A DNA stretch of 63,852 nt from Rhynchobatus australiae (Eukaryota): NCBI GenBank assembly GCA_034780895.1, contig JAUZTB010000074.1, positions 21,188,217-21,252,068 on the forward strand. Direction: 5' to 3'. This document shows, in pieces, positions 1 to 63,852 of the stretch (positions are counted from its first letter, which is position 1; the number at the start of each line of letters is the position of its first letter). A program made the translations under genes and the position numbers. The notes under the pieces were generated by a model. The model worked only from the letters and a program-made list of their open reading frames with translations. It did not search any database and was not told the origin of the DNA.

Positions 1-594
1 GACTTTACTGAAATAACATATCTGTTATAAGCTTACTTGCTCCATTAGTCAAACCACAAAGGAGAATCCACTTCTGATGACTGTACTCTCTATATATTTC
101 AAGTTTACTTTCAATTCAACCTGCACTTTGCATTCAAAAAGTCACTTCTAAATAAGGAGCATTGTTCATGAAATTATACTGAGCTTCTTTTGATCTATTC
201 TTGTTTGGTAGCAGGAGAGTTAAAATGCAGCAAGCTTCAGCTGCATGCCTCTCCACATTATACCTACAGGCTCAAGGAAAACCCAGCTGTGATAAAGTCA
301 ATATAATTAACTGCATGCCGGGCAACAGATCAATTTCTAGTTGCGCCAACGGATAGCAACAGGAGGAAGAAATCAGCAGCACTATTATCAATGGGATGGG
401 AATCTGCTGAAACACAGTCTGAGGTACCACATGGTATCTGTAATGAGCAGAGTACCTTGGGTTTTGGAGGTCACAATATCCAGGCCACGAACAGTATTGA
501 CAATTGTTTTGTCTTCATTTTTAAAAGGAAAGACACAAGACATGAGCTGAACATGCGGATTCAAAGTGCCTGGGATACAGCAGCTCATTCTTGT

Positions 595-614
595 TCATTT
601 GGTCACAAAGTTGT
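595..614 (-). CDS. Last coding exon of unidentified host gene ((D)NFVTK*)
   Basis: Minus-strand acceptor TTTTTTTTGTTTGCAG|AC AAC TTT GTG ACC AAA TGA; phase 1 start matches the end of exon 828-862. Confidence 0.65.
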
Positions 615-827
615 CTGCAAACAAAAAAAAATCAATGCCTTTCATTTTGAGAGCTCCTCAAGGGGCAAGTTCTACAGTCAAGGGGAATCAGTATAAGCCT
701 TTAAAAGAGAAAAAAAATCTTCACAGTGCTTAATTTACTGATTCTGATCATGTTCTGTTTTTGGCCTGCAAGATTTTGGACCAGTTTAAATTCTTGAAGT
801 ATAATGGCAACATGACAATAAACTCAC

Positions 828-862
828 CTGATGCAGAATATTGTAGGAAATCATAAAGTATC
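828..862 (-). CDS. 35-nt exon of unidentified host gene ((W)ILYDFLQYSAS)
   Basis: TTATTATTGTAG|GATACTTTATGATTTCCTACAATATTCTGCATCAG|GTGAGT; phase 2 to 1, matching both neighbouring exons. Confidence 0.75.
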
Positions 863-1669
863 CTACAATAATAAACTGTGCTGTATTAACCTCTATAAAC
901 AAAACAAAAGGATTTGACTAGGGCTTACACGATGGTACAGAAAAAATAACATTTGATTCAGAAAGCTGGTGCAGTGTTTGTTATTTCTTGTCAAAAATGT
1001 CAGAAATCCTGGGGCCAACTTCCACTCAGATGCAAAGTTCATGTTTGCCTTATGTGCAAATACAAAAATGGGTCCACTTTCACAAAGAGGATCAGAATCA
1101 AACAGAGAGGAAAGGAAAGGAAGCAGAGCAGATGAAATTGGTTAGCCCTTGATATCACAGGTCCAAATCTGCCACCTCTCCTTCCTGACAAGGAACAGAA
1201 CATGCACAGTCCTTTTCTTGGTGCCAACCAGAAAATAAATCATTTAGCTTGGAGTTCAATCAGTGTTGGCAAGGATGTCCCACACTACCTTGTTCCCAAC
1301 ACATGGTTTTTTTAAATTTCTGTATAAGCACAAAAAATGAAACAAAGCAGGAGGACAGGCCACTGAGTTCTGTACATTCCCCAGTCAATCCTCCTACCAC
1401 AGAACCATCTTAAGAGTTGGGGTCAAGGGTGCATTACTGTTGTGCAGAAAGGTGTGTATGGGTGGGGGGGGCTTGTGGATGGGGACATTCATATCGAACA
1501 CCCAGCCCTCGGCACTGTAGGGAGTTTTTCCTGCAGCTATTCTCTAAATCCAATCTGAACCTATTTGGGTTGGGAAGATTAAGGCTCACAGTGCAGCACC
1601 ACCCAGAACACTTCAAAAGTTCATAAAACCTGACTAAATACAAACATTACAAATAATATGAAAATATGA

Positions 1670-1930
1670 TGTCACATGAAATTAGCTAAAGCATGATATA
1701 ACATATTACCAATGGTTATACTTTAATACGCCCTGACATCATCACTATAACCATTAACTGTAACTCCTGTTAACTCTCACTCCCTATATACTGTATGCAT
1801 ATTTACACACACACATGTAGTTCATCTTGTTTGTAGTATTCTAATAAACTTCTCTTTATATCTAAATATAACTTATCCTTTAACTCTCGATGATTTTAGA
1901 TAGAACTCACCATGGCAACCACTCAGGGTT
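1670..1930 (+). repeat. Short LTR-like element (TGTCA...CCA) with PBS-like TGGCAACCACTCAGGG
   Basis: TG start, TATA-like CCTATATA (~1783), AATAAA (~1843), CA end at 1912 followed by a partial tRNA-Arg PBS match; no TSD found. Confidence 0.5.
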
Positions 1931-2630
1931 TTCTGCCCATGATGCCTTGCAAGTTGCCCCTCTTTGCCTCAGCCCTTTTTAAGTATAATCCAGAAATCAC
2001 ACCCATGACTATTTGATTGACAGAACTGGCACTTTAGATTTCTCCACCCTGTTTGTTCGATTGATAGCATAACAAAGATGTTTTGATGGAGAAAAGTTTG
2101 AGTTAAAACTTGAGAAGTCTAAAACTTGTTATTGATTGTTCCCCTGATATTCGTAATTTGTGAGCACCTGTTGTGGACAGAGCTTGACACACCAGAGTCA
2201 TCTTGTTATTTATGCAATGACCTGTGACTTTGGTGACATTGTTNNNNNNNNNNNNNNNNNNNNNNNNNNNNNNNNNNNNNNNNNNNNNNNNNNNNNNNNN
2301 NNNNNNNNNNNNNNNNNNNNNNNNNNNNNNNNNNNNNNNNNNNTCCATGGTTTCACTGTTAACCTTTATTGTTGGAGGACATTGTTACACAGCAGGTTTC
2401 CAGAAGAAAAGCTTCTGCTTGCATTAGCAAATAATTCAGTTTCCTTTCCAGCTTACAACCTGTTGGAAAGGTTCAGGCCTGACATTGAATTATGCACAAT
2501 ATCTGGGGACAGGAATTAAGTCATTTCTTTCTCTGGTCAACTTTTGCTTCACTACAGGTTATGCATTCTTGCTGAAGTCACCTGATTACAGGAGTCGACC
2601 ATGCCAACAATGGGTGCCGTGACACTTCAT
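1910..2630 (-). pseudogene. 3' ORF remnant 'orfX2' downstream of env, paralog of orfX1
   Basis: FLSPDIVHNSMSGLNLSNRL*AGKETELFANASRSFSSGNLLCNNVTKVTGHCINNKMTLVCQALSTTGAHKLRISGEQSITSFRLLKF*LKLFSIK after removing insertion 2244-2377; DNA aligns with 13370-13840. Confidence 0.45.
2244..2377. mobile_element. Short insertion (mostly gap) with 9-bp TSD GACATTGTT
   Basis: GACATTGTT at 2235-2243 and 2378-2386; the insert is absent from the paralog near 13660. Confidence 0.6.
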
Positions 2631-2660
2631 GGCATTGGTCATTTCCTGTTGGCCTTGACT

Positions 2661-5600
2661 GAATAGAAAAGAAACAGGAAAGAATTTAAACAAGGAATTA
2701 GGAGGGTGCAAAGGAGCCATGAAATGTCATTAGCGAGACAGATTAAAGAGAATCTCGAGTCATTTTATATGTGTGTAAAAGCAAGAGGGTAGCTAGGGAA
2801 AGCGTCGGTCCACTCAAGGACAAAGGAGGAAATTTATGCTTGAAGCCAANNNNNNNNNNNNNNNNNNNNNNNNNNNNNNNNNNNNNNNNNNNNNNNNNNN
2901 NNNNNNNNNNNNNNNNNNNNNNNNNNNNNNNNNNNNNNNNNNNNNNNNNGAGGAAATTTATGCTTGAAGCCAAAGGAAGTGGGCTAGGTGCATCAGTATT
3001 CATCGAGGAAAAGGACATGAATGATGGTGAGATGGGGAGAGTAATGTTGATATTCTGGGGCTTGTCAATATTGAGAAGGATGAGGTGCATCTTGAAAAGT
3101 GTTAAGGTGGATAAGTTCCTGGGCCCGATGTAATCTATCCGAGGACACCGAGGGAGGCAAGGGAAGAGATTGCTGGAGCCTTAACCAAGATCTCTCTATC
3201 CTCTTTAGCCACAGGCGAGGTCCCAGAAGACTGGAGAATAGCAAAATCTGTTCCTTTGTTTAAGAAGGACAATGGGGGATAATTCAGGAAACTGTACGCT
3301 GGTGAGCCTTACAGCAGTGGTCAGGAAATTATTAGAGAAGATTCTAAGGGACAAGATTTACTCGCCTTTGGAAAAGCATAGACTTATTTGGGATACTCAG
3401 CATGGCTTTGTGTGGGGCAAGTCCTGTCCCACAAACTTGATTGAGTTTTTTGAGGAGGTGATGGAAATGATTGATGAGGGTAGGGCAGTGGTTATTGTCT
3501 ACATGAACTTCAGTAAATCTTTTGATAAGGTCACTCATGGTAGGCTGGTCCAGAAGACTAAGCCACATGGGATCCACTGTGAGTTGATAGGTTGGATACA
3601 AAATTGGCCTGGTCATAGAAGACAGTGGTTAGTGGTGGAAGGGTGATTTCTGCCTTGAGGACTGTGTCCCACAAGGATCAGTACTGGGAGATCTGTAGTT
3701 TTCAAACAGGTTGTAATATGCATAAATGACTTGCATGAAGATATAGGTGATCTGATAAGTAAACTTGCAGATGACACACAAATTGGTGGAGTTGTGGATA
3801 GTGAGGAAGGTTGTAAGAGGACACATCAGGATATAGATTAGTTGTAAATGTGGAGAAATGGAAGATGGAGTTTAATCCAGACATGTGCGAGGTGATATAG
3901 TTTAAGAAGTCAAATGCAAGAGGAAAGTATACAGTAAATGGCAGGACCTTTAGGAGCACTGATGTACAGAGGGATTGTGGGGTACAAATCTGTAGCTCCC
4001 TGGAAGTGGCAACACAGGTGGACAGGGTAGTAAAGAAAGCATACAGCATGCTCACCTTCCTCGGTCGGGGCATTGAGTATAAAAATTGGCAATCCATGTT
4101 GCAGCTGGGCCTCTGTACCTCCCTCTGCAACTGGATCCTCGGCTTCCTTACCGGGAGACCGCAGTCAGTGCAGATCAGAAATAACATCTCCTCCTCGCTG
4201 ACGATAAACACAGGCGCACCTCAAGGATGCGTGCTTAGCCCACTGCTCTACTCTCTCTACACACATGACTGTGTAGCTAGGCACAGCTCGAACGCCATCT
4301 ATAAGTTTGCCAATAACACCACTGTTGTTGGCAGAATCTCAGATGGTGACGAGGAGGTGTACAGGAGTGAGAGAGATCGGCTGGTTGAGTGGTGTCGCAA
4401 CAACAACCTCACACTCAATGTCAGCAAGACCAAGGAATTGATTGTGGACTTCAGGAAGGGGAAGTCAGGAGAATACACACCAGTCTTCATTGAGGGGTCA
4501 ATGGTGGAAAAGGTGAGCAGCTTTAAGTTCTTGGGTGTCAACATCACCTGGGCCCAACACATCGATGCAATCATAAAAGAAGGCTTGCCAGTGGTCCTAA
4601 TTCATTAGGAGTATGTGGAGATTTAGTTTGCCACCAAATTTCTATCGATGTATAGTGGAGAGCATTCTGACTGGTTGCATCACAGCCTGGTATAGAAGCT
4701 CTAATGCACAGGATTGCGAGAAGCTGCAGAGGGTTGTAGACTCAGCCAGCTCCATTAAGGGCACAACACTCCCCACCATCGAGGACCCCTTCAAGAGGCA
4801 GTGCTTCAAGAAGGTGGCATCCATCATTAGGGACCCTCACTATCCGGGTCATACCCTCTTCTCATTACTACCACAGGGGAGGAGGTACAGGATCCTGAGG
4901 ACCCACACTCAACAATTCAGGAACAGCTTCTTCCCTTCTGCCATCAGATTTCTGAACAGTCCATGAATCCATAAACACTACCTCATTGTTCCTTTTTCTT
5001 GCACTATTTATTTGTTTTATTATTTATACATTTTTATGTCTTTGCACTGTACTGCTGCTGCAAAACAACAAATTTCACATCATATAAGATAGTGATAATA
5101 ATTCTGATTCTGATTCTAAAGATGAGAAGGGGGAAAGTTTAAAGAAAATTTGCAAGGCAAGTTTTTGATACAGAGAGTGGTGGGTGCCTGGAACACACTA
5201 TAGGGAGGTGATAGAAGCAGGCATAAAAGCAATGTTTAAGAGACATTAGGACTGTTACGGACTAGGACTATTAGTGAGTGTTCCTTTAAGATAGTGTGTG
5301 TGCGTGTGTGTGGCGTGCNNNNNNNNNNNNNNNNNNNNNNNNNNNNNNNNNNNNNNNNNNNNNNNNNNNNNNNNNNNNNNNNNNNNNNNNNNNNNNNNNN
5401 NNNNNNNNNNNNNNNNNNGTCTTTAGTCTTGCACTGTACTGCTGCCACAAAACAACACATTTCACAACATATGTCAGTGATAATAAACCTGATTCTGGTT
5501 CTCTCTTCCGATTCTGTATACAACTTTGGTTGGACCACATTTGGAGTACTGTGTGCAGTCGCCACACTGCAAGAAGAATGTGAAGGCTTTGGAGAGAATA

Positions 5601-6055
5601 CAGAAGAGATTCCCCAGAATGTTGCCTGGATTGTATAGTATTAGCTATAAGGAGAGGTTGGACAAACTTGGTTTGCTTTCTCTGGAGCGTCAGCTGAGGG
5701 GTGAGCTGGCAGAAGTATATAAAATTATAAGGAGCATAGACAGGGTAGATAGAGTCTTGTTCCCAGGGTGGTTATGTCAAATACTGGAGGGCATAGCTTT
5801 GAATGAGAGGGAGAAAGTTTAAAGGAGATTTGCAAGGTAAGCTTTTTTTTTTACGCAGAGAGTGGTGGATGCCTGGAACACACTGACAGGGGAAGAGGTA
5901 GAAGCAGATGCAATAGCAACGTTTAACAGGCATTCAAATAGCTACATGGACAGGCAGGAAACAGAAGCATACGGACCATGGGCAGGCTGATGGGATGAGT
6001 TCGACTGGCATTGTGGTCAGCACAGATCATGGAGTTAATGGCCTTATGTTCTTGC
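2661..6055 (+). mobile_element. CR1 LINE (5'-truncated) between env and orfX2, with nested Rex1
   Basis: VSLTAVVRKLLEKILRDKI, QHGFVWGKSCPTNLIEFFEEV, MNFSKSFDKV, PHLEYCVQ; CR1 3' UTR. Confidence 0.92.
4105..5117 (+). mobile_element. Rex1/Babar-type LINE 3' part
   Basis: [16 protein letters not shown]...[21 protein letters not shown]...[11 protein letters not shown]; (ATTCTG)n tail; a second similar tail at 5419-5515. Confidence 0.9.
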
Positions 6056-6059
6056 TGAG

Positions 6060-7873
6060 TCAGAGCCTCACCATTAACTGCTGCTTCCTCTTTTGCTGTC
6101 GTTCTTTCTTCATTGATGGCTGATGACAAAGACCTAGCTGATTACAACCAGTACCTAACTAACAATTCGTACTTAAGGATTTATCTCGTGTCATTCCCCC
6201 AATTCCACACATGATGACACCATGAAGTGATTCTGATGTTTCGTACATCTTGACCTACTTCATCTTGTCTTTGTTTTGATTCCCAACTACACGCTCTGTG
6301 GCATCAAGATCATTTAGCAGCTTGTTTATTTAATGGACCTAAGGCTCAAGCAGGTCAATATCATATCCAAAGTTGTTAACATGTTCCTCCAGGTTTAAAT
6401 TGGACAATTGATCATATATATTGATAATCATTTCTTTTCCATGGTGTAAGGATTATAGGATTTGGTGTTCTATCGATGCTCATTAAGATGGCACAGTACA
6501 AAAAGATTGGGGCATAACTGGACATGCAGGTTATTTTCATAGGTGAAAGATTTTTACAGTTGTGGTTACACAGTACATCCTACTCCACAGTAGGCTGAAT
6601 GAACAATACCATACCTCTTGTTGTATGTTACATTGTACAGTTTGGCCTCCTTCCAGAGAATCCGCATGTAGGTTCTCCATGTAGTCTGCATGGAGGGAAT
6701 ACAGTTTTCCTTACCTGTTGACAACCCACAGGGTCTGTGAAACTCTCCCTGTACACTTCAATCACTGATATATTAAAAAATTGCAAAGGAAGCGTTATCT
6801 GCTTCTGTTACTTTTGTGTTCTGTTTAATGAATATCCAACACTTTTCACTCTAAATATGAGATATTTGCAATGAGTCAGANNNNNNNNNNNNNNNNNNNN
6901 NNNNNNNNNNNNNNNNNNNNNNNNNNNNNNNNNNNNNNNNNNNNNNNNNNNNNNNNNNNNNNNNNNNNNNNNNNNNNNNNNNNNNNNNNNNNNNNNNNNN
7001 NNNNNNNNNNNNNNNNNNNNNNNNNNNNNNNNNNNNNNNNNNNNNNNNNNNNNNNNNNNNNNNNNNNNNNNNNNNNNNNNNNNNNNNNNNNNNNNNNNNN
7101 NNNNNNNNNNNNNNNNNNNNNNNNNNNNNNNNNNNNNNNNNNNNNNNNNNNNNNNNNNNNNNNNNNNNNNNNNNNNNNNNNNNNNNNNNNNNNNNNNNNN
7201 NNNNNNNNNNNNNNNNNNNNNNNNNNNNNNNNNNNNNNNNNNNNNNNNNNNNNNNNNNNNNNNNNNNNNNNNNNNNNNNNNNNNNNNNNNNNNNNNNNNN
7301 NNNNNNNNNNNNNNNNNNNNNNNNNNNNNNNNNNNNCTCCATTTTTATTTGATATGTTGTTGTAATGTGATGGTTCATTTCATACTTACCAATGCTCATT
7401 CCTGCTACTTTGTCTCCAAATGCACGATTCTTCCAATGAGAACCTCCCCCTTATTGTTTATTTCAATTCACTATACTATACCAGAATGGATGGTTTCATA
7501 CAATCTCACAGTTGCTGCAGATTCCACCTTCAGCTTTCTCACACAAGATCTTTCCGGGATTGGTATGGGCAGTAGTATATCAGTGGCACTTCATAATTTA
7601 AGTTCTGTACACTGATAGTTGTCCGTGGATGATTCAAAATGATACAAACCTATTTCCTCTTCTTTACCTCTGCTGTGAGTGCTGAAGCCAGCTTTCCCTT
7701 CCCCGGGGCTGACACCACTGTTAAAAGGACATGTAAAATGCAACATTTTTGAGTATGTTCCACCTTTCGCCACTCTCCCCTGGTAGGTGATAAGCTGATG
7801 AACACTAATCAGCTTCAGCAGTCGCAATCTAACCCTACACAATTGCCAAAAGAGGCACTGTGGCCCTCTCCAC
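6060..7873 (-). pseudogene. env: env remnant: signal peptide, Cys-rich ectodomain, heptad, Trp-rich membrane-proximal region, TM, basic tail
   Basis: VERATVPLLAIV*G*IATAEA; GC..C..EPTCGFSG..PNCTM; AYCGVG-YCVTTT; CPVMPQSFC; INKLLNDLD..QDEVGQDVRNI; SWCHHVWNWG; VRIVS*VLVVI; KKERQQKRKQQLMVRL*. The middle (6881-7336) is a gap. Confidence 0.75.
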
Positions 7874-7879
7874 TCTTCT

Positions 7880-7905
7880 CTGCAGAAATAAAACTTTAAA
7901 AATTA
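7880..7905 (-). promoter_or_regulatory. Candidate env splice acceptor
   Basis: TTTTTAAAGTTTTATTTCTGCAG| between the integrase end and the env signal peptide. Confidence 0.5.
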
Positions 7906-7919
7906 TATAATCTAGGCTA

Positions 7920-9130
7920 TACACATCTGGTGAAATTAACTGTTTGTTTATTTGCAAGACTTATATATGGTTGCCTTGCATATATGACTTCTAAATTCAT
8001 ATCTCCTGTCGTTCTCTGAGAGGGTCGGGCTGATACTGGTGCCATTGCTGCCTGAGGAACATTCTGTTCCTCTACAATCCTCCATTTCACCATGCTAACA
8101 CTGATAACAGTTCTTTTCATTCTCTCTTCTTTCTGATGAGATTTATATAGTTTCATCTGTCTGATGCGGAACCGTTATACCTTTTTGGGTAGTTGAACAG
8201 AATAAACCGTTTGACCTGTTCTTTTCACAATATTGTATGGTCCTCTTATAAAGTGGATCAAGTACTTCTACCTGAACATAATTCCTCACAATCATCTGGT
8301 CTCCAGTGTCCCATTTTTGTGGCTTATGTGGTTCTAAATTCATTTTATTTGTTTAATTTTTTTTGCCAATATTCCCTGCATCTCATTTATAAAGCGCCTC
8401 CAACTTTTTTGTTCGATAGATCTGTCCCAAGTTAGTTCTTTCTCCTGTCTTTCAGCCAGAGTATGTAAAAGTACCGGTCTCATTCACTTGTTATGTAGAT
8501 ATCCTGTCGTACTGGATGTTCATTAACACTTGTTGTGGGATCTCATCCCAATTTTTCTTCCTTTCCTAAGCTTTCTTTTATCATTCTATTCATACGCTCA
8601 ATAATTCCTGATGATCATGGATTATGTCTTAAATACCACTTCCTTTTTATTATCAACAGCTTCAAGGTTGCTTGAGAAACCTATCCCTAATCTGATTCCA
8701 CAGACCTCAGTAGTTCCCATCAAGGAAAGATTTGTGTCACTGATGTCTTAGCTGTGGCTGGAGCTGTAGCTGCCAACCACTGAAATGCTTCAACCGATTT
8801 CATGTAAAGTTATCCATCAAAACGAGATAATAATGCATTTCCCCTGCTGTATGTTGGAAGAGGTCCAATAAAACCTACCTGCGCTACCAGAGCCTTTCTG
8901 ATCTTCAGGTGTGCCCTAGGGCTGCTTTCCTCTTTTGTAGGTCTGGATTATGAGCTGCACAGATCAGAGAACCGTGACAAAAATCCTTCACATCATCTTT
9001 TTGAAGAGGACACGATCCCACTGCACTGACTCTCTTCCCCATTTGCTCTGAACCAGGATGTTCTAATCCTGGCCCCCTCTGTACCAGTTAAAGGAAGTCT
9101 CCCCTCAGGGTTGTGGGAACCACCCTTTTA
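7920..9130 (-). pseudogene. pol: Integrase remnant (HHCC, DDE core, GPY/F C-terminal domain)
   Basis: EHPG...DVKDFCHGSLICAAHNP; QVGFIGPLP; VEAF...SVESD*G; HNP*SSGIIERMNRMIKESL; GPYNIVKRTGQTVYSVQLP. Confidence 0.92.
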
Positions 9131-9334
9131 TTAAACAGCATTCCTTCTTATATTTGTGCTTCAGGTCTTCAACAGGATTCCTCAACGGTTTCGTCCACTT
9201 CCCAAAATGCCAGGTATGTTTTATGCATTTCCAGGCGATCACCAACTCCTACTGGCCCCACTGCTATTATTGTCATTACTTAGCTCCGGTTCTTTCCCTG
9301 AGTTCCCAAGGCATCCCTTCCAAGGCACATGTTC

Positions 9335-10230
9335 TCACTAATGTCCACTTTCCTATTACCTTCCCATCTCAGCTCTATTTCAGAATGAGTTTTCAATTTC
9401 TGTATTCAATAATCATGTTTCCCTGCATTACTACTGAATTCCGACAGAATTGACTGCAACACTGGGCCACTCAGAAGTGGTTTTCCATCTGCTGATTTAA
9501 ATCCTTGCATTTCCTAGAAAACCAGAAACTCGACAGACAAACACAGAGGCTGAACAGATGGTGCTGGGTGAATCACTTCATATTCAACAGCACCCGGTTC
9601 TGCCTGTTGTGTACTCAGATGACCTGGTAATTTCAGTGATGTCCCTACCTCATTACTTGGATCCTAATTTTCAGTAGTGTTCATCTTTCTCCCTCTTTCA
9701 TGTAATTGAATCCCTCCACAAAGGTACCTCTCTCCGTCAATAAACACCATTCTCAAATCCTTCTATATCCCATACTCCTCCTACTGATGTTTCTCTATGA
9801 ACCCCATGTCTGCTGCCAGGGTTGGGTGATTCAATAATTCTACCTTCAGATCACATGACCCCAGCAACACAATGCCCCTACTAAAGGTGGGACTGGACAC
9901 AGTCCCTTCTTCAATGCTTTGTTGCAATTACCAACAACATTGTCAGGGTATGCTCAGTTCCCATGGTTACTCTACTAGTTCCCATAAAAGCAGCAAATTG
10001 CTTCTTTGTCCAATAATTAGCCAATGAATATATTTCACAAAATGATATGTCATTTCTTTTGTAGATAAGGTCCAAGAGCCATATGCTGTTGGTCTAAGTT
10101 TCCCAGGAGTTAATTGTAACAGTGCTGCACTCGCACTAGCTTCTGCAGCTACACATTCTGGCCAGAAACCCTGTGTGGGATCTCTTGTTCCCAGTGCTGG
10201 AGATGTCTGCATTTTTTTCTTGAGTGTATG
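9335..10230 (-). pseudogene. pol: Tether (degenerate RNase H) plus second, retroviral-type RNase H
   Basis: Tether SPALGTRDPTQGF...SAALLQ...LRPTAYGSWTLS; RNase H MVFIDG, STQQAE, GFKSADGKPL, KLKTHS...EGNRKVD. Confidence 0.85.
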
Positions 10231-11100
10231 GGAAACTTTCCCACATTCCTCTGGCCACTCCCATTCAGCTGTACTTCCCTGTAATGCATACAAAGGTCTA
10301 GCCATATCTACATAATCCAACATAAACTCACAGCAATACCCCGCAAGTTCCAGGAATGATCAATACCTCATCCTCAAGTATTTGTAGCTTGGTAGCTCCT
10401 GTACTGATTTCCTTTTGACCTTAATTATGCTCTACTCTTCTTAACATGGGTGTTAAAAATTGTACTTCCCTATCTGGGCCCTGTTAAGGGTTATCTTTAG
10501 CCCAGATTTTGCTAGAAGCTGCAACAATCTCTGAAGCAACAGTCAGTCATGTTTGCAAAGAGTAACAGGTCAGCTACATGCTGAATCAGCTTCTCTCTGA
10601 TGGAATACAGATGGGCCATTATGGAATCCTTGTGGGAGACAAACCCAGGCATACTGCTGCCCCTTAAAGTTAAAGGCAAATTTGTATTTATCTTTTTGTC
10701 CTCATTGGAATAGACCAAAACCCATTAGAGATATCCAGCATCGTGTCCACTGCTATAGACCTTGGTTAAATCTACCATAGCAGCAATTGTAGGGACACAT
10801 GCTGGAACATTTTTGTTTGATATTCTATAAATAATTGTCATTCTCCATGAACCATTCAGTTCCCTATTGGTGAGTTTATGTGTGTTGCCAGACCTCCAAT
10901 AGCCCCTTAGTCTATGAGTATTGCTATCTGTGAATTTCTTCGTTTCTTTAGAGAAAGTTCATTGTCTTTGTGGCACTTTGAAAGGCTTTCCCTCTGCTGT
11001 CACCACTGGACTCAGTATTCTCCTGCTGTCCTGTTGGTGTTGGCAAATGCCACCCTCTCCTGCTCTAGAATGGCTCTATTCCACTCAGGACTTCTTTTCA
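10230..11100 (-). pseudogene. pol: Reverse transcriptase remnant
   Basis: NGSWRMTIIYR, LDISNGFWSIP, KYKFAFNFKGQQYAWVCLPQGFHNGPSVFHQ, LIQHVADLLLF (decayed YVDD at ~10569-10580). Confidence 0.93.
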
Positions 11101-11149
11101 CTAATACCTCACAAAGCCATATGCTCCCTTGCCTAAAACTACACACAAC

Positions 11150-11554
11150 TGTCCTTGCCCATCCAGTGGAATATACTGCTTTTCACTGCCCTCCCATAAG
11201 CAATGATTTACTAAACCTATCACAAAGCCATTTACTTCCATATAGTTTGACCTCGTCCTCACCCCAGTTCATTAGTATGCATACTTACACGGTCTCGTGT
11301 GGCTCCACTTGTACACAGAGAGGTTTTGACACTGCCACAGCCATAGTAATCACTGTAAATCCTCCCAAAACACGGGGTTTGATGTGGGACCATATAGATC
11401 TTAATGGGTCTCTCCTGTCAAACAATGTATGCGCTGCCCCTGTATCTACCTGATATTCCTCTTGCCCTCCTTTTACAATCACACACATAATCAGTCTTCC
11501 TTGGCTATCATACCTGAGTGGGCACAGGCTTGTCAGCTGGATGTTATGGCCCCA
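11150..11554 (-). pseudogene. pro: Aspartic protease remnant
   Basis: CPLRYDSQGRL...VKGGQEEYQVDTGAAHT (DTG at 11438-11446), flap-like VLGGFT. Confidence 0.88.
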
Positions 11555-11942
11555 TCATTGCTCAGAAAGCATGAAAGGTCTCATCTTAGGTTTCCCTCCT
11601 TGGCTGCACTCTGACTGAACATCTTTCCTCATACTTGGGCTAGCTGATCTTTTAGATCTTGAGATCTACCACTCCAAGGGTTCTTTCTTCATCCATTCCT
11701 ATTTCTTGATGGACAGCAATCCTGAGCCAAAGGACTGAATTTGCCTTAATTGTCTGTTATCCCTGGGTTGGTTACTTGGAGTTGAATTTCTCTTTGCTGA
11801 TCCCGATGCCTTGCCTTCTTCATATCATCACAATCTACCCGGCCCTCCCAGTGCTCGAGTCTGCAATCGGCTGTGGTTTTAAGTCCCATTAACTTTCCTC
11901 TTTCGCCCTCCCTTCCTGAGTTTATCCTGCTTCTCTGTGAAG

Positions 11943-12843
11943 TGTCATGTGTAAATCAGCAAGTTTGTAATCAGTTTAAAATAGTGAAGTTATGCATTAA
12001 TTTATTAACTTTTTGTGATATGTGCACTAACATTGTATAAAAAACACTAGTGCGGTTAAGGTTAATTTGTTAAGTAGCTTAATTAAAGCTGGTTACTATT
12101 GTGATCTGTCATGTGACAGGAAGCACTTGTTACATAAGAAGTTGTTTTATCATGTGTATAAAAGGAGATTTTCCATAGATAAGGAGGACTTGTCACAATG
12201 TTGATCGAGAGCAAACTCACAGAGAACCCAAATGCAGCACACCAATACAAGACTGGAGTCAGGATNNNNNNNNNNNNNNNNNNNNNNNNNNNNNNNNNNN
12301 NNNNNNNNNNNNNNNNNNNNNNNNNNNNNNNNNNNNNNNNNNNNNNNNNNNNNNNNNNNNNNNNNTGTATCGTTATGCAATGAGTCCAACATGGAATCCA
12401 TGTGCTGGACAACAAGGCATTAAAGGAGACAAACTGAGGCCATAACTCAGAACCATGACAGGACTTCCCTTTGGACCGGGGTTGTCTGTGATGACAATAG
12501 TTTTAAAACTGAGAAAACACTCTTAAATTCAATGTTGCTGGGAGTCCCTGAAAGTAGATGTGAGAACACTCTTTTGTTTGGGAATAGTTTGTTTCTTTGA
12601 TTACTTGAGCAGACTTTCCTGTTAAGCCATTGTCATGAGAGGTGTCAAGAGCTATTGAAGACTCCAATGTTTGCCGTTGCCAGGGGTCTCCACAAGCAGA
12701 AGGGCTATGAGAGTTGTGTTTACCTTAGTACAGAAAACTCTTTCCCCCATGTTAATAATTGCTTAATAAAACAATTTTTGAACACGTTGAGAGGATCGGA
12801 ACCATATTATAATACACCAGCGTTTTGCAAAACTCTTCCCTCA
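11943..12843 (+). repeat. Solo-LTR-like insertion in gag
   Basis: TGTCA start, TATAAAA 12157, AATAAA 12765, ...CCTCA end; gag frame roughly rejoins across it (QKLVVL/HREAG); TSD unclear. Confidence 0.6.
12191..12460. repeat. Solo LTR nested in the above, 5-bp TSD GGACT
   Basis: GGACT|TGTCA...TGACA|GGACT. Confidence 0.85.
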
Positions 12844-13369
12844 GCACAACCAATTTCTGTAATGTGTGAGCCTCTGTCATGCCTAGTTCTCTCAGATCAA
12901 GTGCTGACATAGCTGCATTAACAATAGTGTCTGTGAAAGCAAAGAGGCCACCTAATCAACTGCAGAGGTTGTCTCCAGTCAATTAATGTTGGTCCAATGC
13001 TTCTCCTTGAAATTTCAATGTCAATAGGCTGTAATCTATTTACAAATGCTTCTGAGTGTTCCTCCTTCTGATGTTTATTTTGTACCATAGTTTTAAACCG
13101 ATCACCTGTCCAGTGTGCACAAGCAAACCTAACATATCGCTCAGTTACCTTGGGCTGGGTACACTCTGTTGCGGGGTAATCCAGCTAACACTGCCCCATC
13201 AGAACTGAAAAGCAGCCTCATTGAAATCCAGCATTTTAGTGATCTTTTTGGAATGCAAATGGTGACCTTCCACATCTCCTCCCTGTGCAAGGGCTCCCAG
13301 ATCTCTGGCAGTTTCCTTTAATTGTGAAGGATTATAAATGTCACCGTAAGTTAACACCACTTGTTCTCA

Positions 13370-13899
13370 CCGATCTAAGGGAGTTCCTTTTAAGCTTTCT
13401 CTCTGGCTTTATCCATCATTTGCACAAAACACACTCTTTCTTTTGAGCCCCTGTCATAGCATAAATCACACCTGTCTCTGTAACTTCCACTACAGCCATT
13501 CAATCTCTCCCTCACGCACCTTGATGGAGAAAAATTTGAGTTTACCAGCAATCTAAGACTCATTAATGGGTATTTCCCCGGATATTCGCACATGCAGACA
13601 CCTGTTGAGGACAGACACCAGATTCATCTTGCTGTTTTTGCGATGAATTGTTACTTTGGTGTCATTGTCACATTGTAGGGTTCCAGAAGAAAAGCCTGTG
13701 CTTGCATAAACAAATACTTTAGGGTTTCCAGCTTTCAGCCTGCTTGAAAAATTCAGACTGACACTGAATTACCCAGAATATCTAGGTGGAAGAACTGCAT
13801 TCATATTTTTGTTTTATTGATCAGTTTTTCGTTCACCATGAGCTGAAGGAGCTGACAAAATCCCACTGAAGGGACCACATATAGTAGCCTAACAAACAT
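13370..13899 (-). pseudogene. Leader ORF remnant 'orfX1' upstream of gag (unknown, glycoprotein-like)
   Basis: MFVRLLYVVPSVGFCQLLQLMVNEKLINK...LNFSSRLKAG...LQCDNDTKVTIHR...RISGE...KLKFFSIK; hydrophobic N-terminus, NxS/T sequons; paralogous to 1910-2630. Confidence 0.45.
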
Positions 13900-14159
13900 G
13901 AGAATCCCATTCCTTTTTAACAGTTTCTGCACAATATACATTCATGTTACAAATGGAATGCTAAGAACTTAACAACTGCTCATTCTGTTTTTGCATTCTC
14001 AAGCAATCCTGTCACCAGTAAAAGAGTTTCGTGCCTGAGTATAATCCACTGCAGAACATAAAGTGGATTAAGATCACACTCCATACTTGACCCTTCTATC
14101 TGTTAATTTAAATGGACAGAAAACTCGGCAGATTCTTTAGTGCCACATGATCCTCTGCT

Positions 14160-14181
14160 CAGTCTTCATGGGTCACACCCA
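14160..14181 (-). promoter_or_regulatory. Degenerate primer-binding site, possibly tRNA-Arg
   Basis: TGGGTGTGACCCATGAAGAC versus tRNA-Arg PBS TGGCGACCACGAAGGGAC; differences include CpG-type decay and indels. Confidence 0.3.
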
Positions 14182-14191
14182 AATAATCCAA

Positions 14192-14400
14192 TGTAGCTGG
14201 ATGCAGAAACAAGACAATCTCCCCCGAGTAATCGAAGGAAAAAAAGACGCTAAAGCCAGATCACTTCACAGGGGGTAAGCTTCCAACTGATAATTTTGAT
14301 TATGGCCTACTCTCATCTCGAAAAACAACCCTAGTTGTAATGAAACTGTCTGTCAGCTTTTACAATGAGTTTAAGCATGAGTTTAAGCAGGGTCAAAGTG
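14192..14400 (-). repeat. Candidate 5' LTR (R/U5 end) of the ERV
   Basis: Minus strand has a degenerate polyA signal and T-rich U5, ends ...CATCCAGCTACA and is followed by a PBS-like sequence; 12-bp tandem ATGAGTTTAAGC x2 near 14365-14388; upstream boundary unclear. Confidence 0.5.
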
Positions 14401-14624
14401 TTATGGAAACAGCAGTTCAGGTCATCATTAAGTGGCCAAATTAATTAAACTTATTCACTTTAAATTACAGAGTGGCTATCAGCATAGTCATTAATGGGCT
14501 GCATAAGTCAGCAATCCCAATTAAAAGATAGCAGTGGGCACTTTGTCCTATTGCACTTTCCATCATACCCAGAGAGAGAAAAGAATGAACTGGAGAAGAA
14601 TCCAGCAAATTCACTCAACTAAAA

Positions 14625-15073
14625 TGGAGATACAAGAGAAGATGTTGGAATCGGAAGCAAAAGAAATCTGCTGGAGGAACTCAGCGGATCAGGCAGCATC
14701 TGAGTAGGCAAAAGTATGGGCGACATTTCATGTTGAGACCCTGCATCAGGACGAAGAGTGTAGAGGGAAGATAGTATAAATAAAGTGAAAGGGGGGATGC
14801 CTAATTATATTTTCCTCATCTGTTTCCATCTATCACCCATCAGCCTCTTTCTCTAAACTACCCCTCCCCCACCTGACACCATCTGCCCATCATCCCCCAC
14901 CTCACCTGGTTCCACCTATCACCTACCTGCCCCTGCTTCACCCCTCCCTCTCATCTCTTTGTACTGCTTATCTTCCCCCTTTACATCAGCTATCCCTTTG
15001 CCTCCACGGATACTGCTTAATGGGCACGGATACTGCTTAATGGGCTAAGTTCCTCTAGCAGTTTGTTTTTTTG
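14625..15073. mobile_element. Penelope-derived inverted-repeat element
   Basis: CTGGAGGAACTCAGCGGATCAGGCAGCATC arm and its reverse complement; TSD CACTCAACT(A/G)AAA at 14612-14624 and 15074-15086. Confidence 0.75.
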
Positions 15074-15159
15074 CACTCAACTGAAAGGTCGCCAAGGAGA
15101 AAGTTGCCATTCCGTTTTAAAGCATTGCTTTACAATTGAATGGCAACTCAAAACATAAT

Positions 15160-15622
15160 GTAAGAAGCTGCAGAGAGCAGTGGACTCGGCCTAATACGTC
15201 ACGGGCACATCCCTCCCCACCATCGGGAGTATCTACAGGAGGCAACATCCATCATCAAAGATCCCCACCATCGGGGCCATGCCATCTTCTCGCAGCTGCC
15301 ATCGGGCAGGAGGTTCAGAATCCTGAAGTCCCACACCACCAGGTTCAGGAACAGCTACTTCCCTTCAACCATTTAGTCCCTGAACCAACTGGCACAGCCC
15401 AAATCACTACAGTTTAGCAACACCATTACCACTTTGATCACATTGCACTAATTTTTTTTGTTCTAACTGTGTTCATTCTTGTAAAAATTGTGTATAATTG
15501 ATGTTTTTCTTGTGAATGTTGCTTATGTTATGCTACTTGCCCGTGATGCTGCTGCAAGTAAGTTTTTAATTGCACCAGTGCAGACATGTACTTGTGCATA
15601 TGACAATAAACTCAACTTTGAC
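15160..15622 (+). mobile_element. Rex1/Babar LINE 3' fragment
   Basis: Similar to 4700-4960 (KLQR..DS, DPHH.GH, RFRNS.FPS); AATAAA tail. Confidence 0.8.
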
Positions 15623-16269
15623 ATACTAATCCATTACACCACTCTATATTTAAATGAGATCATTGCATGTAGGTGTACCTAAAAATTACAGTGCTAACTA
15701 ATTTTCCAGTGGTACACCAGGATCACTGTTGTTCCTATGCTTCACTGAGGGCATATGCAACAGAATGGAAAAGGTTGGTGTAAATAAATGTAACATACAG
15801 TCCGTTGAGTGTGACTGGTCAGTCTGTAATGCCATCTTTCCCTATGGCACTCCACTGGCATATGTTATCACGATAAGATACCGAACACACAACAGAATCT
15901 CCAACAGTACCACGCGCTCAGCTGTTCATGGTTTGTGCAGAAAGGATCCGCTTTGGAGCTTACCCGAGCTTGTGTACTTCAGCAACTGCTGGCATTCCAC
16001 AATCACAGCATAATCCATCACTCACTCCCCTATCTACCCCCACACAAACATTAGCCAATCATCGAATGAACTACCAAAGCAAGCTGCACTTGGCTCAGAG
16101 GGGGAGCAAAAATATCCAAGTATTAACAGCTATCTAACACCGTATGAGAGCATCCTTTGCACAAGAACTGTAGACACAAGTTTGCTTACCACTATCTGCA
16201 GTCTGTAGACTGCAGAATAGCACCATCATTGTAAAACCACCAAGAATGAATAATAAATACCCACCTCAC

Positions 16270-16364
16270 CAATATCTCAGGAATAAAGCAACACAAGCCT
16301 GAAGCCTGCAGCCTCCTTCTAGGTTTGGAAGGTTGCATCTGATGGATATCAACATGAACAGACC
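16270..16364 (-). CDS. Host exon, 5' end in gap (GLFMLISIRCNLPNLEGGCRLQACVALFLRY-W)
   Basis: Open frame ends TAT TG|GTGAGG (phase 2) and completes Trp with exon 828-862; acceptor lies in the N-gap 16365-16464. Confidence 0.7.
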
Positions 16365-16508
16365 NNNNNNNNNNNNNNNNNNNNNNNNNNNNNNNNNNNN
16401 NNNNNNNNNNNNNNNNNNNNNNNNNNNNNNNNNNNNNNNNNNNNNNNNNNNNNNNNNNNNNNNNTCCCTTGGCCATGGGGAAACGCAAGTTTAAGTTTCA
16501 AAAATTAC

Positions 16509-16602
16509 CTGCTTGGGCCAATTCTCTTCCATCAGGAGGACTGGACTGACACCATTGTTCCAACTTCTGAGCAAAGTTTCAATAACTTCCTCAGGATCCA
16601 GC
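16509..16602 (-). CDS. 94-nt host exon ((R)LDPEEVIETLLRSWNNGVSPVLLMEENWPKQ)
   Basis: ...AAATGCAG| acceptor, CAG|GTAATT donor, open frame, phase 2 to 0. Confidence 0.75.
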
Positions 16603-17637
16603 CTGCATTTTTAGAGAAATACCCATCCCCATCCAGCGTCTCAGTCTACAACCAAATCTGCTCCTCTTCAACTGTGGCCACCTATGAAATACTCACATAT
16701 CCATGGCCTCTGTGTGTTAGCAAATCTATGTACATCAATATCTCTTTTTCAGAATAATCTCAGGGTGTTAAAAGCAGCTAAATCAATTTGTATAAACTTT
16801 ATAGAAGACTTTGGAAAAGGGATTTAGAATTTGCAAGATCTGTTTCAAACTATCTTCTGCAACCAGTGTTCCCCCAGATCATAGGTCACATGGGTGACTG
16901 TGCCAAACCATCGGTATGGAAGTCTTAGTTCATCTTATTACCAAACAGAATGTCAATATTGATTATACATTAGTAAATTATAATGCTTTTAGTAAAAAGT
17001 GATAAAACATTTCATTATAGATATATTTGCACCGACTTGCTTATAGATAGCAAATGAATTGAGACATGGCAGTAAATTCTAGTGTTATTTTTCATAAACA
17101 CTGTCATTTTTAAAATTGCTGAAAGCTTATTATTTTTCCCAAGAAACTGCATCCTATATTTCTTTTGTCCACTAAAGTTCTTTCACACATTTCACTTGTA
17201 TAGTCAAATAGTCTACTCCTGAAGAATAGCTTGACAAAGAGTACACTGGATTTCACCATGAGAAACTTATAGCACACAATGATGGCCTCAAGTGTAAAGC
17301 TCGAGAATTCATTGTCCAAAACCACTTCCCTTGCTTCAGTGGGTGGATGGATTCTGAAATTTATTAACAAATTTAATTGTAAAAAAAGTATGTTCAAAAT
17401 CTGAACATAAAGTATCCATGATAATAATGTCCAAGGCATGAAGATCACTTGACAGAATGGTACATGTTTTAAAATAAGAAGCAATTTGAAAAATACCAAT
17501 TTGATAAAAATATTTTAAGGGAAAAGGTATATTTTATATTTGCACATGGATTCATAGCATTAAGGAAAACTGGACTGGAAGATCACAATTCATTAGTTTC
17601 GTCTGCAGTTGAAAACACATAGCTTTGAAAAGCATAC

Positions 17638-17728
17638 CTTTCTCTTGAGTCAAAAAGCCATCTCTCCAGCAGTTCTGTCACATCAGTCCAGCACTTGGAG
17701 ATACAACAGATGCATCTGACATACCACT
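17638..17728 (-). CDS. Host exon ((E)WYVRCICCISKCWTDVTELLERWLFDSRE-R)
   Basis: CTCTCCTGACTAG| acceptor (an internal CTCCAAG acceptor is also possible), AAG|GTATGC donor; phase 2 end matches exon 16509-16602. Confidence 0.65.
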
Positions 17729-20438
17729 CTAGTCAGGAGAGATAGCTTCTTAATAATTAGGCTTGGTCACATTAATCTCCTGCTTTCTGATATGATATTC
17801 ATCAGGAAGATTTTTGACGCAGCACTGAGACTCACGGTAACACAGTAACCAAGAGGAGATATTATTTTCCATTTCTGTGGCCATTTCTTATTAAATGTTC
17901 CCAATTTGGATTCAGAGGACAACGAATTCCCATTCCCATTTCTAACATTCAGTATTAGTCTGAAAGTCAAACCAAACGAAAAGATAATTGTTACACATTC
18001 TTGTGAGAACTTTAAATGCAGTACTCCGAGGTACAGATTGAATAGCCTTATTCACAGTGTAAGAAGCACATCTCTGAATCTCAGCTCTTCAGACTTTTGT
18101 GCTGCAGAATTTTCATTTTGGGATTCAAACATTTCCCTTAAAGCTGGATCATTCAATGTAAACTTTATTGAGTTATGGGCCTTCTACATCTACCATCAGT
18201 TTCACCAATGTGAATAAACAAATGTATTAAAATACTAGCTTAAAACTTTTTTCTTATATTTTGGTAAAGAATACATTGGGAGAATTTAAGGCATCTTGAA
18301 TTTTCTGTGCCGTGTGAAACAACTTGTTTACACGAGTCAATAAGAATGAATGAACAAGGGTCACAACTGACTTCCCATTTGCTTGTCTTTTCCCTCTTTC
18401 TTTCAGAGAAATAATTGACTCTGCTCAAAACAGCGCAATAGAGCTTGGGAGCTCAGCAACTGATGACCAACATCCCCACTACTCTAATATGCCCCATTTT
18501 GTTACCAATAGACATTTTAAATATTCAATCGCACTGTTCTGTTTCTTACAGAATTGTTCACATTTTGTTTCCTGAAGTGAAATGCAACCCATACAAGTGG
18601 AAATGTGATTTGACGATGAGGTAAAAAAAAGATCTAGGACTTTGGTGAATGAATTGCGAACAGTTTAGTTAACCAATGCGATTTAAGACAGAGGAAGAAA
18701 AAGACTTTAACCTGAAACATTAACTGCTTTCTCTGATCTCTCTTTCCACAGATAACAACTGACCTGCTGAATGTTACCAACAGTTTCTGTTTTCATTTCA
18801 GATCTCCAGCATCTGCCATTTTTAAAAACTTTTATTTCGAAACAAGAACCTGGAAAGTGGGCTGAATTTGGCCAATTGTACATCAGTGGAATAATTTCAC
18901 AATAAAACGGAAAGTACTAAAAACAAAGGCAGTAATTTTCACTTAAAATCAATGTCCTCCTAAATTCCAAAAAAAAATCATTTTGTCTGATAGGTTACGT
19001 GCATCATTTTCATAGCAACAATGCCATTGCATTATTGATATGTAACAGCCCATTTTCTTGGAGCTGCACAATTTGTTGCATGCCCCTCTAGTTCATTTTC
19101 ATTTCCATATTTTTGCAGCAATTGAAAATGCAATTTAACAATGAGGGCAATGGGGATCTAGGACTCTTCATCCATTCTTTCTCTCTCTGTTTTTCTTTCA
19201 CTGCCTCTCTGCTTTATTTTCTTTGGCTTTCCCGTTCTTAAANNNNNNNNNNNNNNNNNNNNNNNNNNNNNNNNNNNNNNNNNNNNNNNNNNNNNNNNNN
19301 NNNNNNNNNNNNNNNNNNNNNNNNNNNNNNNNNNNNNNNNNNNNNNNNNNNNNNNNNNNNNNNNNNNNNNNNNNNNNNNNNNNNNNNNNNNNNNNNNNNN
19401 NNNNNNNNNNNNNNNNNNNNNNNNNNNNNNNNNNNNNNCCTGTTCAATCTTTCCCTGTAACTCAACTCCTGAAGACCCGGCAACATTCTAGTAAATCTCT
19501 TCTGCACTCTTTCAAACTTACTGACATCCTTCCTATCCATGCAGGGTTTTGATCCGAAGCGTTGACAATTCATTTCCCCACACAGATGCTGTTCGACCTG
19601 CTGAGTTCTTCCAGCAGATTGTTACTTAATATAGGAACATAAATCTGGTCATTATAAGGGCCTGCGTGTCATTAAGTACCAACCAAACTTTCTGAAGTGA
19701 CTTCAATTCACTTTAAGGTCATAAATGTGGGAATACTTGAAGACTGGAGAGGGTAAGGTGAAGCTGCTGATTTTGTGGCGCTAAGAGAGGAGCAATGGAA
19801 GTCATCCAACAATGAGAAACTCACAACTCACAGCATTTCTTTTCCTCAACTCAAACCATTGATTATGTACATTTAACTTGACATTATTCACCCAGAAATT
19901 TTGCAGCCAGTAGATTCATGAAACAAAGTAATTCAAATCATTGCTCAGTTTGATTAAAGACATTCATTTTCAGACTATGTGCTTCAAAGGAATCTGACAC
20001 CTGCACCTTAATTAAGCACACAAAGTAGCTAAAAAATCCAGTTGATGGCAAGTGGATAATAGAATCTAAGAGCTTTGGCCTGTTCAGTGGTGAGAGTGTC
20101 TGCTGCTGACCCCAGTTCAGAGCAGATGTGAACTATTGATTTTTCAATAGTTTCCAGTTGATGATTCAAAGTCATATTTTGTCTAAAAATTTGAATTAAG
20201 CTAGGTGAAAAGCCGTGCAGATGGAAATTTAGTGCTAAAAATGAATTAACGTGTAATTTGACTTAAATAACATTACATCAAGAATAGAGTGTATCCACAA
20301 AGGAAGGAGGACATGCTCATTCTCAAGATCAAAAGAGGTTGAGCAGTTCATATATGAATAACTGCTACCAGGTTTCCCACTGTGTAGGACATTTTTTGCA
20401 TGAATGATTTGTGCAATTCAGTACTGAGATGCTGAGGC

Positions 20439-20795
20439 AGGCTCAGTGGCGTATCTAGTAGAGCAGCTGCCTCGCAGCTCTAAGTGACCCAGGTTCAATC
20501 CTAACCTCCAGTGTTGTCTGCATGGAGGTTGCATGTTCTCCCTGTGACCATGTGGGTTTCCTACTGGTGCTGCAGTTCCCTCCCACATCCCAAAGATGTG
20601 TGGGTTGGTAGATTAATTGGCCACTGTAAATTGCTCTGAGTGTGTAGATGAGTGGGAGACTGGTAGAATCCAGAGGGAGTTGATGAAAATACGAGGGTTA
20701 GGGTAGGATTAATATAAAATTAGATGTTTGATTGCCAGCATGCTCTCAGTGAGGCAAACAGCCTGTTTCCATTCTGTATTGCTCAATGACTCTAT
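20439..20795 (+). mobile_element. HE1-like V-SINE
   Basis: tRNA-like head with B box GGTTCAATCC, V-domain GCATGTTCTCCCTGTGACC...CCCACATCCCAAAGA, CR1-like GACTCTAT tail. Confidence 0.85.
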
Positions 20796-21774
20796 AAAAC
20801 AAACATCTGTGCCTAGAATTTCCAGTGCATTCTAAAGGGTGTGATGGAGTGGAGTTCATTATTAGGGCAGTAATCCTTTCAGTCAATGTCCCAGCACAAA
20901 GNNNNNNNNNNNNNNNNNNNAGTAGGGGGAGGCTGATAATGTAACCAAGGTATTTACCTGCACCTCTCCCAATTTACACTGTGGGATAATCACCACTCGT
21001 AACTTGCTTCTCTTTTTTTGTAAAGTACAGGAGTAGCAAAAGTCAATGACCTTAAATGTCAACTTGTTTTCTCTCTCCACAATGTTCCTGAGAGTGTCCA
21101 GCATTTTGTCTTTTATTTCAGATTTTGCCTTTAGGGAAAGGGAAAGGAAGGCTCAGTTGAAGGCCGTCTGACAGAGGCTCTGGGGATGGTCAACAGTACA
21201 AGAGCAGAGAAAGCTGAGCCAGAGGTCCCCAGGAGTAAACACCTCATGGCTCTAATCAGAAAAATACCTCACTTCGCAGCAAGATGTTAACGTAGCCAAT
21301 GTTTTATTCTCCCAGTTTTATGCTCGATAGGTACATCCACATTGCCACATTCTCTAACTGGTGTGCAGTAACCTGCTGGATATTCTGTTCTTGTCAGTCT
21401 TCTAAGACACAATGCAATTTATGCAGGAATGAGAATCTAAGACTATTTTATGATGAAGCAAAAGTGACAGAATAAATGCAACCTCTTGTTGAGAGCTACT
21501 GAGAAATATGATTTCAAACAAGACTGAAATTGATTGCTGGTATGTGGTGGAAAATGAATGGCCATTTTACTCTGAATGCCAATACAATGGAAGCCAATAG
21601 AAAGATCAACTGATAAATACACCATGCAAGGGAAGGAACTTGGTCACTGGTTCGTTTCCCAGTTGAATACAATGAAGCTAATTCTGTTAACAGATTGTGA
21701 TGGGGATATTAAAATGTGGATCCATCTTCCATTGCAAGAATGGAAGTAAACAGCCATTACTGACTGTAATGACA

Positions 21775-22075
21775 CAGACAGATGCCATTCGGCCCAATCA
21801 GTCTTATGCCAGTTCCTGGCAACCAATCCCATTAGTCCCATTCTGACTATTTCCCTAAACCCCTGCAACCTATTCCATCTCAGACATACTCATCAACTCC
21901 TTTTTTGATTCTTTATACCATTAACCTACACTGAAGGGTGACTTACAGTAGGCAATTAACCAACGAGCATGTCTTTGGAAACTCAGAAGAACTCTGCACA
22001 GACGGCACCCGATATCAGTGTTGAATTTGAGTCCGCGGAGCTGTCGGCAGCAGCATTAACTGCTGCACCACCATG
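21775..22075 (-). mobile_element. Degenerate HE1-like V-SINE
   Basis: Reverse-complement similarity to 20439-20795. Confidence 0.65.
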
Positions 22076-22467
22076 ACCGGGGTGTTTTCTTGGAAACCGA
22101 AATTTCTAACAGTGGCACAAGGGAAGGCATGGTGTTCACTGGATGCTCTGCATGGCTGCAGAACTGCTCTACACTAATCCCCTTTGCCCTCTATTAAAAG
22201 CTGATTACTAGTGGCTCGAGATGTGCTGGGCTGTGCTTTCCCAGGAATGATGGAGGATTTGTGTAGCTGTTTCCAGAACGCTGGCAGCTTGAAAATAGTG
22301 AGACCCTACTCTGGTCATTGCAAGCAGGTGGAATTTACACATGTGGGACAGGTCCTTATACCATTCAGGGTGTCAGCTCCACCAAGAACTGAGACATTAT
22401 CAACATGGAATGGATCCATTTTCCTTAAGCCTTGAGAAGTAGGCTCTCTCCAATAACTCTGCCAGTG

Positions 22468-23073
22468 TCACAGAGCCATACAGCATGGAAACAGGCCCTT
22501 CAGCCCAAGGGGTCCATGCTAACCAAGATTCCCATCTAAGCCAGTCCCATTTGTCCGCATTTGGCCCATATCCCTCTAATCCTTTCCCATCCATGTACCT
22601 GTGTAAAAGTCTTTTAAATGTTGTTAATATTCATGCCCCAACCACTTCCTTTGGCAGCTCATTCTATATATGCACCACCCTCTGGGTGAAAAGGTTACCC
22701 CTCAGGTTCCTATTAAATCTCTCCACTCTCACCCTAAACCTATGTCCTCCTTGATTCCTCAACCCTGGGAAAAAAAACTGTGTGCATCCACCTTATCTGT
22801 GCCCCTCATGATTTTTATACACCTCTATAATATCATCCCTCATTCTCCTACACTCCAATGAATGAAATCCCAACCTGCTCAACCTCTCTCCATAACTCAG
22901 TCCCTTGAGTCCCTGCAATGTCCTCGTAAACCTCCTCTGCACTCTTTCTAGTTTAATAGCATCTTTCCTGTAGCAGGGTAACCAAAACTGAACACAATAT
23001 TCCCAATGAGGCTTCACCAACATCTTTTACAACTGCAACATAATATCCCAGCTTCTATACTCAATGCTCTGAC
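22468..23073 (-). mobile_element. CR1 LINE 3' fragment
   Basis: LVKPHWEYCVQFWLPCYRKDAIKLERVQRRFTR; CR1 3' UTR. Confidence 0.9.
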
Positions 23074-23254
23074 TCTGGTAGAACATCTCAATGTCAGAAC
23101 TCACCAACAAACATTAAGACCTTGCTTGGCTGGCAGTGGGAGGGGCACTCCTTGTCAGATCCTCACTGCATAGTCGGTATTTCATCTCAATGCCCAGCTG
23201 AGATACAGACAGGAGAGGTCCACCTCTTGGTGGATTATTAGCTTGTCAAGAATG

Positions 23255-23760
23255 TCTGGAAAAGGATTCAATTGTGCTTGTGGAGGTTCATCCCAAGCAG
23301 CTGCATTACAGAGGAATCTGTTATCTCAGGACTGGAGCCATGGATGCATACCCAGACAAGTATCAACTGCTGCTGGAAGATCAACTCAGTGAAAGAAGCA
23401 CTTTGGTCTCCCCAAAACTTGTTGATCTTCCACTGTAATGAGGTTTCCATGAGTGGATGCTGCCAAATGGCACATTGCAAGGCGCAAGAGTAGATGCTGA
23501 GGGACATATCGAAGCCTGGTGCAGCCGCTGCGAAGGCTTTGAGAGTAAGGACCAGAGTCTTGTTGGACACTGTGGGGCTGGGTCTTGTGTAGCAGCCTCT
23601 CAAACACTTCATGTGCGTGTTGTTTAAATAGGAGACCTGAATGGTGTTGCTGCTTTGTAAGAGGACGTACTGGTTTGATGGTGTGATGAGTGCATTGAAT
23701 TGACGGCACAATGAATGTAAAGAAAGACATGTATTGATTGTATTGTATTTCCTGTAAATA
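23255..23760 (+). mobile_element. L1/Tx1-clade LINE 3' fragment
   Basis: CCWKINSVKEALWS..NLLIFH...CCQMAH.K.QE...LRD...GAAAAKA, typical of Tx1 ORF2 C-termini. Confidence 0.7.
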
Positions 23761-23767
23761 CGTTAGT

Positions 23768-24812
23768 CTTGGTTTATCATTGTCACATGTACCAAGATAC
23801 AGTGAAAAGCTTTTGTTTTGCATGCTATGCAGAGAGATCATTCCATACATAAGTACGTAGAGGCAGTAAACAGAAAACAGAATGCAGAATATAGTGTTGT
23901 GGTTACAGAGAAGGTGCAGTGCAGGTAGGTAAGTAAAGTGCAAGGGCCACAACGAAGTAAATTGGAGAGTTCAAGAGTTCATTTATTAGTGTATGAGAGG
24001 TCCGTTCAAGAGTCTGATAACTGTGGGATAGAAGCTGTCCTTGAGTCTGGTGGCTCGCACTCTCAAGCTTTTTTTATCTTCTGCCTTACGAGAGAGGGGA
24101 GAAGAGAGAATGACTGGGGTGGGAGGGGTCCCTGATTATTTTAGCTGCTTTCCCGAGGCAGCAGGAGGTGTAAACAGAGTCAATGGAGGGGAGGGTGGTT
24201 TGCGTGATGGACTGGGCTGCACCACAACTCTCTGTGATTTTTATGAATGGAGTATATTTTTGAAACATACACGTATAAAAATATCTGACAGTGGAGAATG
24301 AGGTGGGCCGATACCACATTATAGCAATTAACCTCTAATGGAGACGTTAAGGAGGGTCTCATCTGTGGATTTGTCACCCTCGCATTCTCACATCTTCAGC
24401 ATTGGTTCCTCAGGGCTGAGAAAACCTGACAGCTGAAGGGAGGATAGAAGGACCAGATCCTGAAGGGGACCAGCATTATGGCACTGAATATAAATTGATA
24501 AATTGGTTTATTATTGTCCCATGTACCGAGGTACAGTGAAAAATTTTGTTTTGCGTGCCATCCATACAATGGTGTATTGCGGTAGCACAAGAGAAAACAA
24601 CAACAGAATGCAGAATAAAGTGTTACAGTTGCAGAGAAAGTTCAGTGTAAGCAGACAATAAGGTGCTGTGCCACAAGGTAGATTGTGAGGTCAAGAGTCC
24701 ATCTTATTGTACTAGGGAACCATTCAATAGTCTTATAACAGTGGGATAGAAGCTGTCCTTGAACCTGGTGTTACGAGCTTTCAGGCTTTTGTATCTTCTG
24801 TCCATCAGGAGG
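23768..24812 (-). mobile_element. Two Rex1/Babar 3' fragments (23768-24240, 24497-24812)
   Basis: AQSITQTTLPSIDSVYTSCCLGKAAKIIRDPSHPSHSLFSPL; shared GACAATAATAAACC-type tail. Confidence 0.8.
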
Positions 24813-25605
24813 GCCATGAATGCTTCTCCAACCAGCATTCAAATTTGCCTGCTCTCCTCCCACAATCAGGGTTCTACCTGACCTTCCATTCACAATCAAT
24901 CTCACCGACCTTCCATCCACACTCTCTGCAGCTGGCCTCCTGCCCAGGAGCTAACCAGCCTCTCAATCAGTCTGGCTGCCAGCCAGGGAATAATAAAAAT
25001 AAATAAAGTCCCGCTGTTAAGTTTGGGCACTCAGTGAATATCAGGACGTGCCTGTGACAAAGTTCTTCTCTGACCTAGCAAATTCACAATGGATGTAATT
25101 TCAACTGAAAGTTGCACTGTAGTGGTTTAAATATCAATCTGTCAACATACACACCTTTAAAGAGCAGTGCTACAATCCACAAAACCCTTGCATTTTCTTT
25201 GATCCCTCTCTTTCGCACAAGGTAAAGGCTTTCAGTGCTCTCACTTAACCTCATCTTGTTTATCTTTCTGACCTATTCTGAATTTTAAAGGTGCTTAACA
25301 AAATGTCACACAAAGCTAAAGCACAACTAAAGCATTTTACCAGCGAGATGAAAACATGCTTCAATCTCAAGATGCTAGGTTCTTTGAAGACAATATGAGG
25401 ATAGTTTTTTTTAAGTCAAATTAATAATATTTGTCCCCAATTCATGCAATGACTGAGGAATTTTAAGAGAAGCTCGGTGGCAAAACACACTTCTGGTTCC
25501 GAAATGGGAAAATTAGCCTTTATAGAATCATTGCTAGTTTATTTGCAAGTCTCATAATGAATGTATACATAACTGTGAACAGCAGTACCAAGGCACTGCA
25601 CGGTT

Positions 25606-25738
25606 AGGTTAGAGGTCAGTCATGGCTGGTCAATAACACAGGACTGAAAGTAAGCCACCTGGGCGTCATCAGTCTCCTGCAGCATAAACAGCACTGACAT
25701 ATACTCTGGCAAGCCAACCAGCTCAGGTTAGAGGTCAG
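25606..25738 (+). promoter_or_regulatory. Two identical DR1-type nuclear-receptor motifs (candidate enhancer)
   Basis: AGGTTAGAGGTCAG at 25606 and 25725. Confidence 0.4.
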
Positions 25739-26511
25739 GACACTGGGACTGGCTTTACAGCCCTAGAGGTGGAGATGTTTCTGGAATCTTTCACTGGGAG
25801 ATGACACACCCGACTTCAGAAGGAATAAAATGAAGTTTGACATCTCAGTATGTTACACCAGTCTGTTAAAGCCAGAACTAATCATTAGCGTTTGTTCGTA
25901 TGCTCTCACACTGTACATATGTTCCTGCCTTGCATATCGTGTGATTCCACACATATATCTATTATTATTCTATACACATGCTATCAAATTAGTGAAAGTT
26001 GAAAAGCACCTTGGAAAGTAATTTGCATTGTTATTATAATTAAATTCTTACATATTTATTAGCAATTAATTACATAGAAAAGCTTTTCAATATTTATACA
26101 ATAATGTCTGTTGTTAATTCCTCTACTAACAGTTGAAACAATAATAAATGTTCTGCATGAAGAGTGTGTGTACATTTAGTCCAGCTTCCTGTGCAAGCAC
26201 CCTGAGTGTTTAGTGACAGAGTTTTTGGAAGGAATGTATCTTTTTTAATTTTCTGGGGAGTATGGGTTGAAAATTGGCTCCTTATAAAAGAAATCACAGG
26301 CAGAAATGCTTATATACTCAACTGTGGAAGGGAAGAGAATGTTACTTTATTCAAACATGTATGATTTTAAATTTATTTTCTCTTTTACCTACATTGAACT
26401 GATATTACAAGGATAATTTTAACAATAGAGTTTACATTCATTGAATAGCAGAGAAATCCTGAGAAAAATCTTAACCTTTGCGTATATTATAAGATTTCCA
26501 CATGAACTTAC

Positions 26512-26646
26512 CACTCTTCAACCATGAAATGAGCTCTGCTGGTTTTTGAGGCATAATAAAAACAAGCTTAATAAACAGCCGATTCAAATAAGCAAATTGT
26601 ATACTAAACAAATGTTCTGCTTCCTTCCATATGTGAGGAAGGACAC
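26512..26646 (-). CDS. Tentative upstream host exon (...PAELISWLKS)
   Basis: Strong G|GTAAGT donor, phase 1 compatible with exon 17638-17728; acceptor position uncertain. Confidence 0.35.
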
Positions 26647-27304
26647 CTGAACTAATTGAAAACAGCCCTTGCATTAAGACAGAGTGTAGTTATTCTTCTT
26701 CAGAGCACTAAAGAAATCAACATCATCCTGGAAAGGAAAAATGGGTAGAGACTGGATACAGCAGCCCTCTGCCACCACTTGTGGCTTTCCAGTGTGATGA
26801 GGCTGGGCCATTGCTTCAGACCCAGTTTTTTTATTATCATGAGGCAAGTATAATACTCCTGATCTCCAAGCAGTTTGATCCTCATGGATCATTTTTATTG
26901 GAGGCAATAGCCTGCTGTAAGACTCATATAGACTGGTTGAGCACTCAGCAAGAAAACAACAGATCAACTATAACCCCCTTCCACACTCCACTGTGAGCAA
27001 ACTTAAAGTCTTGGGGCTTTCCAGNNNNNNNNNNAATGGGATCCAATTGGACTTACCATTCAACACTTGAGTAGGTAACTTTTATTCTAAGTCACCACTG
27101 TGTTAATACTGCAAGCTACACCTGAACCATCTCTCTCATCAACAACTCCTGCACTAATGGGCAGATGAAAAGGGGTGTAGGTGGCCCAGACTGGGTACCT
27201 CCAGCTGACATTTATGCAATACAATACCTTAGTAATAACAGCTAATTCATTGCTGTTCATATTTCTAATCTATTCTCAGTTTCAGAAGTTATTTATATCC
27301 AATA

Positions 27305-27641
27305 GAGTAAAAGGCAGATAATCTGCTATCTGGTGGTTCAGAAATCTGGATAGTTCAGTTCTGTTTCCTGCACTCACTTTAAACCCACCTGGGTCCTTGG
27401 AAAATTTACTATACCACTGTTAACATCAAAAACAAACAAAGGTAAATTAAAAGTATGGAGACACAAGAAACTGCAGATGCTGGAATCTGGAGCANNNNNN
27501 NNNNAACACACAAAAAGCTGGAAGAACACATCAGCAGGCTGAATGAAAAGTATGTTGGGTTATTAACAGGGTTCAGTTCAGAAAATCTGCTGCTCTGGCA
27601 CCACCAAAGTCCCGAGGTGTCAGATTATTGGAGTTTTACTG
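27305..27641. mobile_element. Tc1/mariner-pogo (Tigger-like) MITE with internal Penelope fragment
   Basis: TA|GAGTAAAAGGCAGATAATCTG ... CAGATTATTGGAGTTTTACTG|TA: imperfect TIRs with TA duplication. Confidence 0.6.
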
Positions 27642-28699
27642 TACCGCAAAGTTAAACAGATCGGGTACACATTTGAATTAATGTTGGTTGCTCACTCTGA
27701 GTGACTCATGCCACTATTTATCAGATTTTACCAACTTGTTTTATTCTTTTTCAAGGCTGCTCAACCTTATAACTCGGAGAGATTAAGGCAGCTTGAAGAG
27801 GCATTGATATAACTTCACAAGCCAATGCAGCAATCCTACTGAGAGCCGGCAGAACTCAAATGTCCTAAATAGACTCAGTATTTACATTTACCAAGATCCA
27901 AGCCAAAAAGATCTCAAGGGTAATGTGAGCAACTTAAATATGATGGTGCCGAGAAACAAACCATCTTTGATATTAAAATGAAAAGTTGTTACCAGAGAAT
28001 AAAAACAGTTGCGGAAATACTGACATATTATACAATACTGCTACAAGTACAAGCTGCCATAGGGATCAGAGAACTAGTCAGTACGGATATTCTGTAGAAC
28101 AAAATATAATATTTTCTCGTTGCTATACAAAGGGGGAAAAGAAGCATTATACAAGCAGGTCTAATCTATTCCGTTAGGCATTACATTGAATATCATTCCT
28201 CAGGAATTTGGCCAGTCATATCTGACAGTTCCTAGGAGGTATTATTCTAAGAGCAATCCTGCCAATGTGACACCACTAAAGAACAAAGTCTTTCTCAGGT
28301 TTTGCCTGTGTTGGTCACAATTCTCTTCAGAGCCTGCGTGTTTCACCCCAGGGAAACATAGCTCATCAATATCACCTTACAGTGGCCTGCTGTCATCCTA
28401 AAAGCATTGTGCTATATATTATTGAAGGGGACTGCCTGCAAGCGTTTCTTGCTTATACTTTAAGACTTAATGCTCTTAAATTGCTCATCAGACAGTAGAC
28501 GATTGAGATGGTGGCACTTTGCATACCTCAGTTCCTTGAATCAACCAGCACCCAGTCTTAGTTAACTTGTCAGGGAGGCAAAGCATTTCCCCAGAGATAG
28601 AGAATAATTGCAGAATAAAGTGGGCAAGCTAAAAATTTGCAGGATGCAACCCATACAGGGGTGCTCACTAAAAACTGAGATGCTTAGGAACTGCTAGGA

Positions 28700-28940
28700 G
28701 AGAGTGGTGAATCTCAGGAATTCTCTGCCCCAGAGGGTTGTGGAGGCTAGATCACTGGATATTTTTAAGGAAGTGGTAGATACATTTTTGCAAGATTAGG
28801 GAACTCAGGGCTAAGGGGAACTGGCACAGAGGAGAAAATGAGGCCTGGGGCAGATCAGTCATGATCACATTGAATGGCGGAGCAGGCTTGAAGGCCCCAG
28901 TAGCTGACTCCTGCTCCTATTTTTAATGGTCTTGTGTTCT
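28700..28940 (+). mobile_element. CR1 3' end
   Basis: GAGAGTGGTGAATCTCAGGAATTCTCTGCCCCAGAGGG...CTCCTGCTCCTAT tail. Confidence 0.8.
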
Positions 28941-30717
28941 AAAAGGAAAGAATAGTGGTTAATATTCAACGTGGCAAAAGGATGGCAAATAGTTCATGTA
29001 AAACTTCGAAGGCAAAAGGAATAAAATTGGAATAAGTTTGAATTGACCCAGTTTCACAGATTGAGAATGAAATACAAGCCATTTGGAATCCAATCACCGA
29101 ATGATCAAACACTGAAGGAAGCCATTCACAAAAAGAAGCCAGAACTGACATTTTGAAGAGTTATATATATTGTTCCCCTCTTTCTTCTTTGCCTACTGCC
29201 CAGAGTAATTCTCATTTTCAAGTATATATCCAATTCCCTTTTGAAAGTGATTAATTCTGTTACAACCACCTTTGAAGGAGCTGTGGTCCCAATCAGAGTA
29301 ATTCCTAAATACCAAATAAACTGATGTCCAAGCTTTTCCAAGACAATGTAGTGATTATATTTGGTTCTCAAGGATTCATGGAACGATAAAAGCTGCAATA
29401 ATTATAATAATCATTATTATAAACTAGCAACATTATAATAATCCTTCTACAAATTTTGCTCATGCCCTACAGAACAAATCATTGAACTAGAAGGATAAGT
29501 AGATATAGAATTCACCTATATTCCTAGGCTGGGATGCCAGGGGTTAGAAGATGTATGTGGCCCATCAGTATTTGACTGCATGTAACACATAGCTTCCAGA
29601 TTGCAAAGATTGTGTGTATGCTGCAAATGTGAAACTCCACCCAAAATAAAAAGCTACTCTGCAATCTTCCAATGCTCTGGCATAAAATGAGAATGTTAAA
29701 TAACAAAACAACATCTTTGCAAATAGTTTTTAAAAATACCATCCAAGAAATACTACCAACTGAGGCATGAGCAATTTTTTATGAAGTCATTTTACCCATT
29801 TTCTATTTAATTTTAAGAATTGAGCACCAATTTAAAACTATTAAATATTTCATATTTTATAGTGTAGCATTTTAGGACCAGAAATTGTGTGATGTAAATA
29901 TTATCTTATTAATATTTAATGGGTCTGCACACAATGTCTCCACCATTTCAATGGCATATTCAAAATAAAACGGGCGAACACCAGTGCCAACAGTTACAGG
30001 CAAAGAGATTACAGATGGTTGGCTTAAGCTTTTATTTCGTAGCGTCTGCAGACCATAATCCCAGTTTCTTCCTCTGAGAATTAATACACCAAACTATATG
30101 CTTAAATTTCACCATTATTTGCTGTTACCAGTAAGAGAAATTGAAAATAATAAAACAGAAAATGCTAAGGTTACTTAGCAGGTCAGGCAGCATTTGAGGA
30201 GAATCAGATTCAATGCACCAAGCTGATAAACGTTTATCAGAACAGAGTAAAGTTAGAAATCAAACGTGTGTACAAACCTTAATTAATACTTATCCCCAAA
30301 ACAAGTAACTTGGTAAGTATTAATTAAAGTTTGACTCTATGTATTACAATCCCTTCACAGAAATTTCAAAAGATAATATTGTTTTAAAAATATAAAAAAT
30401 CCAGAAAGTCTGAGGTGTTTCAATGACATTTATTGTATAGATATTTAATATTCTGTGAAGTGATTTAAAATTGTCCTTTTACATCTTGTTTTATTGCTTC
30501 GAACACTTATTGCTGCTTGGCCAGCTTGATGACAGCACAGCAACAAGTTACGAGCAACCTCCTTGCTGTGATAGCTCAGAAGAGGGAAGTTTCTTGCACA
30601 AAGATTCTCATATTTATTATTCTTATATTTCCTTATGACAAAGAAAGAGGCCATTCAGCTCACTGAATCCATGTCGAGTCTCAAAGCAATCCCATTAATC
30701 CCAATCTCCCACCTATG

Positions 30718-31017
30718 GGCAGGTACAATAGTGTAGCGGTTAGCGTAACGCTCTTACAGCGCCAGCAACCTGGGTTCAATTCCCACCGCTGTCTGTAAGG
30801 AGTTTGTACTTTCTCCCCATGTCTGCATGGATTTCCTCCAGGTGCACTGGTTTACTCCCACATTCCAAAGACAAATGGGTTAGGAAGTTGAGGGACGTGT
30901 TATGTTGGCGCCGGAAGTGTGGCGACACTTGCGGGCTGCCCCCAGACATTCTGCGCAAAAATGCATTTCACTGTGTGTTTTGATGTACACGTGACTAATA
31001 AAGATATCTTATCTTAT
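30718..31017 (+). mobile_element. Younger V-SINE with (ATCTT)n tail, inserted in an older minus-strand HE1 copy (~30640-31130)
   Basis: tRNA head GGTTCAATTCC, V-domain, AATAAAGATATCTTATCTTAT; retains CpGs. Confidence 0.8.
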
Positions 31018-31739
31018 TTCCCTGTGACCCATTCTCTCTCACATGATCACCAACTCACTCCATGATTTTTCTGCCACCAACCTACACTAGGGACAAGTTA
31101 CAGTAGCTAATTACTCCAGCAGCAAGCATGGCTNNNNNNNNNNNNNNNNNNNNNNNNNNNNNNNNNNNNNNNNNNNNNNNNNNNNNNNNNNNNNNNNNNN
31201 NNNNNNNNNNNNNNNNNNNNNNNNNNNNNNNNNNNNNNNNNNNNNNNNNNNNNNNNNNNNNNNNNNNNNNNNNNNNNNNNNNNNNNNNNNNNNNNNNNNN
31301 NNNNNNNNNNNNNNNNNNNNNNNNNNNNNNNNNNNNNNNCTGGGCTAGGAGGTTCAGACGAGGGAAGGAGGAGAAGACGAAGGGCTGCCATCTGTTTTTT
31401 GCTCCAGATTCCAGCATCTGCAGTCGCTTGTGTCTCATTTTACCACTTTGCAGCAGACTTACTAGAATGGCACAAGTAGGGATCTGGGCAGGGTAAAGTA
31501 TTGGCAAAGACTGATGGACAAAACTGCAGTGGGTGAATGGGTGATCTTTGAAGAACAATAATTTCAGGTAAAGTCTAAGTCCCTTCCACAAGGGAGAAAG
31601 GAAGGGGAACCACATTCAGAGCTCCATAGTTGGCAAATTATACAGAGAATATGATGAAAGAAAGGAGTGTGTCCAATGTATGTCTGATGGAAAATTCAAG
31701 TGAAAACCTGGCTAAACACAATAAGCTGAGAGATGAAGG

Positions 31740-34260
31740 GCAAAGGAAAATGATACATGCAAAGAGAGAAGACAAGTATGGAACAGCAACTATCACTCAA
31801 TAAAAATCAAAACTTTTCTTAAAGGCCGCAAATAGTAAGTAGAGAGTAGGAGGAGGTCTGGGGTCATTTCAGGACTGAGAAGGTGAGCTATACATAGAGA
31901 CAGAACATGGCTGGAACTTTGCGTGCATCTTTAGGAAGGGGAATGCTGCTGAAGTCTCGAGAAAGGGAAGTAATGGAATTTATGGGTAGAGTGAAAGTTG
32001 ATAAGGTTCTGGTACTAGAAAGGTTAGTACTTAAAGTAACTAAGTCACCTGGTCCAGATAGGATGGATTCCAGGTTGCCAAGAGAAATGGGGCTGGAGAT
32101 GGTAGGAGGGCTTGTGACACTCTTCCAATCGTCCCTTGGCGCAGGTAGGTGCCAGAGAACTGGAATATGCCAAGTGTAATACCTTAATTCATAAGGAGAT
32201 GCATGGCAATGATAAGCAGTTCAACTTAACAACAACGGTGGCTTTGAGAAACAACAAACAGGGGAAGAAAAGTCAATAGACACCTAGTGGTGTCAACACA
32301 GAAGAGAGTCTACACAGACTGTTAAATTGACTTGGACATGGGGCTGAGGTGCAAAATTTCAAAATTTGCAGATGGCACAAAACTTGGCGGTTGATGTAGA
32401 GTGATGACCTGCAATATATTGTGAGGGACTTGGATAGGGTGACAGAATGGGTGGACAAGTGGCAGGTTAAATTTNNNNNNNNNNNNNNNNNNNNNNNNNN
32501 NNNNNNNNNNNNNNNNNNNNNNNNNNNNNNNNNNNNNNNNNNNNNNNNNNNNNNNNNNNNNNNNNNNNNNNNNNGGAGGAGGAGGAATCTGGTAGGAGAG
32601 GGCAGTGGACCTTGGAATAAAGGGAAGGAGATGGGGAATAGGAGGGAGGTGAGGGGCTGTCATGAGGGTGGGGGGAGGGGAAAGAGAGGAGTGAGGGTTA
32701 ACAAAGGGGGGTAGGTGGGGAAAAAAGGGGAGGCAAGAGGGGAGGGGTTCCTGGAAGTAAGAGAAATGGACATTGATGCCGTCAGGTTGGAGACAACCAA
32801 GGTGTTTCTGCTCCAGTAGAGGCTGTGGATGGACATGTCGGTGTGGGAGTGGGATGTGGAATTGAAGCGGCTGGTCACCTGTCCCTACCTCTCCTCCCTC
32901 ACCACCATCCCGGGCCCTAGACAGCCCTTCCAGGTGAGGCAGCGCCTCACCTGTGAGTCCGAGGGTGCCATTTATTGCCTCCGCTGCTCCCGGTGCGGCC
33001 TCCTCTACACCGGTGAGACCTGACGCAGATTGGATGACCACTTCGTCAAGCACCTTCGCTCCGTCCGCCACAACAGCCAGGATCTCCTGGTGGCCGCCCA
33101 CTTCAATTCCACATCCCAATCCTTCCTCATGACCAGCTCATCACCTCCCTCCAAATCCACATCTCCTTCCCTTTATTCCAAGGTCACCTGCCCTCTCCTA
33201 CCGGATTCCTTCTTCTTCAGCCCTCTGCCTCTTGCACCTATCACCCCTCAGCTTCTCGCATCACTCCCGGTCATCCCTCCTCCCCCGCACACCTACCTTC
33301 CCCCTCTCACTTGGACTCACCTACCACCTGCCAGCCTGCGCTCCTCCCCCTACCTTTTTATTCCGGCTTCTGCCCCTTTCCAGTCCTGATGAAGGGTCTC
33401 GACCCGAAACGTCGACTGTTTATTTCCCTCCATGGATGCTGCCTGACCTGCTGAGTCCCTCCAGCACATTTTGCATATTATTTCAAAGTCTGACAACCAC
33501 AGTGTAATGTTCTGAAGGTGACTTTAAGAGATTGCATTTCTCATGTTCAACTCTCTCTAAAGGTCAGATGACGACACAATGATAAAATGGTTTTGCGCAC
33601 AAAAGCACATGCTAAATCTACTGAATTGTAAGTGTTCTTACCTGCTGTTTCCTTATGATAGACACAATGTTTGAAAATGTAAAGAATCACAACAGAAGCT
33701 AAGGATCTGGATAGACAGGTAGACAGGTGCACGGCAGGTTAAATTTAATACAGAAAATAAGCAAAGTGGCTTCTTTTGGCAAAAAGATAGAGAAAATACA
33801 GACTGACAGCACCATTCCAAAAGTTATGCAGGAATAGAGGGATTTGGGGGGGGTACGTGTGTGCCAATATCTTTGAAAATGAAAGGGCATATTGAATAAA
33901 TGGTTAGTAACACTTATGGGATCATGGCTTCATAAACAGAGAGCACAGAGGTTATGTTGTGGCTGCATGAAACGCTGGTTAGCCCATAACTGGATTATTG
34001 CACCCAATTCTGGTTATCACGCTTGAGGAAGGATGTGAAGGTCCCAGAGATGGCAAGGTAAAGGTGTACTGGTGCAATTCTCATGGTGAAGATTACACCT
34101 GCAAGGTTACCTAAGCAGCTGGGGTTTTTCTTCTCGTTTGGGAGCAGAAGTGCACAAGGTCTTGATGGTTTAGATTCAGTAAATAAAAAGAAGCTGTTTT
34201 ATTTGCAGTTTACTCAAGGACAGGAGCACAAACTCAAAGCAATAGTCAAAATGAATTGCC
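31740..34260 (+). mobile_element. Old CR1 fragments interrupted by a Penelope element
   Basis: KVTKSPGPDRMDSRL, KFADGTKLG, DLDRVTEWVDKWQVKF. Confidence 0.75.
32575..33475. mobile_element. Penelope-like element, GIY-YIG endonuclease fragment, inverted arrangement
   Basis: FQVRQRLTCESEGAIYCLRCSRCGLLYTGET*RRL.DHF..HLRSV...VAAHFNSTS on + (32880-33120), inverted arm 32575-32880, CCCGAAACGTCGAC terminal motif. Confidence 0.88.
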
Positions 34261-36605
34261 TGCAAGAGTGGTGGAAAGAGAGTTAATTTGGGCCTTCAAA
34301 GAAAATGGGCTAATATCCCTACTCAAAATATTTTGCCACCTGTTTTGAGTAATCAGCAAGGTTACAAAATTAATTCTCCCCCTTTCCCAGTCATTTACTT
34401 CAAATATTCAACTAGAGGTAAAAATGAAACTCAAAGAACCAAATTTATAGCCATATNNNNNNNNNNNNNNNNNNNNNNNNNNNNNNNNNNNNNNNNNNNN
34501 NNNNNNNNNNNNNNNNNNNNNNNNNNNNNNNNNNNNNNNNNNNNNNNNNNNNNNNNNNNNNNNNNNNNNNNNNNNNNNNNNNNNNNNNNNNNNNNNNNNN
34601 NNNNNNNNNNNNNNNNNNNNNNNNNNNNNNNNNNNNNNNNNNNNNNNNNNNNNNNNNNNNNNNNNNNNNNNNNNNNNNNNNNNNNNNNNNNNNNNNNNNN
34701 NNNNNNNNNNNNNNNNNNNNNNNNNNNNNNNNNNNNNNNNNNNNNNNNNNNNNNNNNNNNNNNNNNNNNNNNNNNNNNNNNNNNNNNNNNNNNNNNNNNN
34801 NNNNNNNNNNNNNNNNNNNNNNNNNNNNGCATAATTCAATTATGAGTTAATCAATGCAGATGGCAATGTTTGAAATTCAGCTGCTTTGAATGAAACAATT
34901 TTGTACTAAAAGTTGGAAACGTAGAGAGACACAGTACAGAAACAGGTGCTTCAGCCCTCTGCGTCCATGCCAACTATCAAGCATCCATCAAGGACAAAAC
35001 TAGAGCATCAAGAGGAAACCCATGTAATCACAAAGAAAATATGCAAACAGACAGCACCAAGGTCAGGATCAAACCAGGGTCACTCGAGCTGCGAAGCAGC
35101 AGCTCCACTAGTTGTGTCACATGTCACCCAGCTTTAAGAAAGATTTCTAGGTACATTGCAATTTTCAGTTTTGCATGGAAATATTGAACTATACTGAAGG
35201 ACCAACTGGGAAGTCATTCCGGGCAGGAGACATGTATGTGAGGAATATGTAGCTCACTTTTCCTGTTAGCTCTTTAGAGCTAAATTTAGAGAGAGACTCA
35301 CTTTCTGCTTTACCTGTATATGTGCAGAAACCACTAAATGCTTTATTAGTTGTGGGTTTTAGATATTTAGGTTTTTCATCATTTTATATATTAAAAACAC
35401 AATACACTTGTAAAATAACTTGTTGATAAATTTTACTTTGTATTCCATTTGTTGTGCTCCATGTCCTTAATCTCTCGTAGAAAATTTATGACACAGAACA
35501 AAACCATTTTGTCCAACATGCCACATCCCACTTTCCAGCATGAGGTAAATTGGTTTATTATTGTCATATGTACCGNNNNNNNNNNNNNNNNNNNNNNNNN
35601 NNNNNNNNNNNNNNNNNNNNNNNNNNNNNNNNNNNNNNNNNNNNNNNNNNNNNNNNNNNNNNNNNNNNNNNNNNNNNNNNNNNNNNNNNNNNNNNNNNNN
35701 NNNNNNNNNNNNNNNNNNNNNNNNNNNNNNNNNNNNNNNNNNNNNNNNNNNNNNNNNNNNNNNNNNNNNNNNNNNNNNNNNNNNNNNNNNNNNNNNNNNN
35801 NNNGCTGATGTGCCACATTATGAGGGGCTCTGACTAAACTCATTCAGTCAGAAAACAGCCCAACTACAGGAATGAAAAAGATTCACCAGCTTTGACCAAG
35901 CCTGATATATCTGCATTGGTACAAAAACTTGTACCAAAGTCACTGTAGGTCTCTGCTTTAGAGATTGGAGTCCACCTCCTACCATAAAGCACACCTAATT
36001 TGTGACACAGAATTGCCATCGGTGCTAATGATAACTAGTTACTCCACAAATGGAAATATATGGCAATGTCCTGATAAGGCTTAATGAGTCATGACATTAA
36101 GAGCACCAGGGATTCGTGGAGATTGCTGAATCCAGTCTTCATGTTCCATGCAATTATTCTACAAGGTATTAATAAATGTTCTGTTTGAACATTAAACCCA
36201 TTTCTGTCATAGCTGAGGAGGTAGTCAAATCACTTGCACAATTAGAAGCAGTCATGGTTTCAACATATCCATTTTACCCCAAATTACAGAGGATCTAGGG
36301 CACAGAACAGACCATTCAACCCATGCTGTTGTTTAAACCCTCTGGGTAATCCTCTGTTCCTTCTCTCTCCTGTGCACGTCCAGCCTTCATGTAAATTTTG
36401 CGATACTGTTTGCTTTGATCATTTCCTCCATTGGCAGGTTCCACATTCTTACCACTCTTCAGTATTGTAGATGCCTGTCAGAAGTAAACTTCACTGTCCA
36501 TATCCTTGGGTGATTTCAGTGCTCAGGCACCAGGATGACAAAAAAGAAAAATATTAGAATACTAATCTACATGATCACTCTGGTCTTCAGAATAGGCAGA
36601 AGAGG

Positions 36606-36961
36606 ACAACATGGTTGGTGCCGCTGGTAGAGCAGCTGCCTCACAGTTCCAGCAACACTGGTTCAATCTGACCTCTGGTGCTGTCTGTGTGGAGTTTGCA
36701 TGGTCTCCCTGTAACCAAATGGGTTCCCTCTGTGCACTGTGGTTTCCTTCCACATCCCAAAAATTTGGAGGTTAGTGGATTAATTGACCACATTAAATTG
36801 CCCCCAGTGTGTAGCTGAGTGGCAGAAGCTGGGGAGTGTTGATGGGAATGTGGGAAGAATAAAATAGGTTATGGTAGAATCAGTGTAAAAATGGGTGTCT
36901 GATTCTCACTGCAGACTTAATGGCCAAAGGGATGGTATCTGTGCTGGTTATCTTGAACTCT
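36606..36961 (+). mobile_element. HE1-like V-SINE
   Basis: Same head, V-domain and tail as 20439. Confidence 0.85.
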
Positions 36962-38952
36962 AAAATGTCAAAAGTGTTCCATTAAGAATAAGATCATAGC
37001 AAAGCAAAACATTTCCATCGATGTTTATACTTCAATACATGACATGGAGACAAAGTAAACAGCTTACATACTTAAACAATAACCACATTAGTAATGCCTT
37101 GATTCTTTTTTTTTTGCTACAGCACTGATCTGCCTCTCTTCATGGGGTCAGACCACATTTGAAAACTTGGTAAAGAAAACAATATTTTGTAATGAGAGTG
37201 AAATATTTCTAAGAAATGGAGCTTGAGAAATAGAAATAATTGTCCAATTCAAAATCAGTACTGCTTGAACACAGACTAGATAAATTACACAAGAAGTTTC
37301 CACCTGAGTTAAGCAACTAGTCTTCTCCCACAAGTAAACTTCTCAGAGACCAAATGAGCTACAGTTTCAACATTGTTTGAATAAAATCCAAACACAAGTT
37401 CTGTGAGTGAAATCCTACGTGAATCCTGGCAGAGATGATTTTGAAAAAGTAATATCATGATATATCAGAGAAGATTCATGTTTTATCATCAATGGATTCT
37501 TAAAATAAAATATTGAGGTGGTCACTCAATATCAACAATAACTTTCTCAAATCTCTTGCTATTTACTGTTTCAAGCTNNNNNNNNNNNNNNNNNNNNNNN
37601 NNNNNNNNNNNNNNNNNNNNNNNNNNNNNNNNNNNNNNNNNNNNNNNNNNNNNNNNNNNNNNNNNNNNNNNNNNNNNNNNNNNNNNNNNNNNNNNNNNNN
37701 NNNNNNNNNNNNNNNNNNNNNNNNNNNNNNNNNNNNNNNNNNNNNNNNNNNNNNNNNNNNNNNNNNNNNNNNNNNNNNNNNNNNNNNNNNNNNNNNNNNN
37801 NNNNNNNNNNNNNNNNNNNNNNNNNNNNNNNNNNNNNNNNNNNNNNNNNNNNNNNNNNNNNNNNNNNNNNNNNNNNNNNNNNNNNNNNNNNNNNNNNNNN
37901 NNNNNNNNNNNNNNNNNNNNNNNNNNNNNNNNNNNNNNNNNNNNNNNNNNNNNNNNNNNNNNNNNNNNNNNNNNNNNNNNNNNNNNNNNNNNNNNNNNNN
38001 NNNNNNNNNNNNNNNNNNNNNNNNNNNNNNNNNNNNNNNNNNNNNNNNNNNNNNNNNNNNNNNNNNNNNNNNNNNNNNNNNNNNNNNNNNNNNNNNNNNN
38101 NCTTGCTATTTACTGTTTCAAGCTCCACAGAGAAACATCCCTACTCCCCAAGCATTTGACAATAATCCATTATTTGCTGAGAGTCAATGCAAAAATTCAA
38201 GATATGCTTAACTCTGGACCCTTAAGCAATGCAAAGGTATTTTTTCTTTTAAACACAAAAGCAGTGTAAACAGACACAGGAACTTGTCTCTTAGATTATT
38301 CTTCTTACAATGCACAACCTTTGATATCAAGGCTGAGACTGATAGATTTTTAGGGCTAACAGATGATGGGGCAGGTTCAAGAGGGCATGTGGGCTCCCCT
38401 CCTCACAGTTAAGATCATTTGTCAACTTCTGCTATTGTCACTTACCTTTTACTGATTTCTTGTAAATATTTTCCTGATCCAATTTTGTTCTCAGACTTTG
38501 CATTTATCATGGATAATTGTGGTTTTCTATCATGTTTTTCCTACATTTCAACATTCCAAAGTCCCTCACCGATTGTGAAAATCTCTGTATAAAAGCAAGC
38601 CTTTCTTTTCATTTAGCTGTTGTCCTCTTCTTTGTGGTTACAGCCTTCCTTTAGTTTCATGTATTTTTGCACTTCCTGTCAAGGACTTTATTTGTAGAGT
38701 GTAGTAAAACACCTCCCATTAATTTATCAAGTGCTTTTTCTGTTAAAATTTACTCTGAAACAAACACATTGACTGGTTTAAAATTTAATAGCCATTTTGG
38801 GAAAATAACAAATGATCAAAATAACAGATAAATAATCAGTTAATCTATGTTGTGCGATTATCTTTGAGGATCATTTTGACCTTGAAAATATCTCTTGCCA
38901 TCTTTAATGTATACTTGAATCCTCTACGCAAGGGGTCAAGCTTCCTTTATAC

Positions 38953-40070
38953 ACAAGAACATTCACCATTCAATAACATCAGAGTTGATCTCAACTCCAC
39001 TTTCCTGACTCTTCCCCATCAACATCCATTCCTCTGTTGACTAAAATGTGTACCATCCGATTCAAGGACTCAGCCTCCACACCAACCCAGGGTAGAATTC
39101 CAAAACATTCAGCACTCTGAGAGAAGAAACTCTGTCTATTCTCAGTTTTGAAGAGTGTTTGCATATTTTGAAACTGTGCCCCTAATTCTATATTCCTTAA
39201 CCCTATCATCCACACCCCAACCCCAAGAAAAAAAACATGCTCTCAGGTCCGTCCCGTCGAGCCCCTCGAAATGGTATACATCCCACTTCTTTCATCTTTC
39301 ATTCTTCTAACCTCCAATGAATAGACCCAATCTGCTTCCTTATCAGACAATCCTCTTATCTTGGGTATCAACCCAATCTTAGTGAACCTCCTCTAAACTA
39401 CCTCCAGATCAAGAATATCCCTCTGTAAATGAGATTCCAAGAGTGGTCTCAACAAAAGCCATTCACAGTAAGGCTTTTCTACTTTTGCGTTCAATCCCCC
39501 TTGCAATAAAAACTACCATTCATTTGTCTTTTTAATTCTAGCAGCACCTTCATGTTTCTTGTGCAAGGACACCCAGGTAGGTCTGCACAGCAGCATTCTG
39601 TAAACTCTCATTATTTGACTAATACTCTATTCTTCCAACCAAAATGGGTAACTTCATGTTTCCACACATTATATCCCCTCTGTCACATTGTTATCTGTTC
39701 CCTTAACCTTTCTATTTCCCTTTGCAGGCTCTTTGCATCATCTTCACAACTGACTTTCCCACCTATCTTTGCCTAGCCAGAAAAACTTGGCTCCAATACA
39801 CTTGATTCCTTCATTTAAGTCATGAGTGCAGATTGTAAATAGTTGAGGGTCCAACACTGATCCCTGCAGCACTCACTATCTTACAGCTTGTCAACCTAAA
39901 AATGGCCCATTTATCCCAATAGTTTTGTTTTCCTATTAGCTGGTCAGTCCTCTTTCCAAGCTAATATATTACCCCATATCCATGATCTCTTACCTTGCCA
40001 GCATCCTTTTTTGGGGAATCTTATCAGATGCTTTTTGAAAATCTAAGTACACTCCTTCCAACTTGTTCAA
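38953..40070 (-). mobile_element. Old CR1 LINE fragment
   Basis: Reverse-complement CR1 3' UTR and RT (CAGGGATCAGTGTTGGACC, TACTTAGATTTTCAAAAAGCATCTGATAAG). Confidence 0.75.
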
Positions 40071-40746
40071 CTTCTCTGAATTATCAGCATTTGTCCATGC
40101 TGAGTCAGGACATATGTTCTGAAGCAAAGTTCATGAGGCTACTCATTTTTCATAAATACAATCAGTAGTGCTTCCTCCATTGCACACAGGGGCACCCAAA
40201 ACACACTGTCATTTCTCCTGAACACATTTCACATGCATGACGAACTTCAAAGAAAAACCAGGCTTTTTGAACTCACTGCTCAGATATTTCACTGACTATA
40301 TTGCACACTCTGAAGTTGGACTACTGAATGCTTCCATTTATTCCAGGTCAATGGTTCATTAACTGACTGAGAAGTATTGAAGTATTAAAGGAGCATTACT
40401 ACAACATGCATTATTGGCTGGGTATTCATGTTGAGTAATAAAATCATTTCAACAACATTATGAATCCAATCCTGTAAAAAGGTCTCAAGTAGTCACAAAA
40501 AGGTGCTTTTTCAACAAAGTAGTAAAATATTTCAAGGTAATATTTTACTTTGTATTAAAAATTCTGTATTTTCTAGTAATTGAACAAGTTGGCCATAACA
40601 ATATAGTAAAGCAGCCACTTGTTTTTTTGCAAGTTCACAAAACACTTAAACACAAAGATTCTCTGAACTGCTCACTGCTTCACCTTGTCTCTTTAGGTTG
40701 TGTGGTGAAAACTTCATCTTGCCCACAGTTACTATGATGCAGGACC

Positions 40747-40948
40747 CATCCCAAAGACGTGTGGGTTGGAAGGTTGACTGGCCACTGTAAATTGTCCCTA
40801 CTGCGTAGATGAGTGGTAGATATTGTGCGTAGTTGATGGGAATGTGGGAATAATAAAGAATGGGATTAGAATAGGATTAGTATAGAGTCAGTGCGGGCTC
40901 AGTGGGCTGAAGGGTCTGTTTCCATGCTGTATCACTCTATGACTCTAT
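40747..40948 (+). mobile_element. 5'-truncated HE1 V-SINE
   Basis: CATCCCAAAGACGTG...CTCTATGACTCTAT. Confidence 0.8.
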
Positions 40949-43691
40949 GAAAATTGCCATCTGCAATTCAAATTATGATCAGGTTGAAGAAATCTTGGCA
41001 AATGTTAAATAAAGACAGAAAATCTGGAAATACTCTGCAAGTCAGGCAGCATCCGTGAAAAGAGAAACAGAGTTAATATTTCATATCGTCAGAACTGGGA
41101 AAGTGATAAAAATTGCAGAGGGAGTGGATTAGGGATGGGTAGGACGTTGGGAATATCTCTAATGGGGCAAGGCCAGGGTTGCCGTGGTGATGCTTTTGTC
41201 AACAAAACCAGCAAAATGTTAATTTCTTTCAATTTATTATTGCCACAAGGTGATAGAGGAATCCATATCTTATGATGTCTTATGACATTGAAGGAGGCAA
41301 TTTGGCCATCATGTCAATGTTGGCCCTCAGAGCAATCCCATTAATCCTATGTCCCCAAATACTTCCCTCTAATCGACTCTCTCTCACATGTCCATCAAGT
41401 CCCTTCAGTTCTCCTATCACCCACCTACAATAGGGGTCATTTACAGATCCAGTTACCTAACTAGCCCAGTTTTATACTGCAGTGTTGAATTGTTCATTCA
41501 GACTCACATTCAACTCTGTTGTGCTCTGTACCTCCAGTAAAGATCACTACAAATCACTACACTACAGATCACTACAAAACCACCAGTGCTTTCCTTGTAT
41601 ATAAAAAGGGAAAACCTTTATTTCAATATATGCAACTTGTATCCATGCACTTCCTGTGAATGTTTCTCAGCAGTTCTGCATTTCTTGATCACCCAAGTAG
41701 TAATGATTCTTTTTTTGCCTCATAAGAGTTTTGCATTTTCTGTTTATTTGGATATTATAGAGAGTTCGTAGATACATTTTTACAAGGGACTGTGAACAGA
41801 CTACATTCAGCACCAATAATTTCATCTCTATGCACATGGTTGTATCTGAGATCTACCATGCTGTAAAACAAACATTGGAAGCATGATGCACACTGCCAGT
41901 AAATGGAAGACACACTACTTGAGCTTCACATTTTTTGAAAAGCTGATCACATAGTTTACTTGCAGTCCTTGAACAAGGAAACACTGGCAAGTCAAATGAC
42001 CAAAAGTAAACGAACTCTAAGATCTCTTCATCATGTGGAAATGCAAATCAGGTGTGGCGTATTCATGTCAATAAAACAGAGTAGAGTGAGAAGAATCCTG
42101 GCAGCTGTGACATAGTGCTGGGGTGTCAATTATTTTAAAGACAGGTCACACATTTTATATCCAACTCTTATTAATTTTTCACTGCATGTGGCGATTTGGA
42201 GTCAAATTAAGTGGTAGATAGTGACAGGCATTGTTGCTTGCACCTTACAGATTAGAATTCCAACCATTGGTTTAAAAGAAAGAAGAGGAAAAAAATCTGT
42301 AAAGAGAACAGTTAGAAAGCTGCTTGCTACTTAGTTGTCTTTCCCTGGTATAATCCAATGCCTTGCCACATGCAGCTATTGAAACATTTTCAAACATGCC
42401 ATTTTTTTTTGATTATTCCATCCATCAGAGATGTAAGGAAACCGTGGGGGGAGAAAGCTCAAACACTCCTCCAATCCTCACTAAATATAGAAATCATCAC
42501 TTGTTAAGTGTGTAACATGTACAGCAGCAATAATGTTTGTACCAATCTAAAATTATTACTTGTACATAAGCTGATGTGGGCAATGAATCAAATTTATTTT
42601 TCGTGATTGATGATTAATTATTGTAACCCACTTTCATGTTCTCTGATGTTACTCTATAAGCCCCCTGGACAAACCTGTCACAGGGTTTGTCAAGCCTCCA
42701 TTCTTACATCAAAGAGTTGGAGCAAGCTCTGTGCACTGGGAGCCCAGAACAGGCTTCTGCCAAACCAGGTGGATTGTCTGTGAGCTATGGGCTTTTCAGC
42801 TGCCAAGTGACAGCTCCCATCAACAGCATCCTAATGAAGGGGCGAGAAAAAGGGATCTAATCATGCTGTGCTACTAACTTCTGCAAGTTTATTACACACA
42901 TTATCACTGTAAAAAGGTCCTTAATCTGTTCAACTACCTGCATATATTAATACATTAGAGTACCAAGATTTAATTACAATTTAGGGGTACAGCAATATTT
43001 CTGTATTGTAATTAAGCTACAATGCCTAAGTGATTTAGAAAGAATTGTGCATTCTCCTATTAGTCAAGATTGGGGATTAGTGATGAAGAAAGCATATTTT
43101 TTGCCTTTGAAAATGCAAACATTTATAAAGTGTTTGTAAGATTAGGTACACACATTGAGGTACAGTTTGCAGTTCAGATTTATTCAGCACAGTAAAGGCT
43201 TGGGGAAGGGAGAAGGGATAGATTAGGGAAAATATGGAAGGCTAGTCCAAAGCTCTTGCTCAATGCTCCCTTCATCTAGCTCCTAACTTTCCCAATCTGC
43301 TTAACCCTTTGCAGCAGTATAGTTTTGGATGAAGGCAACAAAGCACAGAGCCAAAAATTATTTTGCTTTAGAAATACATACAAGTTTTGGTCTTAGTGGT
43401 ATAACAAAGATCACATTAAGCAGTTCCGTGTCGCTAATACTTTTATTAGCCCATTTGCAAACTCAGAATCCACTATAAATTTAAAGCGAACTATTTAATA
43501 CAATTTCACTAGAAACTTAAACAGACCAACTGCTTAAGTTCTATAGCAATGGGAGCAGGTCAGAGATGAGATTTTCTGTGGTGAGTTTCTGTCGGACTCC
43601 AAAATTTTTCCTCCATCCATAAAACATGTTAGAATAGGATGGAGTGCTTCCAGATTTGCCCAGATAACTGCAACTCCAACAACATTCCCTG

Positions 43692-44371
43692 AGAGTGGAG
43701 TCACAGGTAGACAGGGTGGTGAAGACAACTTTTGGCAGGCTGGCCTTCATCAGTCAGGGCATTAAGCATAGAAGTTGGGAGGAAATGTTGCAGTTGTACA
43801 AGACACTGGTGAGGCTGCACTTGGAGTATTGTGTTCAGTTTTGGTCACCCTGCTATAGAAAAAATATTATTAAACTGGAAAGAGTAAAGAAAAGATTTAC
43901 AAGGACTTTGCCAGGAATCGAGGGACTGAGTTATAGGAAGAGGTTGGACAAGCTAGGACTTTTTTCCTTGAAGTGTAGGAGACTAAGAGGTGATCTTGAA
44001 GAAGTGTATAAAATCATGAAGGGCATCGATGGTGTGAATGCACTCAGTCTTCTTCCCAGGATTGGGGAATCAAGAACTAGGGGGCATAGGTTTAAGGTGA
44101 AAGGGGAAAGATTTACTAGGAATATGAGGGGCAACTTTTTTCTTTTTTTACACAGAGGGTGGTCTGTATATGGAATGAACTGCCAGAAGAAGTTGAGGCA
44201 GGTACAATAACAACCTTTAAAAAACAATTGGACAGGTACATGGATAGGAAAGGTTTTGAAGGTTATGGGCCAAACACAGGCAGGTGGGACTAGCTTGGAT
44301 GGAGCACCATGGCCGGCCTGGACCAGTTGGGCCCTAGGACCTGATTCCATGTTGTATGACTCTATGACTCT
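43692..44371 (+). mobile_element. CR1 LINE 3' fragment (relatively young)
   Basis: 171-aa ORF with LVRLHLEYCVQFWSP...TRGHRFKV; (TGACTCTA)n tail. Confidence 0.93.
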
Positions 44372-44589
44372 AATATTCAAAGTCAACATCATTCAGAGCA
44401 AGACAGTTTGCTTGTTCAGCACCCTACCCTCCATCCTAGACAATGACTCCTTCTATCAATTTGCTCAGTGCAGCTACGGTATATCCCGTCCTCAAGGTGA
44501 ACTTAAGCAGCTCACCAAAGCTCCTTTGACAGCACCTTCCAAATCTCAGACCCATAGAATCAATGGTGTCTCAACTGTTAAGTTAATGG

Positions 44590-44914
44590 TTTAGGCCTGA
44601 ACTAACATTCCAGACAGCCATGTTCAAATTAAATTCAGCTAATAATTTGGAATTTAGAAGAAAAATAAACCAGTAATGGTGATCAAACAATAAAATCACT
44701 GGCTTGTCTTAAAAACCTATCTAGTCCCTTAATGCCCTTTAAGGGAGGAAATTTGTCACATTTATCCAGTCTGACAATACACAACTCCAAGTGCAGCTGT
44801 CTCTTTGAACAAGCCTCACAAACCATTCACTTGCCATTGGCAGTTAGGGGTGAACAACAAATGCTGGCCTTCCTAACGATGTGCAGCTCCTGAAAAAATG
44901 AATAAATAAAAAAA
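44590..44914 (+). mobile_element. Old SINE-like repeat
   Basis: AAAAACCTATCTAGTCCCTTAATGCCCTTTAAGGGAGGAAAT core; ATGAATAAATAAAAAA tail. Confidence 0.55.
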
Positions 44915-47900
44915 CATGCACACTGGAAAACCCCTTCTGCAGGTTCCCTGACAAGTCATGCACTCTCCTGACTTAAAAATAAATCAGTGTTCCTTCATCA
45001 CCACCGAGTCTGATCCTACTGTGTCGAATTTGACGGTGGGAATCTGGTTCAACAAGGTGGCTCACTATTATTTCACCGATATCTGGGGTGAGAAATTACT
45101 GGAGGCTTTGTTGAACTTACAGGTTGATTTTCAAATCAATCTTTTGTGGAATACGTAAAAATATAATGCAATGATTGAATCCTTAGCACCAAGAGTTCTC
45201 ATCCAATCTGTCATTGGTTCTAGGGATAGTGCTGGTTCTCAGTTGATTTAATTTAAACACTGCAACAGTAAAACCCATCAGTGTATGAATGTGTTTACAT
45301 TGAACTTTTCACATCCTCTGTTGACCCCCAAAGTGGCTCCTACCCACAGGATTAGCTTGAAATGGAAGCAATGTACGAATAAATTTGGAGCTCAGCACAG
45401 TCTCACNNNNNNNNNNNNNNNNNNNNNNNNNNNNNNNNNNNNNNNNNNNNNNNNNNNNNNNNNNNNNNNNNNNNNNNNNNNNNNNNNNNNNNNNNNNNNN
45501 NNNNNNTAAATTTGGAGCTCAGCACAGTCTCACAATCAGCTGTGGGTTAGGATTAGGGTTAGGGTGAATAGTTGATCACTTTGGTGGTGTTAGTTCAGTG
45601 ATGATCCTCAGCTGGAACACGGGGAGAAACTACCTGCTCCACTTTGAAAAATTGCCACAGATCTTTCACTTCAGTCTGCATGGACAAATGAGAAATTTGA
45701 TTGCTTAGCACTGCTTATTTTGAGATAAGCAATCGATGGAATGAAATGCAATAGAAATTATTTCCGGTTTATTGTTGCCACTCTGGAAATTGGCTATTGG
45801 GCAGGAGTTGCACTGCTTCAGTGTCAGATGCACATCAAATCACGTCATTCTGCAAAAAATTCTCCTTCATGAAGCATTACCAGATAATTAGTCCATGTTG
45901 TTCTGGGAGTGACCGTCAGTGATCACTCCTGGGACAACTGTATGTTTAATTGGCAATGCCAGAGCAGGACCATGTTTACCTTCTATCCTTTGGCACCACC
46001 CACCCCATGGTACCAAGCTACCAACACTGGTCCAGGTCTCCCCTGCTCCCATCACAGCAGGCAATTGCCTGAGCCTCTGATCAATCCTAATACCATGCTC
46101 ACCCCAACATCCTCCCCCCCCCTCCAAAATCCCTGATACTTAACCAAGCCATCTAAAGATCGGTGGCCTCAACCTTCAATCCTACCACCGCTCCCACTCT
46201 CAGCTACCCAACCACCTACCCGAACCTTATCCCCAACACCCTCCTCACCCCCATCTTGTGCCAATTCTGATCCCTTATCTTAATAAAATAATTAATTGAA
46301 ATGCTGTCACTTAGATGAACTCAGTAATAGTAATTAATTTCCTAATTAAGTTGAGACAGTGTAAATGCTCAGTTTTTGTTTTTGATTTATTAGTGGTTCC
46401 CGGGCATCTCACTCCTTGGTTACAGTGTATGTAATTAGTCAAATTAACTCCTAAATGGAATGTAATTGCCGTAAGTGGTAGCTTAACGGGAACTAGGATT
46501 CCGATCTAAACTAGGTGCATACATAATCACAATTCAGACCTAGAGGGTCCAATTTTAAAGGAGATTTATGGCCTGCAGTAGCCTCAAAACAAAGCAGTGA
46601 ACCTAAGTTCTGCCTATCCTGGCCATTCCACCACTCTTTCTGAGTCATATAGTTACACAACACAGAATCTGGCCCTTTGGCCCACTCTCGAGTACCCATT
46701 TATACTAATCACATTTTCCAGCACTGAAGGAGCAGGAATTCAGGGGCAGGAAGATATGGTTTAGTCAGGGTAAGAGAGCTGGTGTGTATTCCTAAGAGGA
46801 GGAAAGTCTGCTGGAACACCAGGTTCAAGATCAAGTGTTCAAACCTCTGGACCTTTCCAGCCCATGTCACCTCTTCTGGCAATAATACTCAACTCACTGA
46901 ACTCTTGGACTTGAGTACACTTGGGTGGTGATAATGCTCTTGGTTCCAGTTTGCAATTTCAGCCAGATCCCACTGTCCTACTGACCTACTCAAAAGAACA
47001 GGTTAATAGGGCATGACAGAAAAGCAGTGGGATCAGAACAGAGTAAGTTGCTGCCCTGATTTTAACTGTCCCTTTGCCCAGTTTACCCCATGCAGGAGAA
47101 GTTAAAGTCAGGAATAATGCTTCCACTAAAGATACCTGGATTAATGCAGTGGATGTTAGACACACCTAAGTATCGGGGATCAGCTGTGTGAAAGCAATTC
47201 CTTCAAGTGCAATTTGACATGGATTGGCAGCCCATTATTATTCCTAACCTGTGAAGCACCACCTTCAACTTATAATTTAACAGGATCAGATCTCATATAA
47301 AGACATCATTTGGAGCACCGTGTCAAGGTAAAATGTGCAGGAAGCATGAAGATCCTTTACGCCTAACTTTTAATTTGCAAATTAGAGGGAAATAATCCAA
47401 ACTGAGATGCATAATTAGAGGGTTTTAGTTTCATCAAGTATGAGAGGGACTATAACATTGCTAAATTCCTCAAAACAACTGCTGCAGTGTATAGTATGAG
47501 TTGATATATTACAAATGATTTTGCAAATGCATCTTGGGAGCTAGAAACTGGGAGTCTACATATTCCATATACCTTACAACATGCAAGGAGGTCATTTCAG
47601 GCCATCAAGTCTTTGTCCATTCCATTATTAATACTCCCTGCAAATTATTCTCCCTTCACTCCCATCAAATCTCATTAGATTCTACAACTCACCTACACAC
47701 TAGGGAGAATTTACAGCAGGCAATTAATGTGCCAGTAATTCGCCAACACTGCTGGAATCTCCTGGAAGACCTCCAGATCTGTGGTCCCTCTTGTCTGGTC
47801 CAATTTCTAGTTGACTCTTCTTCTCCCATAGTGAGGAAAGTCTTCTTTGATTGCACTGCACCAGCCACCATTGGCTGAGGACCTCAAATATATGAAGAAC

Positions 47901-48342
47901 ACTATTCCTAGCCATTTGGCACAGAGAAAGAACCTTCTAGTTAAATCTTTTCGTTTAATCACTCACATGTATCATTAAAGGTGAGACAATGGGTTAAGAT
48001 TGGGGCCACAACAAAATGGCTGAAGCCAATGACTACTTGGCCCTGGCCAGTTTATAGGGTTAGATCGGGAAAACTCCAGACATGAGCAGAGGTGAGTAAC
48101 AGGCTGCTGAGGTACACCCAATTTGCACTGATGATCAATCCTTTAGTTCTAATGCATGGCAGCACTTGTCATCAGCAAATCCAGTAATTTGCAACATTCG
48201 TGTGAGGAGATAAAAATCACAGAGCAAAATTAATTCTATTGCTAGAAATATTGTACTTTTTTGTATTTTGCATGATATTCAGTGTACAGCAAGCCAACAT
48301 AAAAGCGTGGCAGAATAATCATTAAACATTGACTTCATAAAA

Positions 48343-48757
48343 AAAAGACCTGCATATGTACTGCCCCTTCCATAAGCTCTAGCCATCTCACAGCTCTACA
48401 ACCAACGAAGTACTTTTATTCAAAGTGCAGTCACTGTTGGAATGTAGGATTCACAACAGCCAGTTCGCACACAGCAAAATCCTATAAATATCAACGTGAC
48501 TATGACTGGCTAATCTATTTTAGTAATACTGATTGAAGGATAATTATTGGTCGGGGCTGTTCTTTTTCGAATCACTTCCATGGAACCTTTTACCTCCACC
48601 AAAGGGAGCTTGCAGGCTTTCAATTTTGTCCACCATGCAGAAGACACCATCACCAGCAATATGACATTCTCCTGGATTGGTCTTGGAGCTTCAGCCTGGA
48701 TTTTGTTCTATAATCCCTGACAAGAATCTTGAATCTACAACCTCCTGACTGAGAAGT
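48343..48757 (-). mobile_element. SacSINE1-like DeuSINE
   Basis: Reverse complement shows tRNA-like head, Deu-domain-like centre and L2-type tail ending TGCAGGTCTTTT. Confidence 0.65.
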
Positions 48758-49567
48758 TGACTTCATTTGGTTCAACACACAAGTAAGAATGTAATGCAAA
48801 TAACTGTATTCCTGCTTAAGTCAGTGATACATATCACTAAGCAATAAAAACTCAAAAATAATTGTTAGCACACGATTTAATTGGAAAAAGGACCATCTGC
48901 TGCTCATATGTGTTCAACCTATCTGAGAAAGGGTAAAGTCTTATTTATGGCAACCACCAAGAGCCACAAGTGTTTCCTATCCAATAAACATCCCATAGGC
49001 TGACATATTTTAATGCAATAAATTTGATGTGGTGGTACTTTGTGAAATATTTAGACCCACCAGAACATGGAACAGTACAGCACTGGACACCATGTTGGCT
49101 GAATGGCCTGCCCACCATGTTGTGCTGGTCTCGATGCCAAATTATACCAAATGTCCTCCTCCTGTGCATCATCCATATCCCTCCATTCCCTTCATATTCA
49201 AGTGACTATCTAAAAGCCTCTCAAACCCCACCAAACTGCCTAAGGATTTGAAATATGATTGATGTCAGCAGTATTACAAACAATGTGACTGAAGCATGGG
49301 ATCATCTTTTGTTTCTTCAGTCAGATGAGTTTTCAACAGAAAGTACTCAGGAAAGACATGGATATCAGATCGCTGATTAATTGATAGGCTGCACAATCAA
49401 TTTAGTGAAGCTCAACTGAGAACCTTTTAACAATGTCACAAGATGATCTTNNNNNNNNNNNNNNNNNNNNNNNNNNNNNNNNNNNNNNNNNNNNNNNNNN
49501 NNNNNNNNNNNNNNNNNNNNNNNNNNNNNNNNNNNNNNNNNNNNNNNNNNCTGGAATTGATTCTGTT

Positions 49568-49890
49568 TGGCACCGTGTTGCAGCTGGTAGTGCTGCAGCC
49601 ACACTGCTCTAGCAAGTGTGACCTCAGGCGTCCTCTGTGTGGTGTTTGCAGGTTCTCCCTGTGACTGCCTGGGGTTCCTCCTGCTTGCTCTGGTTTCCTT
49701 CCGCAATCCAAAGATGTGCTGGTTGGTTACTTGGCCCTCATGAAGGCGGATGGCAGGACAATCAGGGGGTCAGGTTGATGGCTATGAGAGAATACGTCAC
49801 AAGGAAAATAAGTAGGAGAATGGGATAGATTGGAATGGTCTGGGAGCCGATATAGATTTGATGGGCTGAATGGTCTCCTTTATGTCGTAA
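49568..49890 (+). mobile_element. HE1-like V-SINE
   Basis: V-domain GGTTCTCCCTGTGACTGC...; GGGCTGAATGG tail. Confidence 0.75.
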
Positions 49891-52502
49891 GACAATGTGA
49901 GATCTGAGAAAGATAATTCTACGAGTAGTGCAGCAAATCCTGAATGAATTTAAGGCAAGTGCTAACACAGATTAGTATGAATAAGCCAGCACTAAGTACA
50001 AATTTACACTTCAATATTCCAGATAAGATCAGTATGGATAAACATTAATTGATTTTGAGCCTCTAACTTTGCACAAAATTAAATCTCAAGAATTTGAGCC
50101 CACTGGCATACCTGTGAAATCACTGTATCTGCCAGGCTGCTTAAAGCTCCNNNNNNAATGGCAGTGGCACCAGCAGCTGTTACTGTTGTAGCTGAACCCT
50201 GCTGTCTGAAGGACTTTAGTCAGGTAAATGTGAAGGTTACAAGTTCTGCCAATCCAGCCTGCATTTGTATCCTTTAATTGCGTTATCCCAACCCCTTCGA
50301 CTTCACACCTCACTTCCAGGCAAGGGCCGCCTGGTGTATGCTGACACGACACTAGTGTTTGACTAGAAGCATGCTCTCATCTAAGGAGTGCAAATGCAGA
50401 CACTAGACCCACAGTGAAACCACATGTTATTTGGTCCAAGTCCTAGTTAAAATGACCTGTAACTGTTAGTAGTGGTGCCAACACACGCACAACTATTCAC
50501 AGCTGTAACCACGCTCAGTTAAAAATAGTGCTTCATAGAAAAGTTATTCATGAATACCTTGTGCTGTCCTTTATTATGGGTAATTTTGCTGCGGAGTGCA
50601 GTTTTCCCCTTCTAAACAGTAGACAGTCCATCAGTGACTTGGTTACTGAGCAAAGATTGACATTTTGGTTCTAAAGTCCACACAAATTAACTGTCACGTA
50701 TCTGGATTAAAATCATCTCATAAGGCTAACAGTTACTTATTTGAAGCTGGACCTTTGCTTTTAGGAACCATTACCATTTGTGTCTATTCAACTTCCTGCT
50801 AGTTTACTTTAACACATTAATCCTTCCACAACAATCTGCAAGTATTTTCTTTTGTCATTAAATTCTTGACAACAAACTCTTTGATTTTTCTAATACAGAA
50901 GTGCAAGATAGAAAATAAATTGTTTGATCCTTTGGCCAACTTTCACCAGTTAATGTCTCCTTCTTGCCACAATATTAAGCTGCTGAAGCAAAACTTGATC
51001 TAGACTCCTAATTGCCTTTTTGTGCATATGACATGAAGCTTTAAGGGTCAGAGACGATTTCTATCAATCGGCCTCTGGCTCACTTATGGCTGATTAAACC
51101 GTGTCACTTAGAATGTACTGCAAATGTCTGATGAAATTGGAAAAGCATGTGTAGACAAAAATCACCCTCGGAGGGATCCAGACACTTCCTGCCACTCACG
51201 CCATTCCCTGCAGATGCCACAGAGCTGCAAGTCACCCTCCCAGGAGAAATGATTCACCTGGAAACAGGGCCAAGCACTGCCAGATGTGTAGGAAACTGCG
51301 GAGGACCGACACACTAACACTGTCTCAATTGTGTAGAGCATATGCTTTCAGTCAAGGGTGAAAAATGCAGGCACCAGCACATGCCAAAAGTCTTTTAAGC
51401 ATGGCCCACCAGTCAGCCTGAAGCTTAACACGCCGATCCTTCGAGTCAGCAGATGTGTGTCACCACAGTGCAAGTCAAGGCTGGTTAAACTATAAAGGAG
51501 CTGAGGGACCTGATCCATCCATTCCATTCTGACAAACAAACCATAACACTGTCATTCATTACTGAACTATGCAAAATGTGTTTGTATTCACGCATGTTAC
51601 TTGATTTAAAATTGCTTCTTTCCACGACAAAACAACTTAAAATGCTGTCTTTGTATTTCCAAATATAATTTTATTGTCTTACAGATATTTCCCTGAACTA
51701 TTCCCTCCCTTTTAAATAGTTCCAAAAAAAAGCTGATACATAATGACCTCATTACAGCTTGATCTAGTCTGTCTAAGGCTAATCTTTGTGCACACACCTT
51801 GCTATTACAACTATGTAAGAAGGTTGCACATTATGCAGTAGAAGGTACAAAAGCCAAGCTTAGAATCAGTCAGCAATCAAAGTAATGAAGAAGCAAGACA
51901 CCAATTTCAGACAAGACTTATGTTTAAAATTCACAATGAAAGTACATACTTAATAGTTGGCTTTCATACAACCAGTCTCACTGAATGGAATATATAACAT
52001 TGCCAGCTCTTGGATTCCTGTATGTTACAGTTATACATTGTTAACAAGATCGTTTGGAGTGAATGGTTTGTCTTAATCTAAGTCTATAAAATATAACACC
52101 CATAGTATGGTTAATCTGCACTTTGTGGAGCTGTCAGATTTCAGAACCCAAGTCAAGAAATTATTTGGCACATGCAACCATCTGAGCTTCTTTCAAAGTT
52201 CAATACTAATCATTTTTGTTTAAAAACAATATATTCACTTTCCCTGCAGAATAAAGCTACAAGTGTTACTTGGGGTTTATTTTTATAAAGAAGATATAAA
52301 GATTAATGTGACATATCCCAGGAAATGTATGAACTAACATGACTGCTGGGTATTTAAAGTCTGTGTTATTTTAATATGAGCAAACACTGACAAAGTAGCC
52401 TGGTGTGACAATGATCTGATTTTATTAAAGGGAATGTGAATACCAATTGTTTGGCAACACTGACATTTGTATAAGGAACATATACAGCATAAAATAATTA
52501 AA

Positions 52503-52840
52503 ACCAACAACAACAACTTGGATTTGAATAGTGGTTTTGACACGGTGAAATGTCCCCAGGCGCTTCATAAAATCCGACACTGAGTTACGCGGTAAGATCT
52601 GCGATCAAAAGCTTGGTCAAAGAGGTGGGTTTTACAGACTTCCTTAAAGAAGGACAGAAAGAAAGAGGTGGAGGAGTTTACGAAGAGAATTCCAGAGTGT
52701 ACGACCCAGTGGCTGAGTGTTTAGACACAAGCGGCAGAGACGTGAATATCAGGGATGTGAAGAGGCCAGAAACAGGACTGCACAAATCTCAGAGGGTTTA
52801 GTAGGAGAAGCTTAGCAATGAAGAGATTTGAAAACAGGGC
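52503..52840 (-). mobile_element. L2-type LINE 3' end
   Basis: AACAACAACTTGGATTTGAATAG...CCCAGGCGCTTCA...AAGCTTGGTCAAAGAGG. Confidence 0.6.
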
Positions 52841-54239
52841 TGGGAGTACTTAGTCATATCACATCAACTCAGAAGCAATATGATTAAAAATACAGAACCT
52901 AAATAGGTAGACAGTGCTGTCAGATTAGCTTTATATTGCCTGCGGTCACAAAACTGCTCTTCAAAATGCACAAAGGTTGGATTTTTTCAAATACAATACT
53001 GTCTGCAGTTAACTGTGCATACAACCCATAAGATCTGCAGTTAAACATGTGAACAATGTTGGCTGCAATTAACAGTGTAAGAGTGGCAAAGTGCTCTCTG
53101 GAGTAAATGGTATAAACAATGCGCAACACTACCTGATGTTAATTGCAAACAACACACAGTGCTGTCTGGAATTTCTCATGAAAATATACTGTTTGGAGTT
53201 AACACAAGGAATTAGGAGCATGAGTAGGCCACTTGGCCCCGCACGCCTGCCCTGCCATTCAAATATGATCATGGCTGATCTGCCCCAGGCTATGACTCCT
53301 CTTCCGTGCCAGTTCCTCATAACCCACAATGGCCCTTAATACACTGTTGCCTGGCATTTACCATGTAAGCAATGCACAATCATGTGAACAATACCAAATA
53401 CATTTTGGAATCACCCATGCAAACTATACCCAGTATAGATCCATTGGGGAGACAGGCTGAAAATAATTTGAGGTGGAGACCTCGTGGAAACCACCAACCT
53501 TGACCATGGAAGACCACGGTCCATGGTTGAAAGAGACAAGCTTTAGGTCTGCTCAGCATCTTCTATTAAAAAGTCAAGTGAAAAATCTGGCTTTGCCACT
53601 CCCAATGTCCCTACACTAGAGGATGGCAGTGTCTGTCTAAATTGGTTCACTCCAGACCTCCACCCAGTGAATGCACCGCATGCACAGATCTCTGGCTTCA
53701 ACCCATCTGCCAAGAAATACATTCGTACCTCTCCAAAAAAAGTGCGATGCTGTTGAAGATTGCGCTAACCCAGAGCAGAGCAATTCCGTGCACATCACTA
53801 CATATTTCAGGAAATTTGGCTCTGATTTTTTTTACTGGGATCTTCTTTTGACCTCACTCCTTTATTCCAACAGAAAACTTGGCCAATTTATGTTAGTCTT
53901 AGTGCAATGTGCAAAATTTATTGGCAGTGTGATTTTCAATCTCATTGGTCTGCAAAAGCAACAGCTCTTATTTACCATGTGAATAATCAGTCCTTATTAA
54001 CCCTGTTTTCACTGTTATTTAAAGGACCAAACTCAAGTTGCATTCTTTGCCCTTACTGAGATCTAGCACCTCAAACAAAGTTTCTCTTTTATCTTGACTG
54101 CTTTGCTCATTGAAGTCAGGCTCACAGTCACTCTCTGAGTCTAAGCATCAGGCTGCTGCTCTTGATATTCACCACATCTCAGAGTCTCTGGTCACTCCTG
54201 CATTAGGGAAGTTACCCAAATGTCAAGAAAAGAACACCA

Positions 54240-54560
54240 GGGCAGGAACTGACACAGCTGAGAGTGCTGCTGTCTTCCAGTGATGGACGTTTGATCCTGA
54301 CATCCAGTGCTGTCTGTGTGGAGTTTTCATGTTGTCCCTGTGATCACATGGGTTGCTCCCAGGTGCTCCAGTTCCTTCCCACCCACAAGGTGAGGACTGG
54401 TGGGTTAATTGGCCACTGTAAATTACCCCACAATGGAGGCAGGGGTGAAGTTAATGGCCACATGAGAGAGAATAAGTGACAAAGAAATGTGGGAGGATGG
54501 CTTTGCTCAAAGCCTGCATTGACTTGGTGGGCGGAGTGGCTTTCTTTAACGTCATAAGAA
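54240..54560 (+). mobile_element. HE1-like V-SINE
   Basis: V-domain and TTAATTGGCCACTGTAAATT motif. Confidence 0.75.
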
Positions 54561-54564
54561 AAAT

Positions 54565-56850
54565 AAAAGTAAAAGCAGGGATAGGCCATTCAGCCCCTCC
54601 ACAATTCAAAAGGATCACGGCTAATCTTATACCTCAGCACCACATCCCTGCACGAATCCCATAGCCTTAGCTGCCTTAATACCTCAAGACCGACCAATCT
54701 CTTGAATATACTCAGTGACCGAGCATCCACAGCCCTCTTGGGTAGAGAATTCAAAAGATTTACTGCACTCTAGTTGATGAACTTCCTTCTCACCTCTGTC
54801 CCGAATGGCAGACCTCTTATTCTGAGACTCTGGACTGTGAACCATGGTTCCAGGCAGCCCAGAGAGGAGAAACATCAACTTTGCATCGATCCTGTCATGC
54901 CTCTTAAACATTATGTTTCAATGAGATTGCCTCTTCGTAACTCTAGAGAGTATGGACTCAGCCTTCTGCAGCTCCCTTCATACAACAAACCTACCAGCCA
55001 GGACTTATTCTGGTGAACCTTTGTAGCATTTTCTCAACCACAGTATAACCTTTTGCAGATAGGGAGACCAGGCCAGTACACAATATTCCAGATGCTGTCT
55101 CATGAAAGCTTTATATATTGTCGTTAGACACACAGTTGGCTATCTGCATGTTACCCCTTAATACATGGATGCCCTAGTCCCTCTGAACACCAACATCTTT
55201 CAACCTCTCATGATTTAAAGATTACTCTACCTTTCTATTCTTTCCCCAAAGAGGATCACAATTTTTTTTCCACATTATATTCCATTCACAATATATTTGT
55301 CCAATCTCTTAGCCTGCCCCCCCGATTCTTCCTGCATCCTCCATGCAGTCAACTCTGCCGCCCATCTTTGAATCATTAGCAGACTAGATTAAGCTTGATT
55401 CCCTGATCCAAATCAGTGAATAGCTGAAGTCCCAACACTAATCCCTAGAGCACCCTTTAGTAACAGCTTCTCAGACCAAATCTTCGTTTTGTTCCTACTC
55501 TATTTTCTGGCCATTATTCACATCTCAATTTGCACCAGTTTATTACCTCCCCAACATTATGCGTTCTAATTTTGTTTAATAATTTCACGTGACATTTTAG
55601 TGAAAGCCTTCCGAAAGACCAAACGCAGTCAATTGATTCACTCTTACCTATTCTGCTACTTGTAACTTTAAAATTTCAAGCAGATTTGTCAAACATGGCT
55701 GTTCTTTTGTGAAATTGTACTCACGCTGCCAACTCCTATTATAATTTTCTAAGAGCCCTGTTACCACTTCCTTAATAACAGATTCCAGTATTTTCCCTAC
55801 AACTGGTTAACTGGACTAGAGATCCCTTCTCCACTCTGCCTCTTTTCTTAAATAATAAGGTTACCTTTGGTACCTTCCAGTCATTGGGAACCAATCTAGA
55901 AGTTATGGAATTTTGGAAGTCAACTAGTGCATTCACCACCTCCATTGCCATTTCTGTCGAAATACTGGGATAAAAGTCATCAGGCGGGCAGTTTTATCAT
56001 CTTTCAACCCCATTGATTTCCCTAATACCAGTTATTTAACATGTTAATTTCTTTCAGATCCTTATTTGTTCTAAATGTGTTTTATTTCTGTGGGGTCTTC
56101 TGTGACTACTTCTGTGAAAAGAAACATAATACATTTGTTTAATTTCCCCATCATATTGTTATCCCCCAATCAAATTTCTTCTGTATCAGCCTGTAAGAGA
56201 CCACATTAACTTTTACTGATTTTTTCCTTTTTACTTACTTACAGAAGCTCTTATAATCCATTTTTATTTTTCTTGTTAGCCTCTTCCTGTATCCTACCTT
56301 CCTTTTCCTTATCAATACCTCAATCCTGCCTTGCTAAAGTCTGAAATTCTCCCAGTCCTCAGATTTACTGCTTTTCTTGGCAACATTATAAGGCTTTCCT
56401 CTGATCTAATACGATCTTTCACATCTTTTGATAGCCACGGCTGGATCACTTTTCCTGTTGGATTTTTGCCTTACATGTAAATAATGCATTAATTCTTTAA
56501 AAGCGAGTCATTGCTTGTTTATTGTTATATCTTTCTAGTGCAGTTTCCCAATATGCTAAAGGCAACCCAGCCCTCATGCCTTTTATTCAGATTTAAGACA
56601 CTGGTTTCAGATTCAATCAAATAACTTTCAAAGTGAATATAAAATTTTATCACGTTATGATCACTGTTCCCTACTTACCAGGTCATCAATTAAACTTTTT
56701 TGTTACACTAGATCTATAAAAGCCAATTCCCTCATTGGTTTCTCGACATTCTGACCTAGAAAACCATTTCTGTGCATTCCCATATTTCATCTTTCACACT
56801 GCTGCTGCTAATGTGGTCTGTCCAGACCACGTGTAAGAACGAGCCCTCCA
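54565..56850 (-). mobile_element. Long, old CR1 LINE remnant
   Basis: Reverse-complement CR1 3' UTR through RT and upstream ORF2; no intact frame. Confidence 0.75.
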
Positions 56851-56929
56851 CAATTGTTAAATTAGTCTTGTTACACACATCTTTAACCTCTCAATTTATA
56901 CTGGACTTCACCTACTGTTTATTCAGCCT

Positions 56930-57400
56930 GCAGGAGCAGAAAGAGTGGATACACAGATTCTCCATCTTCCCCAAAGTTCCAGGATTAATACAGTGCACTC
57001 ATGACCTTACAGAAACCTTGGCAACCTCTTGTCAGGCATGCCTGCCTGCAGCTCTGGAAGGTGTCTGTGGCCCCTTGATAAAGAACATGCCTTCTGTGTG
57101 TACTGTACCAGTCTAACAGTATTCTTTCAATAACTCCCTTCATTGCATCATCCATGTGTTCCGTGTGTGGTGTGCCCTTTAAGCTGATAACTATGAGAAC
57201 TTGCAACACGTTCAAACACTGCCCTGAAGCCAACAATGTCAGCTTCAGCAGAGTTCTACCCGGGGAAACCCACAGTTCTATGAACCTTGCAATTAGAGCT
57301 CTTGATCTTTATGCTACTTTCATAACCAGCATCAGGGTGATCCACAGCACTCCATTAGCACCATTACAAAAGATAGTAATTCAATTTCAATGCTTAACTC
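56930..57400. mobile_element. Possible PIF/Harbinger transposase remnants
   Basis: FPKVPGLIQCTH (cf. FP.V.G.IDCTH) on +; ATDTFQ and VIERI on -. Confidence 0.3.
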
Positions 57401-57796
57401 ACCCTTAAGGAACTAGCTGTTCTTTCCATCTAAGCTAAACTAATGCAGCAATAAGATAGACATTTATTGGATGAAGGCCCAAAGTCTTCAGCAAATAAAA
57501 TAGCTAGGCTATCAGAAGAATAAATGCTTGTTCATCATCAGAATGGTGCTCTTAGACCTGCTCTATTTCTTCAGAAGTTTTATTTTGTCCTGACAAGATA
57601 TGTAATGTTCACTTCAGAAAAGACTGTGAATTTGTCAAGAAACATGGTAGAAATTGTAGCGCTTGCCTGCTCAGTATGAATGAAATTTTAATGGAGTTGT
57701 CCTACTTACTGCTAAACAACCTCTCTGATATTCAAAACATGGAAGCTCATTTCTTCAGACTGTGATTATTGTCAGACACACTAAAAAAAAACTTAC

Positions 57797-58429
57797 ACAA
57801 AATGCTGGAGGAACTCAGCAGGTCAGGCAGCATCTATGAAGGGAAATGAACAGTCGACGTTTCGGGCTGAGACCCTTCATCAGGACTGGAAAGGAAGATG
57901 GCAGAAGCCAGAATAAAAAGGTAGGGAGAGGGGGAGGGGCACGAGCTGGCAGGTGATAGGTGAGTCCCGGTGACAGGGGGAAGGGAGGCTGGTGGAAGAA
58001 GGGGGGTGAAGGGGAGTGATGCGAGAAGCTGAGAGGTGATAGGTGGAAGAGGCGAAAGGGCTGAAGAAGAAGGTATCTGATAGGAGAGAACAGTAGACCA
58101 TGGAATAAAGGAAAGGAGGTGAGCAGGTCATGAAGGCAGTGGAAGAGGCCACAGGAATGAGGGAAAACAAAGGGGAGTGGCTACTGGAAGTCAGAGAAAT
58201 CAATGTTAATGCCGTCAGGTAAACTACCAACACAGAATATGAAGTGTTGTTCTTCCAACCTGTGCCTGGCCTGGCTCTGCCCTCTTCCTTTCCAGTTCTG
58301 ACGAAGGGTCTCGGCCCAAAATGTCAACTGTCCATTTCCCTCCATAAACGCTGCCTGACCTGCTGAGTTCCCCCAGCATTTTGTGTTCATTGCTCCAGAT
58401 TCCAGCATCTGCAGCCTCTCGTGTGTCTT
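57797..58429. mobile_element. Penelope-derived hairpin element
   Basis: ~110-bp inverted arms; TSD AAAAAACTTAC at 57786-57796 and 58430-58440. Confidence 0.85.
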
Positions 58430-58639
58430 AAAAAACTTACTTTTTATTTCTGCTACATTTATTCCCTCTCTCTCTTTCTATTTCTGGAAATGATGTTACA
58501 TTGATTTAACTACTTTAACTTGTACTCTAATTTTCATGCCTCGTGATTCTTCAAGCTAATTTGTTAAGGAGATAAGTCACTGGTCATCCTAATCAAACTG
58601 GTTCCAGATCACCTGTGGTGGACACAGCATGTACTTTCT

Positions 58640-60848
58640 AAGTAAGTGGGAAAGATGTGAGTTAGAAGAAAGAACAAAATAAAACAGAATGTTATTCAAA
58701 GAGAGAAACCAGAGACTGGTGCAGTTCAGAGCGATCTGGGTATCATTGTATATGAAACAAAATTAGCATGCAGGTACAGCAACTAATTAGGAAGACCTTT
58801 ATTGGATGTTAGCTATCATTACAAGGAGGATTGCATGCAAAAGTAGGGGCGACTTGCTACAACTTTACAGCACATTAGTTAGACCACACCTGGAGTATAG
58901 TATACAGATTTGGTCAGTTCAGAAAATGTTCACTGGGATGAACAGGAAGTCTTCTGAGGAACGATTAAGGAGGCAGGGCCTATACTCATTAGATTTTAGA
59001 AGAATAAGAGGTGATTTTATTGAAACGTTATTTACTGAGGAAAGTTGACAAGCTGGAATCTGAGATTACGTTCCCTCTCATGGGAAACCCAGAAGCAGGG
59101 GGCAGTTTCTGAATGAGGGATCACCCTTTCCCTCAGAGCATTGTAAATCCTCGGAGTTCTCCACCCAAGAGAGTTGTGGAGGTGGAGTCACTGAATACAT
59201 TCAAGACCAACGTGATAGATTTTGGGGCCAAAGAAGAGCCAAGAGTTGCCGGGGAATCAGGGTGTAAAGTGAAGTTGAGGCCATGATTAGATCAGTCATG
59301 ATGTTAACGAATGGCAGCATGGGTTTCGGAGCTGTAAGACCTGCCTCTTTTCCTAGGTCTTATGTGTTTATGATCTTAAGGGCAATGAAAACATGCCACA
59401 GTATTATTGATAATTACACTTCAGGTTTCCTTAGCAAACCAGCATATAGTTAAAATTCCAAACTTTAACCTCATGAGTTTAATAACTACAGATTTAGTCA
59501 GTCATGCTAAATGAGTGTAATGGTATCACTCTTACACATTCAGTTCCATTGACAACATACAACTGAGCCCACAACTAGAGCACTGCAAGCAGCTTTATTC
59601 CCCTGTTTAAGACACTACTTCACTGGAGGTGGCCCAAACGTTCACCAGGATGATCTCGGGTTTGGGGAAACTGTCCTGTAAAGAAAGGTTAAAAATGTTG
59701 GGAATCTACTCATTGAAGTATAAACTGATGAGAGGCAAATGTAGGTGCCTAGATTTGGTAAATGGTCAGAGATGTTTCCTGCTCTCTTAGAGAGAGAGCA
59801 GGCTCGTTTAAGATGAGGTGTTTTCTCTGATCAGAGAGCTGTGGGGGTGAGAGAGTTCTTGGGTACACTTAAGGCAGGCATAGATAAACTTTTAATCAAG
59901 CAGTCTGAGGAAAAGGCAGGAGTTTGAAGAAAAGGAATTGGTGGTGTTGTGGGTGTCTAAGGCTACAGCAAGATACAGACCAAATGGAAAGTTGGGCAGA
60001 GTATTGGCAGATGGAATTTAATCCAACATGCATCAGGTGATGCAGTTGGAAAGTTAAATATGGCTAGGACATATGCAGTAAATAGTAGAGCATTAAAGAA
60101 TGTTGATGAATAAAGGGACCTAGGGTTTCAAGTACATAGTTTTCTGAAAGTGGTAACACAGATAGGGTGGTGAAGAAGGCATATGGCATGCTTGCCTTCA
60201 TAGGCCAGGGGATAGAATATAAAAGTTGGGATGTTTCATTGCAGCTTTACAAAACGCTGCTTAGGCTGCATACAGTTCTGGTCGACACACAATAGGAAGG
60301 ATCTGGCTGTGTTGAAGAGAGTGCAGAAGAGATTCACCAGGGTGTTGCCTAGATTGGAGGTCTTTAGTTATTGGGAAAGATTGGATTGACTACGTTTGTT
60401 TTCTCTGGAACAAAGGGGGCGACCTGATGGAGTTATGTAAAATTATAAAAGGCACAATATTTTTCCCATGACAGGGGTATTAAAAACAAGCGGGCAAAGG
60501 CTTAAGGTTAGAGGAAGGAGCTTTAAAGGGGATTTGAGGGGAAAGTGTTTTTTTTATAGACAGAGAGCGCTTGATGTCTGGATCTCACTGTCAGAGGAGG
60601 TGGTGTAATCTCTATTTTTAAGAGAAAGACACTTAAATAGGCAAGGCATAGAAGGAGATGAACCTAACATGGGAAAATGGGATTAATGTAGGTGGGCAAA
60701 ACAGTCGCCATGGAAGCGGTGGGTCAAAGGGCCTGTTTCTGTGCTGTACAACTCCATGACTAGGAGGACTTGTGGAATATCAGATCAGCAATGATCCGAT
60801 AGCATATTTGAGAAGTTGAAGGACCAGTTCCTGTTCTTAGTTCTTATG
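58640..60848 (+). mobile_element. Cluster of CR1 3' fragments (58640-59378; 59630-60848 with nested younger copy ~59935-60762)
   Basis: LVRPHLEYSIQIWS, WQMEFNP, RVQKRFTRVLP; CR1 tails. Confidence 0.85.
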
Positions 60849-62065
60849 GCCTCGTACTCTCATGCCGTTTAGTCCCAGCAACTAAAGATGAAATTACTGC
60901 CTAAAGTTCAAGGATGGGAGGTGTAGATCAGCTTTCTGACAGGATGCCTGAATCAGTGCTCTGCCATTGATGAAAGACAGTCAAACATTTCAGTAAGTGC
61001 TCCGACCCGTTGCAGCAACTGTATTGATTTGAATTCAGTCGTGTTCGTTGACATGTTCAGTTGTCGGATTCCACTCTCAGATGGGGTAATCTGTTTGACT
61101 AAGAGTGGACACTGGAGTCAGAAGGCAGAATACTAAAGAACAAAAGATCCTGTTGCAGGTTAATGGACAGAACCCTAGTACGATGATCCATTGATAAGAA
61201 AAGTCCAAGATAATATTAAGTAATGCAACAACAAGGGAAATTGATCAAATTAATAATTAAAATAAATATGATCTTACTATGGCATGTGTTGATGTGATGG
61301 GAAATAAAAGAGCTTTATAATTAGTATCAAAGCTCAGCTCACTGAGCTTTCATCCCATCTGGCTTTGGAGAGACTGTTGTGCAGACATTAAGTAGAGCTA
61401 AGAGGCACATAAGCAAATAACAAAGAATCTGCATAGATTAAAAAAAAACTTTGTTTGACCAACCTGTTTTCAAAAGGTAACAGAGAGAGGGTAATTTATG
61501 AGTTCAATTTGTTTAGATTTCCAAAAGCCTTCAATGAGGTGCCACATCAGAGATTAATAAATCACAGAACATGTGTATCCAGGGGATGTGTAGCTTTATG
61601 GAGACAGCTGCTTTTAAGGGTAGAACATCAGCATTTAAGTTGAAATGCAGGTTGGCAGAATCCCCACCTGGATCAGTGCTGGGATCATTGTTGTCCACAG
61701 TTCCCATTGGACTAGATCTTCTGTTGTTCTTTATATTATTGACCACCCACCCACAGACCAGGCTATTTGTTCCTGTGTGGCTCCCAGCACAGTCTTCCAC
61801 CAGGAGCCCAGCTCCCAGCCCTTTACTATGGCTGAGTGTGGTACTGGGCTGTCCCAACACAGGTAGCCAGCTACACTCACAGAACAGTACTGACAGCCGG
61901 TGAGGTTCCACCTCCAGGCTCCCAGACTGTCAAAAATGTCAGTCTTAGTGAATGTTTGTGAAAGTCTTCAACACTCAATCACATGAGAGTTGTCAAACAG
62001 AAAGTAGAATTTTTTTTTGATACCATGTTTTGTTTTACATTTAACACCCCACACACACATAACAG

Positions 62066-62633
62066 AGAGAATCAGATATATTATCACTGACTTATATGAT
62101 GTGAAATTTGTTGTTTTGTGGCAGCAGTACAGTGTAAAGACAAACAATGATGTAGTATTCATATACCATTCAGAAATCTGATGGCAGAGTGGAAGCTGTC
62201 ACTGAATCATTGAGTGTGGGTCTTCAGGCTCCTGTACCCCCTCTCTGATGGTAATAACAAGAAGAGGGCATGTCTCAGATGGTGAGGGTCCTTAGTGATG
62301 GATGCCACATTCTTGAGGCACTGTCTCTTGACTTCCTTGAAGACTTCCTCAATGGTGGGGAGGGTTGTGCCCATTATGGAACTGGCAGAGTCTACAACCC
62401 TCTGCAGCCGCTTGCAATCCTGTGTATCGGAGCCTCCATACCAGGCGGTGATGCAACCAGTCAGAATGCTCTCCACCGTACATCTATAGAATGTTGCAAA
62501 GAGTCTTTGGTGATGTACTAAATCTCAAATTCCTAATGAGATAGAGCCACTGGCGGGCCTTCCTCATGATTGCATCAATGTGTTGGGCCCACGACAGATC
62601 CTCCAAGATGTTGATGCCCAAGTCCTTGAAGCT
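62066..62633 (-). mobile_element. Rex1/Babar LINE 3' fragment
   Basis: ESILTGCITAWYGG...LQRVVDSASSIMGTTLP; same family as 4500-5117. Confidence 0.9.
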
Positions 62634-63852
62634 CTACAATTCTGTGTATGTATGCCTGTGTGTAGAGTCTGGCATTCGTGCTGTCACTGGGATTGGTGCA
62701 CTGGGCAATTTTATACTTGATTTGATTCTGAACCCACCACCACCTCAGTCCTGGGCCAGCAATCACAGCTCTCTGACTCATGGGTCACCCTTCAACGCCA
62801 CTGATTGTTGCCAGCTGATTCTTGCCCCAATCCCCCTTCTGATCCCAACCTTCCCCCAAGTTCCACAATCTATTCTACGAGGACTCTCCAGCTCTGTTCT
62901 AAACTCTGGCACATTGCCCAAGGTAACGGCTTTCCTTTGTGCAAGGCTGATTTGGCAGCACCCAATAACGTTGAGCATGCCACCCCATGACTGCTTAATA
63001 CACCTCTGCAGATGCCAAGTCAATTCAGTGCATTGAATAAAATGTTACCATTGAACCAAAGGCCAGAGAAGAAGTTGATACAACACATCACAGGAAACAG
63101 AGAGGCTTGCCCACGTCCCAACTTCTTGAAAGACTTACAGTATTGTCTGACAGAATATTCACTGGTTATGTTAATGCATAGACTCATAATTAAAGACACT
63201 TGGGACTAGCAGGTATGAGCAGCACTTTGCTACTGGCTTTAACATATCTATCTGATGCTAACCTTGTGCGGCTGTGGCACACATTGCACTCGAGCAATTC
63301 ACCCAGATCCCTTGCACCACCTCTCTCCTCAAAGACTGCCGACACTGGAATTGCCAAAGACATCTTCATCTGCAAGTCTTACGTCACCCTCTTTTGGATC
63401 AATGTTTTTATTATTGGTTTAATATCCCAGCAATTCTGCAGACAAAAAAATGGCTGTGGAGACACACCCACTGCAAAGACTACAGCAATTTAGGAAGACT
63501 AACAACTATCTTTTCAGGGCAATTACTGACTACATTTAAGGAGGCTTCTTCACAGCACAGTCTCTGACTACTTGCTTTTCTGGCACAATCATAACATTGT
63601 CTTGTGACAATACTAATAAAACAATATATCAGCAAGTAGTTCAGGCTATTAACCCAGCAATGGCATGCATCCAAATCCGGATGACATGACCAGATGGGCA
63701 TCCTGGAAAAATATTGATCCACTGCTGTGCTTCCCCATTTTAGTGCTGGAGACCACGGAGGAGGGAGTTGTGTTCGGAGTCACAAAGAAAGGACAAAGAC
63801 AATTCAGTGGTCTGATCTATGGACATTGGCCTTTAGTAACAGTGATGATTCA

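Follow-up and report, generated by a model that had tools for sequence, protein, structure and literature searches.

The minus strand of the analysed window, a 63,852-nucleotide stretch of DNA from Rhynchobatus australiae, carries an old, decayed retrovirus, and the remains of its gag, pol and env genes lie between two copies of a direct repeat, copy A at gag and copy B behind env. Of the single readings of this repeat, the likeliest, as judged from the sequence, is that it had a coding, glycoprotein-like origin. In the form that we propose, a small glycoprotein-like domain would have been carried twice by the virus, with its 5' copy at the place of the matrix, and would have been duplicated or homogenised shortly before integration. 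We assign this proposal a probability of about 0.45, a weight that, like those of the competing readings, is a judgement and was not computed. The initial annotation of this DNA had described two paralogous, glycoprotein-like accessory genes around the core; the coding origin is retained as the leading reading, whereas old paralogues under purifying selection are excluded. The coordinates of all features are collected in Table 1, and statements attributed to cited papers refer to excerpts of those papers.

Table 1. Features of the decayed provirus and of the repeat pair, in minus-strand order (positions are those of the window)
Feature	Position	Strand	Remarks
Putative 5' LTR end and PBS, unconfirmed	14150..14640	-	Proposed in the initial annotation
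Met-led hydrophobic stretch, signal-peptide-like	13837..13899	-	Outside the repeat; frame of the 5' part of copy A
Copy A, repeat core	13521..13836	-	Shared frame of ~105 codons with 2 stops and 4 sequons
Purine-rich, virus-like stretch after copy A	13313..13520	-	Faint in-frame likeness to the stretch after copy B
Capsid-like part of gag	12921..13381	-	MHR-like motif EHSEAFVNR at 13061
Insert in gag, probably non-viral, with 100-N gap	11960..12900	.	Composition unlike pol/env; limits approximate
Protease	11290..11490	-	DTG motif at 11446
Reverse transcriptase and tether	10013..10978	-	Broken by stops and frame changes
Integrase remains	8200..9200	-	Weak Pfam matches and motifs by eye
Env-like region, 456-N gap inside	6060..8150	-	Ends in a transmembrane-like segment near 6150
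Nested LINE fragment block between env and copy B	2657..6038	+	RVT_1 matches
Stretch between LINE block and copy B	2553..2656	-	ATG at 2642
Copy B, first block	2380..2552	-	Alignment to copy A
Later insertion in copy B, mostly assembly gap	2244..2378	.	9-nt duplication at both ends
Copy B, second block	2083..2242	-	Alignment to copy A
Stretch after copy B	1875..2082	-	Virus-like composition; weak hydrophobic segment, then basic residues, in the frame of copy B

Copy A aligns with copy B in two blocks, 13663-13836 with 2380-2552 (71.9% identity, E 1.5e-24) and 13521-13668 with 2083-2242 (72.7% identity, E 2e-22), and the alignment score was reached by 0 of 200 shuffles. The direct repeats of roughly 70-75% identity that had been noticed by eye at 13520-13840 and 2080-2556 are thus confirmed. 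The insert that separates the two blocks in copy B consists of 100 N and about 35 nt, and is bracketed by the duplication at 2235-2243 and 2378-2386. Mismatches were found in 57 of 271 gap-free columns, and five of the seven indels of the pairwise alignment are not multiples of three; the shared minus-strand peptide described earlier exists, but not in one clean frame. No third copy was found within the 64-kb window by similarity and nhmmer searches, and a suggestion, made by eye, of a further copy between integrase and env was not supported by search.

The edges of the repeat are sharp. Continuation beyond them at 78% identity was rejected by a pair-HMM (log2 odds -33.6 downstream and -10.5 upstream), and continuation at 52% identity was marginal (25/300 downstream, 28/300 upstream). 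The weaker similarity said in the initial annotation to continue to about 13370 and 1910 was reached at the DNA level by 27 of 1000 shuffles, and the in-frame protein pair that continues both copies downstream by 18 of 1000; against the ERV interior, 10 of 1000 random frames were as good, and the corresponding DNA-level values were 33/1000 and 0/1000. When the extension was anchored at the repeat edge, however, it was equalled in 706/1000 cases for 60 nt and in 70/1000 for 230 nt, so that the similarity of the stretches downstream of A and B is at most a hint. The composition of 1783-2082, past copy B, is virus-like (likelihood ratio 4.4-4.9, with 6-9% of the background as high), and this character extends about 300 nt beyond the copy; that of copy A is less pol/env-like than its neighbours (likelihood ratio 0.19-0.52). 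A purine-rich 12-mer lies on the minus strand within 40 nt after each copy (13504-13515 and 2039-2050), polypurine-tract-like but on the wrong side for LTRs.

Between the two copies, the gag remains include a stretch at 13381 that we take to be capsid-start-like. Together with the MHR-like motif, this likeness is the basis for calling 12921-13381 capsid-like. The E, F and R of EHSEAFVNR stand at the spacing of the MHR pattern, with Q one position off (PMC8278194, excerpt), and the motif resembles that of Ovex1 as matched by eye (PMC2717909, excerpt). No capsid profile or structure match was obtained for the gag stretch in Pfam, PDB or the Atlas. The minus strand of 13150-12930 weakly matched the NSP15 endoribonuclease of coronaviruses in Pfam (E 0.14; 12.6 bits against a cutoff of 23.9), which was taken as chance. 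Within the probable insert in gag, the likelihood ratio of the composition is 0.00-0.02 for 11960-12669 and 0.21-0.70 for 12601-12900, and no other copy of it was found in the window. The MHR-like motif lies 153 codons from the edge of copy A and 279 codons from the Met at 13899. Since class III Gags have their MHR farther in, at positions 238-257 in XtERV-S and 281-300 in ERV-L (table in PMC8278194), copy A lies where the N-terminal half of gag, or the matrix, should be; it is probably not the free gene before gag that had been proposed.

The best PDB matches of the reverse transcriptase were to the MLV-type enzyme (E 1.6e-11), foamy virus (2.5e-9) and Ty3 (0.007), with no SnRV-clade reverse transcriptase among the hits, and the reverse transcriptase and tether matched Pfam RT_RNaseH_2 (3.4e-7). 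Searches among 1113 and 223 candidates gave no relatives for a tree. The integrase gave weak Pfam matches (Integrase_H2C2, 0.028; SH3_Tf2-1, 0.005) and no PDB match. No Pfam or PDB support was found for the env-like region, including Pfam Fusion_gly, and an Atlas search with its N-terminal stretch gave no informative match; its transmembrane-like segment has a KD of 2.55. About 600 nt (7520-8150) lie between the integrase and the Loki-like start of env. In the LINE block, RVT_1 was matched at 3242-3643 (3e-6) and 4090-4605 (4e-12), and a fragment spanning about 4100 to 5120 sits within a second one. Further copies of both fragments, presumably CR1/L2, occur at 43700-44250, 60000-60600 and 62070-62590. 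A 7-mer at 2650 and 6039 may be the target duplication of the block. As the block is a later insertion between env and copy B, copy B directly followed env. Elsewhere, at 17110-18217, several open frames of 93-134 codons occur in unique sequence and without Pfam match; a host exon or a decayed element is possible.

By eye, pol resembles those of snakehead-retrovirus-like shark ERVs rather than those of epsilonretroviruses. Its reverse transcriptase and integrase motifs, among them LDISNGFWSIP, KFAF and LPQGFHN, closely match, again by eye, lineage I of the elephant-shark CmiERVs, which belongs to the SnRV clade of class III (PMC4422223, excerpt), and they fit that lineage better than the one lokiretroviral Pol compared. 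In the excerpt of the same paper, lineage I lacks a repeat of this kind, and its env looks gamma-type by eye. The env-like region of the window is F-protein-like in its C-terminal cysteine spacing and heptad region, by eye, and the provirus is possibly a recombinant.

In the proposed frame, the comparison of A with B over 85 gap-free codons gave a pS of 0.200, a pN of 0.212 and a dN/dS of 1.07. Differences are not in excess at third codon positions (16/91, against 25/90 and 16/90 at the other two), and in a permutation test of codon constraint 1564 of 2000 permutations were as low or lower. The two copies have thus diverged neutrally, and the codon-level constraint (dN/dS below 1) anticipated in the initial annotation was not seen in this one pairwise comparison. 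A dN/dS of 1.07 argues against old paralogues under purifying selection and is still compatible with copies that were identical at integration; old paralogues with a conserved core were likewise rejected, the synonymous difference being only 0.20. In ten segments of pol, framed by motif and by eye, 9 frame switches were counted, and the stops number 6 over 408 codons, against 5.9 expected for a decay of 0.115 changes per site, values from 0.05 to above 0.2 being possible. The A/B difference of about 21% is about twice this decay, the estimate of which is wide, and hence A and B were probably identical or nearly so at integration.

Identity at integration is also what a pair of LTRs would show. 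Copies A and B may be the 5' and 3' LTRs (about 316 nt) of the provirus, with the open frame due to chance or to an LTR ORF and the 5' part of gag deleted, a reading that we consider somewhat unlikely but serious. Direct repeats flank gag-pol-env, in the same orientation and close to gag and env once the LINE block is discounted, and they have sharp edges and neutral substitutions at about twice the internal decay (itself 0.05 to above 0.2), as the 21% difference and the pol stops would have it for LTRs. From the nine frame switches over some 1,240 nt of pol, about four would be expected for the two copies, and five were seen. Both copies carry CA at the 3' edge and copy B has TG near its 5' edge, the 5' edge of A being ambiguous (by eye); no other LTR pair occurs in the window, and the prior of the LTR reading is high. 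Against this stand several missing hallmarks. Before B, in 2553-2700, no stretch of 12 nt reached 11 purines with 4 G, a site at which an SnRV-like shark element is also weak by eye (PMC4422223, excerpt); no target duplication is visible by eye at the flanks of A and B; AATAAA was found by hexamer scan only at the 5' end of A and not in B; and no TGG directly follows the terminal CA of A (by eye). Decay can erase each of these hallmarks, so that their absence is not decisive. The LTR pair would further require that at least 85 gag codons and the leader were lost, with primer site, leader and matrix largely deleted, and it gives no account of the Met-led hydrophobic start, of the virus-like stretch past B or of the faint extension. 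A tandem provirus, in which A would be the 3' end of an upstream element, was rejected because the flanks do not match at the identity of the repeat.

A separate LTR end with a PBS-like site had been placed at 14160-14192 in the initial annotation. It found no backing: 14150-14660 has no LTR-level partner in 1-1900 (10 of 300 shuffles equalled the best local score; nhmmer E 0.051), and neither AATAAA/ATTAAA nor TATA occurs on the minus strand of 14190-14640. At 14151-14160, ten bases may be similar to the initiator-Met tRNA at its 3' end. Scans of the window for Rfam families and tRNAs gave nothing. A faint same-strand likeness between 14349-14530 and 507-710 has the right orientation but falls short of what an LTR pair as old as this should show. 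A GQxxS pattern at 14092, in the main frame of A, is of the myristoylation type according to the table of PMC8278194.

The signs of coding are each modest. The shared frame has the fewest stops of the six, with 0 and 2 in 85 aligned codons against totals of 4-13 elsewhere; over the whole repeat, A and B contain 2 stops each. An open frame of this kind is common, given that 7572 of 17765 random 237-nt pieces contain a frame with at most one stop; the observed openness arose in 21-33% of non-coding simulations and in 82% of those from a stop-free source. In the second block two pairs of indels offset each other, and one frame is therefore kept in both copies for about 78 codons. The several NxS/T sequons reported earlier were recovered, four in copy A and three in copy B, two of them at aligned positions. 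When 4000 pairs were simulated from host-side sequence, 11 had at least three sequons in the most open frame of both copies; this value overstates the case, because the three minus frames of A hold 3, 2 and 3 sequons, not specific to one frame, and local composition supplies part of them. The coding features were partly picked, and several supporting tests chosen, after inspection of the sequence, and were discounted accordingly.

The hydrophobic N-terminus attributed to the 5' copy was also found, Met-led at 13899 with a KD of 1.72 over 15 aa, but it lies in another frame than the main peptide of A, the offset being near 13757. Such a Met-led stretch in any of three frames was present in 42 of 3000 random 124-nt pieces. 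Before copy B (2553-2656) there is no clear hydrophobic leader, the best KD being 1.07 in another frame; the ATG at 2642 shares the frame of the first matched codons of B, with 2 stops between. A hydrophobic stretch at 2660-2720, considered as a signal peptide of B, proved to be the antisense of the LINE. Anchor-like segments reach a KD of 1.05 in A (other frame) and 1.26 in B (in frame), against 2.55 for the env anchor. The main frame of A is that of the stretch at 13381, with 4 stops in the 46 codons between (13519 to 13382).

Taken together, a domain carried twice is favoured by the open shared frame, the sequons, the leader of A, the in-frame extension, the virus-like composition past B, the spacing to gag and the lack of a polypurine run before B. 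It is opposed by the dN/dS of 1.07 and the lack of a third-position excess, by the sharp edges and the LTR-like position, by the composition of A and by the leaderless B, as well as by an extension that fails the anchored tests, by the lack of a separate 5' LTR partner and of any homologue, and by a model pLDDT of 37.

In a further reading, only copy A would have been coding, as the 5' part of gag or its leader, and copy B would be a never-functional, one-off copy that aberrant reverse transcription had placed behind env in this provirus or its immediate parent. Sharp edges and neutrality, an inherited open frame with sequons and a leader on A only, the room for gag and the missing LTR hallmarks would all follow. 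We hold this to be unlikely, though still a serious rival: B has an in-frame ATG at 2642 near the end of env and an in-frame hydrophobic-then-basic segment, the faint downstream similarity would have to be chance, and a rare event is needed together with a 3' LTR that is lost or off the window. A bolder and improbable reading is a matrix-less Gag of type I topology, in which a signal peptide, a glycosylated ectodomain and an anchor would precede the capsid, with a truncated copy of this 5' module (ectodomain, anchor and capsid-like start) expressed separately behind env as a decoy or accessory glycoprotein. If instead an unrelated dispersed repeat had inserted twice, or a host duplication had occurred, the copies bracketing the provirus by chance would agree with the neutral divergence, the sharp edges and the at least three other insertions that the provirus took, but are highly improbable, with only two copies in 64 kb, both in the same orientation and adjoining viral genes, and no target duplication around either (by eye).

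In the proposal that we prefer, A and B would both have decayed from a single small extracellular domain of about 105 codons, N-glycosylated and probably beta-rich. Copy A would have stood at the 5' end, behind a signal-peptide-like leader and in the matrix position, as a fusion with gag or immediately before a gag that was shortened, and copy B within a 3' open reading frame beginning at the end of env. Template switching by the reverse transcriptase may have duplicated or homogenised the domain shortly before integration, and the copies would then have entered the host genome nearly identical and decayed neutrally. By analogy with MLV glycosylated Gag, the product might have been an accessory glycoprotein, displayed on the surface or secreted, with a role in host attachment or immunity.

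In the MLV protein, the 5' end of gag is extended by a glycosylated part that bears a signal (PMC5120145, excerpt). It is of type II, has a CUG start, keeps the matrix and has no copy after env, whereas here the leader looks N-terminal and the matrix seems absent. In MMTV (sag), HIV (nef) and foamy viruses (bel2), a U3 ORF stands before gag and after env and is identical in both places at integration; here, by contrast, the frame would continue right up to the repeat's end, and no LTR hallmarks were found. The walleye epsilonretroviruses WDSV and WEHV carry accessory ORFs on both sides of the core, as is proposed here. Their paralogues are cyclin-like and both lie 3' of env, the 5' ORF being unrelated to them. 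The pieces of A and B gave no Pfam cyclin match, and with pol motifs that by eye are not epsilon-like, the likeness to epsilonretroviruses once suggested for this arrangement is not supported; the walleye ORFs encode accessory proteins (PMC12193657, excerpt). According to the same excerpt, SnRV has small accessory ORFs and a 205-codon 3'ORF that overlaps the end of env, a position like that of copy B, but this ORF is described there as Tat-like or cis-acting and not as a glycoprotein, with no mention of a 5' paralogue. Lokiretroviruses have an F-protein-like Env with similar cysteine spacing, by eye, and some of them an extra 5' smc gene, which is coiled-coil and not duplicated; the one Loki Pol compared has PFG where the window has LPQG, and one cartilaginous-fish row records these viruses in 0 of 3 Orectolobiformes genomes (all from an excerpt of PMC7947760).

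No family had been recognised for the segment, and none emerged. A word search found no homologue among 50 candidates at E 0.1, PDB and Pfam yielded none, and a HMMER profile run against 1.84 billion representatives had one match, a repetitive cadherin of 2623 aa (45.9 bits over five stretches) that was rejected as a repeat artefact. The AlphaFold model of the segment, mostly strands in its core, has a pLDDT of 37.1 and a pTM of 0.26, and the best hit of a viral fold search with it (E 0.12) is meaningless at that model confidence. The same libraries also missed the reverse transcriptase and may hold few animal ERV proteins, so that the absence of matches says little on novelty. Among open-access papers, no report of such twin segments across a retroviral core was found.

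If the copies are a pair of LTRs, the finding is an ordinary one, yet it gives an age and limits to an old provirus that is SnRV-like and has an F-protein-like env. If they are coding, they would represent a retroviral accessory domain that has no homologue in a set of 1.84 billion representatives and that was present twice, with the whole core between its copies. It might also have replaced the matrix, and would then be relevant to the way in which Gag was anchored to membranes in early vertebrate retroviruses.
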